Notes: a model not told the origin generated them from the sequence alone. A DNA stretch of 62,871 bases, filler included, from Neoconidiobolus thromboides FSU 785 (GCA_025603075.1; 4 parts of 4 records of this genome joined end to end with filler, not necessarily neighbours in it), one strand, 5' to 3'; positions 1 through 62,871 are shown, counted from the first letter of the whole stretch. A program made the numbers and translations.

Positions 1-84
1 TTTGTTCAAGAATTTTGCTAACAATCTTTCCACTCAAATAACGCTTAAAAAATCGAAAAGTAATGAAACCAAAAAAATATCCTC
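1..84 (+). mobile_element. MITE family copy, left end cut by window edge
   Basis: Matches the core 'aagaattttgctaacaa...tcaaata(g/a)cgcttaa...gaaaagtaatgaa.ccaaaaaaa.atcc' seen at 45845-45943 and 58730-58826. Confidence 0.75.
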
Positions 85-1088
85 AAATAATGATGATATT
101 TATCAAAAATAAATTAACAAATAGTTAAAAGGTAAGTAATTGTAATAATAAACAAAAACTGTTATTATACTGCTCTTATTCTTTCTTATGTAGCTATTTA
201 TTGACTTAGTGATATGTTAATAATATAATTATAATATTAAAATTATTTATTTATTTATTTATTTAATAGCAAATCTGCAACGTTAACTATAAAGCAGTCA
301 ATAATAAATATCTCTGAATGAGGTTTTACAAAAATATTTATTTATTTAAATAATATAAATTTGATTAATATCGATATATATATTATATTAGCAAAAGTCT
401 TTTTGATCCGGGAATTTCTATTAAATTTAATAGAAATTTTGTTTAACCTATAAATTATAAATAAAATGATCTAAAACTATGCTGTGGGTACTTTTGCTTT
501 AATAAAAAATTTACTTTTACAGGATTTTAAGCAGTTTTTAAACTCTAAAATATCTAAAAGTTGGATAAAAAAATGCAACCAACTTAGACATCCCCATATC
601 TCAATTAAATCACTATTAAAGATGAATTTTTATAGCAAAAGCTAAGTAATTACTTGTAGGGTTTTTTCAAGTATACCTGTTTAAAAACAACTTTATTTTT
701 AAAAATTTAATTTTAAAGTAAACATTCTACACAAATTATAATTTTTAATTATCTCATATAAAATTAATTCTCAATTAGTATTTTAAAATAAGTATCAAAG
801 ATAGCTAAATAAGTATTATAATAAAAAATATCATTATATGCAAACGATATTTTTATTAAAAGCTAAATATCTATTTTCATATAATAATTATTTATACACA
901 ATCTATCATCTATTACACTATTTTCATTATTATAGACTTATTAAACTGCCATATTTCTAAAACAAATCCAAGCCTATGGTGATTAATTTGGGTATTAATT
1001 TTCTAAACTAATTAGATCAAAAGAGGAATTAGTCAGCCAATAAATCGTAATTAGGTCAACAAAATTTACTTTTTTAAAAAAATAACAA

Positions 1089-4000
1089 ATGTCAGATATT
1101 AGTGATGATTTAGAAGGAAATGTAGACTGGGATAGTTTACATAGTGAATTTGAGGATTATTTATTAAAGTTACCAATAATATATAATTGCCGATTTGATA
1201 GATCTGTAGCTGTTAAAATTTATAGTCAATTATCTCATTACTTAGGTTTGAATAAATATGTTTATGACGAAGAAAAAGATAAATTTAGTTATGAAGATAC
1301 TGGTCCTCATATTAGTCAGGACCCTAACGCTGTTAGAAGAGGTCGTTTATGCGGCAAATTATTTAAAAAAGGAGATCCTGTTTATCGTTGCAGGTAAATT
1401 ATTTTTTATGGTTTAATTTAAATAGTTTTATAGTAATATTATTGAATAATATAATAAATAACATCAAATAAATAGGGATTGTAGTCTTGATCCAAATAAT
1501 GCTATTTGTTCCATTTGTTTTGAAGCTGGGCAACATGAAGGTCATGATGTTTACATATTATTACATAATACTAGAGATAATTTTTGTGGCTGTGGGGATC
1601 CAGAGCTTTGGAAAGATGGGTCCTTATGTGGCTACCATGATCCAGAACATCCTAATACTACGGAGATGATTGATCGAATGATTCCAAGCATTAATTTAAG
1701 GTCATTTAAAGTATTTTTTACAGTTTGTTTAGATTTCATTATTAAAATCTATGAACATTCCCCAGAAAGTATATTTTCTGAACGAAGTTTCAAACAATTG
1801 TTTAAGGATGAAAGAAAATTTTATAAAGCATTTTCAAAGATACCATATGCGTCATTAAGCAAAGAATATGCTTTAGTGGTATTTGATGATGACCATCATA
1901 CAGCCCAAGAGTTTGAACGACTTTATCAAAAAGCAACAGGGCTTAGCGAAGAGGCATGTAGAAATGATCGAGTTGAGTTTGGAGAAGTAGGTAGAAAAGT
2001 GGTTGAAATTTCCTCCGATTTAGAAATGTTAACAGAAACATCACATCATTTTACAAAGGCAGCTTATCATTGTACAATACGTTCAGCATTAAGTGTGTTT
2101 TATGAAGAAGTTTCAATGGCCATTGTTCACTATATAACTTTACTTGTCGAATGTCAAGAATTTAATTTCTTCTTGGATGGTATACTTTATGATGCTTTTT
2201 TAGATTCATTTGCTACTCAACTTTGTTCCCCTCGTAATATCAGATTTAATATACCAACAAATGTAAAAGCATCTAAAAGATACTATGATAGTAAACCCAC
2301 ACAAGACGACTTTAATAGTAACTATGATGATATGTCAAATAGTTCAAATGAAATAGTCAATCAAAATGACATGAATGAACATGATGATATAGATATAGAA
2401 AATGATCCAATAGATTCATTTACTATCACAGAAGAAGAAGAAATTGGGTATATGAGTGGTGAATCAATAGACGAAAAAGATGAAGGTCTTCCTGAAGGTC
2501 TCATATCTTTAGAAGATCCTGCAAAATATACTGGATCCCTTTATGATATAAAATTAGATGATGAAACGCCCTTTTATTTTCCATCCAAAAACCCAATTTA
2601 TGAAGAAAATCGTAGCGATTTTCCAAGACCTCCATTAACTGTTTCAAAATATCGTTTAGATTGGATTTTGGCTTTAGATACTTTATTCCCTAAAAGGATG
2701 CGAAGAGAAATCCACCAATTATTAATATATTCCCCTTTAATTTCTGACAAAGAGAGAAGAGAAGCAATAGCACCTCATTTTTTTGTGAACTATCGTACTT
2801 ATCTTTTAGGCTCAAAAATAAGAAAACCTCAATACGTACAAGGTATGCTTGGTTTTACAGTTCACCTTTTGACTAGGCCAAGCATTGCTAAACAACTTGT
2901 AGATCGGATGAATTTTTTACCTTACCTCTTTGCATTATTAGAAAGATTTTTTCAGCCATATGAAATAGGGGAAGACAAACTTGATGATCGATTTTCAGTT
3001 GTAAGTGCCTCATTTATAGAAATATTACCAATATTTTCATTTCATACACCCTTTAAATCTTTAACTCATTCTGAGTTTAAAAATAAGCTATTTTCAATTG
3101 TTTTGCAAAATTTACATTATTTATTGGAACAACAAGAAGTTCAAAGATATGTATTTAAGAACCCATTAAATGTTGCCGCTTTTTTACACTTCTTAACATA
3201 TTTTCAAGGGATGAACGCGGCTGGTAGACTAAAAGATACTCATGTTGAATATGAAAATGAAGCTTATATGGCTGCATTTGAAATTTCATTTTACATTTAT
3301 CGTATTATTAGACCTTTTTGTTCTTCTTATAGACATTCTACGTTATATTTGGCTAAAGCTTTAAGAAGAACAATTTATAAAATAGATTATTGGATAAGTA
3401 GAGGAGGTGAAAGTTCAAATGGGGATACAATTGGTGGAGATTATTGTGTCAAGTTTGCTAAACATCGGGGGTTAAATGATGAGGCTTATGATATTGTTGA
3501 TTTTAGTGTGGATGATGGTGAAGAGATATCATTTCATTACCCATTACATTGGTTTTTATCTTTATTGCTTCATAATGTTAATGCTCTTGATAGTAAGATG
3601 TTACAAGAAATAGGCTTTGTAGATATAAATCATCTTTTGATTGGAGTTAGATCTGAAGATTCACGTTACGAAGCTAATCTACAACGAATTCAAGCCATTT
3701 TTGATTACCCATTAAGATCCATTGTACTTTCTTCTCAAATTCGTGTCAACCTTTGGGTTCGTAATGGACAATCTGTTAGAGCCCAATGCTATAGTTACAG
3801 GGATATGACAGATTCCTTATTCTATTTAGATCTTTTTATGTTACAGTATATGTTAATAATATTTCCGCCAAAAATTGCTTTGTTCACATTGTTAGAGCGA
3901 TTCGGATTATCTAGGTTGGTATCATTTAGTGAAGGGCATCCAGTTTATGATGAAAGTCAATATAAAGAAATTGTTTTGGATTTCTTTGGTATATTTATCT

Positions 4001-7000
4001 ATTGCCTTACTGAAAGAGGAAAGCTAGTCAATGATAGTGCTACTGAAGAATTACGGAGAGAATTGTTGCACAATACATTGAAACCAATTTCATTTACAGA
4101 CTTGGATAGATTATTGCCGGATCGATTATTAGAAGAATGTAATGTTAAAAAGATATTAAGTGAATTATGTACGTTTAAGCCCCCAGAAACGCAAAAGGAT
4201 TCTGGATTATATACTCTAAAAAAGGAATTTTATAAAGAAGTCAACCCTTATTATTTTGTAAGTAATAGAAATGCCCGTGATCATGCCGAACAATTATTGA
4301 AGAAAGACTTGGAAAAAACTGAATATTATTCGGTTCCTTATTTAAAAGAAGTACTAGTTGGACCATTTAAGTTAATTGGTGATATTTTACATGAAAAATG
4401 GATGTCTTGTATAATATTTATGACACTTTATCATGCTTTAAAAAAATTCAAATCAAATTCATTATTAAATGATGTGCTTTATTTATATTTAATAGCTGCT
4501 CAAGATTTGAATAACTCTATTAATGTAAGAGATTTATTTACTCAACCTGAGGACAGTGTTGGAGGTTTATGGACATATACACAAAACCTTGATTTTCCTT
4601 TCGAAGATACAGAAAATGGGGCTCCAACTACAAGAACAATTGTTGATTTGCTGCTACTATTTGTCGGAAACTCGGAATTTGAAACAAGTCATCCAAAAAC
4701 CTGGCATGTTCTTAGTTTGATTGAAAAATATTCAGGTAATGGAGCAAAAAATAAAATAGCAAGCTTCCGTAGCACTTTCCAAGCGAGTCTAAAAACAGAT
4801 TCAAAGGACGTAGAGTTTGAAAGAAAGAAAGCTGAAGCTAAAGCTAGATTAGCAAAAGTAAGGCAACATTTTGCATATGAACAAAAGAATTTTATGACAA
4901 ATCAACAGGCACTTTATGATGATGTTACTCTTGATGGTGAAGCTTATGTTGAAGGAATAAACAATGAACCAATCGATCAATCAGAGATACCATTTTTAAC
5001 TGGAAATTGCTTGATATGTGCTGAAGCAGGATCAACCAATGACCCTTATGGGATTTTAGCATATGTACAACCATCTAAAATACTTAGTACATTAACATTT
5101 GATGAGTTAGATATTATATCTACAGTTAAATTAGAAGAGGGGCTATCCCTATTTAAACCAAAACATTTCCCAACTAAAGCACAATGTATTGAGTCATCTA
5201 ATAAACAAGGAGATTTACAACATCCACCTGGTACTGATGGTACACAATATGGGTTTCATATATCATCCTGTGGACACATGTTACATCTCAAATGTATGGA
5301 TGAACATTATAAGCAATTAGAACAAAGACTTAACTCCAACCCAGCACGCTGTCATGTTGAAAATTTAAGTTTACGTGAAATTGTTTGCCCACTATGTAAA
5401 TCCATATGTAATACCATACTCCCTATAAAGGGCAACTTAGGAAAAGCACATTGGATGGCGGAATCTAAACTACCTGATGAAGAAGTTTGGTATGATAAAT
5501 TTAAAAAAGCAACCACAACAGTAATAGATAAATTTAATGAAGTTTATCCAGAACAAGCATTAAATAGTCGAGCTGCTTTTAATAATCCATTATTAAGTCC
5601 AATTACATCAAAGCCATTTTATTTTGAAATCGATCCCCCATTAATTACACCCTTTCAAGGTAATATTCATGTAGGTTTAAATGAACCATTATCATTGGAA
5701 GGTAATCCATTTCCATTTACAGCACTTCAATCAAGACGTCGTGCAACAGTATTAAGTCCATCACGTACAGGTTTAATGATTAATGAATTTATGGAGAATA
5801 TTACTAAAACAATGAATGTAAACAATGGGGATCCATTAAAGAATAAACAATTACATGAATATTTTAAGCCACAAAAACCAACTCAATTAATTAATGAATA
5901 TAAATTTGATGCAAATGAAGAATTTGTTAATGGCTTATTTAAGTTTATAGATATATTTAGGGTATGTTATTCTCAAAGGGATAAATTACCTCATTATATG
6001 TCTTCTTGGAGGGAATATTTCCAATCAAAAAATTTGTTAGATCCAATAATCAATGGATTATTGTATACGATATCCCTAGTTGAAGTATCTGATCGTACTA
6101 AAGAACCTTCTGCTTTATCAATTGAGCCTACATTTATTATAGACAGGATACCTAACATTACACATAATTTATTAATAGTATTATGGAATACAATATTAGA
6201 GATATCTCAACTTTCAGGTGCTAACTTTGAACCTTATAATTTTAAAAGGAGTATCAGTCATCTTGGGCAAATTTTTAATTTTTCTAAATTATCTGTATTA
6301 AATTGTGATCCATTTCATTTATTATTAGAATTCTCAATGACAATTGTTCCACTGTTTAAATTAGATATTCGTTACATTGTCAAATTATTATTAATGATTG
6401 TTGTTACTAAGTTAGTTGTTGGTATTTTATCATCTGCCTTTTCACCGTTACAAGATGAAACAATTGAAGGTGAACCAAACCATGGATTTGAAAAGTCATT
6501 ATATGACCTATTCCATTTAGTTGCTGTAACTGGGCTTGGTATCCGACCAGGTATTTTTTCACAACTTTGGGAATCAAAGGGTGTTAAATTTTCTTATTCT
6601 TTCTTTTATCAAAGTGTGCTTGTTTTTATGCGTAAAGTAGTATTATTTTTAGAAGCAGTCCAAGTACCCCTTCATCGCTCTGAAGACGATTTTGAAGATA
6701 TAGATGAATTGACTCAGTTACTTAACAGCATTTACTTAGAGGATTTCCCTACTTTAATTAAAAATGTATTCCAAAATGAGGAATATAGAAGTTTAATTGT
6801 TGAATGGTGTAAATCGTATGTAGAAACAAAGCGTAGGGCTTCAATTTCTTATGAATACCCTTATCCATATAAGTTGTTCCCATTACCTGAGGAGTTTTAT
6901 TCTTTGTTTACAGCATGTCGAAATGTAATTTGTATGAATTGTAATCGTCCACCTACCAACCCTGGCATCTGTCTTATTTGTGGTACAGTGATCTGTTTAC

Positions 7001-7380
7001 AAGCTGATTGTTGTCGAGTGGATGAAGAAGGAGAAGCTAATCAACATAAACGTGCCTGTGCTGGTACTATAGGCATGTATTTAGGTATCAATTCAGGCTC
7101 ATTGTTGATGTTCCATCACATCAATGGCTCCTTTTATGCAGCACCTTACCTTGATTTTCATGGAGAAACAGATATTGAATTAAGGTAATTAATAGCCATT
7201 ATAATGAATTTTACTTAAATTATATTAATTTTTATAAATAATAGGCGAGGAAATCAATTGTATTTAAATAAGAAGAGACATGATTATTATTTAAAATTAT
7301 ATTTGAATCATCAAATACCACAAATCATTGGAAGACGATTAGAATCTAATATTGATAATGGGGGATGGGAAACATTTTAA
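1089..7380 (+). CDS. UBR1: N-end-rule E3 ubiquitin ligase (UBR1/UBR2 family), 3 exons: 1089-1393, 1476-7184, 7245-7380
   Basis: Splicing at GT-AG restores the UBR box (LCGKLFKKGDPVYRCRDCSLDPNNAICSICF...HEGH...CGCGD). Also present: RING (CLIC...SCGHMLH..C...CPLC) and C-terminal Cys/His domain ending APYLDFHGETDIELRRGNQLYL...GGWETF*. Confidence 0.95.
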
Positions 7381-7572
7381 CTGTAAGAAAGTTTTAAAAA
7401 ATATAGGACAAACTAATTCTATTATTTTAATAAAATTTGAATAAAATAACAAAATATAATATTGAAATACTAAAGTGATCTTGTAAGGAAATAATTAGTT
7501 TAATTTAAAGAAAAAGCTACAAAAACCAATGGAATCTAATAATAATGAATTTTATATAAAATAATTTAAATA

Positions 7573-10500
7573 TTAAGTTTTAGTTGATTCATTATTATTA
7601 ACACTATTTGATTTATCCCCTACTAAAAGCCAACCTAAATCTGAGCCTCCTTCTTCATTTTCAGATAATATTGATGTATTTATTAAGCTTTCGCCTGTTT
7701 TTTCACTTTCCTTATTTAGCCTTGAACGTGAATATTCTAAATCTCTGTATATGAAATTGATAGCATTTTCAACTCCATTTTCCTAATTAGCAAATAAATA
7801 AACATTTCAATCTATTAAATATAGTATATAATAACTTACGGATCTAATCTGTCTCCCTACTAATGAAGCTTTTTCTACCATTCTTGGTTCAGAGATATCT
7901 TTAAGTGCTTGTACTAATTTATTCAAAGTAAGCTTCTTTAAATAAATGCCTACTCCCATACGCTCTACTTGCATAGCCCAAAAATATTGATCCCCAAAGA
8001 AGGGCTTAATAATGCAAGGCACCCCAGCCCTCAATCCAGCAGCAGTTGTACCAGCACCACCATGATGCATCACACCAGCTACTTTAGGAAATAACCAATC
8101 ATGAGGTACAGAATCTATACGTAATATATTTTTAGGGTATTGAATTGGTTCGAAATTTTCTTTATCTTTAATCATTCTGCTTGACCATCCTTCAGATAGT
8201 AATATCTTGACGTTAGCCTCAACGGCTGCATTGATAATGGTCTGTATTGTCTCTCTTGGGTCGGGTACTGTTATAGAACCAAACCCAATATATATCGGTT
8301 TATCTCCATTGAACAAGAAATCATTAAGCTCGTTTGACGGTGTCCAACCTGGGTTGGGGTCATCTAAGAAAAAGAAACCACAACAATGGATCCAGTCATG
8401 CCAATCAAAAGGTGGCGGTGCTATTGCTGGTGAGAATGAATACAAATAAGGCACACGATGTTGATTGAGTTGTTCAAGAGAAGTAGAACTTAAGTTTAAT
8501 GATTTTTTTCGCCAATTATTAATCTGCCATGAAGTACCCTTCCAAAGCACCTGCTCAATAAGCACATATGTCATATAATTATAAGATCCTCCCATCTGGT
8601 GCTCGGGTATAGCAAATGGGTGTGGGAATGCTCTGGTACGTGTCCATGGCATTGTAAAACAGCCAAAGAAGGGGATGTTTAGTTTTTCAGCAATATGAAT
8701 ACCGGCCATTGCTGTTGGTGATTCAAGTAAGATATCTGTGTTTTGGCATGCTTCCCAGCTTGATTCCAGTAACTCATCGATCCAACCTCTGAACTTTGAT
8801 ACACCTTCTTTCCAAAATGATATTGATAGCATACCATTATCAACACACAACTTTATCAATTCTCCTGGGTCTCCAGCAATTACTCGAAACTCAATACCAT
8901 GGCTTTCGACCCAGTCTTTATATTCGGCATGTGTAGCAATACGGCATGTATGGCCATGTTTCATTAGCCCTTTACATAAAGCAATAAATGGCTGTACATC
9001 ACCACGTGTACCAATAGTTAGACAAGTGATATGCATTGGACCACAAGGTGGCTTATTTGATAGCAATTCATTGACTCTATTAGGATTCTTTGGGATGATA
9101 GGTAAATTTGTACTGTGTACGTCGTATTCCTGTATCCATCTATTATTTTGGTTTATTATGCTTCCTATTTCTGCTTCATTGTCATCTATTCTAGTTATAT
9201 CATTGGCATTGTTATTAATATTTGCATTGCTATCTTCATGTGATAATTGCTTCATTTGTTCAAGTAAAATATCTATTATTTTATCACGAGTTTTTGATGA
9301 TCGAAATTCTAAAAAGATTTCTTGTGAACTGATTGTTTCAATAGACAATCCATGATGTAATAAACGTAATCCAGGTTGATTCTGAACCAATCTCAAATCA
9401 GATATTGGTATCATGACTTTAATTGTCATTCCTACTAATCGGGAGTAGAAACATACAAAGTTCTGAGTAACAATCAATCTTCCCCACCTAGGTACTACTC
9501 TTAATAGTAAACAACCTGAGGTACATAAAACAGCTTCAGTATTTGGTAAAGCAAATTCTTTAAGCACTGTTTCTTCACTAGGTAAAAATGTTTCAAGTGT
9601 AGGTGTATTAATATTTGGAAAGTTAAAAAAGGAAGCTGATTGTTCATTATTTTCTGATAAATAGTTATCAAATGGGGAGGATGACAATGCAGTTTCTAAA
9701 TTTTCATCAGAATTTGTTTTATTATTTGAATCCATTGAATGAGATTTACTAATACTATTTCCTTTAAGGGTTGAGGTTAGATTAGGTAATTTAAGCCAGT
9801 TACTAAACTTGAAATCTAAACTTGATCCCTTTGAATGCCTCTTTTTTAGCTTTTCATTTGAAGATTGACTCTTTAATTCTCCTTTTTCTTGTATTTTTTC
9901 ATTTTCGCTTTCATTTTTCTTTTCAATATGTTTTTTGTTTTTTGTTTCGTTTTCATCTTCATCATCACTATGATTAGTATCTGATAAAGCTTCTTTAAAC
10001 ACCATAAAATCATCTGGATTAAAATCTGAAAATGAACTTCTTCTTGAACTAGAAGCTGATTTTGTATTTTTACCAAATCTTAGTTGTCTAGGAACGAATT
10101 TTAGAATTGATTTTGGACTGAGTAATCCTTCCTCTTTATTGTCTTCACTATTCAATGCATCATCTAAATCTTCGTGCCCTTGGGAATCAATTGTCAGTAA
10201 AGGTAACGATCTCAAAGCATTATTTTGTTCATCTTGAAAGTTTGAATCGTTATTCCCATGATCAAATGGAATTCCTTTTATATTTTTGAAATTTTGTGAT
10301 TTTGGGTTTTTAATATAATATTCTTTTACAATTTCTTGACAACATTTTAATGCTTCTTTTCCTTTTTCAAAAAATACAAAATAATGCTAGATTAAATAAA
10401 TTATATTGCAGATTATATAAGTATGGATAAACTTACATCATCCATTGCAAAATTAGCTTCAACCGATTTGATTCTTAATGTTTCGGCAAAATTAAAGGTT

Positions 10501-11708
10501 GGATTCAATTCAGCATCAACTATTGAATTTATAGGAATAATAATCTAGTATAGTAATAATCAATACAGTACATCTTAATATTAATTACAATATTACTTTA
10601 ATATGATCACTGTGTTTTGCTTTAAATACTGCTTTTTTAATAGCATTGATCCTAAATGATATTATTTATTAATTATTTGATTTAATCCTATTAATTACCA
10701 TTCTTTTAATGAAACTTCAGTATCTGTCTGTAAAGAATGTTTTTTATTAACTGTTATTATTTTAAATCCAAAGGGTTTTGAATTTGATCGTTGAATAGAA
10801 AGCACTGACTTTAAATCAATCATCCCATAAGGACAGTAAACATCCTAATACATTAATATATTATTACAATCACTAAGCAAAAAAGTACCAATGAGTTTTC
10901 AAAATATGAGAGTGAATAATCTCTTAGTACAAACCAATATACTGAAGAGTACGCTGCATTAGCTTTACGTGTTAAAAATCCCGATTTAATAACTTCATTC
11001 TAAATTAAGCTTAATTAAAGTCAATTAATTTATGAAATACATACTGTTTTTCTAGGAATATTTGCATAATACAGGAGATGGTTTTTAGTGACATATAAAT
11101 TTCCTTGTAATAATACACTACTCATTAACCAGCAAGGAAATTCTATGTTTTCATTGTTTTAATAAGATAAAAATTCAATTTTAGATCGTGTATATTACCT
11201 TGCATTAATTCCTCTGCTTTATTTAATGAAAATATGGACTGGATCTTCTCCCCTAATGTTTTTTTGTGATAATCTATTGCAGCTTGTTTTTTTATTTCTG
11301 ATGATGTTTTGTTTTCTTTAAATTGATCAAATATTTCATTTGGTAATAAACTATCGATGGAAGAAGTACGCATCATACCAGGCTTCCTTGCTTTTAAATA
11401 GATTAATTTTTAGAATATTCAATTTAAAAAGTGAATTACTTTCTTCTTTAAGATTAAATGTTTTCTTATTGTTAAATATATTCATTGTTTTACTATTTTT
11501 TCGAGGAAAATACCTATCATTAACTTTACTTTCCTTTTCAGTATCTTTTTCAATATTGTTTACATCATTATAGTCATTTTCACTTTTATTTATTTGATTT
11601 TCATCAAATTCTTGTTCTTCCTAATATAATTAGCAACTACTTAACTACAATTTATCCTATTACCATTCTGGAAGCCACATTCAAAAAATTGATCATAGAC
11701 GAGTTCAT
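7573..11708 (-). CDS. ATG26: Sterol 3-beta-glucosyltransferase (GRAM-PH-GRAM-GT1), multi-exon; 5' exon boundaries approximate
   Basis: Motifs TIGTRGDVQPF, HIAEKL, IYIGFGSI, HHGGAGTTAAGLRAGVPCIIKPFFGDQ. Spliced last exon ENGVENAINFIYRDLEYS. Upstream exons encode GRAM (EFPCWLMSSVLLQGNLYVT) and PH (VIKSGFL...YWFVL) segments. Confidence 0.93.
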
Positions 11709-12548
11709 TTTGTATGTAAAACTTAAATATAATTAATTAAAAGCTGATGCCAAGTAACATTCTTAGTGGTTTTTTATTGTCAAATTGTTATGCTTTTTAT
11801 TATCAATTCCTCTGGTTGTTTATTGGTTAAATAAATAACTTTAAATCATTCACGTGTGGCCTAGTTTTAATGAATGCCACGGTTTGGCTTTAAATCATAA
11901 TTCTTTATAATATTCTATTTTGCATTTAAAGAAAATTATCTTAAGTATACAACAAGTTTATAAAGATTAACTTTTATCCGGGTATAATATTTAAATTTAA
12001 TAACTTTAACGTTATCTAGTAATTTAAAGTCTTTCACTAAATAAAACTATTTATAATACTACTTAAGTATAAAAAGTATGACAATTAAAGAACATACTTA
12101 ATACTAATTATTAAGTGTGATTTTAAAAAAGCAGTTATTATGGTAAAGTGTATTTAAAATAATTAAAGTCTATTGATTGTATTAGGTATATGACATCTAA
12201 TAAACTTTTAAAGTGTAAATGTTCGTTCTGATATTATAGAGTGGGTGTTAAATAAACGATAATGTCCCGATTTTGCATAAAAACTGTGAAATTTTGATAT
12301 GCAATCTTTCACCAAACCCACAAGCCTGATTTAGTATATTATTAATTCAAAACGAACAGTTTATTATTTTAGTATTCAAGTTTTCTCTTCAACTTACTAA
12401 TTAGTTACTGTAAAGTTTATTTTAATAAGTATTTACAGATGGTTTTGTAAAGTAAGAATGAAAGTGGCCTCTGTCTGACTTGATCACATAAAATGTGATT
12501 CTTGACCTGAAAGATTCCAAATATTTTTTAAAAATATATATTGTATTG

Positions 12549-13272
12549 TTATAAGTTCAAAATGCTTTTATTTTTTATTTCTATTAAAGATTCGTGATCA
12601 TTTATTTTTACAAAAGACAACAAAAAAGATTTTACTACACTTTTTGCCCTCTTCACATTCCTGACTAATAAAGCGGCCATTAAAGCAAGTTTGAACTTTG
12701 CCATCTGATGAACACTTCTTTTCTTTACCTTCGCAAGCATCAGCTGGGGGTGAAGGAGGAGGGCGAAAGCTTGAAATACCTCTTTGGTTGAATCCACCTT
12801 GTATAGGGTTTTGGAAATTTGGATTGAAGCCACTACCTTGACTTCCAAATTGGTTTCCAGAAGGAGGTACTGAACTAAATGGGTTTTGAAAATTATTTCC
12901 AGTTTGACCAAATGGGTTTTGACTAGTAGGAATACCTTGAAACCCAAAATCTCCTTGCGGGGTATTAAATGAAGGATTCCTTTGAAAATTTTGAAATCCA
13001 CCAGGGCCATTAGCTCCGATAGGAAGGGTAAATGACCTTCCTTTTCCAGACCCGATTCCTTCTGATTCGTTCTCATCAGTAATTAAATCATCACCCTCAC
13101 TTTCAGTGGTAGATGCTTCACCATCTTCCTTTTTTATTTCAGCTGGAATAACTGGTTTCTCTTCAGCTGTTACTGAATCCTGTGGCATTAAATTGTTATT
13201 TAAAGGAATAGCATTGCTATTAGCCTTAACCAGTAAGGTAGTTAAACATAAAATGAGTAAGTGATATTTCAT
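12549..13272 (-). CDS. Secreted protein with N/Q/G/F-rich low-complexity region and C-terminal CBM19-like Cys module; 3' end uncertain (possible intron near 12638)
   Basis: Signal peptide MKYHLLILCLTTLLVKANS, acidic spacer, G/F/Q/N/P-rich tract, then CEGKEKKCSSDGKVQTCFNGRFISQECEEGKKC. Confidence 0.7.
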
Positions 13273-13772
13273 AGTATTATTATAAAATAAATAGAATATA
13301 TTTTACTTGAGTTGTATTTAAATGATAATTATATTTTCATATTTAGATTATTTTAATTTTATGTTCATCTTATTATTAGTGCTAGGCCTGTATATCATTA
13401 CTATAATAAAAATATTAGAATACAATTAATTTGGCTGAAGTTGGAATTGAAATTTAAGTTTTGTAGTATAAAATTGATAGTAAAAGTTATTGATCAACAT
13501 AAAATATTAGAAAATCTTTAAAAATTAAATTGTTAAAAATAGTCAACTAATAAAAAAATATTTTTTTAACTCTAAAAAATTGTAACATATTTATTAATGA
13601 TCTATACGCTTAATAACAGTTTAAAATAATAAAATCATAAAAAATAACTAAATATATTTAAATGTTTATTTTTGAGGTCTTATTAAAAGAATTACTTTAT
13701 ATAACAAGTGCTAAATTTATAGCTTATATTTTATTTTGATTGAGAAGTCTAATTTTTATAAATATAAATTAT

Positions 13773-16207
13773 TTAATCAATATCCATATCGTCTTGTTCT
13801 TGTTTTGGCTCTTCTGTAGCTTTTTCTGGAGATTGTTCACCTGAAGCTGGTTTAGGCTCTTCTACTTTAGGGGCTGGTTTAGGTTTACTTAAGATTGGAT
13901 TAGCTAAATATTGTAATTGATCTTGGCTTTGTTTGATTTGTGCAGAAGTGACCTTTGGTGTCTCGTATTTTGGTAAACTTTCAATGGTAGCTAATTCTGT
14001 CTTTAACCATTTTTCAAGTTCATTACATTTATTGACAATCTTTTCAAGTTCTTCTGGTGCAATATGATCATATTTTACATCACCACCAATAGCTAAATTA
14101 CGGTAACGTTCAATTTCTTTTTTGAGGTTTTCAGCAGCAAATGGACGTTGGCTTGATTCACGATATCTAGCAATAACTGGTGCTCCTATTTGGTTTAATT
14201 CTTCAATCTTGGATACATAGACACTCTTGGTAGTGTCTTCACCATCACCGTATAACCAATCTTCAACTTCATTTAAGGAAGCAATAAATGAGTCTTTAAT
14301 AGTTGGATCAATATAACTAGAATAAGCTCCACTAAGTTTTGAGCGAGTATCATAAACATATTCTTCTAAAGCATTTTTAGCATGCTCAGTATCGGTGACT
14401 AATTTATCTGAAGCGTACATATCATTTTCAACTTCTTTATAACGACCAAGGATATTTTCATCAAGGCTGTTAGTTTGACTAACAACTGGAAGGTCATGTT
14501 TTTTAATAACCTTTTTGGTTTTTGGTGGGTCTTCTGGGTTATCACCTTCAGCTGGCTCTTCAGTTTGAATGATCTCTTCAGCAATATGAGCTGATTCAAC
14601 ATTAATGACACCATGAAGATTGACTCTAGCTTTAACTTTTACGGTTGAAAGTTCACCATCTTTAAGGGAAGTAACATTTTTGACAGAGAAAGTTCCGATC
14701 CATGGGTTAGTGCCAGCTGGTAGTTTTTTTGGGTTAGAATAATTAGCCTGGAACTCAAATGGCTCTTTACGGTAGAAAGTTAAAATCTTTGAGCTTGGTA
14801 CTGGGTTTTTGAAACTAAAAACATCGACTTCGGAATCAGCACCTCCTTCAGTAGAAGTCCAGGTGAATTTAACTGGGAAATTAAGGATATCAGTAACTGA
14901 GAAATCACGTACCTTAAAGACAGGTGAGAGGATAGCACATTGAAGAGCACAACCACGAGAAACAGCTTCATCTTGATTAAGTGTGAAGCTTAGCTCTTTT
15001 CCTAAAAGAGATGAGATCTTCTCTTTGACAGTTGGGATACGACTAGTTCCGCCTACAATCTCAACACTGTAAATTTGATCAGTACCCCATCCAACCTCAG
15101 CAATAACATCTGAAAGTGGTTTAGCGAGACGTTCTAATTGATCTTGAATCAATTCTTCAAATTCTTCTCTTTTCATTAATGCAGATACATCCCTATCCTC
15201 CATGATAGATTCAATATTAAGTGGAGCTTGGCTGTTAGCGGAAAGAACTTTCTTTAATTTTTCTACTCCAGTACGAAGACGGAAAGTAGCTTTAGGGTTG
15301 CTGAGAATATCAATCTTATATTTTTCTTTGAAAACTTGAGCAAAATGATTGACTAAAAGTTCATCAATATAGCGACCACCTACTTTGTTATCATAAGCAG
15401 TAGCTTTAACATTGAGCTGACCTTTGATATATGAAACAGCAGCAACTGAATAAGAAGAGTGACCAACATCAACGATGATAACGTTACGTGGTTCGGTTTC
15501 TGGTAAATCAGTCTTGGTGATACCATAACCAAGAGCAGAAGCAGTGATTTCGTTCATAATTCTCAAGCAGTTGAGGTTGGCGATTTGACAAGCGTCTAAA
15601 AGAGCACGTCTTTGTCTATCATTAAACCATCCAGGAACTGAGACTACAACATCAGAGCATGGAAGTTTAAGTTCATTAGCAGCAGTATCACGAAGTTTTC
15701 CGAGATACATACCCATAAGTTGAGTGGCAGTGAAGGTAGTTGGTTCCCCTTTAAAGTTAACTTTAACACCAACTTGTCCATCAACATCAACAAGTTCAGC
15801 ATTGATAAATCTCTTTTCTACTTCGATTTCTGGGTCATTGAAAGATCTACCAATAATACGTTTTAAAGAACCAACAGTATTTTTGAAATTGGAAACTTCC
15901 TATTATTAACTTAATAAAAAGAATATCTAAAATGAAAAAATAAATACCTGAGTTTTGGCAGATTCGCCAATATATCTTTGTTTAGTACCAAATGAAACTA
16001 AAGAACTAAATAATATTAATACCTTATTTTCAATATTAGTATTATAACTTACGGTGTATCACGGTTGGATACTTCATTAGTGATAACATCGATACCACGA
16101 TTTCTAGCAACAGCAATGTAAGAAGAAAGATTACCTAAGTCAATACCTAATAATGGTTAAGATTATGTATGTATTGTTATAATAACGGACATACCAACAA
16201 CTGACAT
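13773..16207 (-). CDS. SSE1: Hsp110/Sse-type Hsp70 nucleotide-exchange chaperone, multi-exon
   Basis: Spliced N-terminus [36 protein letters not shown]. Also [33 protein letters not shown] and C-terminal MDID. Confidence 0.95.
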
Positions 16208-16404
16208 TTTTTTAAATTTTAGTGTAAAACTATTTTAATGAAAAACAGAAATTTAAATATCTTATATATATTTTAACCTCGAGTCTTCCAATTATATTTC
16301 GAGAACAAAATCAAATCATATAAATTTTAGAACAATTTTAATGCTTTTAATTTGATAAAATTTAATTCTTTTACCCTTTTGAAATTCATAATTCGGCTTT
16401 TTCT

Positions 16405-16422
16405 TTCTAGCAAATTCTAGAG
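16405..16422. promoter_or_regulatory. Probable heat-shock element upstream of Hsp110
   Basis: TTCtaGCAaaTTCtaGAG is four alternating nGAAn units (two imperfect), about 200 bp before the ATG. A second TTCgaGAA lies at 16298-16305. Confidence 0.55.
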
Positions 16423-17362
16423 GTGAAATTGGGTTAGAAGTGGTAATTCAAAATGCTCACCTTTTTATTCAACTGATTCAATTGGGAATGTTTTTTTTAG
16501 CTTTAACATTTTGTCCATTTTTTAAGAACTGCTGAGTAAAAAGATTCTTATTAGAATTCTTATATAAAAAACATAGCCTATTATCTACATTAACCTTAAC
16601 TATTCATTCATAATGAGCATAATATTATATTACTTCTATTATTTTATAAACAAGATTTTATAAAATATTATGAAGTATTAACAAAAAGATATCCAAAACA
16701 ATATAATATTAAAGTAATCCTTTTAACCTGATATATTTATATTAAATCATGCATTATCCATAAATCAAAATAAAACCATCACGATAAATATTTTTTAGTT
16801 TTAATACTAAATTAATAATATAAAGTATTATATATAGATATTTTTTATAAACTTTAAATTAACAAAATTAGATAATTAAACTGTATTTTTAATATATAAA
16901 GTTTGTCAAGATGAAACTAAATAGTTGAATATGCTTTAGATAGATTTATACCATATTAAAATATCTATTCAAAATAAGTTCCCTATAAATAACATTATAT
17001 TAAAGTCACAAAAAACACTATAAGTATTAACTAAAAACTCAGATGTGCAGTCAAACGTTATTTATATTGTATTATTACTTTAAATGTAACTTGGGTTTAT
17101 TTATGATTTGATATTTTATTTAGAATATTATTGATGGCACATTTCAAACTTTAAACCTTGATTTTCAAATATACTTAAAATAGAAAATACTTTTAGAAAT
17201 GAAATGATTCTAAATAAAGATATTTAAATTTAAATGATAGTCAATTAAGATAAGCATATTTATAAATAAAATAAAATAAAATGAAACATTATAAAATAAG
17301 TCTATATAAATACAGGTGGAAGTATAGGATAATAATTAAACTTCTGGAAAGTTAATTTTAGA

Positions 17363-17947
17363 ATGAGATTAAACAACCCATATTCTATACTAATAACTAC
17401 TGTCTTATTACAAGGTACACTGTTGGCCGAAAAGGCCGAAAAGGCGGGAAATGCACCGGAAATAGCTAAAAACATGCCCCCACCTCCAGGAAGAGGTAGT
17501 TGTTCAAGAGATGGCGACATGTTTTGTAATGGACAAGGCTTTGACACATGTGATCATGGTCAATTAGTTTATAGAGCTTGTGCACCTGGAACCACATGTA
17601 GACAAATTAAACCAACTACAATCCTTTGTGATTATCCACAAAGAATAATGCCTCCTCGTCCAGATCCTTATGACAATCCTCCTCGTCCAGATCCTTATGA
17701 TAGTCCTCCTCGTCCAGACCCATACGGTTCACCTCGTCCAGATCCGTACGGTTCTCCACGCCCTGATCCATATGGTCATCCTCGTCCAGACCCATACGGT
17801 TCACCTCGTCCAGATCCATATGGTCCTCCACGTCCTGATCCATATGGTCCTCCTCCACGTCCTGATCCATATGGTTCTCCACGTCCTGATCCGTACGGTC
17901 CTCCTCCACGTCCTGATCCATATAATTCACCACCTCCAAATTACTGA
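17363..17947 (+). CDS. Secreted CBM19-like chitin-binding protein with PRPDPY tandem repeats
   Basis: Hydrophobic N-terminus, Cys module CSRDGDMFCNGQGFDTCDHGQLVYRACAPGTTC...ILCD, then 11 RPDPY repeats. Confidence 0.8.
   Translation: MRLNNPYSILITTVLLQGTLLAEKAEKAGNAPEIAKNMPPPPGRGSCSRDGDMFCNGQGFDTCDHGQLVYRACAPGTTCRQIKPTTILCDYPQRIMPPRPDPYDNPPRPDPYDSPPRPDPYGSPRPDPYGSPRPDPYGHPRPDPYGSPRPDPYGPPRPDPYGPPPRPDPYGSPRPDPYGPPPRPDPYNSPPPNY
17651..17923 (+). repeat. Coding minisatellite, 24-27 bp units, 11 copies
   Basis: Repeated cc(t/a)cg(t/c)cc(a/t)ga(t/c)cc(a/g/t)ta(t/c)gg..., encoding (P)PRPDPYG(S/P/H). Confidence 0.9.
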
Positions 17948-18261
17948 TTTAAAATATTAAATAAAACGAATTTTTAATACTTTAGTTTTTTTCATTATTA
18001 GCTATGCCAAAATTTATGTTATCCTTAACATTAATAAATATTTATGATATTAAATAGTAGTAACATTGAATTTTTACTTTAAGATCTTCACAATATTTTT
18101 AGTAAATTATTAATTACTATGAATTATAGATAAAGTCTATAAATTCATGATGACGATGTTATTTAAATTATGACTTTTTTTTATTTGCTGTCAATTATCA
18201 TCTGATTATTTGAAATATATATAAAGCAATTATGCTTGTTGTGGTATTTTTTATTTATAAT

Positions 18262-19841
18262 ATGAATTACTTAAGGCAATTAAAATATTCAACTAGAAGA
18301 AGCATTGATGGACCATTAAAAGATATCAAAGTAATTGATCTCACAAGAGTATTAGGTAGTCAGATAAATACTGTTTAAATAGTGGACTATAATTAAGTAT
18401 TAGCTGGTCCTTATTGTACTATGTTATTAGGAGATATGGGGTAAATTATCGATATAAATTAATATTATAAATGAAAACCATATTATCAAAAATGAAACTA
18501 ATTTATCTAGTGCAGATATAATTAAAATAGAAAGGCCTGAACTCGGAGATGATACTCGTTCTTGGGGACCTCCATTTAAAAAAGCAATAACCCCAGAACA
18601 TTCAGCAGAGAGTGCTTATTTTTTAGCTGTAAATAGGAATAAACGTTCATTAACTTTAAATATAAAAGAAAAAGTTGGAAAAGAAATATTATATAAATTA
18701 ATTAAAGAGGCAGATGTATTAGTCGAAAATTACCTACCTGGTAAATTAGATGAATTGGGATTAAGTTACAAAATATTAAATGAAATAAATCCAAAATTAA
18801 TTTATGCTTCAATAACTGGTAATATGATAACATAATATAAAGTTATTTATTTATTTGTAGGCTATGGTCCAAGTGGTCCATATAAAAATAAACCAGGATA
18901 CGATGTAATGGTAGAAGCAGAAGGAGGTTTAATGCATATAACTGGAGAAAAAGAAGGTAGTCCAGTTAAAGTAGGAGTAGCAATAACAGGTAAACAAAAT
19001 TGTATAAAAACAAACATTTTATGTTAAATTACTATTTATCATATGTTAAATAGATATAACGACAGGTTAACAATATTATATTTTAATGATATTATCATTT
19101 ATTTTGTATTAGGATTATACGCCCATGGTTCTATAATAGCAGCATTATTTAAAAGATTTAAAACAAATAAAGGTCAAAAACTAGATATATCATTAATTGA
19201 AAGTCAAATAGCATGTTTAGCTAATATAGCAAGTTCTTATTTAATTGGAGATATAAATAGTCAAAGACAAGGTACAGAACATGGATCAATTGTACCTTAT
19301 CAATCATTTCCAACTAAAGATGGTAATATAGTGATAGGAGCAGGGAATGACAAACAATTTAAAATATTATGTGAAAATGTCATAAAAGATGTTCAATTAC
19401 TAAATAATTCAAAATTTAAAAATAATTCAGAAAGAGTAAAAAATCGTATTGAATTAATTTCAATATTATCAAATTATTTCAAATCTAAAGACACTAAAGA
19501 ATGGTTAAATATTCTAAAGGATTTTCAAATACCCTATGCTCCTATTAATGATATAAAAGCAGCATTACAACATCCTCAAGTAATTAATAGAAATATGATA
19601 CAGTCAATTTTACATCCAACTTTAGGCAACATTAAATTAGTTGGTAAATTAATAATATTAAATTGAATTGAATCAACTAATTAGTATTAACTTATTAGGC
19701 CCAGCAGTAAAATATTCTGATAAAGATGTTTATATACGCTCACCACCACCAACACTTGGTCAACACAATAACGAAATTTTAATGAATTTAGGGTATTCGT
19801 TAAAAACAATTAATGAATTTAAAAATAATGGAGTTATTTAA
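18262..19841 (+). CDS. CaiB/BaiF class III CoA-transferase (SUGCT-like, probably mitochondrial), multi-exon
   Basis: Spliced [35 protein letters not shown]...GDDTRSWGPPF, AVNRNKRSLTL, ENYLPG, PGYDVMVEAEGGLMHITG, HGSIVPYQSF, PPTLGQH. Confidence 0.92.
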
Positions 19842-20711
19842 TTAAATTGATTGAATTGATTAAATTTAATAAAGTATAAAATAAATGTTTTACTTTAATA
19901 ATATTTATTATTGTTTTAAGAATAATAAATAATAATAATGTCTTTTTAAACTTTATACATAAACTTTTGTAAAAAAGGCTATATCCTCATATAATTTTAA
20001 CCTTCTAGTTTAATAATAATTCTTAATATATGAATCATTATTTTAATTAATTTTATTGATAATATATATTATTATTTGCGTAAATTTTTAAAGAGTTGGT
20101 AGTGTTAAAGATTTGATATCATAAATAGTTGTTTCCCTCTCTCTTACCTTATCCGTTTCTTTTGCTATCAGTTTACACAGTTCTTTTTATTAGAAAATTC
20201 ACAAATCCTACGAAGTTTTCCATTATCAAGGAGACTAAAAGTATTCTCTTACTATTATTTTTATTGAATAAAAAAAAAGATTGGAAAAAGGTTAGGCTAA
20301 TTAATAATATTAAAATGAAAGAAGCTCTCTCCTCATGGCCTTTACCTTCTGTTTATTACTCTTTTTTATTTACATTCGTTAGTAAACCTTTGAGGAGCCT
20401 ATATCTCTTTCAAGAACATAAAAAACTTACTTCTAATTTTTAATAATATATAATATATTTTATTTTAATAAAAATATTTAAGTGTTTTTATTATACTGAA
20501 AATATTACTAAAAATGGTTTAAACATCTCAATTGATAACCAATTAACCGCTAATTTGGTAGATAAATAATTTAATGACCTAATTTTAAATAATATGAGAG
20601 GTTTATTATTAAAAATAATGATGAGTTTATTAAACTTTTATAAATGAAACGAAACATCAATATGAAGTAAAATAAACTTTGCTTTTATTCCTTTTTACTA
20701 AAAGATAAACA

Positions 20712-21284
20712 ATGAAAAAAATAGCAGAGAGTTATTTAAAAAGTAATTCAACTAGTGATTGTATCAAGTGTAACCAAGAGAGAATAACTTGTAAGGGATG
20801 TTATTCTGATAGTCTGTGTATAATTTCGGAGAAAACATGCTTTGAGTGCCCTAAAGCAACTTGTATACAAAAATCAATATTAGAAAACATACCAATAAAT
20901 AAAATGAGTAATACTACAATAATAATTATTAGTCTCCTCGTTGTTTCAATAATATCTTTGATATTGGTAATTCTAGTAATGATAAGAAGGAAATATTTTA
21001 AGGAAAGTTATATTAATCTCAAAGAGAAAAAACATACCAATGATGATTCATTTTTACGCAAACTGCTCAATAGTAATAATGAGAACTCTTTTTTAAACAA
21101 GTTAGTTAATAAGAACCATAAACGTGATTCATCTACATTTTCAATGTTGAACTTTGCTTGGGATGAAGGAGATGAATTGGATCAAGAGATTAGCTTTGAA
21201 GAGATGTTAAAAACCGACCCAAAAGAAGTATGTAAATTTGAAATCTGTAAACTGGAAAAAGCTAAATTATTCGAGATTCGCTAA
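20712..21284 (+). CDS. Opy2-like single-pass membrane protein
   Basis: Eight-Cys module CIKC-x6-CKGC-x5-C-x6-CFEC-x4-C followed by one TM helix and a polybasic stop-transfer segment (IRRK). No signal peptide, as in Opy2. Confidence 0.65.
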   Translation: MKKIAESYLKSNSTSDCIKCNQERITCKGCYSDSLCIISEKTCFECPKATCIQKSILENIPINKMSNTTIIIISLLVVSIISLILVILVMIRRKYFKESYINLKEKKHTNDDSFLRKLLNSNNENSFLNKLVNKNHKRDSSTFSMLNFAWDEGDELDQEISFEEMLKTDPKEVCKFEICKLEKAKLFEIR

Positions 21285-21667
21285 TATGTTAATTAATTTT
21301 TATTATTAATTTTTTATTAATAAAATTAATATCTGATATTTATTGTTAATTCAATTATACTCTTCGAGATAAATTGTTATTTAGTTATTAATCTTCATAA
21401 TCACATAAATATTGTATAATCTAATGACCTTTTGCTCCATATATAATGTTAGTTACAAAACAAACTATCAATATTATAAAATACTATTTAATCGAGATTA
21501 ACGATTTAAATAAAAATATTTGATATCTAAAGTTCAATTAAAATTTTAATTAAAAATTATTCATTATAGATTTATAAACTAAATAGATTGATTTTATGTA
21601 AAATACAATAGAGTATTAAAAATACAGATAAGTGGGACAACGAAAAGGATCCTAAAAACTTTTAAGT

Positions 21668-24600
21668 TTAAAATTCTTTTTTAGAAGCAATAGCTATTAA
21701 TTCAGGATAATATAATACAGAATTAAAATGAGGTGTAAAATGTTGAGTTAATGCAACTGATAAATCTTTGGCCCTTGATTTTTGGATTTTATCGGCTTCT
21801 TCAAAAGCGTCCTCTGAGTTATCTAAAGTTGAGCATAACTCATCTTCTATTTTTTGTAATGCTTCATCTTGGTTTTCTTGAAGCATATCAATAGTCCTTT
21901 CAAAGCTACATGTCCATGAGATTAAATTTTCATGAGTTTCCAAAGCAAAAAGGTATTTTTTTACATTTTGTTGTATATTATTATTATTAGGAGGTTGATT
22001 TTTCAAATCTTCTGAATTTACAACATCATAATTTGGCATGATAATATCAGGGTGATTAAGTTCATCGTTTTTGTTTCCGCCTGAGTTAGTAAATGAAAGA
22101 GAGAAGGCATGCTTCATAAAATTCTGTTCTACAATTATAGGTAAAGAGGGGATAAACCTTAACTTTGATGAATGCTGTCCGATTGGTATAAACATTAAAC
22201 TCTTTTTCCCTGGCGTATCTCCTATTATTTTAAAGGTTTGGGTTGGGTTTGAATCAAATACTATCTCTGGTGGATCACATTTTATATCTTCACCATGAGC
22301 TAATAATCTCAAACCCGGACAAGGAGCAGACAGAGTAATTTCAATAGAGTCAGAGTGTTCATTTACGATAATTTTACGTGAGAAATTATTATCAATTTTG
22401 AGCTCAATTTTTTCTTGGGATTCATTATTAACTATTAGTGGTGATTCCGAGATTGAATCATACATGTCAATTAAGAGATGTTCAGGCAGTGTATTGGTTG
22501 AATCAAACTTTCTAACATTGGTTAAAAATAATTCTTTACTTAGGCTACCTTTTCCTTTATCATCAATCTCTAACAATGATACAACTAACAAAAGTGTAAG
22601 TTCGCTTCGGAAGTTAGTAGTTGAGCGATTTGCTTGATGCCAGCGTGTAGCAAATTTATCCAATATTAATTCAGATGAATTTGTCCCCAATTTTAAAACA
22701 AGGCAAGTCGACAATACTCGTAGAGCGAGGTCCAATCTCAAACCTGTCCAATTAAAGTGATTTAGAAAGGAGATCAAAATCGCATGATTATTTGTCTGCC
22801 CAACATAATTAGTTAATTGAAGACGAGATAGTTCAGGTGTAAAATAAATGAATTTCGAAATAGAAGGTGGTTCCAAATGAAGCAAACCTCTAGCAATTAG
22901 ATATGAAATTGCAGCATTTGGATCGATTTCAAATCTACGTATAGCAGATAATATTATGGGATGATATTTGTTTTCACTACTTTTCTCTTTGTTGCTTTGA
23001 TTACGGGCTGTAACTGCATTTATTACATCTAAACTTATTACCTTTTTTATCTCAAAGTATGCTTCGCTAATATTAAAATCAGGGGAATCAGAAGACTCCA
23101 TTGACTTTGCAATAACTAACAAATGCTCAAACAAAAAGAGAAATCTAGATTTCCATGCTGATCCACTAATTACTTGCCTAACCGGGCCTTGAAATATAAG
23201 GTTATATACAGGGGTGGTATATGAAGAAATTATTTGATTAAATGCTGAATTATAAATATCATTTCCTTTGTTAGAGTGTGATCCATTAACATCACTATTA
23301 TGTGAATCAATGATATCGCCTTCTTTATTACTATAGTTGTTACCAGAATGTATGCTCTTCATATCAGCTGAATGTGAATCAGGGATGGTATATGGCGAAT
23401 CAGGGATATGGTCCATCTGAGAGTAAGCAGCTAAATCATTCACTAATTGATTGATTTCAAGGCTGTTTATATTCTTAGGTGGTAATCCAGCAGAATTTGG
23501 CTCTGATCTAGTAAATTTCCCAGATTTAGTAGAATGAGCAAGGCTAGTAGTTGAATTGGAGGTTTTAGTAAGATTTGGTCTTCTAACTGATTTTGGGGGA
23601 ATAAAAAAATAGTCTGGGGATTCATTATTATTTTCATTAGAATAATTGTTATTTTTCGCTGAAGATGGACTATTCAGTTTTTCTGAAGTTTTTATATCGT
23701 CTAAAAGAGAATCGGAACTTTGAATAACTAATGGCATCAAGTTAACTTCAGGAGATTCGATCACCACTCTATGAACTAATGGTGCAGAGTTCATATTAGT
23801 ACAGGTTAATTGAACATCACTTTGGTCTTGTTTTGATGGAGATTTAGTTTTGTTTGAAGAAAATTTATCAAAAAATTGCTTAAAAGATTTGATCATTTCG
23901 TTCCCTCCTATTTTCCCAGTCGTTGCTGATCTCTCTAAGCTAATTTTTTTGTGCTCTTTTTCTTTTAATGTGGCCACATTCGATGTGTTTGAGCGATTCA
24001 AATCCTTCCTCAAATCTGGAGGTCCTTCATCATTTTTTCCAGGATATTTTTCCGGGATGACCTTCCTCCCAGTCCATTTAAATGATTTCATTCTTCCAAT
24101 ACCATTATTTACTTTTGATGAATCTAAATAAATTGCTAATTAAATTAAAAATAAAAACTAATATTGTTTTACTTTCTATTTTTTTGTCATTTTCCGAGTT
24201 TTTTCTACCAGAACTTTTACTTCTTTTGCCAAAAGTTAAAAGCCTTTTAAATGTAGATCCTGCTGTAGATTTTTGCTCATTATTAAGTGTTTCATTTTTA
24301 TCATCCAAATCATCACTTATATTTTCATTTTTTAAGTTTTTTAATGATTTCGACCTCTCTAAACTTAATCCCTTATTTTTCTCGTCTAATTGGCTCCCAT
24401 TCTAGAATATTTTTAATACCATTAAGTATAATAATTGTAATACAAACATTACCTCTTTATCAAATAAAGCATTTCCATTTAAACCATGATTTGATATATT
24501 AAATGATCTTGATCTTCTGAGGTGCGCTTTATTATTTTTTAGTTTTATTAGTGGGTTTTTTTCTAAAGTCTCAGTAGTTAAAGTACCTTTTTTTATAATT

Positions 24601-25272
24601 GGAAATTTAACATCTTCAGATACCAACAGATTTTTATTCTCAGCTTCATTTTTTTGATCATATTTGCTAGCTAAAAACCCTAAGGGATCTGGTGTATAAA
24701 TTTGACCAGGTGAAGGCAGTAGTGGGATTGAGTTTTGTACTGTTAATTCCCCTGACGTTGTACTAAATCTATCTTCTTTAAAAGGATTTGTAAGTCTAAG
24801 TTGATTTAGATGCAATTTAGATTTGCGATGACTTTGTGCTTTTCTTGTTAACAGATTTGAATGTATATTATTTACTCTACTACGTGTATACGTTTTCCTT
24901 TTGGAAGAACCTATTTTTTGATTAAATTCTCTTGGATACTAGTAATATATAATAGTAAATACCTGAATCACCACTGTTTGATGGTGAATGTTTAACCTTG
25001 GATCCCTGTTTGAGTTTAGAATGTTTAATATTCTTCAAATTATGCTTTTTATTATTAACTCCTCGCTCTAAAACTTCTGCATCTGGTATAAATCCAGGAT
25101 ATTTTTCTTTAGCTTTTTGTAAAGCATTGTCATCTAAATCTATAACATAAACTTCTGCCGAAGGCTCACCCTCATCTTTGGGTTTATTAAGTCGAGTTAA
25201 TGTAGCTTTTCTTAAAAGTTGTACTGCATTTTTACGTTCAACTGGCTTTACATCACTATTTTCTCTGACCAT
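21668..25272 (-). CDS. PH + degenerate Sec7 domain protein, about 4 exons
   Basis: ORFs 24922-25272, 24402-24815, 24105-24308 and 21668-24091 are linked by GT-AG introns. PH segment LIFQGPV...RFLFLFEHLLVIAK; Sec7-like FEIDPNAAISYLI...LTNYVG...FNWTGLRLDLALR...DKFATRW. Confidence 0.75.
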
Positions 25273-26162
25273 TTATCCTTAATAACCTTATTTAATTAAA
25301 TTCATATACTAGACAAATATATTATAATTACCTCAAAATAAATCAAAAACTATTAAATATTAAGTTATTATTATTATATTATTTATTCAAAACTAATTAA
25401 AAAATATATTCTTTAAGTTTATGTTAGCTAAAGCTTTAACTTTTAAAGCAGTTTCCCCCTTAAAAATTTATTAAAACTTTACACCTATTGCAAACTAAAA
25501 ATAGGTTGGAACATAAAGAATTATAAACTTGGCATTTTAATATGATCCAAAAATTTATGTAAAACAAATTAAATCCATCTGGGCATGAAATCCCGCAACT
25601 TAATTGGATATTGATCTAATCCGCCTTTTTTAGTTTCCCCTTACTCAATTCACTTAATATACATTTTATTTGCTAAAATTAAGTTTTATTTTTAGTAATT
25701 TAATATTTTACCATTAAAATATTTAATTTATATTTACTAGTAACTAATAATATTTATATTGTTCAAATTTTATAGAATCATTCTTTTATAAAAAATATTC
25801 AATGCTTTTTCAATTATATTGAATAAAAAGCATATTTAAAATATCAAAATTATTTAAAAAAACAAAACTTGGTAATATTAAAGTGTGGAAATTAAGTTTA
25901 TAAATCGAATTACAATACTCATATTTATTAAAAATATCCAATATAAAAAGTTATATTTTGAATATATTTCATAGTATTTTTACTCATATTTGGCAAGTAT
26001 CATAAATTTACTCTAAATATCATAATTTAACAAAATATTAATAAAACATCAAACGAAAGCATTATATTACCTCCACATTAAAAAGCTGAACATCAAGTAA
26101 AAAAACTACATTTTAATTTATTAGCTTTATGTTGTCTAAAATACCTATCCTCGAATGCTAAT

Positions 26163-27114
26163 TTATTTCTTTGGGGCAAAGATATCTTGGAGTTTGTCGT
26201 AACCAGCAAGTACACCAGCACCGGCAACAGCACGGAGAATGTTAGCACCAGCACCTTTGAAGAGAGATTTAACACCTTCATTCTTGACAATTTCATTGAA
26301 ACAGTGGAGGGATGAATTATATTTGACGGCAGCACCAGAAGTCATCATCATTCTACGACGAACGGTATCAATTGGGTATGAAGCAAGACCAGCACCAATG
26401 GTAATAGCCCAACCGAGAAGGAAGGAAGCTAATACGGATTTGGCAAGTTCACCAGTTAAGAGAACTGGTTTAAGGGAATCGTAAAGACCGAAGTAAAGAC
26501 CACGGTATACAATGATACCAACACATGAAATGTTGAAACCACGGTAAAGACCGGCAATACCATCTGAAGCAATAGTCTTACGATAGACATCAACAAGACC
26601 GTTGAATTGACGTTCACCACCCTTCTTGGCTGATTTAGCATCGTTAGCAAGACGAGTACGAGCATAATCAAGAGAGTATACGAAAAGAAGGGATGAAGCA
26701 CCAGCAGCACCACCGGAAGCTAAGTTACCAGCGAACCAGGTCCAGTAACCTTCATCCTTTTTGAATCCAAACATACGCTTGAACTTATCCTTGAAAGCCA
26801 AGTTTAAGGCTTGGGTTGGGAAATAACGGATAACGTTAGCGGTGTTACCACGGTAAAGGGAAACAAAACCTTCTTCTTTGATAACACGACTGAAGCAGTC
26901 ACCAATACCTTTGTATGGGGTAGAAAGACGACCAGCCTTGATCATCTCATCTTGGTTTTGAATAAGAAGTTTAACACGTTCAATTGGGGCAGCAGCAGTC
27001 TTGGAGACAGCGGCAGATACACCACCAAGCATGAAATCCTTTAACTCGTATAAGATTTTATAATTTTAATATAAACAAAGTACTTACGAGCAAGAAGTTT
27101 TTATCACCGGACAT
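26163..27114 (-). CDS. AAC: Mitochondrial ADP/ATP carrier, 2 exons
   Basis: Exon 1 MSGDKNFLL splices to DFMLGG. Motifs [42 protein letters not shown] and the RRRMMM signature. Confidence 0.97.
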
Positions 27115-27911
27115 TTTAATTATCAAGGAGAAGGATTAATATAAAACAAAGTTCAAAGGTTTTAACATTTACTCTATTTATATTATATCTTATTCCCCAG
27201 CTTAATTTTGAACACTAAATTTGAAGGTTTATTTGGTGCACCACATCCCCAATATACTTACTTTTACCAATCATTAACTTCTTATCGGATCAACTAATTA
27301 TAAGCTTGATAAATGTATTTATCTTATTGGATAATCTCAATAAAGCTTCATTGATTTTAAAATATAATCAATATTGAATGCATTGGATTTATTTTAATTG
27401 GTTAATTTTATGTTTAATTTTACAAATTAATTTACATTTACAATTTATTTACTCGAATTTGAATCCCACCGAAAATTTAGAATCATTCTTTTGAACCCTT
27501 ATTTTTTTTAGGATGAACTTAAAATCACATGTTAAATTCTAAAGCAATAGGACTTTAATATAAAATTAGGCTTTTTGTTATAAGCAACATTGTTAAAATA
27601 AAGTCATTTAGATCAAATATAACATTATAACTATGGATATAATATAAACTAAATATCCTAATTGTTATTTTGACTTTATATATAGCTTTAAAACCAATAT
27701 GGAAGCATCTTTGTTGAGTATAATTAGCCAATTTTTAAATTTTACGCTGCATAAAAAACGTAAAAATAATGAAACAAAATAAATTATTACGTATAGTTAA
27801 AAATCCATAGTCATGTTTAAAAGTAAGTTCCAAAAAAAAAGTGATAAGACTCATACTAAATAGCAGCGAAAGAATCAAACCTAGGTATTTTATTATTTTT
27901 TCCTAGGATAC

Positions 27912-29800
27912 TTAAGGATAGTCAGTATTATTTAATGTTGTTCTTATATGATTGCAAAATGATTCAAAATGTTCGAAACATGAATTACTCGATCCTTGAT
28001 GTTGGAGTAATAGAATATTCAATGAAGTTTTGAATTGAATATCAGCCACTTTTTTTAGTGTAAACTTACATTCAAATGGCTTTATTTGAAATTTAGGGAC
28101 AATTTCATCGATGTTTTTTATTAATAGTGCTCTTCTCCACTTCCTTGTCCAACTTAATAAGTTTACTTTACCATAAATATATCTCAATGTCCTGTCATTG
28201 AGATTTTCCACTCTATATACAACACTAAGTACATCTAATAATTTATGGATTTTAGAAACCGAATCACTTAGATTTAAATTAATTTCGATATCAACGCTCA
28301 TTTTATAGCCTTTTTTTGAATAACTATTATCCTGGGTTGATTCTGTCTTATTTTCTTTTCTCTTCAAAACTATTCTTTTATCAAAAGAATGTAACTATTA
28401 TTACAGAAAATAAATATTTAAAATCGATAGCAAAAAAATATTACATTATACAACTCTGTATGAAACGTCCAACTGATAACCCATCTGGTAGTATTGCCTT
28501 GTAATAAGGTATTTACTCTGTATAAAATATCCTACGAAAATTAATCGCTTTTTTATAGTATAGTTCAAATCTACCTTAAATTTCTTAAAAACGTTTTTTA
28601 AACTTGTTAAAGTTGACTTTTTACCAACCATTGTAGTGAACCAACTGTATAATAAATTAACTATTACAAAAAGGTTAAGTTAAATTTACCCGACATCATT
28701 TTTATAATAAGTTGATTCTTTTATCATGATTGAAATGAAATTAAACTCTCCGCCTTCTGTGATCATTTCGTTGCTAGAGCCAGAACACACCCCTGAAGGA
28801 AGATTCGATTTATTCTTACAACCCTTATCTATTTCTTCACTACTATCATAAAAGGGCGGATTGCACATTGTAAATGAATATCTAAACAATTAGTATGATC
28901 TTATAAATAAATCAGCTTACTTTAATTTTTTGTGGATTTTTACTATGGCCTCTTCGTTTTCGATAGCTGCTATTCCAAAGTCTCTTACGTTTTTATCAAA
29001 TAGTAATGGAGTAAATATTTTGAACTCTTTATCTTCTTTATTGACCTGTGTTATGGAGATTCTCGAGGTTAAATGGTTGTTCTTTATATTCTTTCTAGCA
29101 CAGTCAATAGAATCTCCATCAATATCTTAAAATTTTAATTGATTAATAGAGAAAGTATTCATATAATCACCTGTAGCTGTCATTGTCCAATTGGTGTGCA
29201 TTTTACAAATCAGTAAAGGATAAATACACGTTGCGCCTGTTCCACTTTAAATGTAAGTCAAAATCAATATGAAACAAATGAAATACATGTCCAAGCCATT
29301 GATTGGGAATTCTGAGCAAAAATTATTATCTAATAGGTCTTCAATACAATGGATATAATTTAATCTATAACAAGAATAAACATTAGTAATAAAAAACATT
29401 ATTGAAAAATGAAACTTGCCTATTTGGAACCTAGTTTTGAAGTTATAAAAAGCTATTTATTTGAATTATTTATTACTATTGGACATAAATTAGTTAAAGG
29501 AAACCTTAATTTGAGATTAAAATATTTCTTCAATATTGAGCATGTAAGTTCTCTATATTGTTAAGTAAAGTATATATATGTCCATATGAATACCTCAATC
29601 CTTCAACATCTTTGAAATTAAACGTATATTCCTCTTCAGAAGTCCCTCTTTCACTTTTTTTAAATATACTAATAATTATTTTTGGTCATTTACTTTATTG
29701 AATGTATTTACTAATCTTTAAGTTTGGGAAACTCGTCACTTAATAATCTAAAGTCTGGAGGTCCTAATCTACTCTTATGAAAAATATTTCTTTCATGCAT
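27912..29800 (-). CDS. METTL16: METTL16/RlmF-family RNA m6A methyltransferase, multi-exon
   Basis: N-terminus MHERNIFHKSRLGPPDFRLL, GTGATCIYPLL, DIDGDSI, catalytic MCNPPFY, and EMITEGGE. Confidence 0.88.
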
Positions 29801-30076
29801 TGGATGGTCTGATGTTCTAATGATTTTCTATTCAATTTTAAAATAATTAAAGACTAAATTTCATATTTCGATAAATTCTCTATATAATAAAAGCATCAAG
29901 TTTGAACATTTATAATTTAATATAATTAACACCTTAAATATTTAAAAGCAATTGATGGTAACTAAATAGGTAAAAATTTACTTTTATAAATTCTTATATA
30001 ATGCTTATAGTATATACTAATATAATAGCTAGTTCTATAAACCAAGTTTTAGAAATTTCTACTAAATAAAAGCATA

Positions 30077-30175
30077 TGGGTGTATTTTTTTGGCTTCATT
30101 ACTTTTTCCATCTTTTAAGCGCTATTTAAGTGGAAAAATTGTTAGTAAGAATCTTAAACAAAAAATACAGTCTCA
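30077..30175 (-). mobile_element. MITE family copy, 99 bp
   Basis: TA|TGGGTGTATTTTT...AAAAATACAGTCTCA|TA; the interior is the reverse complement of the 45845 copy. Confidence 0.85.
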
Positions 30176-30562
30176 TATTTTAATAAAACTTTCTATGATC
30201 AGTATAATTGCCAAACTTATTTTATTATTTAAAGCAATTAGATAATATTTATATAATATTAAAATTCTAAAAAGCTATCTTAACACTTTTAGTTGTTTTA
30301 AGGGTAAAAGTATTATTTTAACATATTTTGTCAGTGCTATCTTAATATTAGTTAAAAGATGCTAAATATTCTTAACTATAGTAATTTTAAAATAAAATAA
30401 AGTAAAATAAAAATTTTAAGGATTTTTAAAAAAACTATCCAATTTTTACAATCTCTGTAATTTGTAAGTGCTTTTAAAAATTTTAAATGATAAAATAGTA
30501 TAAAAAGTAGTAAAATAACATAGACTTAAGAGATATTAAATATAATTCTAATACTGATAATA

Positions 30563-30664
30563 CGGAGATGTATTTTTTGTGTTTAAGAATTTTACTAACG
30601 ATTTTTCCACTTAAATAGTGCTTAAAAAATCGAAAAAATAATGAAGTCAAAAAAAACACTCCTA
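30563..30664 (+). mobile_element. MITE family copy, 102 bp
   Basis: TA|CGGAGATGTATTTTT...AAAAAACACTCCTA|TA with the family core. Confidence 0.85.
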
Positions 30665-30760
30665 TATAGTGACTTATTTATTTTTTATACCAGCAGCTAT
30701 AGCTACAATTTTTAAATTTAATACAGATTTTTAACTTTATTTAATATATTAAATAATATA

Positions 30761-30822
30761 TGGGGGGTGTTTTTTCAGCTTCATTACTTTTTCCATCTTT
30801 TAAACACAGAAATACATCCCTA
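30761..30822 (-). mobile_element. Internally deleted MITE copy, 62 bp
   Basis: TA|TGGGGGGTGTTTTTT...AAATACATCCCTA|TA. The central ~40 bp of the family core are missing. Confidence 0.8.
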
Positions 30823-31019
30823 TATTTAATTGGTTTAATTTTTAAAAAACATTTATAAATAATGATAAATTCAAAATTAATTTTAAAATAAATATAAATA
30901 TAGAATAAAATATTGTTTAACAATAAGATTTATTTAAATCATATTGCTTTAGTAAAAATAGTTTGGAATCTTAACTTTTTTTAGGTATTTTGCAAAAGTT
31001 TAAGAGTTAGTTAAAAAAG

Positions 31020-31441
31020 TGTGAAATATCGCTTTATCAGTCCCATGGTTAATTATAGCATAATAATCGCCTAAGCTGTTGTGCTCTTGAGTTCAGAGAA
31101 AATTAATCCCACGCTCTTAGTTTGATTTGCTATGAGAATTTCTAGCTCCATCCCAAAGAATATCATCTTCTCATTTTGGTATACTTTTCAGAGTATAAAA
31201 GAGTTTACAGAGTATAGTAGTTCGAGGCTTTTTAACTGAATTATTCTTTGATATCTCGAACATTTAATAAAGTCACTAAGTTTACTTAATAGTATTTTAC
31301 ATAGATTTTACATTAGTATTGTCTATTCTATTTGTTTTACATAGTCTGTAGCCTATTCGTGCTGTTATTCATAATCCAAGTCTATCTTAGCCACATAAAG
31401 TAAGACTTTCTGACACCAACTGTTGAGTATCAGATTTCACA
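31020..31441 (+). mobile_element. Solo-LTR-like element abutting the telomere
   Basis: Ends TGTGAAAT...ATTTCACA (perfect 8-bp inverted termini, TG...CA). TATAAAAG at 31194 and AATAAA at 31266. Homologous end to end with 60567-61033 in inverted orientation. Confidence 0.8.
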
Positions 31442-31536
31442 GTTAGGGTTAGGGTTAGGGTTAGGGTTAGGGTTAGGGTTAGGGTTAGGGTTAGGGTTAG
31501 GGTTAGGGTTAGGGTTAGGGTTAGGGTTAGGGTTAG
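31442..31536 (+). repeat. Telomeric repeat (TTAGGG)n, about 15.7 units, at contig end
   Basis: Perfect TTAGGG array with the G-rich strand running 5'->3' toward the contig end, followed by the N spacer. Confidence 0.95.
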
Positions 31537-31636
31537 NNNNNNNNNNNNNNNNNNNNNNNNNNNNNNNNNNNNNNNNNNNNTTAATTAATTAANNNNNNNN
31601 NNNNNNNNNNNNNNNNNNNNNNNNNNNNNNNNNNNN
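31537..31636. other. Artificial contig spacer (44N-TTAATTAATTAA-44N)
   Basis: Identical 100-bp structure occurs three times; the 12-mer places stops in all six frames. Confidence 0.95.
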
Positions 31637-32083
31637 GAAACCTTAAGACATAGATCTTATCATTTAGAAGCTTGGAGACTTACTCACATTGATCGTATAT
31701 TGCCTAATGGAATGAAGATTTCAAAAGGATCTTTAATGGCCCTTGATTTACCAAACATTCATTTCAATCCAGAAAATTATGGGTCTAATGGAGACAGAAT
31801 GCAAAAGAAAGACCCTTCGCTTCCTCTTGAATTCCAATACAACCCATTTCAATTCGTTGAGTCCAAACTTAAGGCTACTAGAGTAACTCAAAATTTCTTG
31901 AATTTCGGTATGGGACGTCATGCTTGTCCTGGAAGATTCTTCGCCGTTCAAGAAATTACTTCCTTAGTAAGTACCCTTTTGCAAAAATACCGTATTGAGA
32001 CAAAAGATGGTAAACCTAAAGAGTTCTATACTGGAGACTTTGGAATACCAGACCCTTATGTTGTATTTAAACCTTTAGCTTAG
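31637..32083 (+). CDS. Cytochrome P450, C-terminal fragment truncated by the gap
   Basis: The frame is open from the gap: ETLR (ExxR), then the heme motif FGMGRHACPGRFFA. Confidence 0.92.
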   Translation, partial: ETLRHRSYHLEAWRLTHIDRILPNGMKISKGSLMALDLPNIHFNPENYGSNGDRMQKKDPSLPLEFQYNPFQFVESKLKATRVTQNFLNFGMGRHACPGRFFAVQEITSLVSTLLQKYRIETKDGKPKEFYTGDFGIPDPYVVFKPLA

Positions 32084-33086
32084 TTTTAGTTGTTATTAAA
32101 TTGAAAAATAAATTGATTTGTTATCTCATGTTTTATAACAACTATTTAAAACAATTCAATAATCTAGACAGAAATAGCTCAAAAAAATACTATTTAATCA
32201 ATTTATTATAAATGAGCTAGTCCAACTTACCCTACTTCTTTAAATGCTTGGATGTCTGTAAAGTAATTTGATTGTTTTTCCAGTAAATGTAACAGTGAGT
32301 GGTAGTTTAAAGACAATAAAGTTCAAAGTTAATATACAAATAAGTCAGTTAAAAATAACGTTTATTATAAAAAAGCTCCCATCCAAGACGGATATGAGCT
32401 GTTTTTATGTTCTTATTTTTGCTTTATTCATATATCAGATTATTTAACATAATAATATGGTTTTTTATAGTATTTTGCATAAATCCATTTTTATGAAAAA
32501 ACTTACATTTCATGACACTTAATTGTCAGGAATGGAGAATTATCCTAGCATATTAGCACTTAACTATTAGATACATGGTATACAGCTGTTGCAACTCTAC
32601 AACTTTATTTAGTGCTCATTTTTATAGTAAATTATTTTAGTTTTTTTATGCCTGATCCTTAATTTTTAGTCAAATCTTAAGATATATTTTTTCTTAGATG
32701 AGCAGTTAATTAGATCAAAATAGAACTGCAACAAGTGTATTTGATCAAATCATTTGAATTAAGGGTTAAGTAATCTTGTCCTATTTAATTCGAAAAATAA
32801 AATGGAACTGATAGAAAGGAATCCTTGTAAAGGGGCTCATAGATAAAAAAAAACAAGTTAGTAAAATACTCGAAAGGAGCGATTTATTAGTATTCGAGTC
32901 AATCTTAATCAAGAAGTCTTTAAAATGAACACAAAGCCCATCTTAGCTTGACATTCCTTTATAAATTATTGGTTTCTTATCATTTAGTCAAAAGTTGCTA
33001 CTATTGATAATAGCATTAATAACATATGTTCTGAGATCTATGGTTATTATAAAAAAATTAATTAATATCAAATATTTATTTAGATT

Positions 33087-34163
33087 TTAATTTTTTGGTT
33101 CAGCTAATTCAATAGCAAAACCTAAGGCTAGTTTAACGAATTCCGAAACATGATTGTAGTTAACGAATTGAGTAGTATCTGAAGTAGTATGTAATCTGTT
33201 ATTTAAGATGTCTTCACCAGGTTGACATGATTTGTATCCAGCTCTTGTATAAGACGCGTGATCACTGCAAGCATATCCACATTGACCATTGATCCATTTA
33301 TAAGAAGAATAATTGTCAATAATTAATCTCAAAAATTGAGTTAATTCAGGATCAACATAATCAGTTAATAACTTGATTTGTTTGTTAACATTATAACCAG
33401 TCATGTCTAATTGAATCATTCCAACTACCTTCTTGGACTGTTTAGCATAAGCTTGAGCAATATCTTGACTTCCTCTTAACCCTACTTCTTCAGCTGCATA
33501 GAATTGGAATTCAATACTGCGTTTGAATTTCAAATTGCTTTTAGATAAACAACGTAAGGCCTCTAAAATTGTAGTAGTACCAGAACCATCATCATCAGCA
33601 CCAGGAGCTCTTCCATTGGTAGGATCACGTGAGTTGATGGAGTCTAAATGAGCTCCAATGACAATGATCTCATCTTTTAATTCCTCCCCTTCAATTCTAG
33701 CAATAATGCTATTCTGGACCCAAGAATGTTTATAAAAATTAGCATTAAAACTACTGCCTAATGCAGCACCTGCTTTTTTGACTTCTTCCATTAAATAGTT
33801 TACAGCTTGTACACCATAGTTTGAAGCATAATATCTATTATGGAAAGCAGAATATCTTTCGAGAAATTGAGACATAGTGTTTTGATCGATAAATGATTGT
33901 GCCTTTTTGACAACAGTAGGGTAAGATACTTTAGCAGGGAAAGCAATCAAACTACGGCTATCTGGTTGATATACAGTGGTTTTGGGGTTATCAGTGATAT
34001 CAAAAAAATGCTTATTTTGTTTCAGTAATTGGAATACCTCAGCCTCTGTCACCCATTTTGGAGCTTCCGATTCCGAAGTTTGGATCAATCTTTTGCCTTC
34101 AGGATTAGCAGCAGAGGCTAAAGGTAACAAAGATAGTAATAACAAGTTAATAAGAGATTTCAT
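33087..34163 (-). CDS. Secreted M28 leucine aminopeptidase, intronless
   Basis: Signal peptide; metal-ligand motifs GAHLDS, APGADDDGSG, YAAEEVGLRGS, QLDMTGY, CGYACSDHAS, LHTTSD. Confidence 0.93.
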   Translation of the reverse strand: MKSLINLLLLSLLPLASAANPEGKRLIQTSESEAPKWVTEAEVFQLLKQNKHFFDITDNPKTTVYQPDSRSLIAFPAKVSYPTVVKKAQSFIDQNTMSQFLERYSAFHNRYYASNYGVQAVNYLMEEVKKAGAALGSSFNANFYKHSWVQNSIIARIEGEELKDEIIVIGAHLDSINSRDPTNGRAPGADDDGSGTTTILEALRCLSKSNLKFKRSIEFQFYAAEEVGLRGSQDIAQAYAKQSKKVVGMIQLDMTGYNVNKQIKLLTDYVDPELTQFLRLIIDNYSSYKWINGQCGYACSDHASYTRAGYKSCQPGEDILNNRLHTTSDTTQFVNYNHVSEFVKLALGFAIELAEPKN

Positions 34164-35283
34164 AGTTCAGTTCAATGTCTCGAAGATTTATATTTACTAA
34201 ATAGCGACTTTCGTTGCTTATATACTTTCTAATTCCATGCTTTGCTATAAAAAACAGATGACTTGATTGTGATACATCATTTCTTCGAAATATTGTCAGT
34301 TACGTTCTAATATTTGCTGCTGATTTAATGTCACTTGGTTTTTATTCTTAATTACTGATTTACTATCTTATTTTAGTATTCTAATTAATAACTATCTAAT
34401 TGTACCTTTATCTCGCATAAATTCGAATGACTATCGATTATGAAAAATAGTTATTAAATCTTAAATGAACCACTAATATACTAAATCAATGTTCCGCCTC
34501 CTAATCTCCTATTTTATAAAATTAACTTGATAAATGCTGTCTAAAACGTGTATTTTTCAAAGGAATGCTAATATAAATTGGAGTTTATTTTAAAATGTAA
34601 AATAATTATAACTTAAGCTTAACTTGTACTTTCATATAATAGAAAAGTCATAATACCAAAATTTTATCAAATAGAATTACTTAAATTCTACATATTTAAA
34701 TAAATGCTCTAAGTTTTTTTTCTTGGAGTTAAAAATTGAATTAATCATAAGTTTTTATTGCCAAATCGTGTGTCCATATCCCTTCATGATAAGGAAATAG
34801 TAATCTGGTGATTTAATTCAAAAGCTAAAGTCTAACTTTTTTAAGAACACAATAAATAACAATATTCAGTAAGGTATGATATGCTTTGAATGATAAGATT
34901 GAAGATATGTATATATATTGATAGACTTACAACCAGACTTTGAACTGTCGACTTTATTAAAATGCTATTTCAATCATTTATATTTTATTACACATCAAAT
35001 TTTCTGTAGTTATAATTTTAATAAATCTTGTAAAAAATCAATGACTAGTATCATTCAGGTTTAAATTAAATCGAGAATTCTTATATAATTTGAGCATTAC
35101 TTTTATTAGCTTAAAAAATAAATTTAATATAATGTTTAATTTGGATTTTCTAAACGCAGATAGTCAGCAACAGGAATTATAGAGAAACTTTGATGCTATG
35201 AGCCTACTCGGTAGTCTTCTGATTTGTTTGTAGTTTGTTAATAAATTACTTAGAGGTTTTGCTTCTTTGAAGAAATTAAAAAA

Positions 35284-35381
35284 CGAGACTGTTTTTTTTG
35301 GTTTCACTATCTTTCCATTTTTTAAGCGCTATTTGAGTGGAAAGATTGTAGTGGAATCTTAAACAAAAAAATACATTCCCA
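35284..35381 (-). mobile_element. MITE family copy, degenerate
   Basis: 'tttccatttttaagcgctatttgagtggaaagattg...aatcttaaacaaaaaaatacattccca' matches the family reverse complement. Confidence 0.75.
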
Positions 35382-35556
35382 AATAGTATATCTCGTAAAA
35401 TTTGCAAAAATGAATTTATGCATTAAAAATAGCTGGAACATAAATAAACTTATATTTTTATTACATATTATGTGATTTAATAGTAAGATATTTGTACTTT
35501 AATTTTTTTCCAAAACTTATCAACTTTTAAGTTTTAAAAATTAAAAAAAATGTAGG

Positions 35557-35660
35557 TAGGGATATATCTTTTGCTTAGGAATCTTACTAACAACTATTCT
35601 ATTCTACTTAAATAGCACTTGAAAAATGGAAAAAGCGATGAAATAAAAAAACATCATTAC
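35557..35660 (+). mobile_element. MITE family copy, strongly degenerate
   Basis: 'tagggatatatcttttgcttaggaatcttactaa...cttaaatagcacttgaaaaatggaaaaagcgatgaaataaaaaaacatc' follows the family layout. Confidence 0.6.
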
Positions 35661-36108
35661 ATCTATAATTATATTTTCAATACAATTAAAAAGTAAGCTC
35701 TTAAAAAATTATTGAGTTAGTATCTTATTATATCAAAACCAAAACTTTTAATTTATGGCTCTTATACTCAAATCATTAGAATAGAAAGAATGGAAAACAG
35801 GGTAATCACTGCTTATAAAATTTAGGAATAAAAAAATGCTTACATAGCATGCTTTCCTAGTTAAGGATTAGACTGATAATAGTATAAGCTCTCAAAGTGA
35901 ACAAACTATCGAAATGCAAAACATATGGAAATAATATATAATCGGTTATATGATAGTTTAATAACACTCAAGATTCCAATATTTGTCACACTTTAACATT
36001 AGGATAAAAATTTTAAACATTTAACAATAAAACAATCCAGGTCATTTAAGATATAAAAATAAATACTATCATTAAAATTAAACAATTTTTAATACAACAA
36101 CTCTAACT

Positions 36109-37404
36109 TTATTTAAAAGCATTTTCTTTTAACATGTAATTGTCCTCGCTTTTAGGATTTAAAAAGGTATAAACCTTGGATGAATAAGTAGGCAAAAGCT
36201 TCAAAACGATATAAAACCCAATCTCAATTAAAAGAATCACAATAAAAGTAACCCAAATGGGCAATAGACCATTAAAATTAGGATCCCATGTAATCAATCC
36301 TAAGATGATATTGATTTGTGCTAACAAAAATAAGATACGTCCAAAATACCAATGTAATTTATCATACCAAGGAACCTAAATCAAATTTAAGTAAAGTTAT
36401 AAAATATAGTAATATATTGATTACAGCTAATCTATCTGGGTTATATAAGCGATCTATAGCAACACCCAATATCAATTGAATAAACATCAAAACAAATATA
36501 AGTAGTCCTAAGATCTAAAATAAAATATTAATGAGCGTTATATCTAAAATATTATGATATAGGTTACTTCATGGGCATTCGAAAAATGAGCTGTGTTAGC
36601 CATAACAATAGCCAAAATGATACCAGATATAATAAATAGAGGGGCAATAACTCCAAGTAAACTAACATGTAACTTGAACCATAATTTACCAAATCGATTT
36701 CTTAAAGGACCTGCACATAATATTCCCAAATAAGGGAAAATGTTCCAACCTAAAAACAACAGCACACCATGAACTAGATTTGAAGTTGTTTTTATACCAC
36801 CTCCACTTCCACCTATTGCTTTTCCACTGAAGATGTCCAACTCAAATTTCCCGAAGTTGTCATGTAAGTCAATGGTGGCGTCAACCTTGCTGGTGTTTGG
36901 CAACGTTTTACAATATGCCCATAAAAAACTGGTTGTTTTATTGGTATAAAGCTCGTCATCTTTATCCTTGGTATCTTTTAATCTTCGAAACACTACCACA
37001 TTATTATTATTGGTTTGTTCATAGTTATAGCTTGTTTTGTTTGTATTTAATACCAAATCTTGCTGCTTATCGGCCATAGGTTCATAATTACCAACACCGT
37101 ATCGATCACTCAATGTGAAACTATTATCCTTATTTTTCCATACCACATACATATCAGCCGATGCCATCCATAGTCCAAATCCAATCCCTACCCAGCCAAA
37201 ATCCTTTGGGTATTTTATAGTAAATTCAACCATGTTATTTAAGTCCTGTATACTGAAACAGATGGGCTCCTCTTTGACGCAGATCTCAACTGCTTGTCTT
37301 ACTTCATAGGTATCATTATTACTAGTACCCTCAACTATCTCTTGAGCCAAAATGAGTTGGATGAAACAAAGTAAAAATAAACAAGTTAAAAATAAAAATC
37401 GCAT
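36109..37404 (-). CDS. DOMON + cytochrome b561 membrane protein, 3 exons
   Basis: Signal peptide, DOMON motifs GWVGIGFGLWMASADM and WAY...H. b561 histidines in HGVLLFLGW, WFKLH, HEILGL (spliced) and WYDKLHWYFGR. Confidence 0.88.
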
Positions 37405-38554
37405 CTTTTTAGTTTGATTAAAAAATTAAATTAAATTAAAAGAAAGATTATCTTTTCTCTCTTTTTTTTCTAGATTTTTACAAACTATTTGTGTAGAATA
37501 AATCGAAGGTTCTATTTGCACTGTTTTAATTGTACTTTAAACCCTTATGGCTCCATCCATTGGTGGGTTTGAATTGAATTTCTATATATGGTAGTTTGGT
37601 AGAAGCTTTAGAACTTCGTTTATTCTTTTGCTCCACTCCCTGAAATAATTCATTAACAAATTCTTTTATTCTTCAATTTGTTATTTAATCATCCTAATAT
37701 TGTATTTAATAATTACTAATCAGCCCTCTCTACATTTATTTAACAGTTAAAACAATTAGATAGAAGTATTAATTTACATATTCCATAATCGGGTTATTTT
37801 GTAGATCTTAGATTTAATTATACAATAGTGGTTGTAGATTTTATAATATTATTTCCTATATCACTTTTTTAAATTTTCTATCAGAATAAAAGTCATTGAT
37901 TTTCGAGAACAAAGCTATGATATAATAAAAATATAACTTCCTTAGTTCGGAACTTAAAGAAAGTGTTAAGTAAAGTTAGCTTTATATACTTACTATTAAG
38001 TAATTCAATAAGTTCGGATATAATAGTAATATTAGTTGGGCCGGTAAAGCAATTCTAGTTAATACAAATAATAACTATATAAAGTACATTTTGATATTAG
38101 AAATTTAAAATTTAGATCACAAATTACTTCTATAACAATAATAAGTTTCACAAAGTAATTACAATATATTTAATTCTTTGCCCTAGAATTCTTAAACTGC
38201 AACATTATTTTAAGAGTATACTTTTACAACTGAATCAATTTTTATACGGCGATTTTTTAGCTTATAAACATAGAGTAATAATAAGTAATTCAGAACTTTC
38301 ATTTTGTTATACAAGCTTTGATTATCTTAAAAAACTAATTTGTTTGAACTATCCGATTTACAATAGATTAATGATACAAGGGTGTTTGTAATCAAATCAT
38401 GAATTCTAAAAATAATAAAGTATAGGAACTCCCTTTTGTAATGAAAAACAATCAAAAGTTATTTTTATGAAATAATTATAAAAGATCTGCCAACTTAATA
38501 TTAATACTAAAAATAAAGCTCACTACTATATTCTAGTTTATTTTTATATAGTAT

Positions 38555-39429
38555 TTAACTATTATATAAACTGTTATCCTGCTTCTCCGATTTTAAATAA
38601 TTAAATAGAGCATCTCTTAGCTTATGTATCAGAATTAAAAGTAGGCCATATATTAACTCAGCAATGAATGCGAAAGCGAAAGTGAGTATAGAAAACAAGG
38701 GATGCTTATTATAATCCATAAAGAAATAGGTCCATACACCGAATCTAAATTAAGTAAGTCAAGGAAACAAAAAGGAAACATTAAAACTTACACTTCATGA
38801 ATTATAATAGATAAGACTAAATAAAATATAGAAAATAACTGTACAAAGAATACAAATACAAAATAAAACTTGGCTTTGGTTAATAAAAACTCAATCGAAA
38901 TGATGATATAGTTAAAACCATGCATCGAGGTAGTTAAAAACAAATAGGTGGAGTTATGGTTACTATTATAATCCTCTTTAAACAACAAAGACCAATATGT
39001 CAATGAGATCAAAAAAGCAAACACTAAATTAGTATGGTATAATAAACGTTGGGCAATAACTATTCCCGTTTTAGGCTGAAAAGCTTGATTAGGATCTCTT
39101 CTAACATAAACAATACTCAAATACAAAGACAACTAAAATAATATTAATATTCTAGTTCTTATCTATATTACTTATAAACTCACCAATAAATAAACAAAAA
39201 GTGAATAAAAGGATATATTAGTCATATGACCAAAAATATTAATAAGGTCATTTGTATGGTAAACGATACAAATTACAATAACTATAAATATATAAATAGT
39301 GAAGAAGGCTCTGATGAGTAACAGATGAAAAGGATTAATGAAATTGGAAGTAACAGAAAGTTCAGGATCGTTTTGATGAATAACGAATCCACTTAAATAA
39401 CTCTTAAAAAACTTATTATACTCTTTCAT
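38555..39429 (-). CDS. Multi-pass membrane protein, FAR-17a/AIG1-like, 3 exons
   Basis: Spliced hydrophobic helices with HMTN, TYW, SMHG and a final exon beginning FGVWTYFFMD. Confidence 0.6.
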
Positions 39430-40292
39430 TTACAATTAAGGCCAAAAGCACATTAAACATTAAATTATCAAAAAGTAAAATAGCTATTGTTTTTATTTTA
39501 TATACATTCATTATCTCTCTGGTCTTACCGTAATAATATTACCTTTGTTTCACTCAAATGAATTCTTGCCTATTTATTTGTTAAGCATGTTAAATTTTTT
39601 TTCAAATCTTCAAATTATTTTGCTTTTGATTGTTTTTGTACCAAATTCAGATTCCTCCAAATCAGCTTTTAATTTATCATGAAATCATATCAGTTAATTG
39701 GATTTAATATGGTGGCACTAGCACTCTATTAAATCTTACTGTATATGCTAGCATTTATTTAAGGTTAAGCCAATAGTAATAATGAAATAAAGAAGTCATT
39801 AAATTTGTAATACATTATTGTTATAATGATGTTTTAATTAAATGGAATTTTATTAATATAGTTTTTGTTTGAAATTTTATACTAATTGAATTGTGTATAA
39901 AAATATTTTTAAATTGAATTTGAGGCTTTTAAATCGATAAATCCTTATTTGAGCATTACATCACCCCTTTTAAAACTGAATTGTTTTCTATGGGCTAAAC
40001 GGCAAAGTAAAGAAAGGGAATGCTTGTATTGATATGTCTATATTTGAACTAAATTGATTATTTAAAAACATATAAAAATATTACTAAATGAAACGATTTG
40101 GATTTGATAATTAATGATGATACTATTATATTAAAACAATTCAAAACTTATTTTGAATAATATATATCAAATAATAATTCAAACTTAACTCTAGACACTT
40201 TGTTTAATATACAAAATACAAAACTGTTTTTATTTTTATTTTTATTTTTATTATAAATAATAGATGATTAACTAGTAACGCAATGTATAAAC

Positions 40293-41714
40293 TCAACTTA
40301 TAGTAAGAGTATCACCACTCTGCACCGTACTCTTTTTACCCCATCCATTTTTTATGAGGTACTCTCTTTTACTTTTACTTAACTCGTTTTCGTTAAAGTG
40401 TTCTGACAACGTAGATAGTCGAAAATTAATCTCTTCGTCATCCATTTTGTTTGCAAAACTAAAAGAGGGAGGTTCAGCAATAAAAGGAGGCGGTGAACCC
40501 TTTGCTTTTTTCCTTCTTCTATATATAAAATAGATACCTAACCCTAATAAAATACCACCAACTACTCCAGCTATAATACCCCCTATTAAAGAGCCATCAA
40601 CTTGGCTACCAGACTCTTGTACTTCTTGAGTAGTATTTAGCTTGTTTGTTACAGTTGAAAAGTTACCAACGGATTCCCAAGTATTTGTGTTAATCAAATA
40701 AGTATAACCATTAGCTTCCTTATTATCATAACCAAACGAATAGATCAAATGATCTTTAAAATGAACAAAGCAAGCGCCATAACGAGTACGAAAGTTATCT
40801 ATCCTTTTAGCTTGCCATAAATTAGTTTCCATATTCAAGATATAAATTAGATTTCGATTGTTATCACTATAATACGAATCAAAAAAGTAGATATCGCCAT
40901 TCGATTTGATATTTAATAATTTTAACTCTTTTTTTGGTATACTCTCAACATTTGAGTTCCTTAAATCTTTTTGAATTAGTTTTGTTTTCCCTTTAAATTC
41001 CAGTTTGTTTAGTTTAGTAAACCCTATCTCTTTTCTATTCTTATCAACCCCTCCCATGTAATAATAATCTCCTTTATACATAAAATTAACTGGTGAATCG
41101 ATATTTGTTTGAATAGGTATCTTTGTGAACTTTTTAGTATTTTCGTTATAAATTACTGTTGGTAAATACGTGATCTTAGGATCTCCTTTTAAATAATAAT
41201 AATAACCCCCAGCTATAATAAATTCATTCAAGTTGATATCATTCTGTACTATAGTGAATCCTTCAATCATTAAATAATCCACTCTCTTTTTATCCACTCC
41301 AATTACTTCTAAAAATTGCTTTCCACTCCCATCTTTACTCCACTTTTTACTCTCAAAGTCATAATAAACAATATTCATCGGATCTCCCTGGTCGTATACA
41401 TAAAAATGAATAACTCTACTTGAATTCCCTCCTAAATAAAACGAATATGGTGCCAGCATAACTGGACTCTCCTCACTTGCTTCCAACCTTTTGATGTCTG
41501 CTATGTTGCCGCTAACTCTTACCTCGGTTGATAAATCCAAATAATGAACGTTTTCGTTATAAGCGTCAACGTCGATATTCGGAGTAACCACCTTACCACC
41601 AAAATAATATACCTTATCCCTGGCTATGGTGCAACTAGCATCACTGAGCCTGACCACCTGCTGGCCAGTATATACCTGCAAAATATAGAATATAAATAAT
41701 AAATAAAACGCCAT
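40293..41714 (-). CDS. Kelch-like beta-propeller type I membrane protein
   Basis: Signal peptide; Kelch-like units KVYYFGG, FIIAGG, YYYMGG, LIYSFG; TM GGIIAGVVGGILLGLGIYFIY followed by RRRKK. Confidence 0.75.
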   Translation of the reverse strand: MAFYLLFIFYILQVYTGQQVVRLSDASCTIARDKVYYFGGKVVTPNIDVDAYNENVHYLDLSTEVRVSGNIADIKRLEASEESPVMLAPYSFYLGGNSSRVIHFYVYDQGDPMNIVYYDFESKKWSKDGSGKQFLEVIGVDKKRVDYLMIEGFTIVQNDINLNEFIIAGGYYYYLKGDPKITYLPTVIYNENTKKFTKIPIQTNIDSPVNFMYKGDYYYMGGVDKNRKEIGFTKLNKLEFKGKTKLIQKDLRNSNVESIPKKELKLLNIKSNGDIYFFDSYYSDNNRNLIYILNMETNLWQAKRIDNFRTRYGACFVHFKDHLIYSFGYDNKEANGYTYLINTNTWESVGNFSTVTNKLNTTQEVQESGSQVDGSLIGGIIAGVVGGILLGLGIYFIYRRRKKAKGSPPPFIAEPPSFSFANKMDDEEINFRLSTLSEHFNENELSKSKREYLIKNGWGKKSTVQSGDTLTIS

Positions 41715-42761
41715 CCTCGGATTTATTTAATCAAGCTTCTGTAGCATTTGGTGATTTATGAATTTACATTAAAATGGTTCTTTAGAAAAGATCATTTTAA
41801 TGTTACTTTAGCTTAGCAGGTTAAATTGGTTTTTGATTGGTGAGTTATTTGCTTCTTTTGGTAGTAATACTCTAGTGGATTAAGTTAAAACTATTAGGAC
41901 TAGATATAGCCTATTACTTGTATAGGTGGATCCCATGCTTAATTTATGCAAATATAATATTTAAAAATACTAATTTACTTCAATGTAATAATATAGGATA
42001 ACAAATTGTGAATTTTATAGTTTATAGACATAGTATTTAACCTTAATAATACATTCTCTAAAATTCATTAATACACACTATTTTCATTTATAATCAATTG
42101 TATACTTTTCTAAAAAAGAGTGAATATTTTCTAGTAAAGTTTGCCATTTGCTTGAAAAACTTGCAACTTCATATAAACTCAGGTAAATTTTTCGCATCTA
42201 TAAATAAGAACGCGCAAAATTTTGTTGGAAAACGTTCACTTTTCTTATAAGCTATGTAAACCATAAGTGAAAATAGTGTATTATGAAAAAAGTGAACCTT
42301 AAGAAAATACAAGTCTTTTAATAAACATTTTAATCCATAGAGTCTAATCTCATTGGTATAATACAATATTTTCAACTATCAAATAGTGTCATTTAAACAA
42401 TTTTATTTAGTAAATATTTCAAATTTTAAATATACCAAGCATACCTTTATTTTAATAAAACATTAATTATACTAATTTGGATAGCTTTAAAGTCAACTTT
42501 ATTCAAAAGTGACGAGGTCTCTATAATAAAATAAAGTAAGTCGCAAAAAACAGTGTTATGTAGTCCAATGACAGCGTAATTAATCTAATATTCACTGTAC
42601 ATCTAACAAATAGATCACCTCCCTTTTCAATTGACTTTAATTAATTATCATTTTTAAGCTAATTCCTCAAACTTACTCAAACCCAACTAAAAATTGCGAA
42701 ATTTCAAACAATAAATAGGTCACTATTATGTGACTTTTCCTTAATTTCGTAATTTTGAAAA

Positions 42762-43676
42762 ATGACCTTCCGCAATGCTTTCCCACACCGCTTATTTGGC
42801 TCTTGTGTAGCCTGCTTCCTCGTTTTAATTGTATTGATCTCTTTAAGTAATAGGAATGAGCATTTGAGAAGTGATTTGGTTAAGAGATCTGTGAAAGAAG
42901 ATGACAACAAAGTCCCAGTGGAATTATATGTAATGTCGAAATGCCCAGGTAACTTAAGTTCGAATTAAACTGTTTTCAATTAACATTGAACTAGATGCTG
43001 TATTTTGTGAATCTGTCTTTTCGAATGTTAGTAAGTTGTTCTTTGGAGCTATGACATTAGGAGTGTATTAATTGAATAATTTAGTAACTGAGATTGGAGA
43101 AATTGTGGACCCAAGCCTCAACTTCATTGGGAGTTTAAACGAAACAGCAAAATATGGCACAAATTGTATGCACGGGGACACAGAAGTAAGTTTCATTTTT
43201 CTTAAAAAAATTAATTTGACTTATCCCTGAAAAGTGTCTCGGAAACATCCAAGAGTTATGTGCCCAAAGGGTATCCAAGAACTGGTATTCGTTTGTATTA
43301 TGCATGAACAAAGATTTCAGAAAAATTGGTGTTGATGATACAATTACTGATAACTGTCTAAAATTTTCTGGCATCAACAAAAAGAGGTTTGATCATTGCG
43401 TCGATAGGAGGGGTAAAACTCTTTTGACAAGAAATGTTAAAAGATCAATTAACCTTGGGTTAAAGTAATCCGATTAATTCTTATTAAATCAATATTAATC
43501 ATTATTTTAGCAAAAGTTGCACAATCCTTATTAATCGCGGAGAATACAAATGCATCCATGATGGTACTTGGAAAGAATGCTCCGGAGGGTACCAAGTCGA
43601 TGATTTCGTAAGACAAATTTGCATCTCTTACGAGGGTAAAAATATTTCCCCTCGTTGTAAAAAATATTTTAAATGA
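42762..43676 (+). CDS. GILT-family (IFI30-like) thiol reductase, multi-exon
   Basis: N-terminal signal/anchor. Spliced VELYVMSKCPDAVFC, signature CMHGDTECLGNIQELC, then KSCTILIN and further C-terminal cysteines. Confidence 0.87.
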
Positions 43677-43958
43677 AGCTATCCTTATTGAAATACTGTG
43701 TTTTTTAATTTTCTAAATTTAATTTAAGAAATGTCCTAGATCCAAGAATAAAAGGCTCAATATGCTATAGTTGATTTTATCAATGAGATACCCGGCTATG
43801 TTGTTTAAAATAAAGAATCTCAAAATATAGCAAAGAACTAACTTTTAGTATAGATACCACGGCAAAGTTCATATTTAATCGCATATTTTTAACATGAGAC
43901 TTTTTACAAAATTGTTTTAATAGCTCAGTTGTCAAAAATGCCTAAACCAAGCAATATA

Positions 43959-44060
43959 TAGGGATGTTTTTTTTTGACTTCATCATTTTTTCCATCTTTT
44001 AAGCACTATTTGAGCAGAAAAATTGTTATTAAAATTCTTAAATACAAAAACACATCCATA
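43959..44060 (-). mobile_element. MITE family copy, 102 bp
   Basis: TA|TAGGGATGTTTTTT...AAAAACACATCCATA|TA with the family core. Confidence 0.85.
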
Positions 44061-44116
44061 TATGCTAAATACAAGAATACAAGTAGATATTGAAACATTA
44101 ATTTTTATTATGAATA

Positions 44117-45298
44117 TTAGTTTAGACAAATTATAAATGGGGCCACTAAAAGAAGGATAGAAAAGCCGAAAACTCCAGTATTACTACTGTTACTAGAATT
44201 GCCTTTCTTGCTACTTGCTTCCATTTGTGAAGAGGTGATAGAAGTTGAATTAATACTATCTACAAGTTTGTTATTGTTAACGTCAATTAAATAGACAGAG
44301 TTAGTAGCTTGTTCCTTTTCAAATCCAAAAGAGGAGATTATTACTCCATTATTGTAAACTGAGCAAGCCTTATTCTTTGGCTTGAAATCAAAAATAGTTT
44401 TTTTCTCCCACTCATTGGAATTCAAGTATAAAACATAGACCTGATCTTCATCTTTTTCTGTATAATAGGAATTAAAAAAATAGATACTATCTTCTACTCT
44501 AACAGTTTCGAAATTATAAAACGTATTGTTAGGTGCATCTCCTCTCAGTTCAATTTTATTCACTAAATTCTTTTTGATGTTTACTTTGGTCATAAAGCTA
44601 TACTCGTTTTCATCTCCTTTTTCGTCTTTACCACCTATTATATAGTAATCGCCCTTATAAACGAAAGAAGACTGGTAACTAACCTTTGGTACCTTAGTTG
44701 AAATTTTACTATATTGTTTCAATTTCTGGTCATATTTAATCAAAGGTAAATAGTTTGCCTTATCTACCTTCTCTTTTAGAGAGTAATAAAAACCACCAAA
44801 GATAAAAAACTCATCCACATTGACATCGCTTTGTACAATATTGAAACCCTCAACATGTAAATAATCCACTTGATTCTTGTTAATTCCTGCTAACTCAATG
44901 TACTTTTCATCCCTTTTTTCTTTACTCCAGCTATTCCTTTTAGCATCATAATAGTTAATACTAATAGGTAACCCCTCATCAAATATGTAAAAATTGATGG
45001 CTTTACTGCTATTATTCCCCAATGAGAAGGAATATGGATTGATCATAGCTGGTGCCTTTTCATTAGATTCTTCACTTTGAATGGGTGCTAAATTAGACTC
45101 TGTTTTAATCCCCTTAGACATGTCTAAAGAGTATACCTTTTGGTTGTAGGAGTCAACTTGGAATGTAGTAGATAATAATTTGCCACCAAAATAGTAGACT
45201 TTATCATTGATTAAAGTACATCCATGATTGGTAAGTTGTGGTAGACTGGCGTCTTGACAGAGCACTATATTTACTATTAGGAGTAAGAAAAAATACAT
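44117..45298 (-). CDS. Kelch-like beta-propeller protein, putative GPI-anchored; paralogue of 40293-41714
   Basis: Shares blocks CT...DKVYYFGG, P.M..PYSF.LG.NSS, EGF.IVQ.D.N..EF.I.GG.YY, KGDYY..GG and SFG with the other copy. Ends in a Ser/Asn-rich linker plus hydrophobic tail with no cytosolic domain. Confidence 0.75.
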   Translation of the reverse strand: MYFFLLLIVNIVLCQDASLPQLTNHGCTLINDKVYYFGGKLLSTTFQVDSYNQKVYSLDMSKGIKTESNLAPIQSEESNEKAPAMINPYSFSLGNNSSKAINFYIFDEGLPISINYYDAKRNSWSKEKRDEKYIELAGINKNQVDYLHVEGFNIVQSDVNVDEFFIFGGFYYSLKEKVDKANYLPLIKYDQKLKQYSKISTKVPKVSYQSSFVYKGDYYIIGGKDEKGDENEYSFMTKVNIKKNLVNKIELRGDAPNNTFYNFETVRVEDSIYFFNSYYTEKDEDQVYVLYLNSNEWEKKTIFDFKPKNKACSVYNNGVIISSFGFEKEQATNSVYLIDVNNNKLVDSINSTSITSSQMEASSKKGNSSNSSNTGVFGFSILLLVAPFIICLN

Positions 45299-45844
45299 GA
45301 TTTAGAGTAAACCTGGATTATTTTTTAAAATTCATCTTACAATTTAGATGATTATGTATAAGTAGCCAATAATGAATGAAATAACTAATAATATTAATAT
45401 CACATAAAAGTAATTCTTAGTTATGGAATAAAGATAGCACATTTTTAAAAAATAGATTCTATTTTTTCTAAATTTGTAGCTTTGTTATATTATAAAATCA
45501 ACTCTAACAGGTTTAATAAATTGTTCACTACTTTTAGTATTTTCTTGAGTTCGAAATGTGATTCAAAATTTAATAAAACAAAAACAAGCCGTAAAATTTT
45601 TTTAACATTATTATGACTTCAAATTATAATTTTTAAATAAAGCGTCAGTCTATGGCAGGTTCAAATCTTTAAAACACAAGCAAGCACTTTACATAGCTCT
45701 ATGAATAATTCAAACCAGAGAGTGTTGAAATTACTGGTGATAAAGTATGCTTTAATTAAGAATCCGAATAAAAATCCGAATAAAAATCCAGTGACAGTGT
45801 ATCAGAAAGTTAGTAAATAGTCAGATATAACAAAAAAGATGATA

Positions 45845-45943
45845 TGGGGATGTATTTTTCTGTTTAAGAATTTTGCTAACAACTTTTCCTCTCAAATAGC
45901 GCTTAAGATAGAAAAAGTAATGAAGCCAAAAAAAACACCCCCA
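45845..45943 (+). mobile_element. MITE family copy, 99 bp, best-preserved TIRs
   Basis: TA|TGGGGATGTATTTTT...AAAAAAACACCCCCA|TA. Confidence 0.88.
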
Positions 45944-46862
45944 TACCTTGAAATTTTAAAGACAATTTATTGGTTGCAATAAAAATAATATAAATTGTTT
46001 TTAATATTTAACAGAAAAGTAGTACAGTTGCTTCAATTATAAAATTTATTTGCCCTTTTAACTACCACTCTGCTTTTAGAAACTTTGATTTTTATTTGTT
46101 GTTTTACTTATTGAAGCTGTAGCATAAACAACATTTAATAAGACTGTTGATTAAAAGTAGAAGCTTCTTTTGGGTTATCTTAAATTGAAATGTTCTTCCA
46201 TTAAGCTACTTTTTAATAACATCCCAATCACTTGGCATTTTGCAGTCTACAAAAGTCATCTCCCGACTCACAAGTTACCAAATTAGATAAATATTAATTA
46301 GCTTTTTAAACTATAATTAGTTGCAACTATGAATAGATGATTAAGACTATGTTATAGTCAAGTAAATAGAAGCTATATCCTTCGAAAAACAAGGAAGTTG
46401 GGAGCTTTTACTTGCAAGGTTCATAAAAATAGGAACTATCATCCGAAAATAGCAACAACTATCTGATAATAGATATTTTGTTTTAAACCTATTGAAGTTA
46501 TTTGCCTTCTATAGATAAAAGTGGAGTATTATTTTTAATTTCAATAGTATTCTTAATATATTTAAAATGCTAATTTACTATTATAAAAATGATAAAATGA
46601 TGATTTAAGACAAACCATACTTTTGTTTGACATTTAGGTCTTTTAACATAAACTTAACAACCTATATTTTGATTAAAATAATCTCAACCATTTTATAAAT
46701 ATTGTTTTAACCCAACTTTATGCAGAGAAATATCCTTTTTCCAGCCCTAAATAGAAACCTTCATCAATTTATATCATTTTGATTTAATCATAGAACACGA
46801 ATAAACCTTTGAAACTTAAATTAACTTTTCTTTTTTTACAAATTTAATTTTATAATCCCTTT

Positions 46863-48683
46863 TTGATGGATTATATAGCGGCAATCAATGCCAATGCAAA
46901 CCATTTAGTCAAATTAAAAGTACGAAAAAGACGCAATCGAGGGCCGAAACCTCGAGGGCCGAAACCACAAGTATGTGATTTATGTCAGCTGAGGAAAGTA
47001 AAATGTGACAAAGTATTACCGCGCTGCTCTTTTTGCCAAAAGATGAATAAGCCTTGCACTTATGATAGAAATGGTTTCTATGATGAAGCTAGTAGCAATA
47101 ATTATAACTCGATAAAGTTTATAAGCGGAAGCCAAACAAATGTATTTTATTCAATGAAATCAAGACTTTCAGCAAACTTTACCATCAATTCATTGATAAA
47201 TACATCGCGCTATAAACTGGTACTCCATCCAGATGGTAGGTACTCATACTTTGGTCCCAGTATGGCTACCTATTATTTCACGAATTCATCACACTTATTT
47301 AATGACTTGATATCAAATTCAAGGATAGTAACTTATTCCAAAAAGTATTCAGGGGATATAAAAATAGAAATAACACCAACAATCACACTTCAATTGATCG
47401 AATTATATTTTGCACATCTAAACAACTTTTTTCCATTAATAAATCCAACCTCTTTTTATTCACAGCTCAATAATGCAAAAAAACATGATCACCCATTCTT
47501 GGCACTGTTAAATATAGTTTGTCTAAGCGGTGCTTCTTATTACCCCAATCGTACAGTGGCTAGAATCATTTCTACTTATTATGCTAGTAAAGTTCAAACT
47601 TACTTTAAGAAAATTTACCTCAAGCCAAGTTTAAATTCCATACAGGCCTATCTTTTGGCTTCATATCATATTTCTTTATGTGAGAATGATACGGTTATAG
47701 AAAATGCATGGTATTACCTAGGTCTTGCTAAAAGAATGCTTTCAATATTCTATTATCAATCTTCGCCAATAAGAAGTCAACATGTGAATAGCTCTTTTGA
47801 GAATCAAAGTTGGATTATGTTCTGTTGTGAGGCAATTTTATCCTATTCTTTTGGAAGGCCTAATTATATTACACAAGATGAAACTTCGCTTTCAAAAGCG
47901 AAGTTTTATTTACCTTCTGTTAATTTTACAGCGGCCAACATCTTTTTAGTTAAAGAGTTAGCTAGTTTAGATCCCACTCTCAACTTAAAATTTTTTAAGC
48001 AATTTTGTTATCATTGTATATTTCTATCTCAATGGAGTATACTTAAAGATAATTATGGCCTAGGCAATGGCTCTAAACTTCGCTTAAATTATGAGTCAAA
48101 GCAACAACTACTCAATGACTCAATAAAAAACCATGTGTATTTACTTGAAAATGAAGCCATCCGCTGGTATTTACGCCTGCCAAGATTTGATTCTGGAAGA
48201 ACCAACCCAGATGCTATGCAATTACCTAATGGTAAAGACATCCATAAATCTTATCTAGCTGCACTTCATTTCAGTTTTTTGATTGATTTAAACAAGCCTT
48301 TCATCACCAAAGCTCAGACCGTGGGATTAGCAGTGCCAATCGGAGACTCATTATCACTTGAAGATTACTATTCGAAAAACTCGTTGGAGCGATGTCTCCT
48401 ATGTGCCTTCTTTGGTACGCAAGTGGTTATGGATTCTAATGAGAGGATTGTTGAGATAGCCATTCCCTTCTTTTGGTATTGTGCATTACAGTTTACCTTT
48501 ATATTTGTTTATGTAATTAGAAATTTTGAGAAAAATCACTGGGCATTAAACCCTTCCAGAAAGAATGGCTTATTTCTTTATAGATTGATCGAAAAATATT
48601 CAGATAAATGGGTGTTAACTAGAGATACATTTCAAATTGTGCAGTCGATACTGGTTGAGGGAGAAAGCTTCTTTTTCAATTAA
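46863..48683 (+). CDS. Zn2Cys6 transcription factor with fungal-specific TF domain
   Basis: CDLC-x6-C-x6-CSFC-x6-C; YFAHLNNFFPLI; IQAYLL; AWYYLGLAKR; SYSFGRP. Confidence 0.92.
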   Translation: MMDYIAAINANANHLVKLKVRKRRNRGPKPRGPKPQVCDLCQLRKVKCDKVLPRCSFCQKMNKPCTYDRNGFYDEASSNNYNSIKFISGSQTNVFYSMKSRLSANFTINSLINTSRYKLVLHPDGRYSYFGPSMATYYFTNSSHLFNDLISNSRIVTYSKKYSGDIKIEITPTITLQLIELYFAHLNNFFPLINPTSFYSQLNNAKKHDHPFLALLNIVCLSGASYYPNRTVARIISTYYASKVQTYFKKIYLKPSLNSIQAYLLASYHISLCENDTVIENAWYYLGLAKRMLSIFYYQSSPIRSQHVNSSFENQSWIMFCCEAILSYSFGRPNYITQDETSLSKAKFYLPSVNFTAANIFLVKELASLDPTLNLKFFKQFCYHCIFLSQWSILKDNYGLGNGSKLRLNYESKQQLLNDSIKNHVYLLENEAIRWYLRLPRFDSGRTNPDAMQLPNGKDIHKSYLAALHFSFLIDLNKPFITKAQTVGLAVPIGDSLSLEDYYSKNSLERCLLCAFFGTQVVMDSNERIVEIAIPFFWYCALQFTFIFVYVIRNFEKNHWALNPSRKNGLFLYRLIEKYSDKWVLTRDTFQIVQSILVEGESFFFN

Positions 48684-48877
48684 GCTGATAGGGTTAAATA
48701 AATAAAATAACCTTTTCTTAATTTTTAAAATCACACAAATGTCCCTAGTTTATACTTCATTAAAACAAATTGACTACAAACACAAAACCATTTTTAGCAG
48801 ACTATTTTTACTACTGCTTTGGCTTTAAAGTTATAAGAACAAATGTTTTTAACTACTAAAGTCACTTATAAGACATA

Positions 48878-48972
48878 TAGGGATGTAATTTTGTTTAAGA
48901 ATTTTGCTAACAATCTTTTTGCTTAAGTAGTGCTTAAAGGATGGAAAAAGTAATGAAGAAAAAGCATAACTA
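48878..48972 (+). mobile_element. MITE family copy, right TIR decayed
   Basis: TA|TAGGGATGTAATTTTGTTTAAGAATTTTGCTAACAATC...GGAAAAAGTAATGAAG. Confidence 0.75.
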
Positions 48973-50988
48973 TATGCGTTAATTCATTAGCTATTCCTTT
49001 TTCTTATCCACATTTAACGGCTAATCGCTTTCTTCATTATTTAATTTCTTCTAACACTTTTAAACAAGCATTACTTTGAGTCAAGTTTTACTTGTTATAC
49101 GCTCCAATTTACATATGACAATTAAGCTACAACGCTGTTTAACCCACTGCATATTAGAAAATAAGCATTGGTGATTAGAGAACAGTTATAAATGGAAATC
49201 CCTTACCTTTCATACACTAACAAAAAAGGCAGTAATTTCAACAGAAGCTTAATTTCGTCCCATATCTGAAAAGAACGTTCTGGAAGTTCTCTTTTCTGTG
49301 ACTTTTATAGTTTATTTCAAAACCATAACCTTAGCTTTTTACTTTTTTAAATAGAAAAGTTATCTATGGGTTAATAAGTAAACCATATTAAAAAAATTAT
49401 TTAAACAAAGGTAGCTTTTTTTGGTGTTTTTAACTATAGTTATAGTCTCTAACTCAGATATTACTTTTATTTCTATAGTTTATGAAATAGGGTGTTAAAC
49501 TTTTTAGTTAAAAATGCTTTTAATGGAAATAAATCCGCTGCAAGTTCTTTTTAGTATTTCACTTATTTAATATTAACTATTTATTACTTTAAAAATACAT
49601 TCGTGTTTATCTATACCTTATTCACAAAAATGACCACAGCAATAGCAGCTTTTTTCGAACTTTTGACCTCTCTGCTAAGATTGCTTTTTGGTTGCTCAAA
49701 TCGAATAAAAACCATCTTAAATCTAGAATTTGTAAGAATAAATTAATCTATTCGTCAAAATATAGTTTTAAAAAAGGCAATATAAATTTTATGCTCTTAA
49801 TATCATCTGGGGATTTTGACTTTCAATGTTTTTTGAAAAAAGGCACTAAAAATTGAATAATACTAGGAAAGGTCCTGAGTAATTACTTCCAAAAATTGAT
49901 TTATTTAGTAAAGTACGATAGGATTTTTGCTAAATTAAGTAAATGTTTTTTCGTATTTCACTAAATAAATGATTTCTGGGAGTAACTACCTGATATCTCT
50001 TCTAGTAAAACGTACTAATCTCAAAGCAGTTAATAATTAATAAACTATAAGAAAAAACTAACACCGAAAAAATAGCTTTAGCTAAGTATAAAAAATTATT
50101 TAATGGGGATGGGTGCTTTATAATTTAAACCATTATCTAGTAATTATAAAGTTTACCACGTAAAATTTAAAAAACAAAATTTAATTTTCCTTTTATAGTT
50201 AATTGCTTATACATTTAAGTAAAATCATCCTCCTTTATTTTATCATTATAACGTTCTTAGCTAACATCAAAGTTAAAAACAGTATAATCAATATTTTACT
50301 TTGTTTTGTTTATTTTACAAGGATATATCATATGAAACTATTTTGAATAATAGCTATATTAATTGTATTAATTATATACTAGACCACAAACAGATAAAAG
50401 TAAATGCCACCTTTTCCTATAGGTTGCTACAGCAGTCATTAAACCTAAAATCTAAATATTACACGGCATTAAATCAAAATCACTACCATTTAAGCTTTAT
50501 GAAATAAAAAGCTTGAACTAACTTCATTTAATGTTAATTTAAAAGTAATATTTGATACTTACTAATGCACCCAATAAATTATTAAATTTATCAAATATAA
50601 CAAAACTTAAGCTTTCACGTTGCTAGCATTGAGAATGATGTCACCTTTAATTTATCAAACTCATGAAGATCAAATTTATTGTTAAAAAAGCCAATTTGGA
50701 TCATATCCTTTACAAGAATAGAAAAGAGTCACTATTGATGAGTCATTTTAGTTTCAAACTTATTGCCAAAAAGAAGACTAAATTAATTTCACTTTTAAGC
50801 AACTCCAAAATCATTTCAAAAAACCAAATTCTCCTCAACTTAAATTTTACAAAATACTCTTAAACTTCGGAACATGGCAAAACATCATTGTTGCAGGAAT
50901 GAATAAATTTTTAATATTAAAATGAAGTTTTTAAGCTTTTTAATTCTTTTCTCTTAATATTTATAATCTTCAATCTTCAATCTTAATT

Positions 50989-52895
50989 ATGTCTTGGATT
51001 ACTGCAACAGATGTCAAATATGAAAGGAACCGAGTCAAACCCGCAGCCAAAAGAAGGACACGAGGACCCAGACCAAGAGGTCCAAAACCTCAAGTTTGCG
51101 ATTTATGCCAGTTAAGGAAAGTGAAATGTGATAAATCGTTACCAAGGTGTTCTTTGTGTGAAAGGCTCAATAGACCATGTACCTATGATAGGAATGGGTT
51201 TGGAGGTAAGTTTTGTTTAGAAGTATTAGATGTTTATATTAAAAAAAACTAGCTATGGAAGATAATAAAAAGTATACCTCTTCTAACTCGTCATCCAACA
51301 AAGAAAGTTCAAGCCCAATGGTTATCAATGATACTAATATGTTAGTTAAAGCAAACGAAACAAAGTTTTTATGGTCTTCTATAAAGTCCCCATTTTTGGA
51401 TCTTAAAAAATTTAAAATCCACTTACATGATAATGGTAGCTATACTTATTATGGGTCGAGTATGGCGGTTTACTTCTTTACTTCAGCTTCCCATTTATTA
51501 CAAGATATAATTAGCAATCCGGATTACCAGTACCATCCAGTAACCTATAATAAAAATATACCAGTTGATATCACTCGTACTTTAGTCTTTCAGTTAGTAG
51601 AGCTATATTTTGGACACCTTAACTCTTTCTTTCCGCTATTGGATCCCACCAGTTTTTATTCTAAACTAAATGGGTTAACTTATGATGACTCTTTTCAAGC
51701 TCTACTTAGTGCCGTGTGCTTATCCGGTTCCTCATTTTATCCCAACAGGACTTTTGGACGTATCATCGGAATCTATTTTGCAAAACAAGTGACTCATTAT
51801 TTAAAAATCATATATTCAAAACCAACCATCTTAGGGATTCAAGCAAACTTATTAGCTTCTTATTACATTAGCTTATGCGAGGATGATACTATGTTGGAGA
51901 ATGGGTGGTACTATTTGGGAATTGCAAGGACCATGATTACGATGCTAGGATTGCCCAACAAACAACCTCATACAACTAAAAATCAGAAAGAATTATACAT
52001 ACGTCTATGGTGGATAGCTTTTAACTGTGAGTCAGTTTCATCTAATCTCTTTGGAAGGCCGTCACATTATGGTGAAATGATACCATTGCCTAAAGCTGAC
52101 TCAACAATTCCAACATTAACTTACACTAATCCTAATCTTTTTATTGTAAAGGAATTGGTAAATTTGAAGGCGGAAGATAATTCGAAATATTTTAGGGAAG
52201 TCTGCCATCATTGTTATTTAGTGGGACGATGGACTGTGTTAAAAGGTAAATTAAACTCTAAAAAAAGGAACGTTAAAATGAATTCTATGCATTCGCTAAG
52301 TGCCATACTTACTGATTTTAATGGAAATTCAATATCAGGCGAACCTTTACAGAAGATTAAGGAGTTGGAATATGATTGTAACAAATGGTATATAAAAATG
52401 ATTAACTTAAAGAGTAAGGTCCAAGTAGAAGCTTTATCATTGCCAAAACCCAATGATATATATAAAGGCTACCTATCTATCTTACACTATTCTTTATTAA
52501 TTGATTTAAATAAGCCATTTATTGAAAAAGATATGAAAGCATCATATGACCCACCAAATAAGTGTTTATATTTGAAAGAGTACTATAAATGCAACCCATT
52601 AGAAAGATGTATTACTGCGGCATTTTTTGGGACGAGAACATTTATGAATATTGGTAAAACAGTATCAGAAATAGGGGTACCTTATATCTGGTATAGCTCG
52701 TTGCAGTTTATCTTTATATTTATTTACATTATCAGTTCTTTTGATAAGAATCATTGGGCGGTGGGGCCAGCAAAAAGGAACGGTTATTATTTGTTTAACC
52801 AGTTTGAAGCCCATTCTGATAAATGGGTCGTTATTCGGGATGCGTTTTATATGATTAAATATGCCATTCCAAATGGCAAACAGTTTTTTATTTAG
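50989..52895 (+). CDS. Zn2Cys6 transcription factor, tandem paralogue; intron 51206-51252
   Basis: Near-identical cluster RGPKPQVCDLCQLRKVKCDK.LPRCS.C...N.PCTYDRNGF. A GT-AG intron joins it in frame to ORF 51255-52895. Confidence 0.92.
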
Positions 52896-53083
52896 TAAGC
52901 TTTGGGACGGCGAATCCTTTTTTTACTCTATTTTTTTACATTATTATAAATCGTGTTTGTTAAATAAAATTTAATCTACAAATGTTTGTCTATTTCTCAC
53001 TGAATTGTTCATAAAATTATGGTGTGATTTTACAAAATAAAGATCATCAATAAAATTAGCTTTTTTTAATAATTTTGAATGAA

Positions 53084-55102
53084 ATGGATTTAATTCAAGC
53101 CATCAATGAGTATATCTTCAACATGGTAGAAGCCGTACCAGGAATGAAAATTTTATTATTGGATAAAGATACGGTAGGTTTACTAACTATAGTTAAACTT
53201 ATGTTTACTCCATTGATAGACAAGTTATGTTAGTACCGTGATTACGCAATCGAATTTATTATCTAAAGAAGTCTACCTTATTGATTTAATAGACCGAATG
53301 GATAGTGAAAAATTAGTTCATCTTAAATGTATCACATTCTTGAGACCAAACAATAAGAGTGTTTCTAATTTAACTCAAGAATTGAAAAACCCTAGGTTCT
53401 CGGAGTATCATTTAAGTAAGATTGAATCATCATTTTATGAAAAAGAATCAATTAATAATTAGATTTTAGTAATATCATAAAAAAAGCATCCTTAGAAACT
53501 TTAGCTGAAGCAGATGAAAATGAAAGTGTTAAAGTAGTTAAAGTAAGCAACATTTTGACTTTATTTAATTCCAATGTATAACTTTTTTACAGGAAGTATT
53601 TGCTGATTTTATAGCCATCAACTCTCATTTATTTTCCTTAAATATTAATACAAAAGAATACCAATTATTTAATAACTACAATTTTGACCAATTTGATAGT
53701 TCCACATTACAACGCTCAACCGAAGGTATAATCTCTGTTTTATTAACACTAAAGAAAAAGCCATTGATACGTTATGATGCTTACTCAAAGTTGTCAAAAA
53801 CATTGGCTGAAGAGGTACAAAATCAAATAGACAAAGAAAACCAACTATTTCGATTCCCTGCAGAAGATTCACCACCATTATTATTAATTTTAGACCGTAA
53901 AAGTGATCCAATAACCCCGCTTTTAATGCAATGGACTTATCAAGCCATGATTCACGAACTTTTGACAATCAACAATGGTCGAGTAGACATGAGTTCTACC
54001 CCAGATATATCAAAAGATCTAAAAGAAATTGTATTAAACATTCAACAGGACCCGTTTTATAACTCAAACTTATACATGAATTTCGGGGATTTGGGAGCGA
54101 ACATTAAAAAATACGTAGATGAGTATCAAGTAAAAACAAAGAATCAATCCAAAATCGAAAGTATTGCGGACATGAAAAGGTTTGTGGAAGAATATCCAGA
54201 ATTTAGAAAATTGGCAGGAAATGTGTCAAAGCATGTGGCTTTAGTATCTGAATTATCAAGGTTAGTGGGTATTTTTAAACTTTTGGAAGTTTCAGAGTTA
54301 GAACAATCTTTGGCCTGTAATGATCAACATAATGTGGATTTTAAGGTACAGGAATTAATACCCCCTAATTTACTTCCAGGCTTAACGTTTACATTTAGAA
54401 TATTATTAAGCTTATCCAGGACAAAAAAATTGGTGACTCATATAAACTTAAGTTGGCCATGTTGTATTGTTTAAGATATGAGAAATCACCTTCACTTAAT
54501 GCTCAACAGTTATTTGCTGAAATGAAAAGTAATGGTGTCTCGGATGCTAACTTGAAGGTAAATAGTTTATTAAATCTACTAATAAATCCTAATAGAAAAT
54601 AGGTCATTGATAAAGTGATGGAATATGGGGGCTATGATCAACGTCAAAACGATCTATATGGAGATTCCAATTTGTTTTCTAAGGGGAGAAATGTAATTAA
54701 AGGATTAAAGGTAAATTAATCTCACTACTATTATCATAGATAGCCATTTATATTTATACTCGTATTAGGGAGTTGAAAACGTGTATACTCAACATGTGCC
54801 ATTATTATACCATCAATTAGAAGATTTAGTCAAAGGCAAATTAAAAGAAGCCCAGTTTCCATTTATTAAACAGAGTAGTAAATTGATGTAAGTAAATTTG
54901 AAGCATATAGATATTTTACTTAATAATGACTTTTAGACCTCAAGATGTTATAATTTATCAAGTTGGAGGCACCACGTATCAAGAAGCTCATTTTGTAAGT
55001 CAATTTAATCAACAAAATCTTGGATTCAGAGTGGTGCTTGGTGGACCAGATATTATTAATTCGGAAATGTTTTTGAAAATGATTTGTGGAGATAAAATTT
55101 AA
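53084..55102 (+). CDS. VPS45: Sec1/Munc18-family vacuolar sorting protein, multi-exon
   Basis: MDLIQAINEYI...GMKILLLDKDT, EVYLID, HLKCITFLRP, LLLILDRKSDPITPLLMQWTYQAMIHELL, NVSKHV, ENVYTQH, VGGTTYQEA. Confidence 0.94.
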
Positions 55103-55613
55103 AGGGGTTAGTTTTTTGTTTTGTATTCTTAGCTTTATAATACGAACTTGTTATTCTATTTATAATCTAAGCTACAAAAGTCAAGATAATTTTAAAGTCA
55201 ATTGTTTTATATAAAAAATAGCATATTTGTTTAATATTTAATTATAGTTTAATATTTAATTATAGTTTTAGTAGAAAAACGGAGTTTGTGTATTGTTTAT
55301 AATTTTAAATTTGAATACAGTATAAGAAATAATCATATTTGTTTAATTTGTAAAACTAAGCTTTATTAAAATAATTTGATATAAAATAATAGTTTTTATA
55401 ATATACCAGTCCCTATATTTTGATTCTTTATTTCTTATTTTTATAATATATTAACATTATAAATCGTAACAATAAACTTATAAGTTTGTTAGAATAAACA
55501 CTGTTTATAGCTTGAAAATCCCCTTGCTTAGAGTGTGGCTAATTTGTTTTAATTTATTTTTGTCTTTTAACTCACGATAATATTTTTAACTATATCTTTT
55601 GGCCTTATATAAA

Positions 55614-56965
55614 ACGGCAAAATAATTCGACTATTTACCTGATATAATATTAGAAGAAATATTTAACCTATTAAGTTTAGATGAATTAATGAGTCTATGC
55701 TTTTTAAATAACTGTTTATACTATAGTAAAACTAAGTTTGAGAAATTTCAGGATTTGATTGATGAAAATGGATCCTTGATGAGCCATATGAATGTAGAGG
55801 ATAAGCAAAAGCCGTATATAAGTCTAAATTCAGAAGAATACTATGATCCAGACATAAAAGAAGAGTATTCTAATTCGGATGAATATGAAGCTATGTATAA
55901 AAGTGAAAATTCAGATGATGAAAATATAGATGATGAAAGTAAAGTTAAACTAATACAAATAGAATCTCATTGTTTAAACATCATGTCTATATGCTGTACA
56001 ACTCATGATATTAACAAGATCATTGTTCATAACTCGTTACCAAAACTAAAAAAGATGCCAATAACTTATCTTAAACCTAACTAACCATTAAAAAAGATAT
56101 TAAGTGTATTTAAAACCCATTTAAGTCAAATTGAAGTACTTGAAGTCAAAGTGGGTATAAGCATTAAAGACACTATTAAATATTTAAATCCCGATAAGCT
56201 TAATTCATCTAAAATACCTTCTTATTGTATGATAGATCTTAATGGATTAGACATTATAAAACTGAGCTTCAATATCCTAGAAGTATTACACTTGGTAGCA
56301 AAGTCAACCATTTTTGTAGCCATTAAACTCGCCCCTAGCCTAAATTCTATTTCTATTTTAAATTGTTAATTGACGGACATTTCAAGAATGATCTTGATAC
56401 TGATTCTTTTGGAGACCTGGCAAAATTCAAAAGTATATGATTAAAAAATTTATCAAAAATAATAATAAAGAAAATGAGATAAAATTGTTGGAAGGTAATG
56501 ATATCCGAATTTTAGGACACTTTGAATCAAGTTTTGTTTTCAGTCTAATTTCATAAATTTTTCTACTTTAAAAGAAACCTATATTGAAAATTTATCGAAA
56601 GAGTTATTAAGGTCAGTTCATAAAGTACCAACTATTCAATCTATATGCTGTGACTATTTGATAGTAAAAATAAAAGTAATTCCTAAAAGGAATGGACTTT
56701 ACTACGATATAGTTATGTAAAGCGATTCCAAGTCAGATGTTTACTTAAATCAAAAGATGACTTCTTGTGTATCTTGTTTTTGTTCCCAAACCTTGAAGTT
56801 TTTAAAAGTGGGTATTTCAGTTTTCACTCTGACACAAGCATTCAGATTGAATACCAACTTAGACCATCGTTATTATTGATTGAACCCATCAAGGGCGGTA
56901 TATATGAAGAAATAGGCGATGATAACCCAGAGAATATTCCAGTATTGAACTGGATGAAGTTATAG
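55614..56965 (+). pseudogene. F-box (probable F-box/LRR) pseudogene
   Basis: F-box FDYLPDIILEEIFNLLSLDELMSLCFLN is preceded by ACG GCA AAA TAA (likely lost ATG, plus a stop). In-frame TAA at 56082 with the frame continuing, then frameshifts; later LRR-like FPNLEVFK. Confidence 0.7.
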
Positions 56966-57385
56966 TAAACTAACTATTAATCGACTATATTTTTAATATA
57001 CTGCGATAATAAATACTAAATAAGCTTCATGAGTCTACAGTTAGACTATTTTATTTATCAACTGGGGATTTAACATTGTCTGTTTAAAATATGTGCATTA
57101 CCAATGTACTAACATACTTTGACTAATACCACCACTTTGAAGAGAAATTTTGGGATTTATGATATTATATTAATTTTGCTATTTTTCAACTATAATCTAT
57201 ACTTTAATATAACATATCAATAATAGATAGTAATAATTTATTGAAAAAAATTACAAAGAAACATGAAGCCAGGGTTTTAAATTTTGTTCCTCATAGTGCA
57301 AGATAAGAATTATAAGATGACAGAGTTATAGTATATAAAAAATAAAATAGTAAATACTATTATTATCAAAATACAAAAAAACAAA

Positions 57386-57649
57386 ATGAAATTCAGTCTT
57401 ATTCTTTTACTTGCTACCATTGCCCCAATCCTTGGTTTTGGTTTATTTCACAAAAAATAGTATACATAATATGAAAACAAGTCCTATTATGACCATGGGG
57501 CTGGTGACCGATTCCAAAACTTTAGAAACTTTAGAAACTTTGTTGAGCGCTTAGATGGAATTTGGCGTAAAGAACACGTAATTTATAATAGTGTAAATAA
57601 TTGGATTTTATACTTGTGTTCAAAAACAATATATCCATCTTCGATGTAG
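57386..57649 (+). pseudogene. Small secreted-protein reading frame with two in-frame stops
   Basis: MKFSLILLLATIAPILGFGLFHKK*YT*YENKSYYDHGAGDRFQNFRNFRNFVERLDGIWRKEH...; stops TAG at 57458 and TAA at 57467. Confidence 0.55.
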
Positions 57650-58729
57650 GCTAAAAGCCCATTGTTAATAGCGGGCTTAAGGTAAAGTACTACGTAATTG
57701 TCCTTAACGTCGAGTGACTTAATGTATTAAACATAAGTACCGTATTTTTTTTAAACATCTAGTCAAAATTCCATTTAATTTAAGTTATAGTACTTTTTAG
57801 CATTATGTTATAAGCTGAAAGTATAAGTTTATCTTATACCTATAAATTTGATTAAATTCCATTAAATTCAAGTTCCAACTCAAAATAGGTTTAAATCAAA
57901 GAAAAAATGATTACTTCCTATTTCATCTGTTGATTGAAAATATATTGGAATAAACCCTTTAACATTTCTTTCAATGGGAGAGATATTACAACTATACCTT
58001 ATATAATCTTAACATTACAATATAGTTCACTTGTTTAAATGTTTTTTTAAATTAAGAATAATCTGTGATATTTTACTTCAGTAGCAAAAGGAGTAAAAGG
58101 CTAAAGTTGTCCAAAGCAAGGTAACGTAAGGTAATCTAAGATAAGGATCCTTAAATTTAACCAGAACTGATAAGAATATGGGTGATAGTAGATGCAAGAG
58201 GACCAAATTATAAAATTTATGAGTTTTTTTTGGGAAAGTATAAATATTTTAATTCAAACCATTAATAAATTGAAATACAGTTTTTTTAAAAGTGAGTTAA
58301 TTTTCAAGAAAAAAATAGTTTGATATAATAAATTTTGTTTAAGATATGGGATTTTGATTTATTTAAAAAACCATTGATTCTTTTCAATAATATATTATCA
58401 CACAAAGCAGAAATAGCTATTAACTATATAAAACAAACAGTAAAAAACATAGGTTTTAAATAAACAAACCTAAGTAATTAACTAAAGATAAAGCTGCAAT
58501 CCAATTCAGTTTTTTGATTATATATAAGAAATTGAAATTTCACTTTTTTAAATCCTACATTTACATAACCTTGTATCTTAAATTTAATATGTTTTAACCT
58601 TTCTTATAAATTATTTATTATTTAAAATGACACTCTAATTCGATTGTTTATCTAATATCTTATTAGAAGAGATATTTGAATTACTAGATCCATATGGATT
58701 AATTGGGCTTTGTTTTTTAAATAAATATT

Positions 58730-58826
58730 TGGGGATGTATTTTTTTAAGAATTTTACTAACAAACTTTCCGTTCAAATAGCGCTTAAAAAATGAAAAAAG
58801 TAATGAAATCAAAAAGAACATCCCCA
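58730..58826 (+). mobile_element. MITE family copy, 97 bp
   Basis: TGGGGATGTATTTTT...AAAAAGAACATCCCCA with the family core; flanking TA not intact. Confidence 0.82.
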
Positions 58827-59352
58827 TTTATTCAAGACTATTAACAGAGTTATCCAACGAAATATAACTTATTTATGCTATACCGGTTCCTTTAGTAGTG
58901 AATTTTGACAAGAATTTATTACAGAAAATCAACTACTGATGAAGCATTTATATGTGAGGAAAAATATCCACAATCAGAAATTTGTTCTGATTCTAATTTA
59001 GATGAAGATAGAAGAGCTCAAGTATAAGTGTATGTGGATGTGGGGCTGTCCTAATTGGTTTCAGAATCTACTTAGAAATTAATCCAAATTTAAAATTTCA
59101 AGTTTGTGTCCAATATAACGGTTAAATCTAAAAAGCCTAAAATTAAATGTCTCTATTTAAAACTTATTTTAATTGTTTCCTTTTCCTAAATAGCTAATTT
59201 TCCTAACTATATATTTTATGTTAGTTCTGTTAGATATTTAACAGATATATAATATATAACTATATGATTATATAATTATATAAATACATAATTATATAAA
59301 CACAGTTATTTGACTTTATTTGACTTTATTTTTGTTGAAATAAAAATAAAAT

Positions 59353-59452
59353 NNNNNNNNNNNNNNNNNNNNNNNNNNNNNNNNNNNNNNNNNNNNTTAA
59401 TTAATTAANNNNNNNNNNNNNNNNNNNNNNNNNNNNNNNNNNNNNNNNNNNN
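59353..59452. other. Artificial contig spacer
   Basis: 44N-TTAATTAATTAA-44N. Confidence 0.95.
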
Positions 59453-59454
59453 GT

Positions 59455-59845
59455 TACGAAATATACTAAACATGTGATCCTGTAAAGTACAGTCGATAAG
59501 GTTTATTAAAGAAGGTGCATGGTAGCTTATATATCCCTTAATTTTAGGGCTTGTGGGATCCTTTGCTCTAACAAAGCTTTTTATAACCAATTAAAATGGG
59601 TAGCTGAGTTTTGATTTTGAAACTCTCCATTTTTAGTAAATTGCTTTGAGATTTTTCAAGTCAATGAGTATTATTACAACTGCTGCAACTCTTATTGCAG
59701 CTTAATTAATCGCTCATTCAAAAGTCACGTTTTGGTAAAACCAGGACTAAATATCAAGGGTAGATTTTAAAAAATCAATCAAATAACTAGCTTCAAGAGA
59801 CCACCACAAATTAGGTCGTAAGAAAGCCGAAGCAAATATGAAACT
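59455..59845 (+). mobile_element. Possible decayed Ty3/gypsy integrase C-terminal remnant
   Basis: Stop-riddled frame PIKMGS*VLILKLSIFSKLL*DFSSQ*V loosely resembles the GPY/F module (VG..VL...KL...FSGP.V). By-eye similarity only. Confidence 0.3.
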
Positions 59846-60566
59846 TAATTATTAAGATATTAAGATTTTTTATAGCTTTAATAATATAGTTTAACTAATT
59901 TTTCTAATTCTCTGGTGCAATTTCATCTTCTATTTTTTCTATCAAGTTGACTATAATATCTTTGTTTTAAAAATTTTCTTTATGTAATTTTTTGACTTTT
60001 TAAATATCAACTTAATTAAAATAGGAGTATAGAAAGGTATAGATTAATTTTGTAAATCATATCGTTAAAGACTATTCTATTTTATCAGCTTTATATATTT
60101 TAACATTATCTATAATAATAAGCATTAATTTCTAAGTTTAGAAAAAAAAACTAGTAATATTGATTAAAACTATAAGATATAAATATTCGTATTTATTAGC
60201 ATTAATAGCACTGATAATTGAAAAGCTAGTAAATTTTTTTAATATGGATTTAGTATAAGCCTGCCTTTTTTTAAAAATTTGATTTATCCAAGAAATTATG
60301 CTGTAGTTATGTTCACTTATAAAAATATAGCTATCTTTATAATTAGTTTTTTTTGATTCTGAACTTATAGTAATTTTTTGTTTTAAACCCTTTTAATAAA
60401 TTAGTTGTTTTTTTATTAAATAATAGCCAAAAAATATTTTTATAACTTTGTTTTATATTTAATTTAACATTGAAATATTGTTTCTATTTTTACTAATAAT
60501 TAAAAAAGTAATTTTTATTACTAATTCTAGTGTTTTTTATTATTACAAGGTTTGTACTTATATATA

Positions 60567-61033
60567 TGGGAAATCTGGTACTCAGCGATTGGAGTCAAAA
60601 GCAGTTCTTGTTTGGTTGACTATACTGTAAGTCGAAAGATCTTAGTTTATGTGACTAAGATAGGCTTGGATTATGAATAATAGCGTGTAATAAGTTATGT
60701 ACTATGTAAGACAAACAGAACAGATAGTACTACTATAAAACTTATATAAGATACTATCAGAAAGATTTATTGGCTTTATCAGAGATACAAGGTATCAAAG
60801 AACAATCCAGTTAAGTAGCCTCGAACTACTATATTCTGAAATCTCTTTTATACCCTGGAAAGTACAAATGCCAAAACGAGAAGATAATGGTATCCTTTGG
60901 AATGAATTTAGAAATTCTCACAGTAAATCAAAATAAGGGTACGGGATTGATTGTCTCCGAACTCAAGAACACATTAACTTAAATGATTGTTATGTTATAA
61001 TCAATCATGGAAATGACAAAGCGATATTTCACA
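60567..61033 (-). mobile_element. Second solo-LTR-like copy, 467 bp
   Basis: Reverse complement aligns along its full length to 31020-31441. TATAAAAG (60845-60852) and AATAAA (60766-60771) are conserved on the minus strand. Termini TG(G)GAAAT...ATTTCACA. Confidence 0.8.
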
Positions 61034-61704
61034 GTCAAAAATATAAAAAAATATAAATAAATTATTTTAGTTAAATGATTAGCTATTTTTATTTAAAGTT
61101 AAAAATAGAAAAATGGTGTTGATATGGTTATTTTTTTGCTTTTTGTTTGAGTTTTATAATAGTTTTTTAAATATGTAGTTTTACTTTTTTAATTATGTTT
61201 ATTTGTTTGATGTTTTTATATTATCAAAAACTTTATAAAAAATAGATAGTTTTAAATAAAATCTATAAAGCTGCTTACTAATTTTTATATTGGTTTTCGA
61301 AAATAATTATATTATCAAACTATTCATCTTTAAAAAGCGTTAAACTATATATAACAGCAACCTTAAAAAACACCTTTTTGCTGAATTTTTTTAATCTTTA
61401 TATATGGTAAACTTTGATCTAACTAAATAAATATAAATATTTTTAATTTATATTTTATTACTTTTAAAAATGTTTTGAAATTTTTTTAAATATTAAATTA
61501 TTAATTCTTATAAAGCTATTGAGTAATTAAAAAATCATAAAGTTATTAAAGAATTTTTTAAACAACCCCATACTAACAAACATAGACATTTTAACGAAAA
61601 AGATACTATAAACATAGAAATAATACTAAATAAAAGTAAATTTTACAATTATTTAATCAAGTATGAGGTAGATAATATCAAAAAATAGTACAACATTTAT
61701 TTCA

Positions 61705-61804
61705 NNNNNNNNNNNNNNNNNNNNNNNNNNNNNNNNNNNNNNNNNNNNTTAATTAATTAANNNNNNNNNNNNNNNNNNNNNNNNNNNNNNNNNNNNNNNN
61801 NNNN
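61705..61804. other. Artificial contig spacer
   Basis: 44N-TTAATTAATTAA-44N. Confidence 0.95.
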
Positions 61805-61805
61805 A

Positions 61806-62495
61806 TATCTAAGATATACCAAAAAGCAGCCATTATATATCCATAATTATTTATGTCGGATCCCAAATAATCATTGTGAACAGCATGGCTATCATTTATT
61901 AATTCGAAGAAATATACTGTTTTGTATAACACAGATACTTTTAGTAAACCCAATAATGGATAGTAATCCCATACAAATGGAAGTCCCTCTAAAAGACATG
62001 TTGATTATTCTAGAGGCAGGAATTAAAATGTTTTGTTTTTATAAGATAATAACCTATGTCTATTTTAAAAATATAATCGAACTTTTAAGTGAAACTGAAG
62101 GTAATGAAGACCTGATTAATGAGATTGAAACTTACCTAAGTGAAACCCCAGAACCCAATATAAACCATTACCTTGATGTTTCGATTTATGTGACCATCAA
62201 GTCGCTTCATTTTGAAAACCTACTTTATTCCATGTATGTGTTCCTATTAGCTATAACCTCGGAGGATTTTCAGCTTCGAAGCAATTATTCTAATGAAATG
62301 ATGGATTATTTGAAACATAACGTATTAATTATTTTGCAAATACTTCAACTTGCTTACAAATCAAAACATATCTATAAAAAATTGGATATCGATTATACTT
62401 TTCAAAGGTTAAAGATTATATTGACTAATTTTACGATTTCAAAGAAGTTTTTGGAAGATATCAAGAGCATTGTGAATATCGATCAGTTTTATTAA
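61806..62495 (+). CDS. 5'-truncated hypothetical helical protein
   Basis: The frame is open without stops from the gap to TAA at 62495 (about 230 codons), which is unlikely by chance in such AT-rich DNA. No family recognised. Confidence 0.55.
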   Translation, partial: YLRYTKKQPLYIHNYLCRIPNNHCEQHGYHLLIRRNILFCITQILLVNPIMDSNPIQMEVPLKDMLIILEAGIKMFCFYKIITYVYFKNIIELLSETEGNEDLINEIETYLSETPEPNINHYLDVSIYVTIKSLHFENLLYSMYVFLLAITSEDFQLRSNYSNEMMDYLKHNVLIILQILQLAYKSKHIYKKLDIDYTFQRLKIILTNFTISKKFLEDIKSIVNIDQFY

Positions 62496-62704
62496 AGCTA
62501 TTTATGTTTTTATTTTTATCTTTTATTCATAAATTTATTTATTGTATTATAACAGAAGTTTAAATGATTTAGTGAGAATAGAATAAGGCTAGTTAATTCC
62601 ATTTGAAAAAGCGATATTTTTTGGTTCAAAAACGGGTCTTATGATATAAAACTCAGATTTTTTATTTTTTAATTCTAAAAAACATATCATTTTAATTTAA
62701 TACC

Positions 62705-62871
62705 ATGATAATTAAAGGTTACACTTTTGATACAAGTGGGGCTAAAAGGAAATATACATTACATAATATAAGAACGAAACGAGAGAAAGTAAATGAAAGG
62801 ATAGACCTTTTAGAGGCACAAACTAAACAGTTGTTTCAAGCGATAAATGAAATTGAATGTGAGTTAAAAAG
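62705..62871 (+). CDS. Start of a possible gene with basic region and coiled coil, cut by window end
   Basis: MIIKGYTFDTSGAKRKYTLHNIRTKREKVNERIDLLEAQTKQLFQAINEIECELK, open to the window edge. Confidence 0.35.
   Translation, partial: MIIKGYTFDTSGAKRKYTLHNIRTKREKVNERIDLLEAQTKQLFQAINEIECELK

Follow-up and report, generated by a model that had tools for sequence, protein, structure and literature searches.

The window analysed here is a stretch of 62,871 nucleotides of Neoconidiobolus thromboides FSU 785, in which four parts from four records of the genome are joined end to end with filler. Basically, its genes are ordinary eukaryotic, fungus-like ones, at a GC content of about 25-36% (that of the small, AT-rich genome is about 29%). 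They comprise a UBR1-type ligase, a sterol glucosyltransferase with a GRAM domain, an Hsp70, a Sec7 protein, a mitochondrial carrier, an Opy2-like protein and, as the last gene before a chromosome end, an interrupted METTL16-like RNA methyltransferase. One open reading frame of the window (17363-17947) contains a tandem repeat of 24/27/72 bp at 17651-17938, which corresponds to a proline-rich PPRPDPYG-like motif repeated about ten times.

This work concerns the part that ends contig C221. Here, the last gene is separated from the telomere by about 2 kb that consist of repeats only, namely three copies of a unit that looks like a miniature inverted-repeat transposable element (MITE), followed by the long terminal repeat (LTR) described below (Table 1). 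The MITE-like units have one end that reads GGGG(G/A)TGT... and another that reads ...ACACTCC, and they have no match in Rfam. Their depth is about 5,000-9,000 times that of single-copy sequence in all four sequencing runs, they flank many LTR copies genome-wide, and the unit may be the most abundant repeat of the genome. The terminal 2 kb of C221 as a whole is also without a match in Rfam. A scan of the same 2 kb for bacterial promoters and terminators gave nothing, the promoter model being a bacterial one that is not applicable to a eukaryote.

Table 1. Features at the end of contig C221 (window positions) and LTR/telomere junctions at the assembled ends; a slash marks the boundary between LTR and telomere.
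Feature	Position	Strand	Basis or remark
Last gene: interrupted METTL16-like RNA methyltransferase	27912-29400	-	approximate extent; about 2 kb from telomere
ORF of the METTL16-like gene	28686-28889		matches Pfam PF05971, E = 3.4e-12
MITE-like units of about 80 nt	30085-30165 / 30575-30655 (inverted pair); 30763-30803 (third, partial copy)	.	repeat search
LTR left flank, non-telomeric	31006-31019	+	ends ...gttagttaaaaaag at 31019, last four bases AAAG; sequence and read-derived contigs X1, X2
Solo LTR, 422 bp, Ty3/gypsy-type family	31020-31441	+	both boundaries common to at least 40 scored copies
Terminal inverted repeat, 8 bp, perfect: TGTGAAAT / ATTTCACA	31020-31027 / 31434-31441		TG..CA ends
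TATAAAAG	31194-31201	+	inside C221 LTR; typical copy has motif too
AATAAA	31266-31271	+	inside C221 LTR; typical copy has motif too
Copy-specific 3' end of C221 LTR: 37-bp deletion and cluster of private substitutions	31401-31441	+	alignment
Telomere: one G (31442), then perfect TTAGGG units (31443-31536)	31442-31536	+	G-strand 5' to 3' up to contig end
Junction at C221			LTR 3' end out; ...ATTTCACA/G-TTAGGG
Junction at C40			LTR 3' end out; ...ATTTCACA/G-TTAGGG
Junction at C51			LTR 5' end out (inverted); ...ATATTTCACA/AGGG-TTAGGG
Junction at C100			LTR 5' end out (inverted); ...ATATTTTACA/AGGG-TTAGGG
Junction at C213			LTR 5' end out (inverted); ...ATATTTCACA/AGGG-TTAGGG
Junction at C124			LTR 5' end out (inverted); ...ATATTTCACA/AAGG-TTAGGG

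The first-pass annotation of this DNA placed the start of the telomere exactly at the terminal CA of a solo-LTR-like element, and this is correct to the base: no spacer separates the CA from the telomere, and the piece is the end of the contig. Tandem Repeats Finder describes 31442-31536 as 15.8 copies of period 6 with 100% matches. The description of the left flank as non-telomeric and of the element as lacking a target-site duplication likewise holds, with AAAG on the left and GTTA on the right. Homology between this flank and that of an interior copy in C7, which lies at the same AAAG site, was sought, and just AT-rich similarity was found. The identification as a solo LTR is supported by the TG and CA ends, by the inverted repeat, by the 4-bp duplications present in the family and by a copy in C168 that carries gypsy-type internal genes.

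In alignments with typical copies of the family, which are about 464 bp long, the C221 LTR lacks 37 bp after about position 31407. Its positions 1-300 are typical, and it is odd only in its last 70 nt, of which the final 33 nt have just 76-82% identity to any copy. No other copy found is less than 8% diverged from it, and for an exact 29-mer ending 12 nt short of the junction C221 is the sole location in the genome. The longest exact match to the other copies fetched, which included the best-scoring matches of the genome search, is 81 nt (31 nt in the last 60 nt). The 37-bp deletion otherwise occurs in older 'short' copies. A telomere-confined 'short' subfamily defined by this deletion was considered and rejected, since there are about 29 such copies, many of them interior. 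From their sequence, the two motifs listed in Table 1 are likely to be the promoter signal of U3 (TATAAAAG) and the polyadenylation signal of R (AATAAA), and both are directed telomere-ward.

The available read data are short-read only and consist of four runs (X1-X4) in the form of short contigs. As to whether reads cross the boundaries of the LTR, a point raised in the first-pass annotation, the two sides differ: the left flank is bridged into the start of the LTR by read-derived contigs from two independent runs (30778-31049 in X1 and 30778-31075 in X2), while none of the read-derived contigs displayed passes the right junction at 31441. The bin 31407-31460 is covered in all four runs with 90% identity or better and at about 3.5-10 times the single-copy depth; the depth of the LTR body is several hundred to about 2,000 times. 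Many small contigs begin about 95 nt inside an LTR, and these contig-end offsets suggest an assembler word length of about 95 nt. Since the exact stretches that the C221 LTR shares with the other copies fetched are at most 81 nt, it is unlikely that the contig is chimeric.

The same data contain two versions of window positions 29000-29800 in run X2, with 0 and 21 differences per 260 bp, respectively. Run X4 has a version that is diverged by about 7%, whose contig departs from the window after about 29792. By these sequences, either a second haplotype or a hybrid is present among the sampled strains, and the C221 end appears to be polymorphic in its distal 1.7 kb.

The LTR family is dispersed over the genome, the assembly of which is a short-read one of 24.6 Mb in 799 scaffolds. 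A search of this genome with the C221 LTR gives 630 candidate copies, and at least 314 places match its first 29 nt with a maximum of three mismatches; over the whole genome, there is about one LTR per 40-80 kb. In 23 copies with both ends readable, the homology runs from TG to ...CCAGATTTCACA / ATTTCACA or a one-base variant amid unrelated flanks, and the family boundary therefore lies nowhere else than at the TG start and the CA end. A 4-bp target-site duplication is kept in 14 of these 23 interior copies (5 bp in one case), a fraction that is consistent with simple solo LTRs if flanks and LTRs have drifted to about the same extent.

Against these hundreds of LTRs, only one near-complete but decayed internal region and a few fragments are left. 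The near-complete one is in C168 (37341-41801 of C168; 3342-7802 of locus L045), where two LTRs that are 79-81% identical to a typical LTR flank a 1486-aa ORF. This ORF matches Retrotrans_gag weakly, and it also contains dUTPase (between gag and RT), RVT_1, RNase H and Integrase_H2C2 domains; a separate ORF that follows has a weak match to SH3_Tf2-1, below the cut-off. The 5' LTR is followed by TT and TGGCGC (the primer-binding site), and in C54 a purine run, AGGGAGGGAAA (the polypurine tract), is present upstream of the 3' LTR. By the predicted order of its pol domains, i.e., RT, RNase H and integrase, the C168 element is of the Ty3/gypsy type. Its integrase stops after the zinc finger, the catalytic core (rve) having decayed, and a Pfam search of the 24.6-Mb assembly for rve gave no match. 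The corresponding search of the genome for RVT_2 (the copia-type RT) was also without a match; note that its control was blank too, so this result is uninformative. No chromodomain was detected in the pieces of the internal copy that were scanned. The family is dead, and practically every copy has collapsed to a solo LTR, which means that recombination between LTRs has been pervasive.

When telomere arrays are counted as four or more TTAGGG units, the assembly contains 12, each cut at about 85-95 bp. All are directed outward, and what lies beyond them is either the end of a contig or a gap in a scaffold. Six of the 12 begin exactly at a terminus of this LTR family (Table 1). A probable seventh junction is hidden by a scaffold gap in C254, where an array is followed by 100 N and by a contig that starts with AAC/TGTGAAATCTGG, the reverse complement of ...CCAGATTTCACA/GTT in the forward register; the telomere of this second contig is probably trimmed to 3 nt. 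In C254 (about 16299-16500; L042) and in C66 (about 57341-57394; L035), an outward telomere array, exactly 100 N and unrelated sequence follow one another. In both cases, the end of a chromosome seems to have been joined falsely to a different contig, and the assembly would thus contain at least two such joins.

Two registers are coupled to the orientation of the LTR: CA/G-TTAGGG where the 3' end points outward and CA/AGGG-TTAGGG where the 5' end does. The orientation itself is not fixed, the 3' end being out at two or three ends and the 5' end at four. The polarity is constant, in that the G-strand continues from the CA-bearing strand at every junction. With about one LTR per 2 kb locally, a random break would fall on an LTR boundary at roughly one in 2000 ends, and six exact junctions among 12 arrays are therefore not due to chance. 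The inner flanks of the terminal LTRs are all different, and none of them is a primer-binding site or internal sequence, from which it follows that the terminal copies are solo LTRs. An LTR terminus thus defines the chromosome end of C221, as the first-pass annotation had it. Its idea that the LTR family may target or seed telomeres gains strength from the recurrence of the same junction at six, probably seven, of 12-13 ends, in both orientations and in different sublineages.

In the phylogenetic tree, the terminal LTRs fall into these different sublineages without clustering; the tree is star-like, which is compatible with shared ancestry too. Note that the interior copies in the tree were picked by their similarity to the C221 LTR, and any clustering of subtelomeric copies is therefore meaningless. 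A single origin of the terminal LTRs was considered and is not backed by clustering, though a star-like tree does not speak against it. LTRs of the same junction type have no excess similarity beside the telomere, which argues against recent spread by copying from a founder. Each end may have arisen separately or by spread from a few founder junctions.

At all 12 ends, one or more copies or fragments of the LTR are found no farther than about 1.3 kb from the repeats, which is about 20-40 times the genome-wide density, and there are at least 17 copies or fragments in the last 2.5 kb of the 12 ends. Some ends have peculiarities of their own. The terminal LTR of C40 (137373-137837; 1974-2438 of locus L032) is 5'-truncated at family position 227. 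It lies head to head with an inverted fragment of a closely related LTR (positions 136-464), and the two overlap by 8 bp. They have rare variants in common, including a 7-bp deletion, and such a palindrome-like structure suggests that this end once broke and underwent a template switch. In C17 (L031) and C213 (L039), the innermost units alternate regularly between TTAGGG and ATAGGG, in contrast to the other ends, which are pure TTAGGG from the first unit. C44 (2349-2423 of L033) and C254 (1220-1299 of L042), neither of which has a terminal LTR, have homologous sequences of about 80 bp directly before the telomere, and that of C254 starts exactly at the TG end of an inverted LTR.

The reciprocal junction, from telomere to LTR start, is absent from the assembly, in which contigs of less than 1 kb were dropped. 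The smallest contig is 1001 bp and a piece consisting of telomere, solo LTR and telomere would measure about 640 bp, so this absence is weak evidence. A metagenome scan for the junction gave 14 chance matches, 0 of which are from the LTR family. Other assemblies were sought through the neighbouring mitochondrial-carrier protein, for which there is nothing on record.

For the origin of the C221 end, the first-pass annotation offered two mechanisms: addition of the telomere by telomerase onto an LTR end, or recombination with an LTR copy inserted in a telomere tract. The registers lean to the latter and away from telomerase priming on the CA. The reading that we prefer, to which we give a little less than an even chance, is that elements integrated into telomere tracts, whose inner part was then lost through LTR-LTR recombination with neighbouring subtelomeric copies. 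Both the insertion into telomere repeats and the recombination step are inferred. While active, the family would have favoured chromosome ends, including the TTAGGG tract, where integrase would have joined the processed CA-3'OH to telomeric DNA. Each element would then have collapsed to a solo LTR. Finally, the telomere-embedded LTR would have recombined with an LTR of the same orientation a few kb inward in the LTR-dense subtelomere, either by a deletion crossover or, where an end had broken or eroded, by break-induced copying. This would eliminate the inner telomere tract together with the intervening DNA, and the outcome would be a unique flank, a hybrid LTR and a telomere, with no duplication.

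The recombination step is needed because integration leaves telomere repeats on the inner side as well; given the near-universal solo LTRs and the density of about one LTR per 2 kb at the ends, it is expected to be efficient. Ligation of a CA-3'OH into an existing repeat tract fits both registers, and the polarity of the G-strand fits what integrase chemistry requires. If 4-bp duplications are assumed, the base pair of the repeat that received the U5 end would be G6 and the one that received the U3 end would be A3, in either orientation. The predicted reciprocal junctions with such duplications are ...GGGTTA/TGTGAAATATCGC for forward and ...TTAGGG/TGTGAAATCTGG for inverted elements, and the six ends without a terminal LTR could be the inner tracts of telomere-LTR-telomere structures.

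A problem arises from the coupling of register and orientation: a symmetric integrase complex predicts none, but the coupling is perfect in the six or seven junctions. If two registers were simply preferred, it would be expected with a frequency of about 1 in 15 to 1 in 35, and if registers were random and independent, with one of less than 1 in 1000. In addition, no hybrid (mosaic) structure was recognized in the terminal LTRs: the C221 LTR is typical up to position 300 and diverged in its last 33 nt, and the tree is star-like.

The alternative that survives best is telomere seeding, in which the TTAGGG repeats were synthesized de novo by telomerase on an LTR terminus that was free. This terminus could be the end of an extrachromosomal linear cDNA that recombined with a subtelomeric LTR, truncating the chromosome in the manner of a fragmentation vector, or it could result from a break exactly at the end of an integrated LTR. 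Seeding accounts for an exact terminus without a duplication, for an inner flank of the ordinary kind, for the occurrence of both orientations and for terminal LTRs that are polyphyletic, and it agrees with the assembly having no reciprocal telomere-to-LTR junction. The dependence of the register on the outward LTR end would also be natural if the U3 and U5 ends of the cDNA were different substrates for telomerase. However, both ends of the LTR finish in the same 8 nt, ATTTCACA, for which one register is expected and two are seen. Pairing of A/GGG on ...CACA-3' would give ...CACA-GGGTTAGGG, and neither register uses this pairing. With unprocessed cDNA, in which TT follows U5 and AA precedes U3, both ends would read CACATT and be extended to CACATTAGGG (...CACATT-AGGG), which is not seen. 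The spacer bases that adjoin the primer-binding site and the polypurine tract were likewise considered as the cause of the registers, by way of telomerase extending such ends, and were rejected, since the predicted CACATTAGGG is absent. As for the second variant, we know of no mechanism that breaks an integrated LTR exactly at its boundary. Overall, we consider seeding unlikely.

Non-concerted integration at two sites is considerably less probable than this. Here, the two ends of one cDNA would be joined to the subtelomere and to the telomere tract of the same arm, the interval would be deleted, and the element would later become a solo LTR. This would produce the order flank, LTR and telomere with integrase-type junctions on both sides, no duplication and no need of a second LTR, and ligation into repeats already present would be compatible with the registers. 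Among the integrases studied, events of this kind are rare, and they would be needed at six or seven ends; moreover, the fixed registers would be left without an explanation.

At the bottom of the list stands an assembly artefact, in which LTRs embedded in telomeric or interstitial TTAGGG were misthreaded onto subtelomeric LTR copies so that the contig end is chimeric: the short reads, the 799 scaffolds, the cut arrays, the at least two false head-to-head telomere joins, the hundreds of LTR copies and the lack of a displayed read-derived contig over 31441 speak for it, but it is opposed by the divergence of the C221 LTR, its short shared stretches and its unique 29-mer, by the bridged left junction, by the depth of 31407-31460 in all four runs and by the direction of the arrays (12 point outward and 0 inward, although an embedded LTR should have an inward-pointing array on its other side), and even with chimeric contigs the LTR-CA/TTAGGG junctions must still exist in the reads. 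What probability these four readings leave belongs to something else.

We suggest, tentatively and as a doubtful rather than a probable conclusion, that Ty3/gypsy integration machinery recognised the TTAGGG tract in a fixed register, which would make this family the first telomere-repeat-specific LTR retrotransposon, or else that LTR termini seed telomeres. If the repeat-specific reading is true, solo LTRs have become standard telomere-adjacent sequence at about half of the ends. If integrase-type termini truly precede the telomere at about half of the ends, there are two options: an integrase could be directed to a fixed register of the telomere repeat, or the homology routinely used for re-capping lost chromosome ends is supplied by dispersed solo LTRs. 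Both ideas bear on how genes are retained within 2 kb of the telomere in compact genomes. At forward-oriented ends of the C221 type, the LTR promoter would point into the telomere and is a candidate promoter for telomeric repeat-containing RNA.

Several known systems resemble this arrangement in part. Ty5 of Saccharomyces is an LTR family that is enriched at chromosome ends, as the present family is by the counts given above, and that is now represented mostly by solo LTRs and dead copies. It is targeted to telomeric and silent heterochromatin through the binding of its integrase to Sir4, and its subtelomeric inserts have ordinary flanks on both sides (PMC4700185). Ty5 belongs to the Ty1/copia class, whereas the family here has the gypsy order and mostly interior copies, and the telomere starts at its terminal CA.

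The telomere-repeat-specific non-LTR elements SART/TRAS of Bombyx, MoTeR of Magnaporthe and FoTeR of Fusarium and the endonuclease-deficient, Penelope-like Athena and Coprina are also similar, in that a retroelement is joined to telomere repeats in a fixed register at many ends. These elements use target-primed reverse transcription or the 3' end of the chromosome as a primer, are fixed in orientation and are largely confined to telomeres (PMC4700185, PMC12857005, PMC10088271). Compared with telomere-specific retrotransposons such as SART/TRAS, MoTeR, HeT-A and Athena, the present family has the fixed register but neither the confinement to telomeres, between telomere repeats or in head-to-tail terminal arrays, nor the fixed orientation: it has an integrase-type TG..CA LTR, occurs at the ends in both orientations and has at least 300 dispersed copies.

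Gross chromosomal rearrangements mediated by Ty1/delta and break-induced replication in yeast provide a third likeness, since dispersed LTR homology lets a broken or eroded end gain a new terminus. Such end capture by LTR homology is well documented in yeast, where the copying works best in the vicinity of chromosome ends (PMC3102749, PMC9249352). The segment captured in yeast is a chromosome arm with its subtelomere, whereas only telomere is distal to the LTR here, from which it follows that the donor LTRs must themselves abut telomere repeats.

De novo telomere addition is the fourth, with repeats on non-telomeric DNA, no subtelomeric element and genes within about 2 kb. The sites of chromosome healing are scattered and usually have a few bases complementary to the telomerase template. 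In contrast, the site here is always the LTR boundary, and the terminal A is followed by G-TTAGGG or AGGG, not by GGG; when compared with the presumed A/GGG pairing, the six or seven junctions have neither varied positions nor the complementarity to the template that would be predicted.

In the literature searched, we found that the telomere-joined retroelements are only non-LTR or Penelope-like ones, for which a nick or the 3' end of the chromosome is the primer, and that LTR elements, such as Ty5, only favour the subtelomere (PMC4700185, PMC10088271, PMC12857005). Here, one LTR family is linked to the formation of chromosome ends, a link that we found described just for non-LTR elements. The C221-type junction has features in common with each of these known systems and is a member of none of them.
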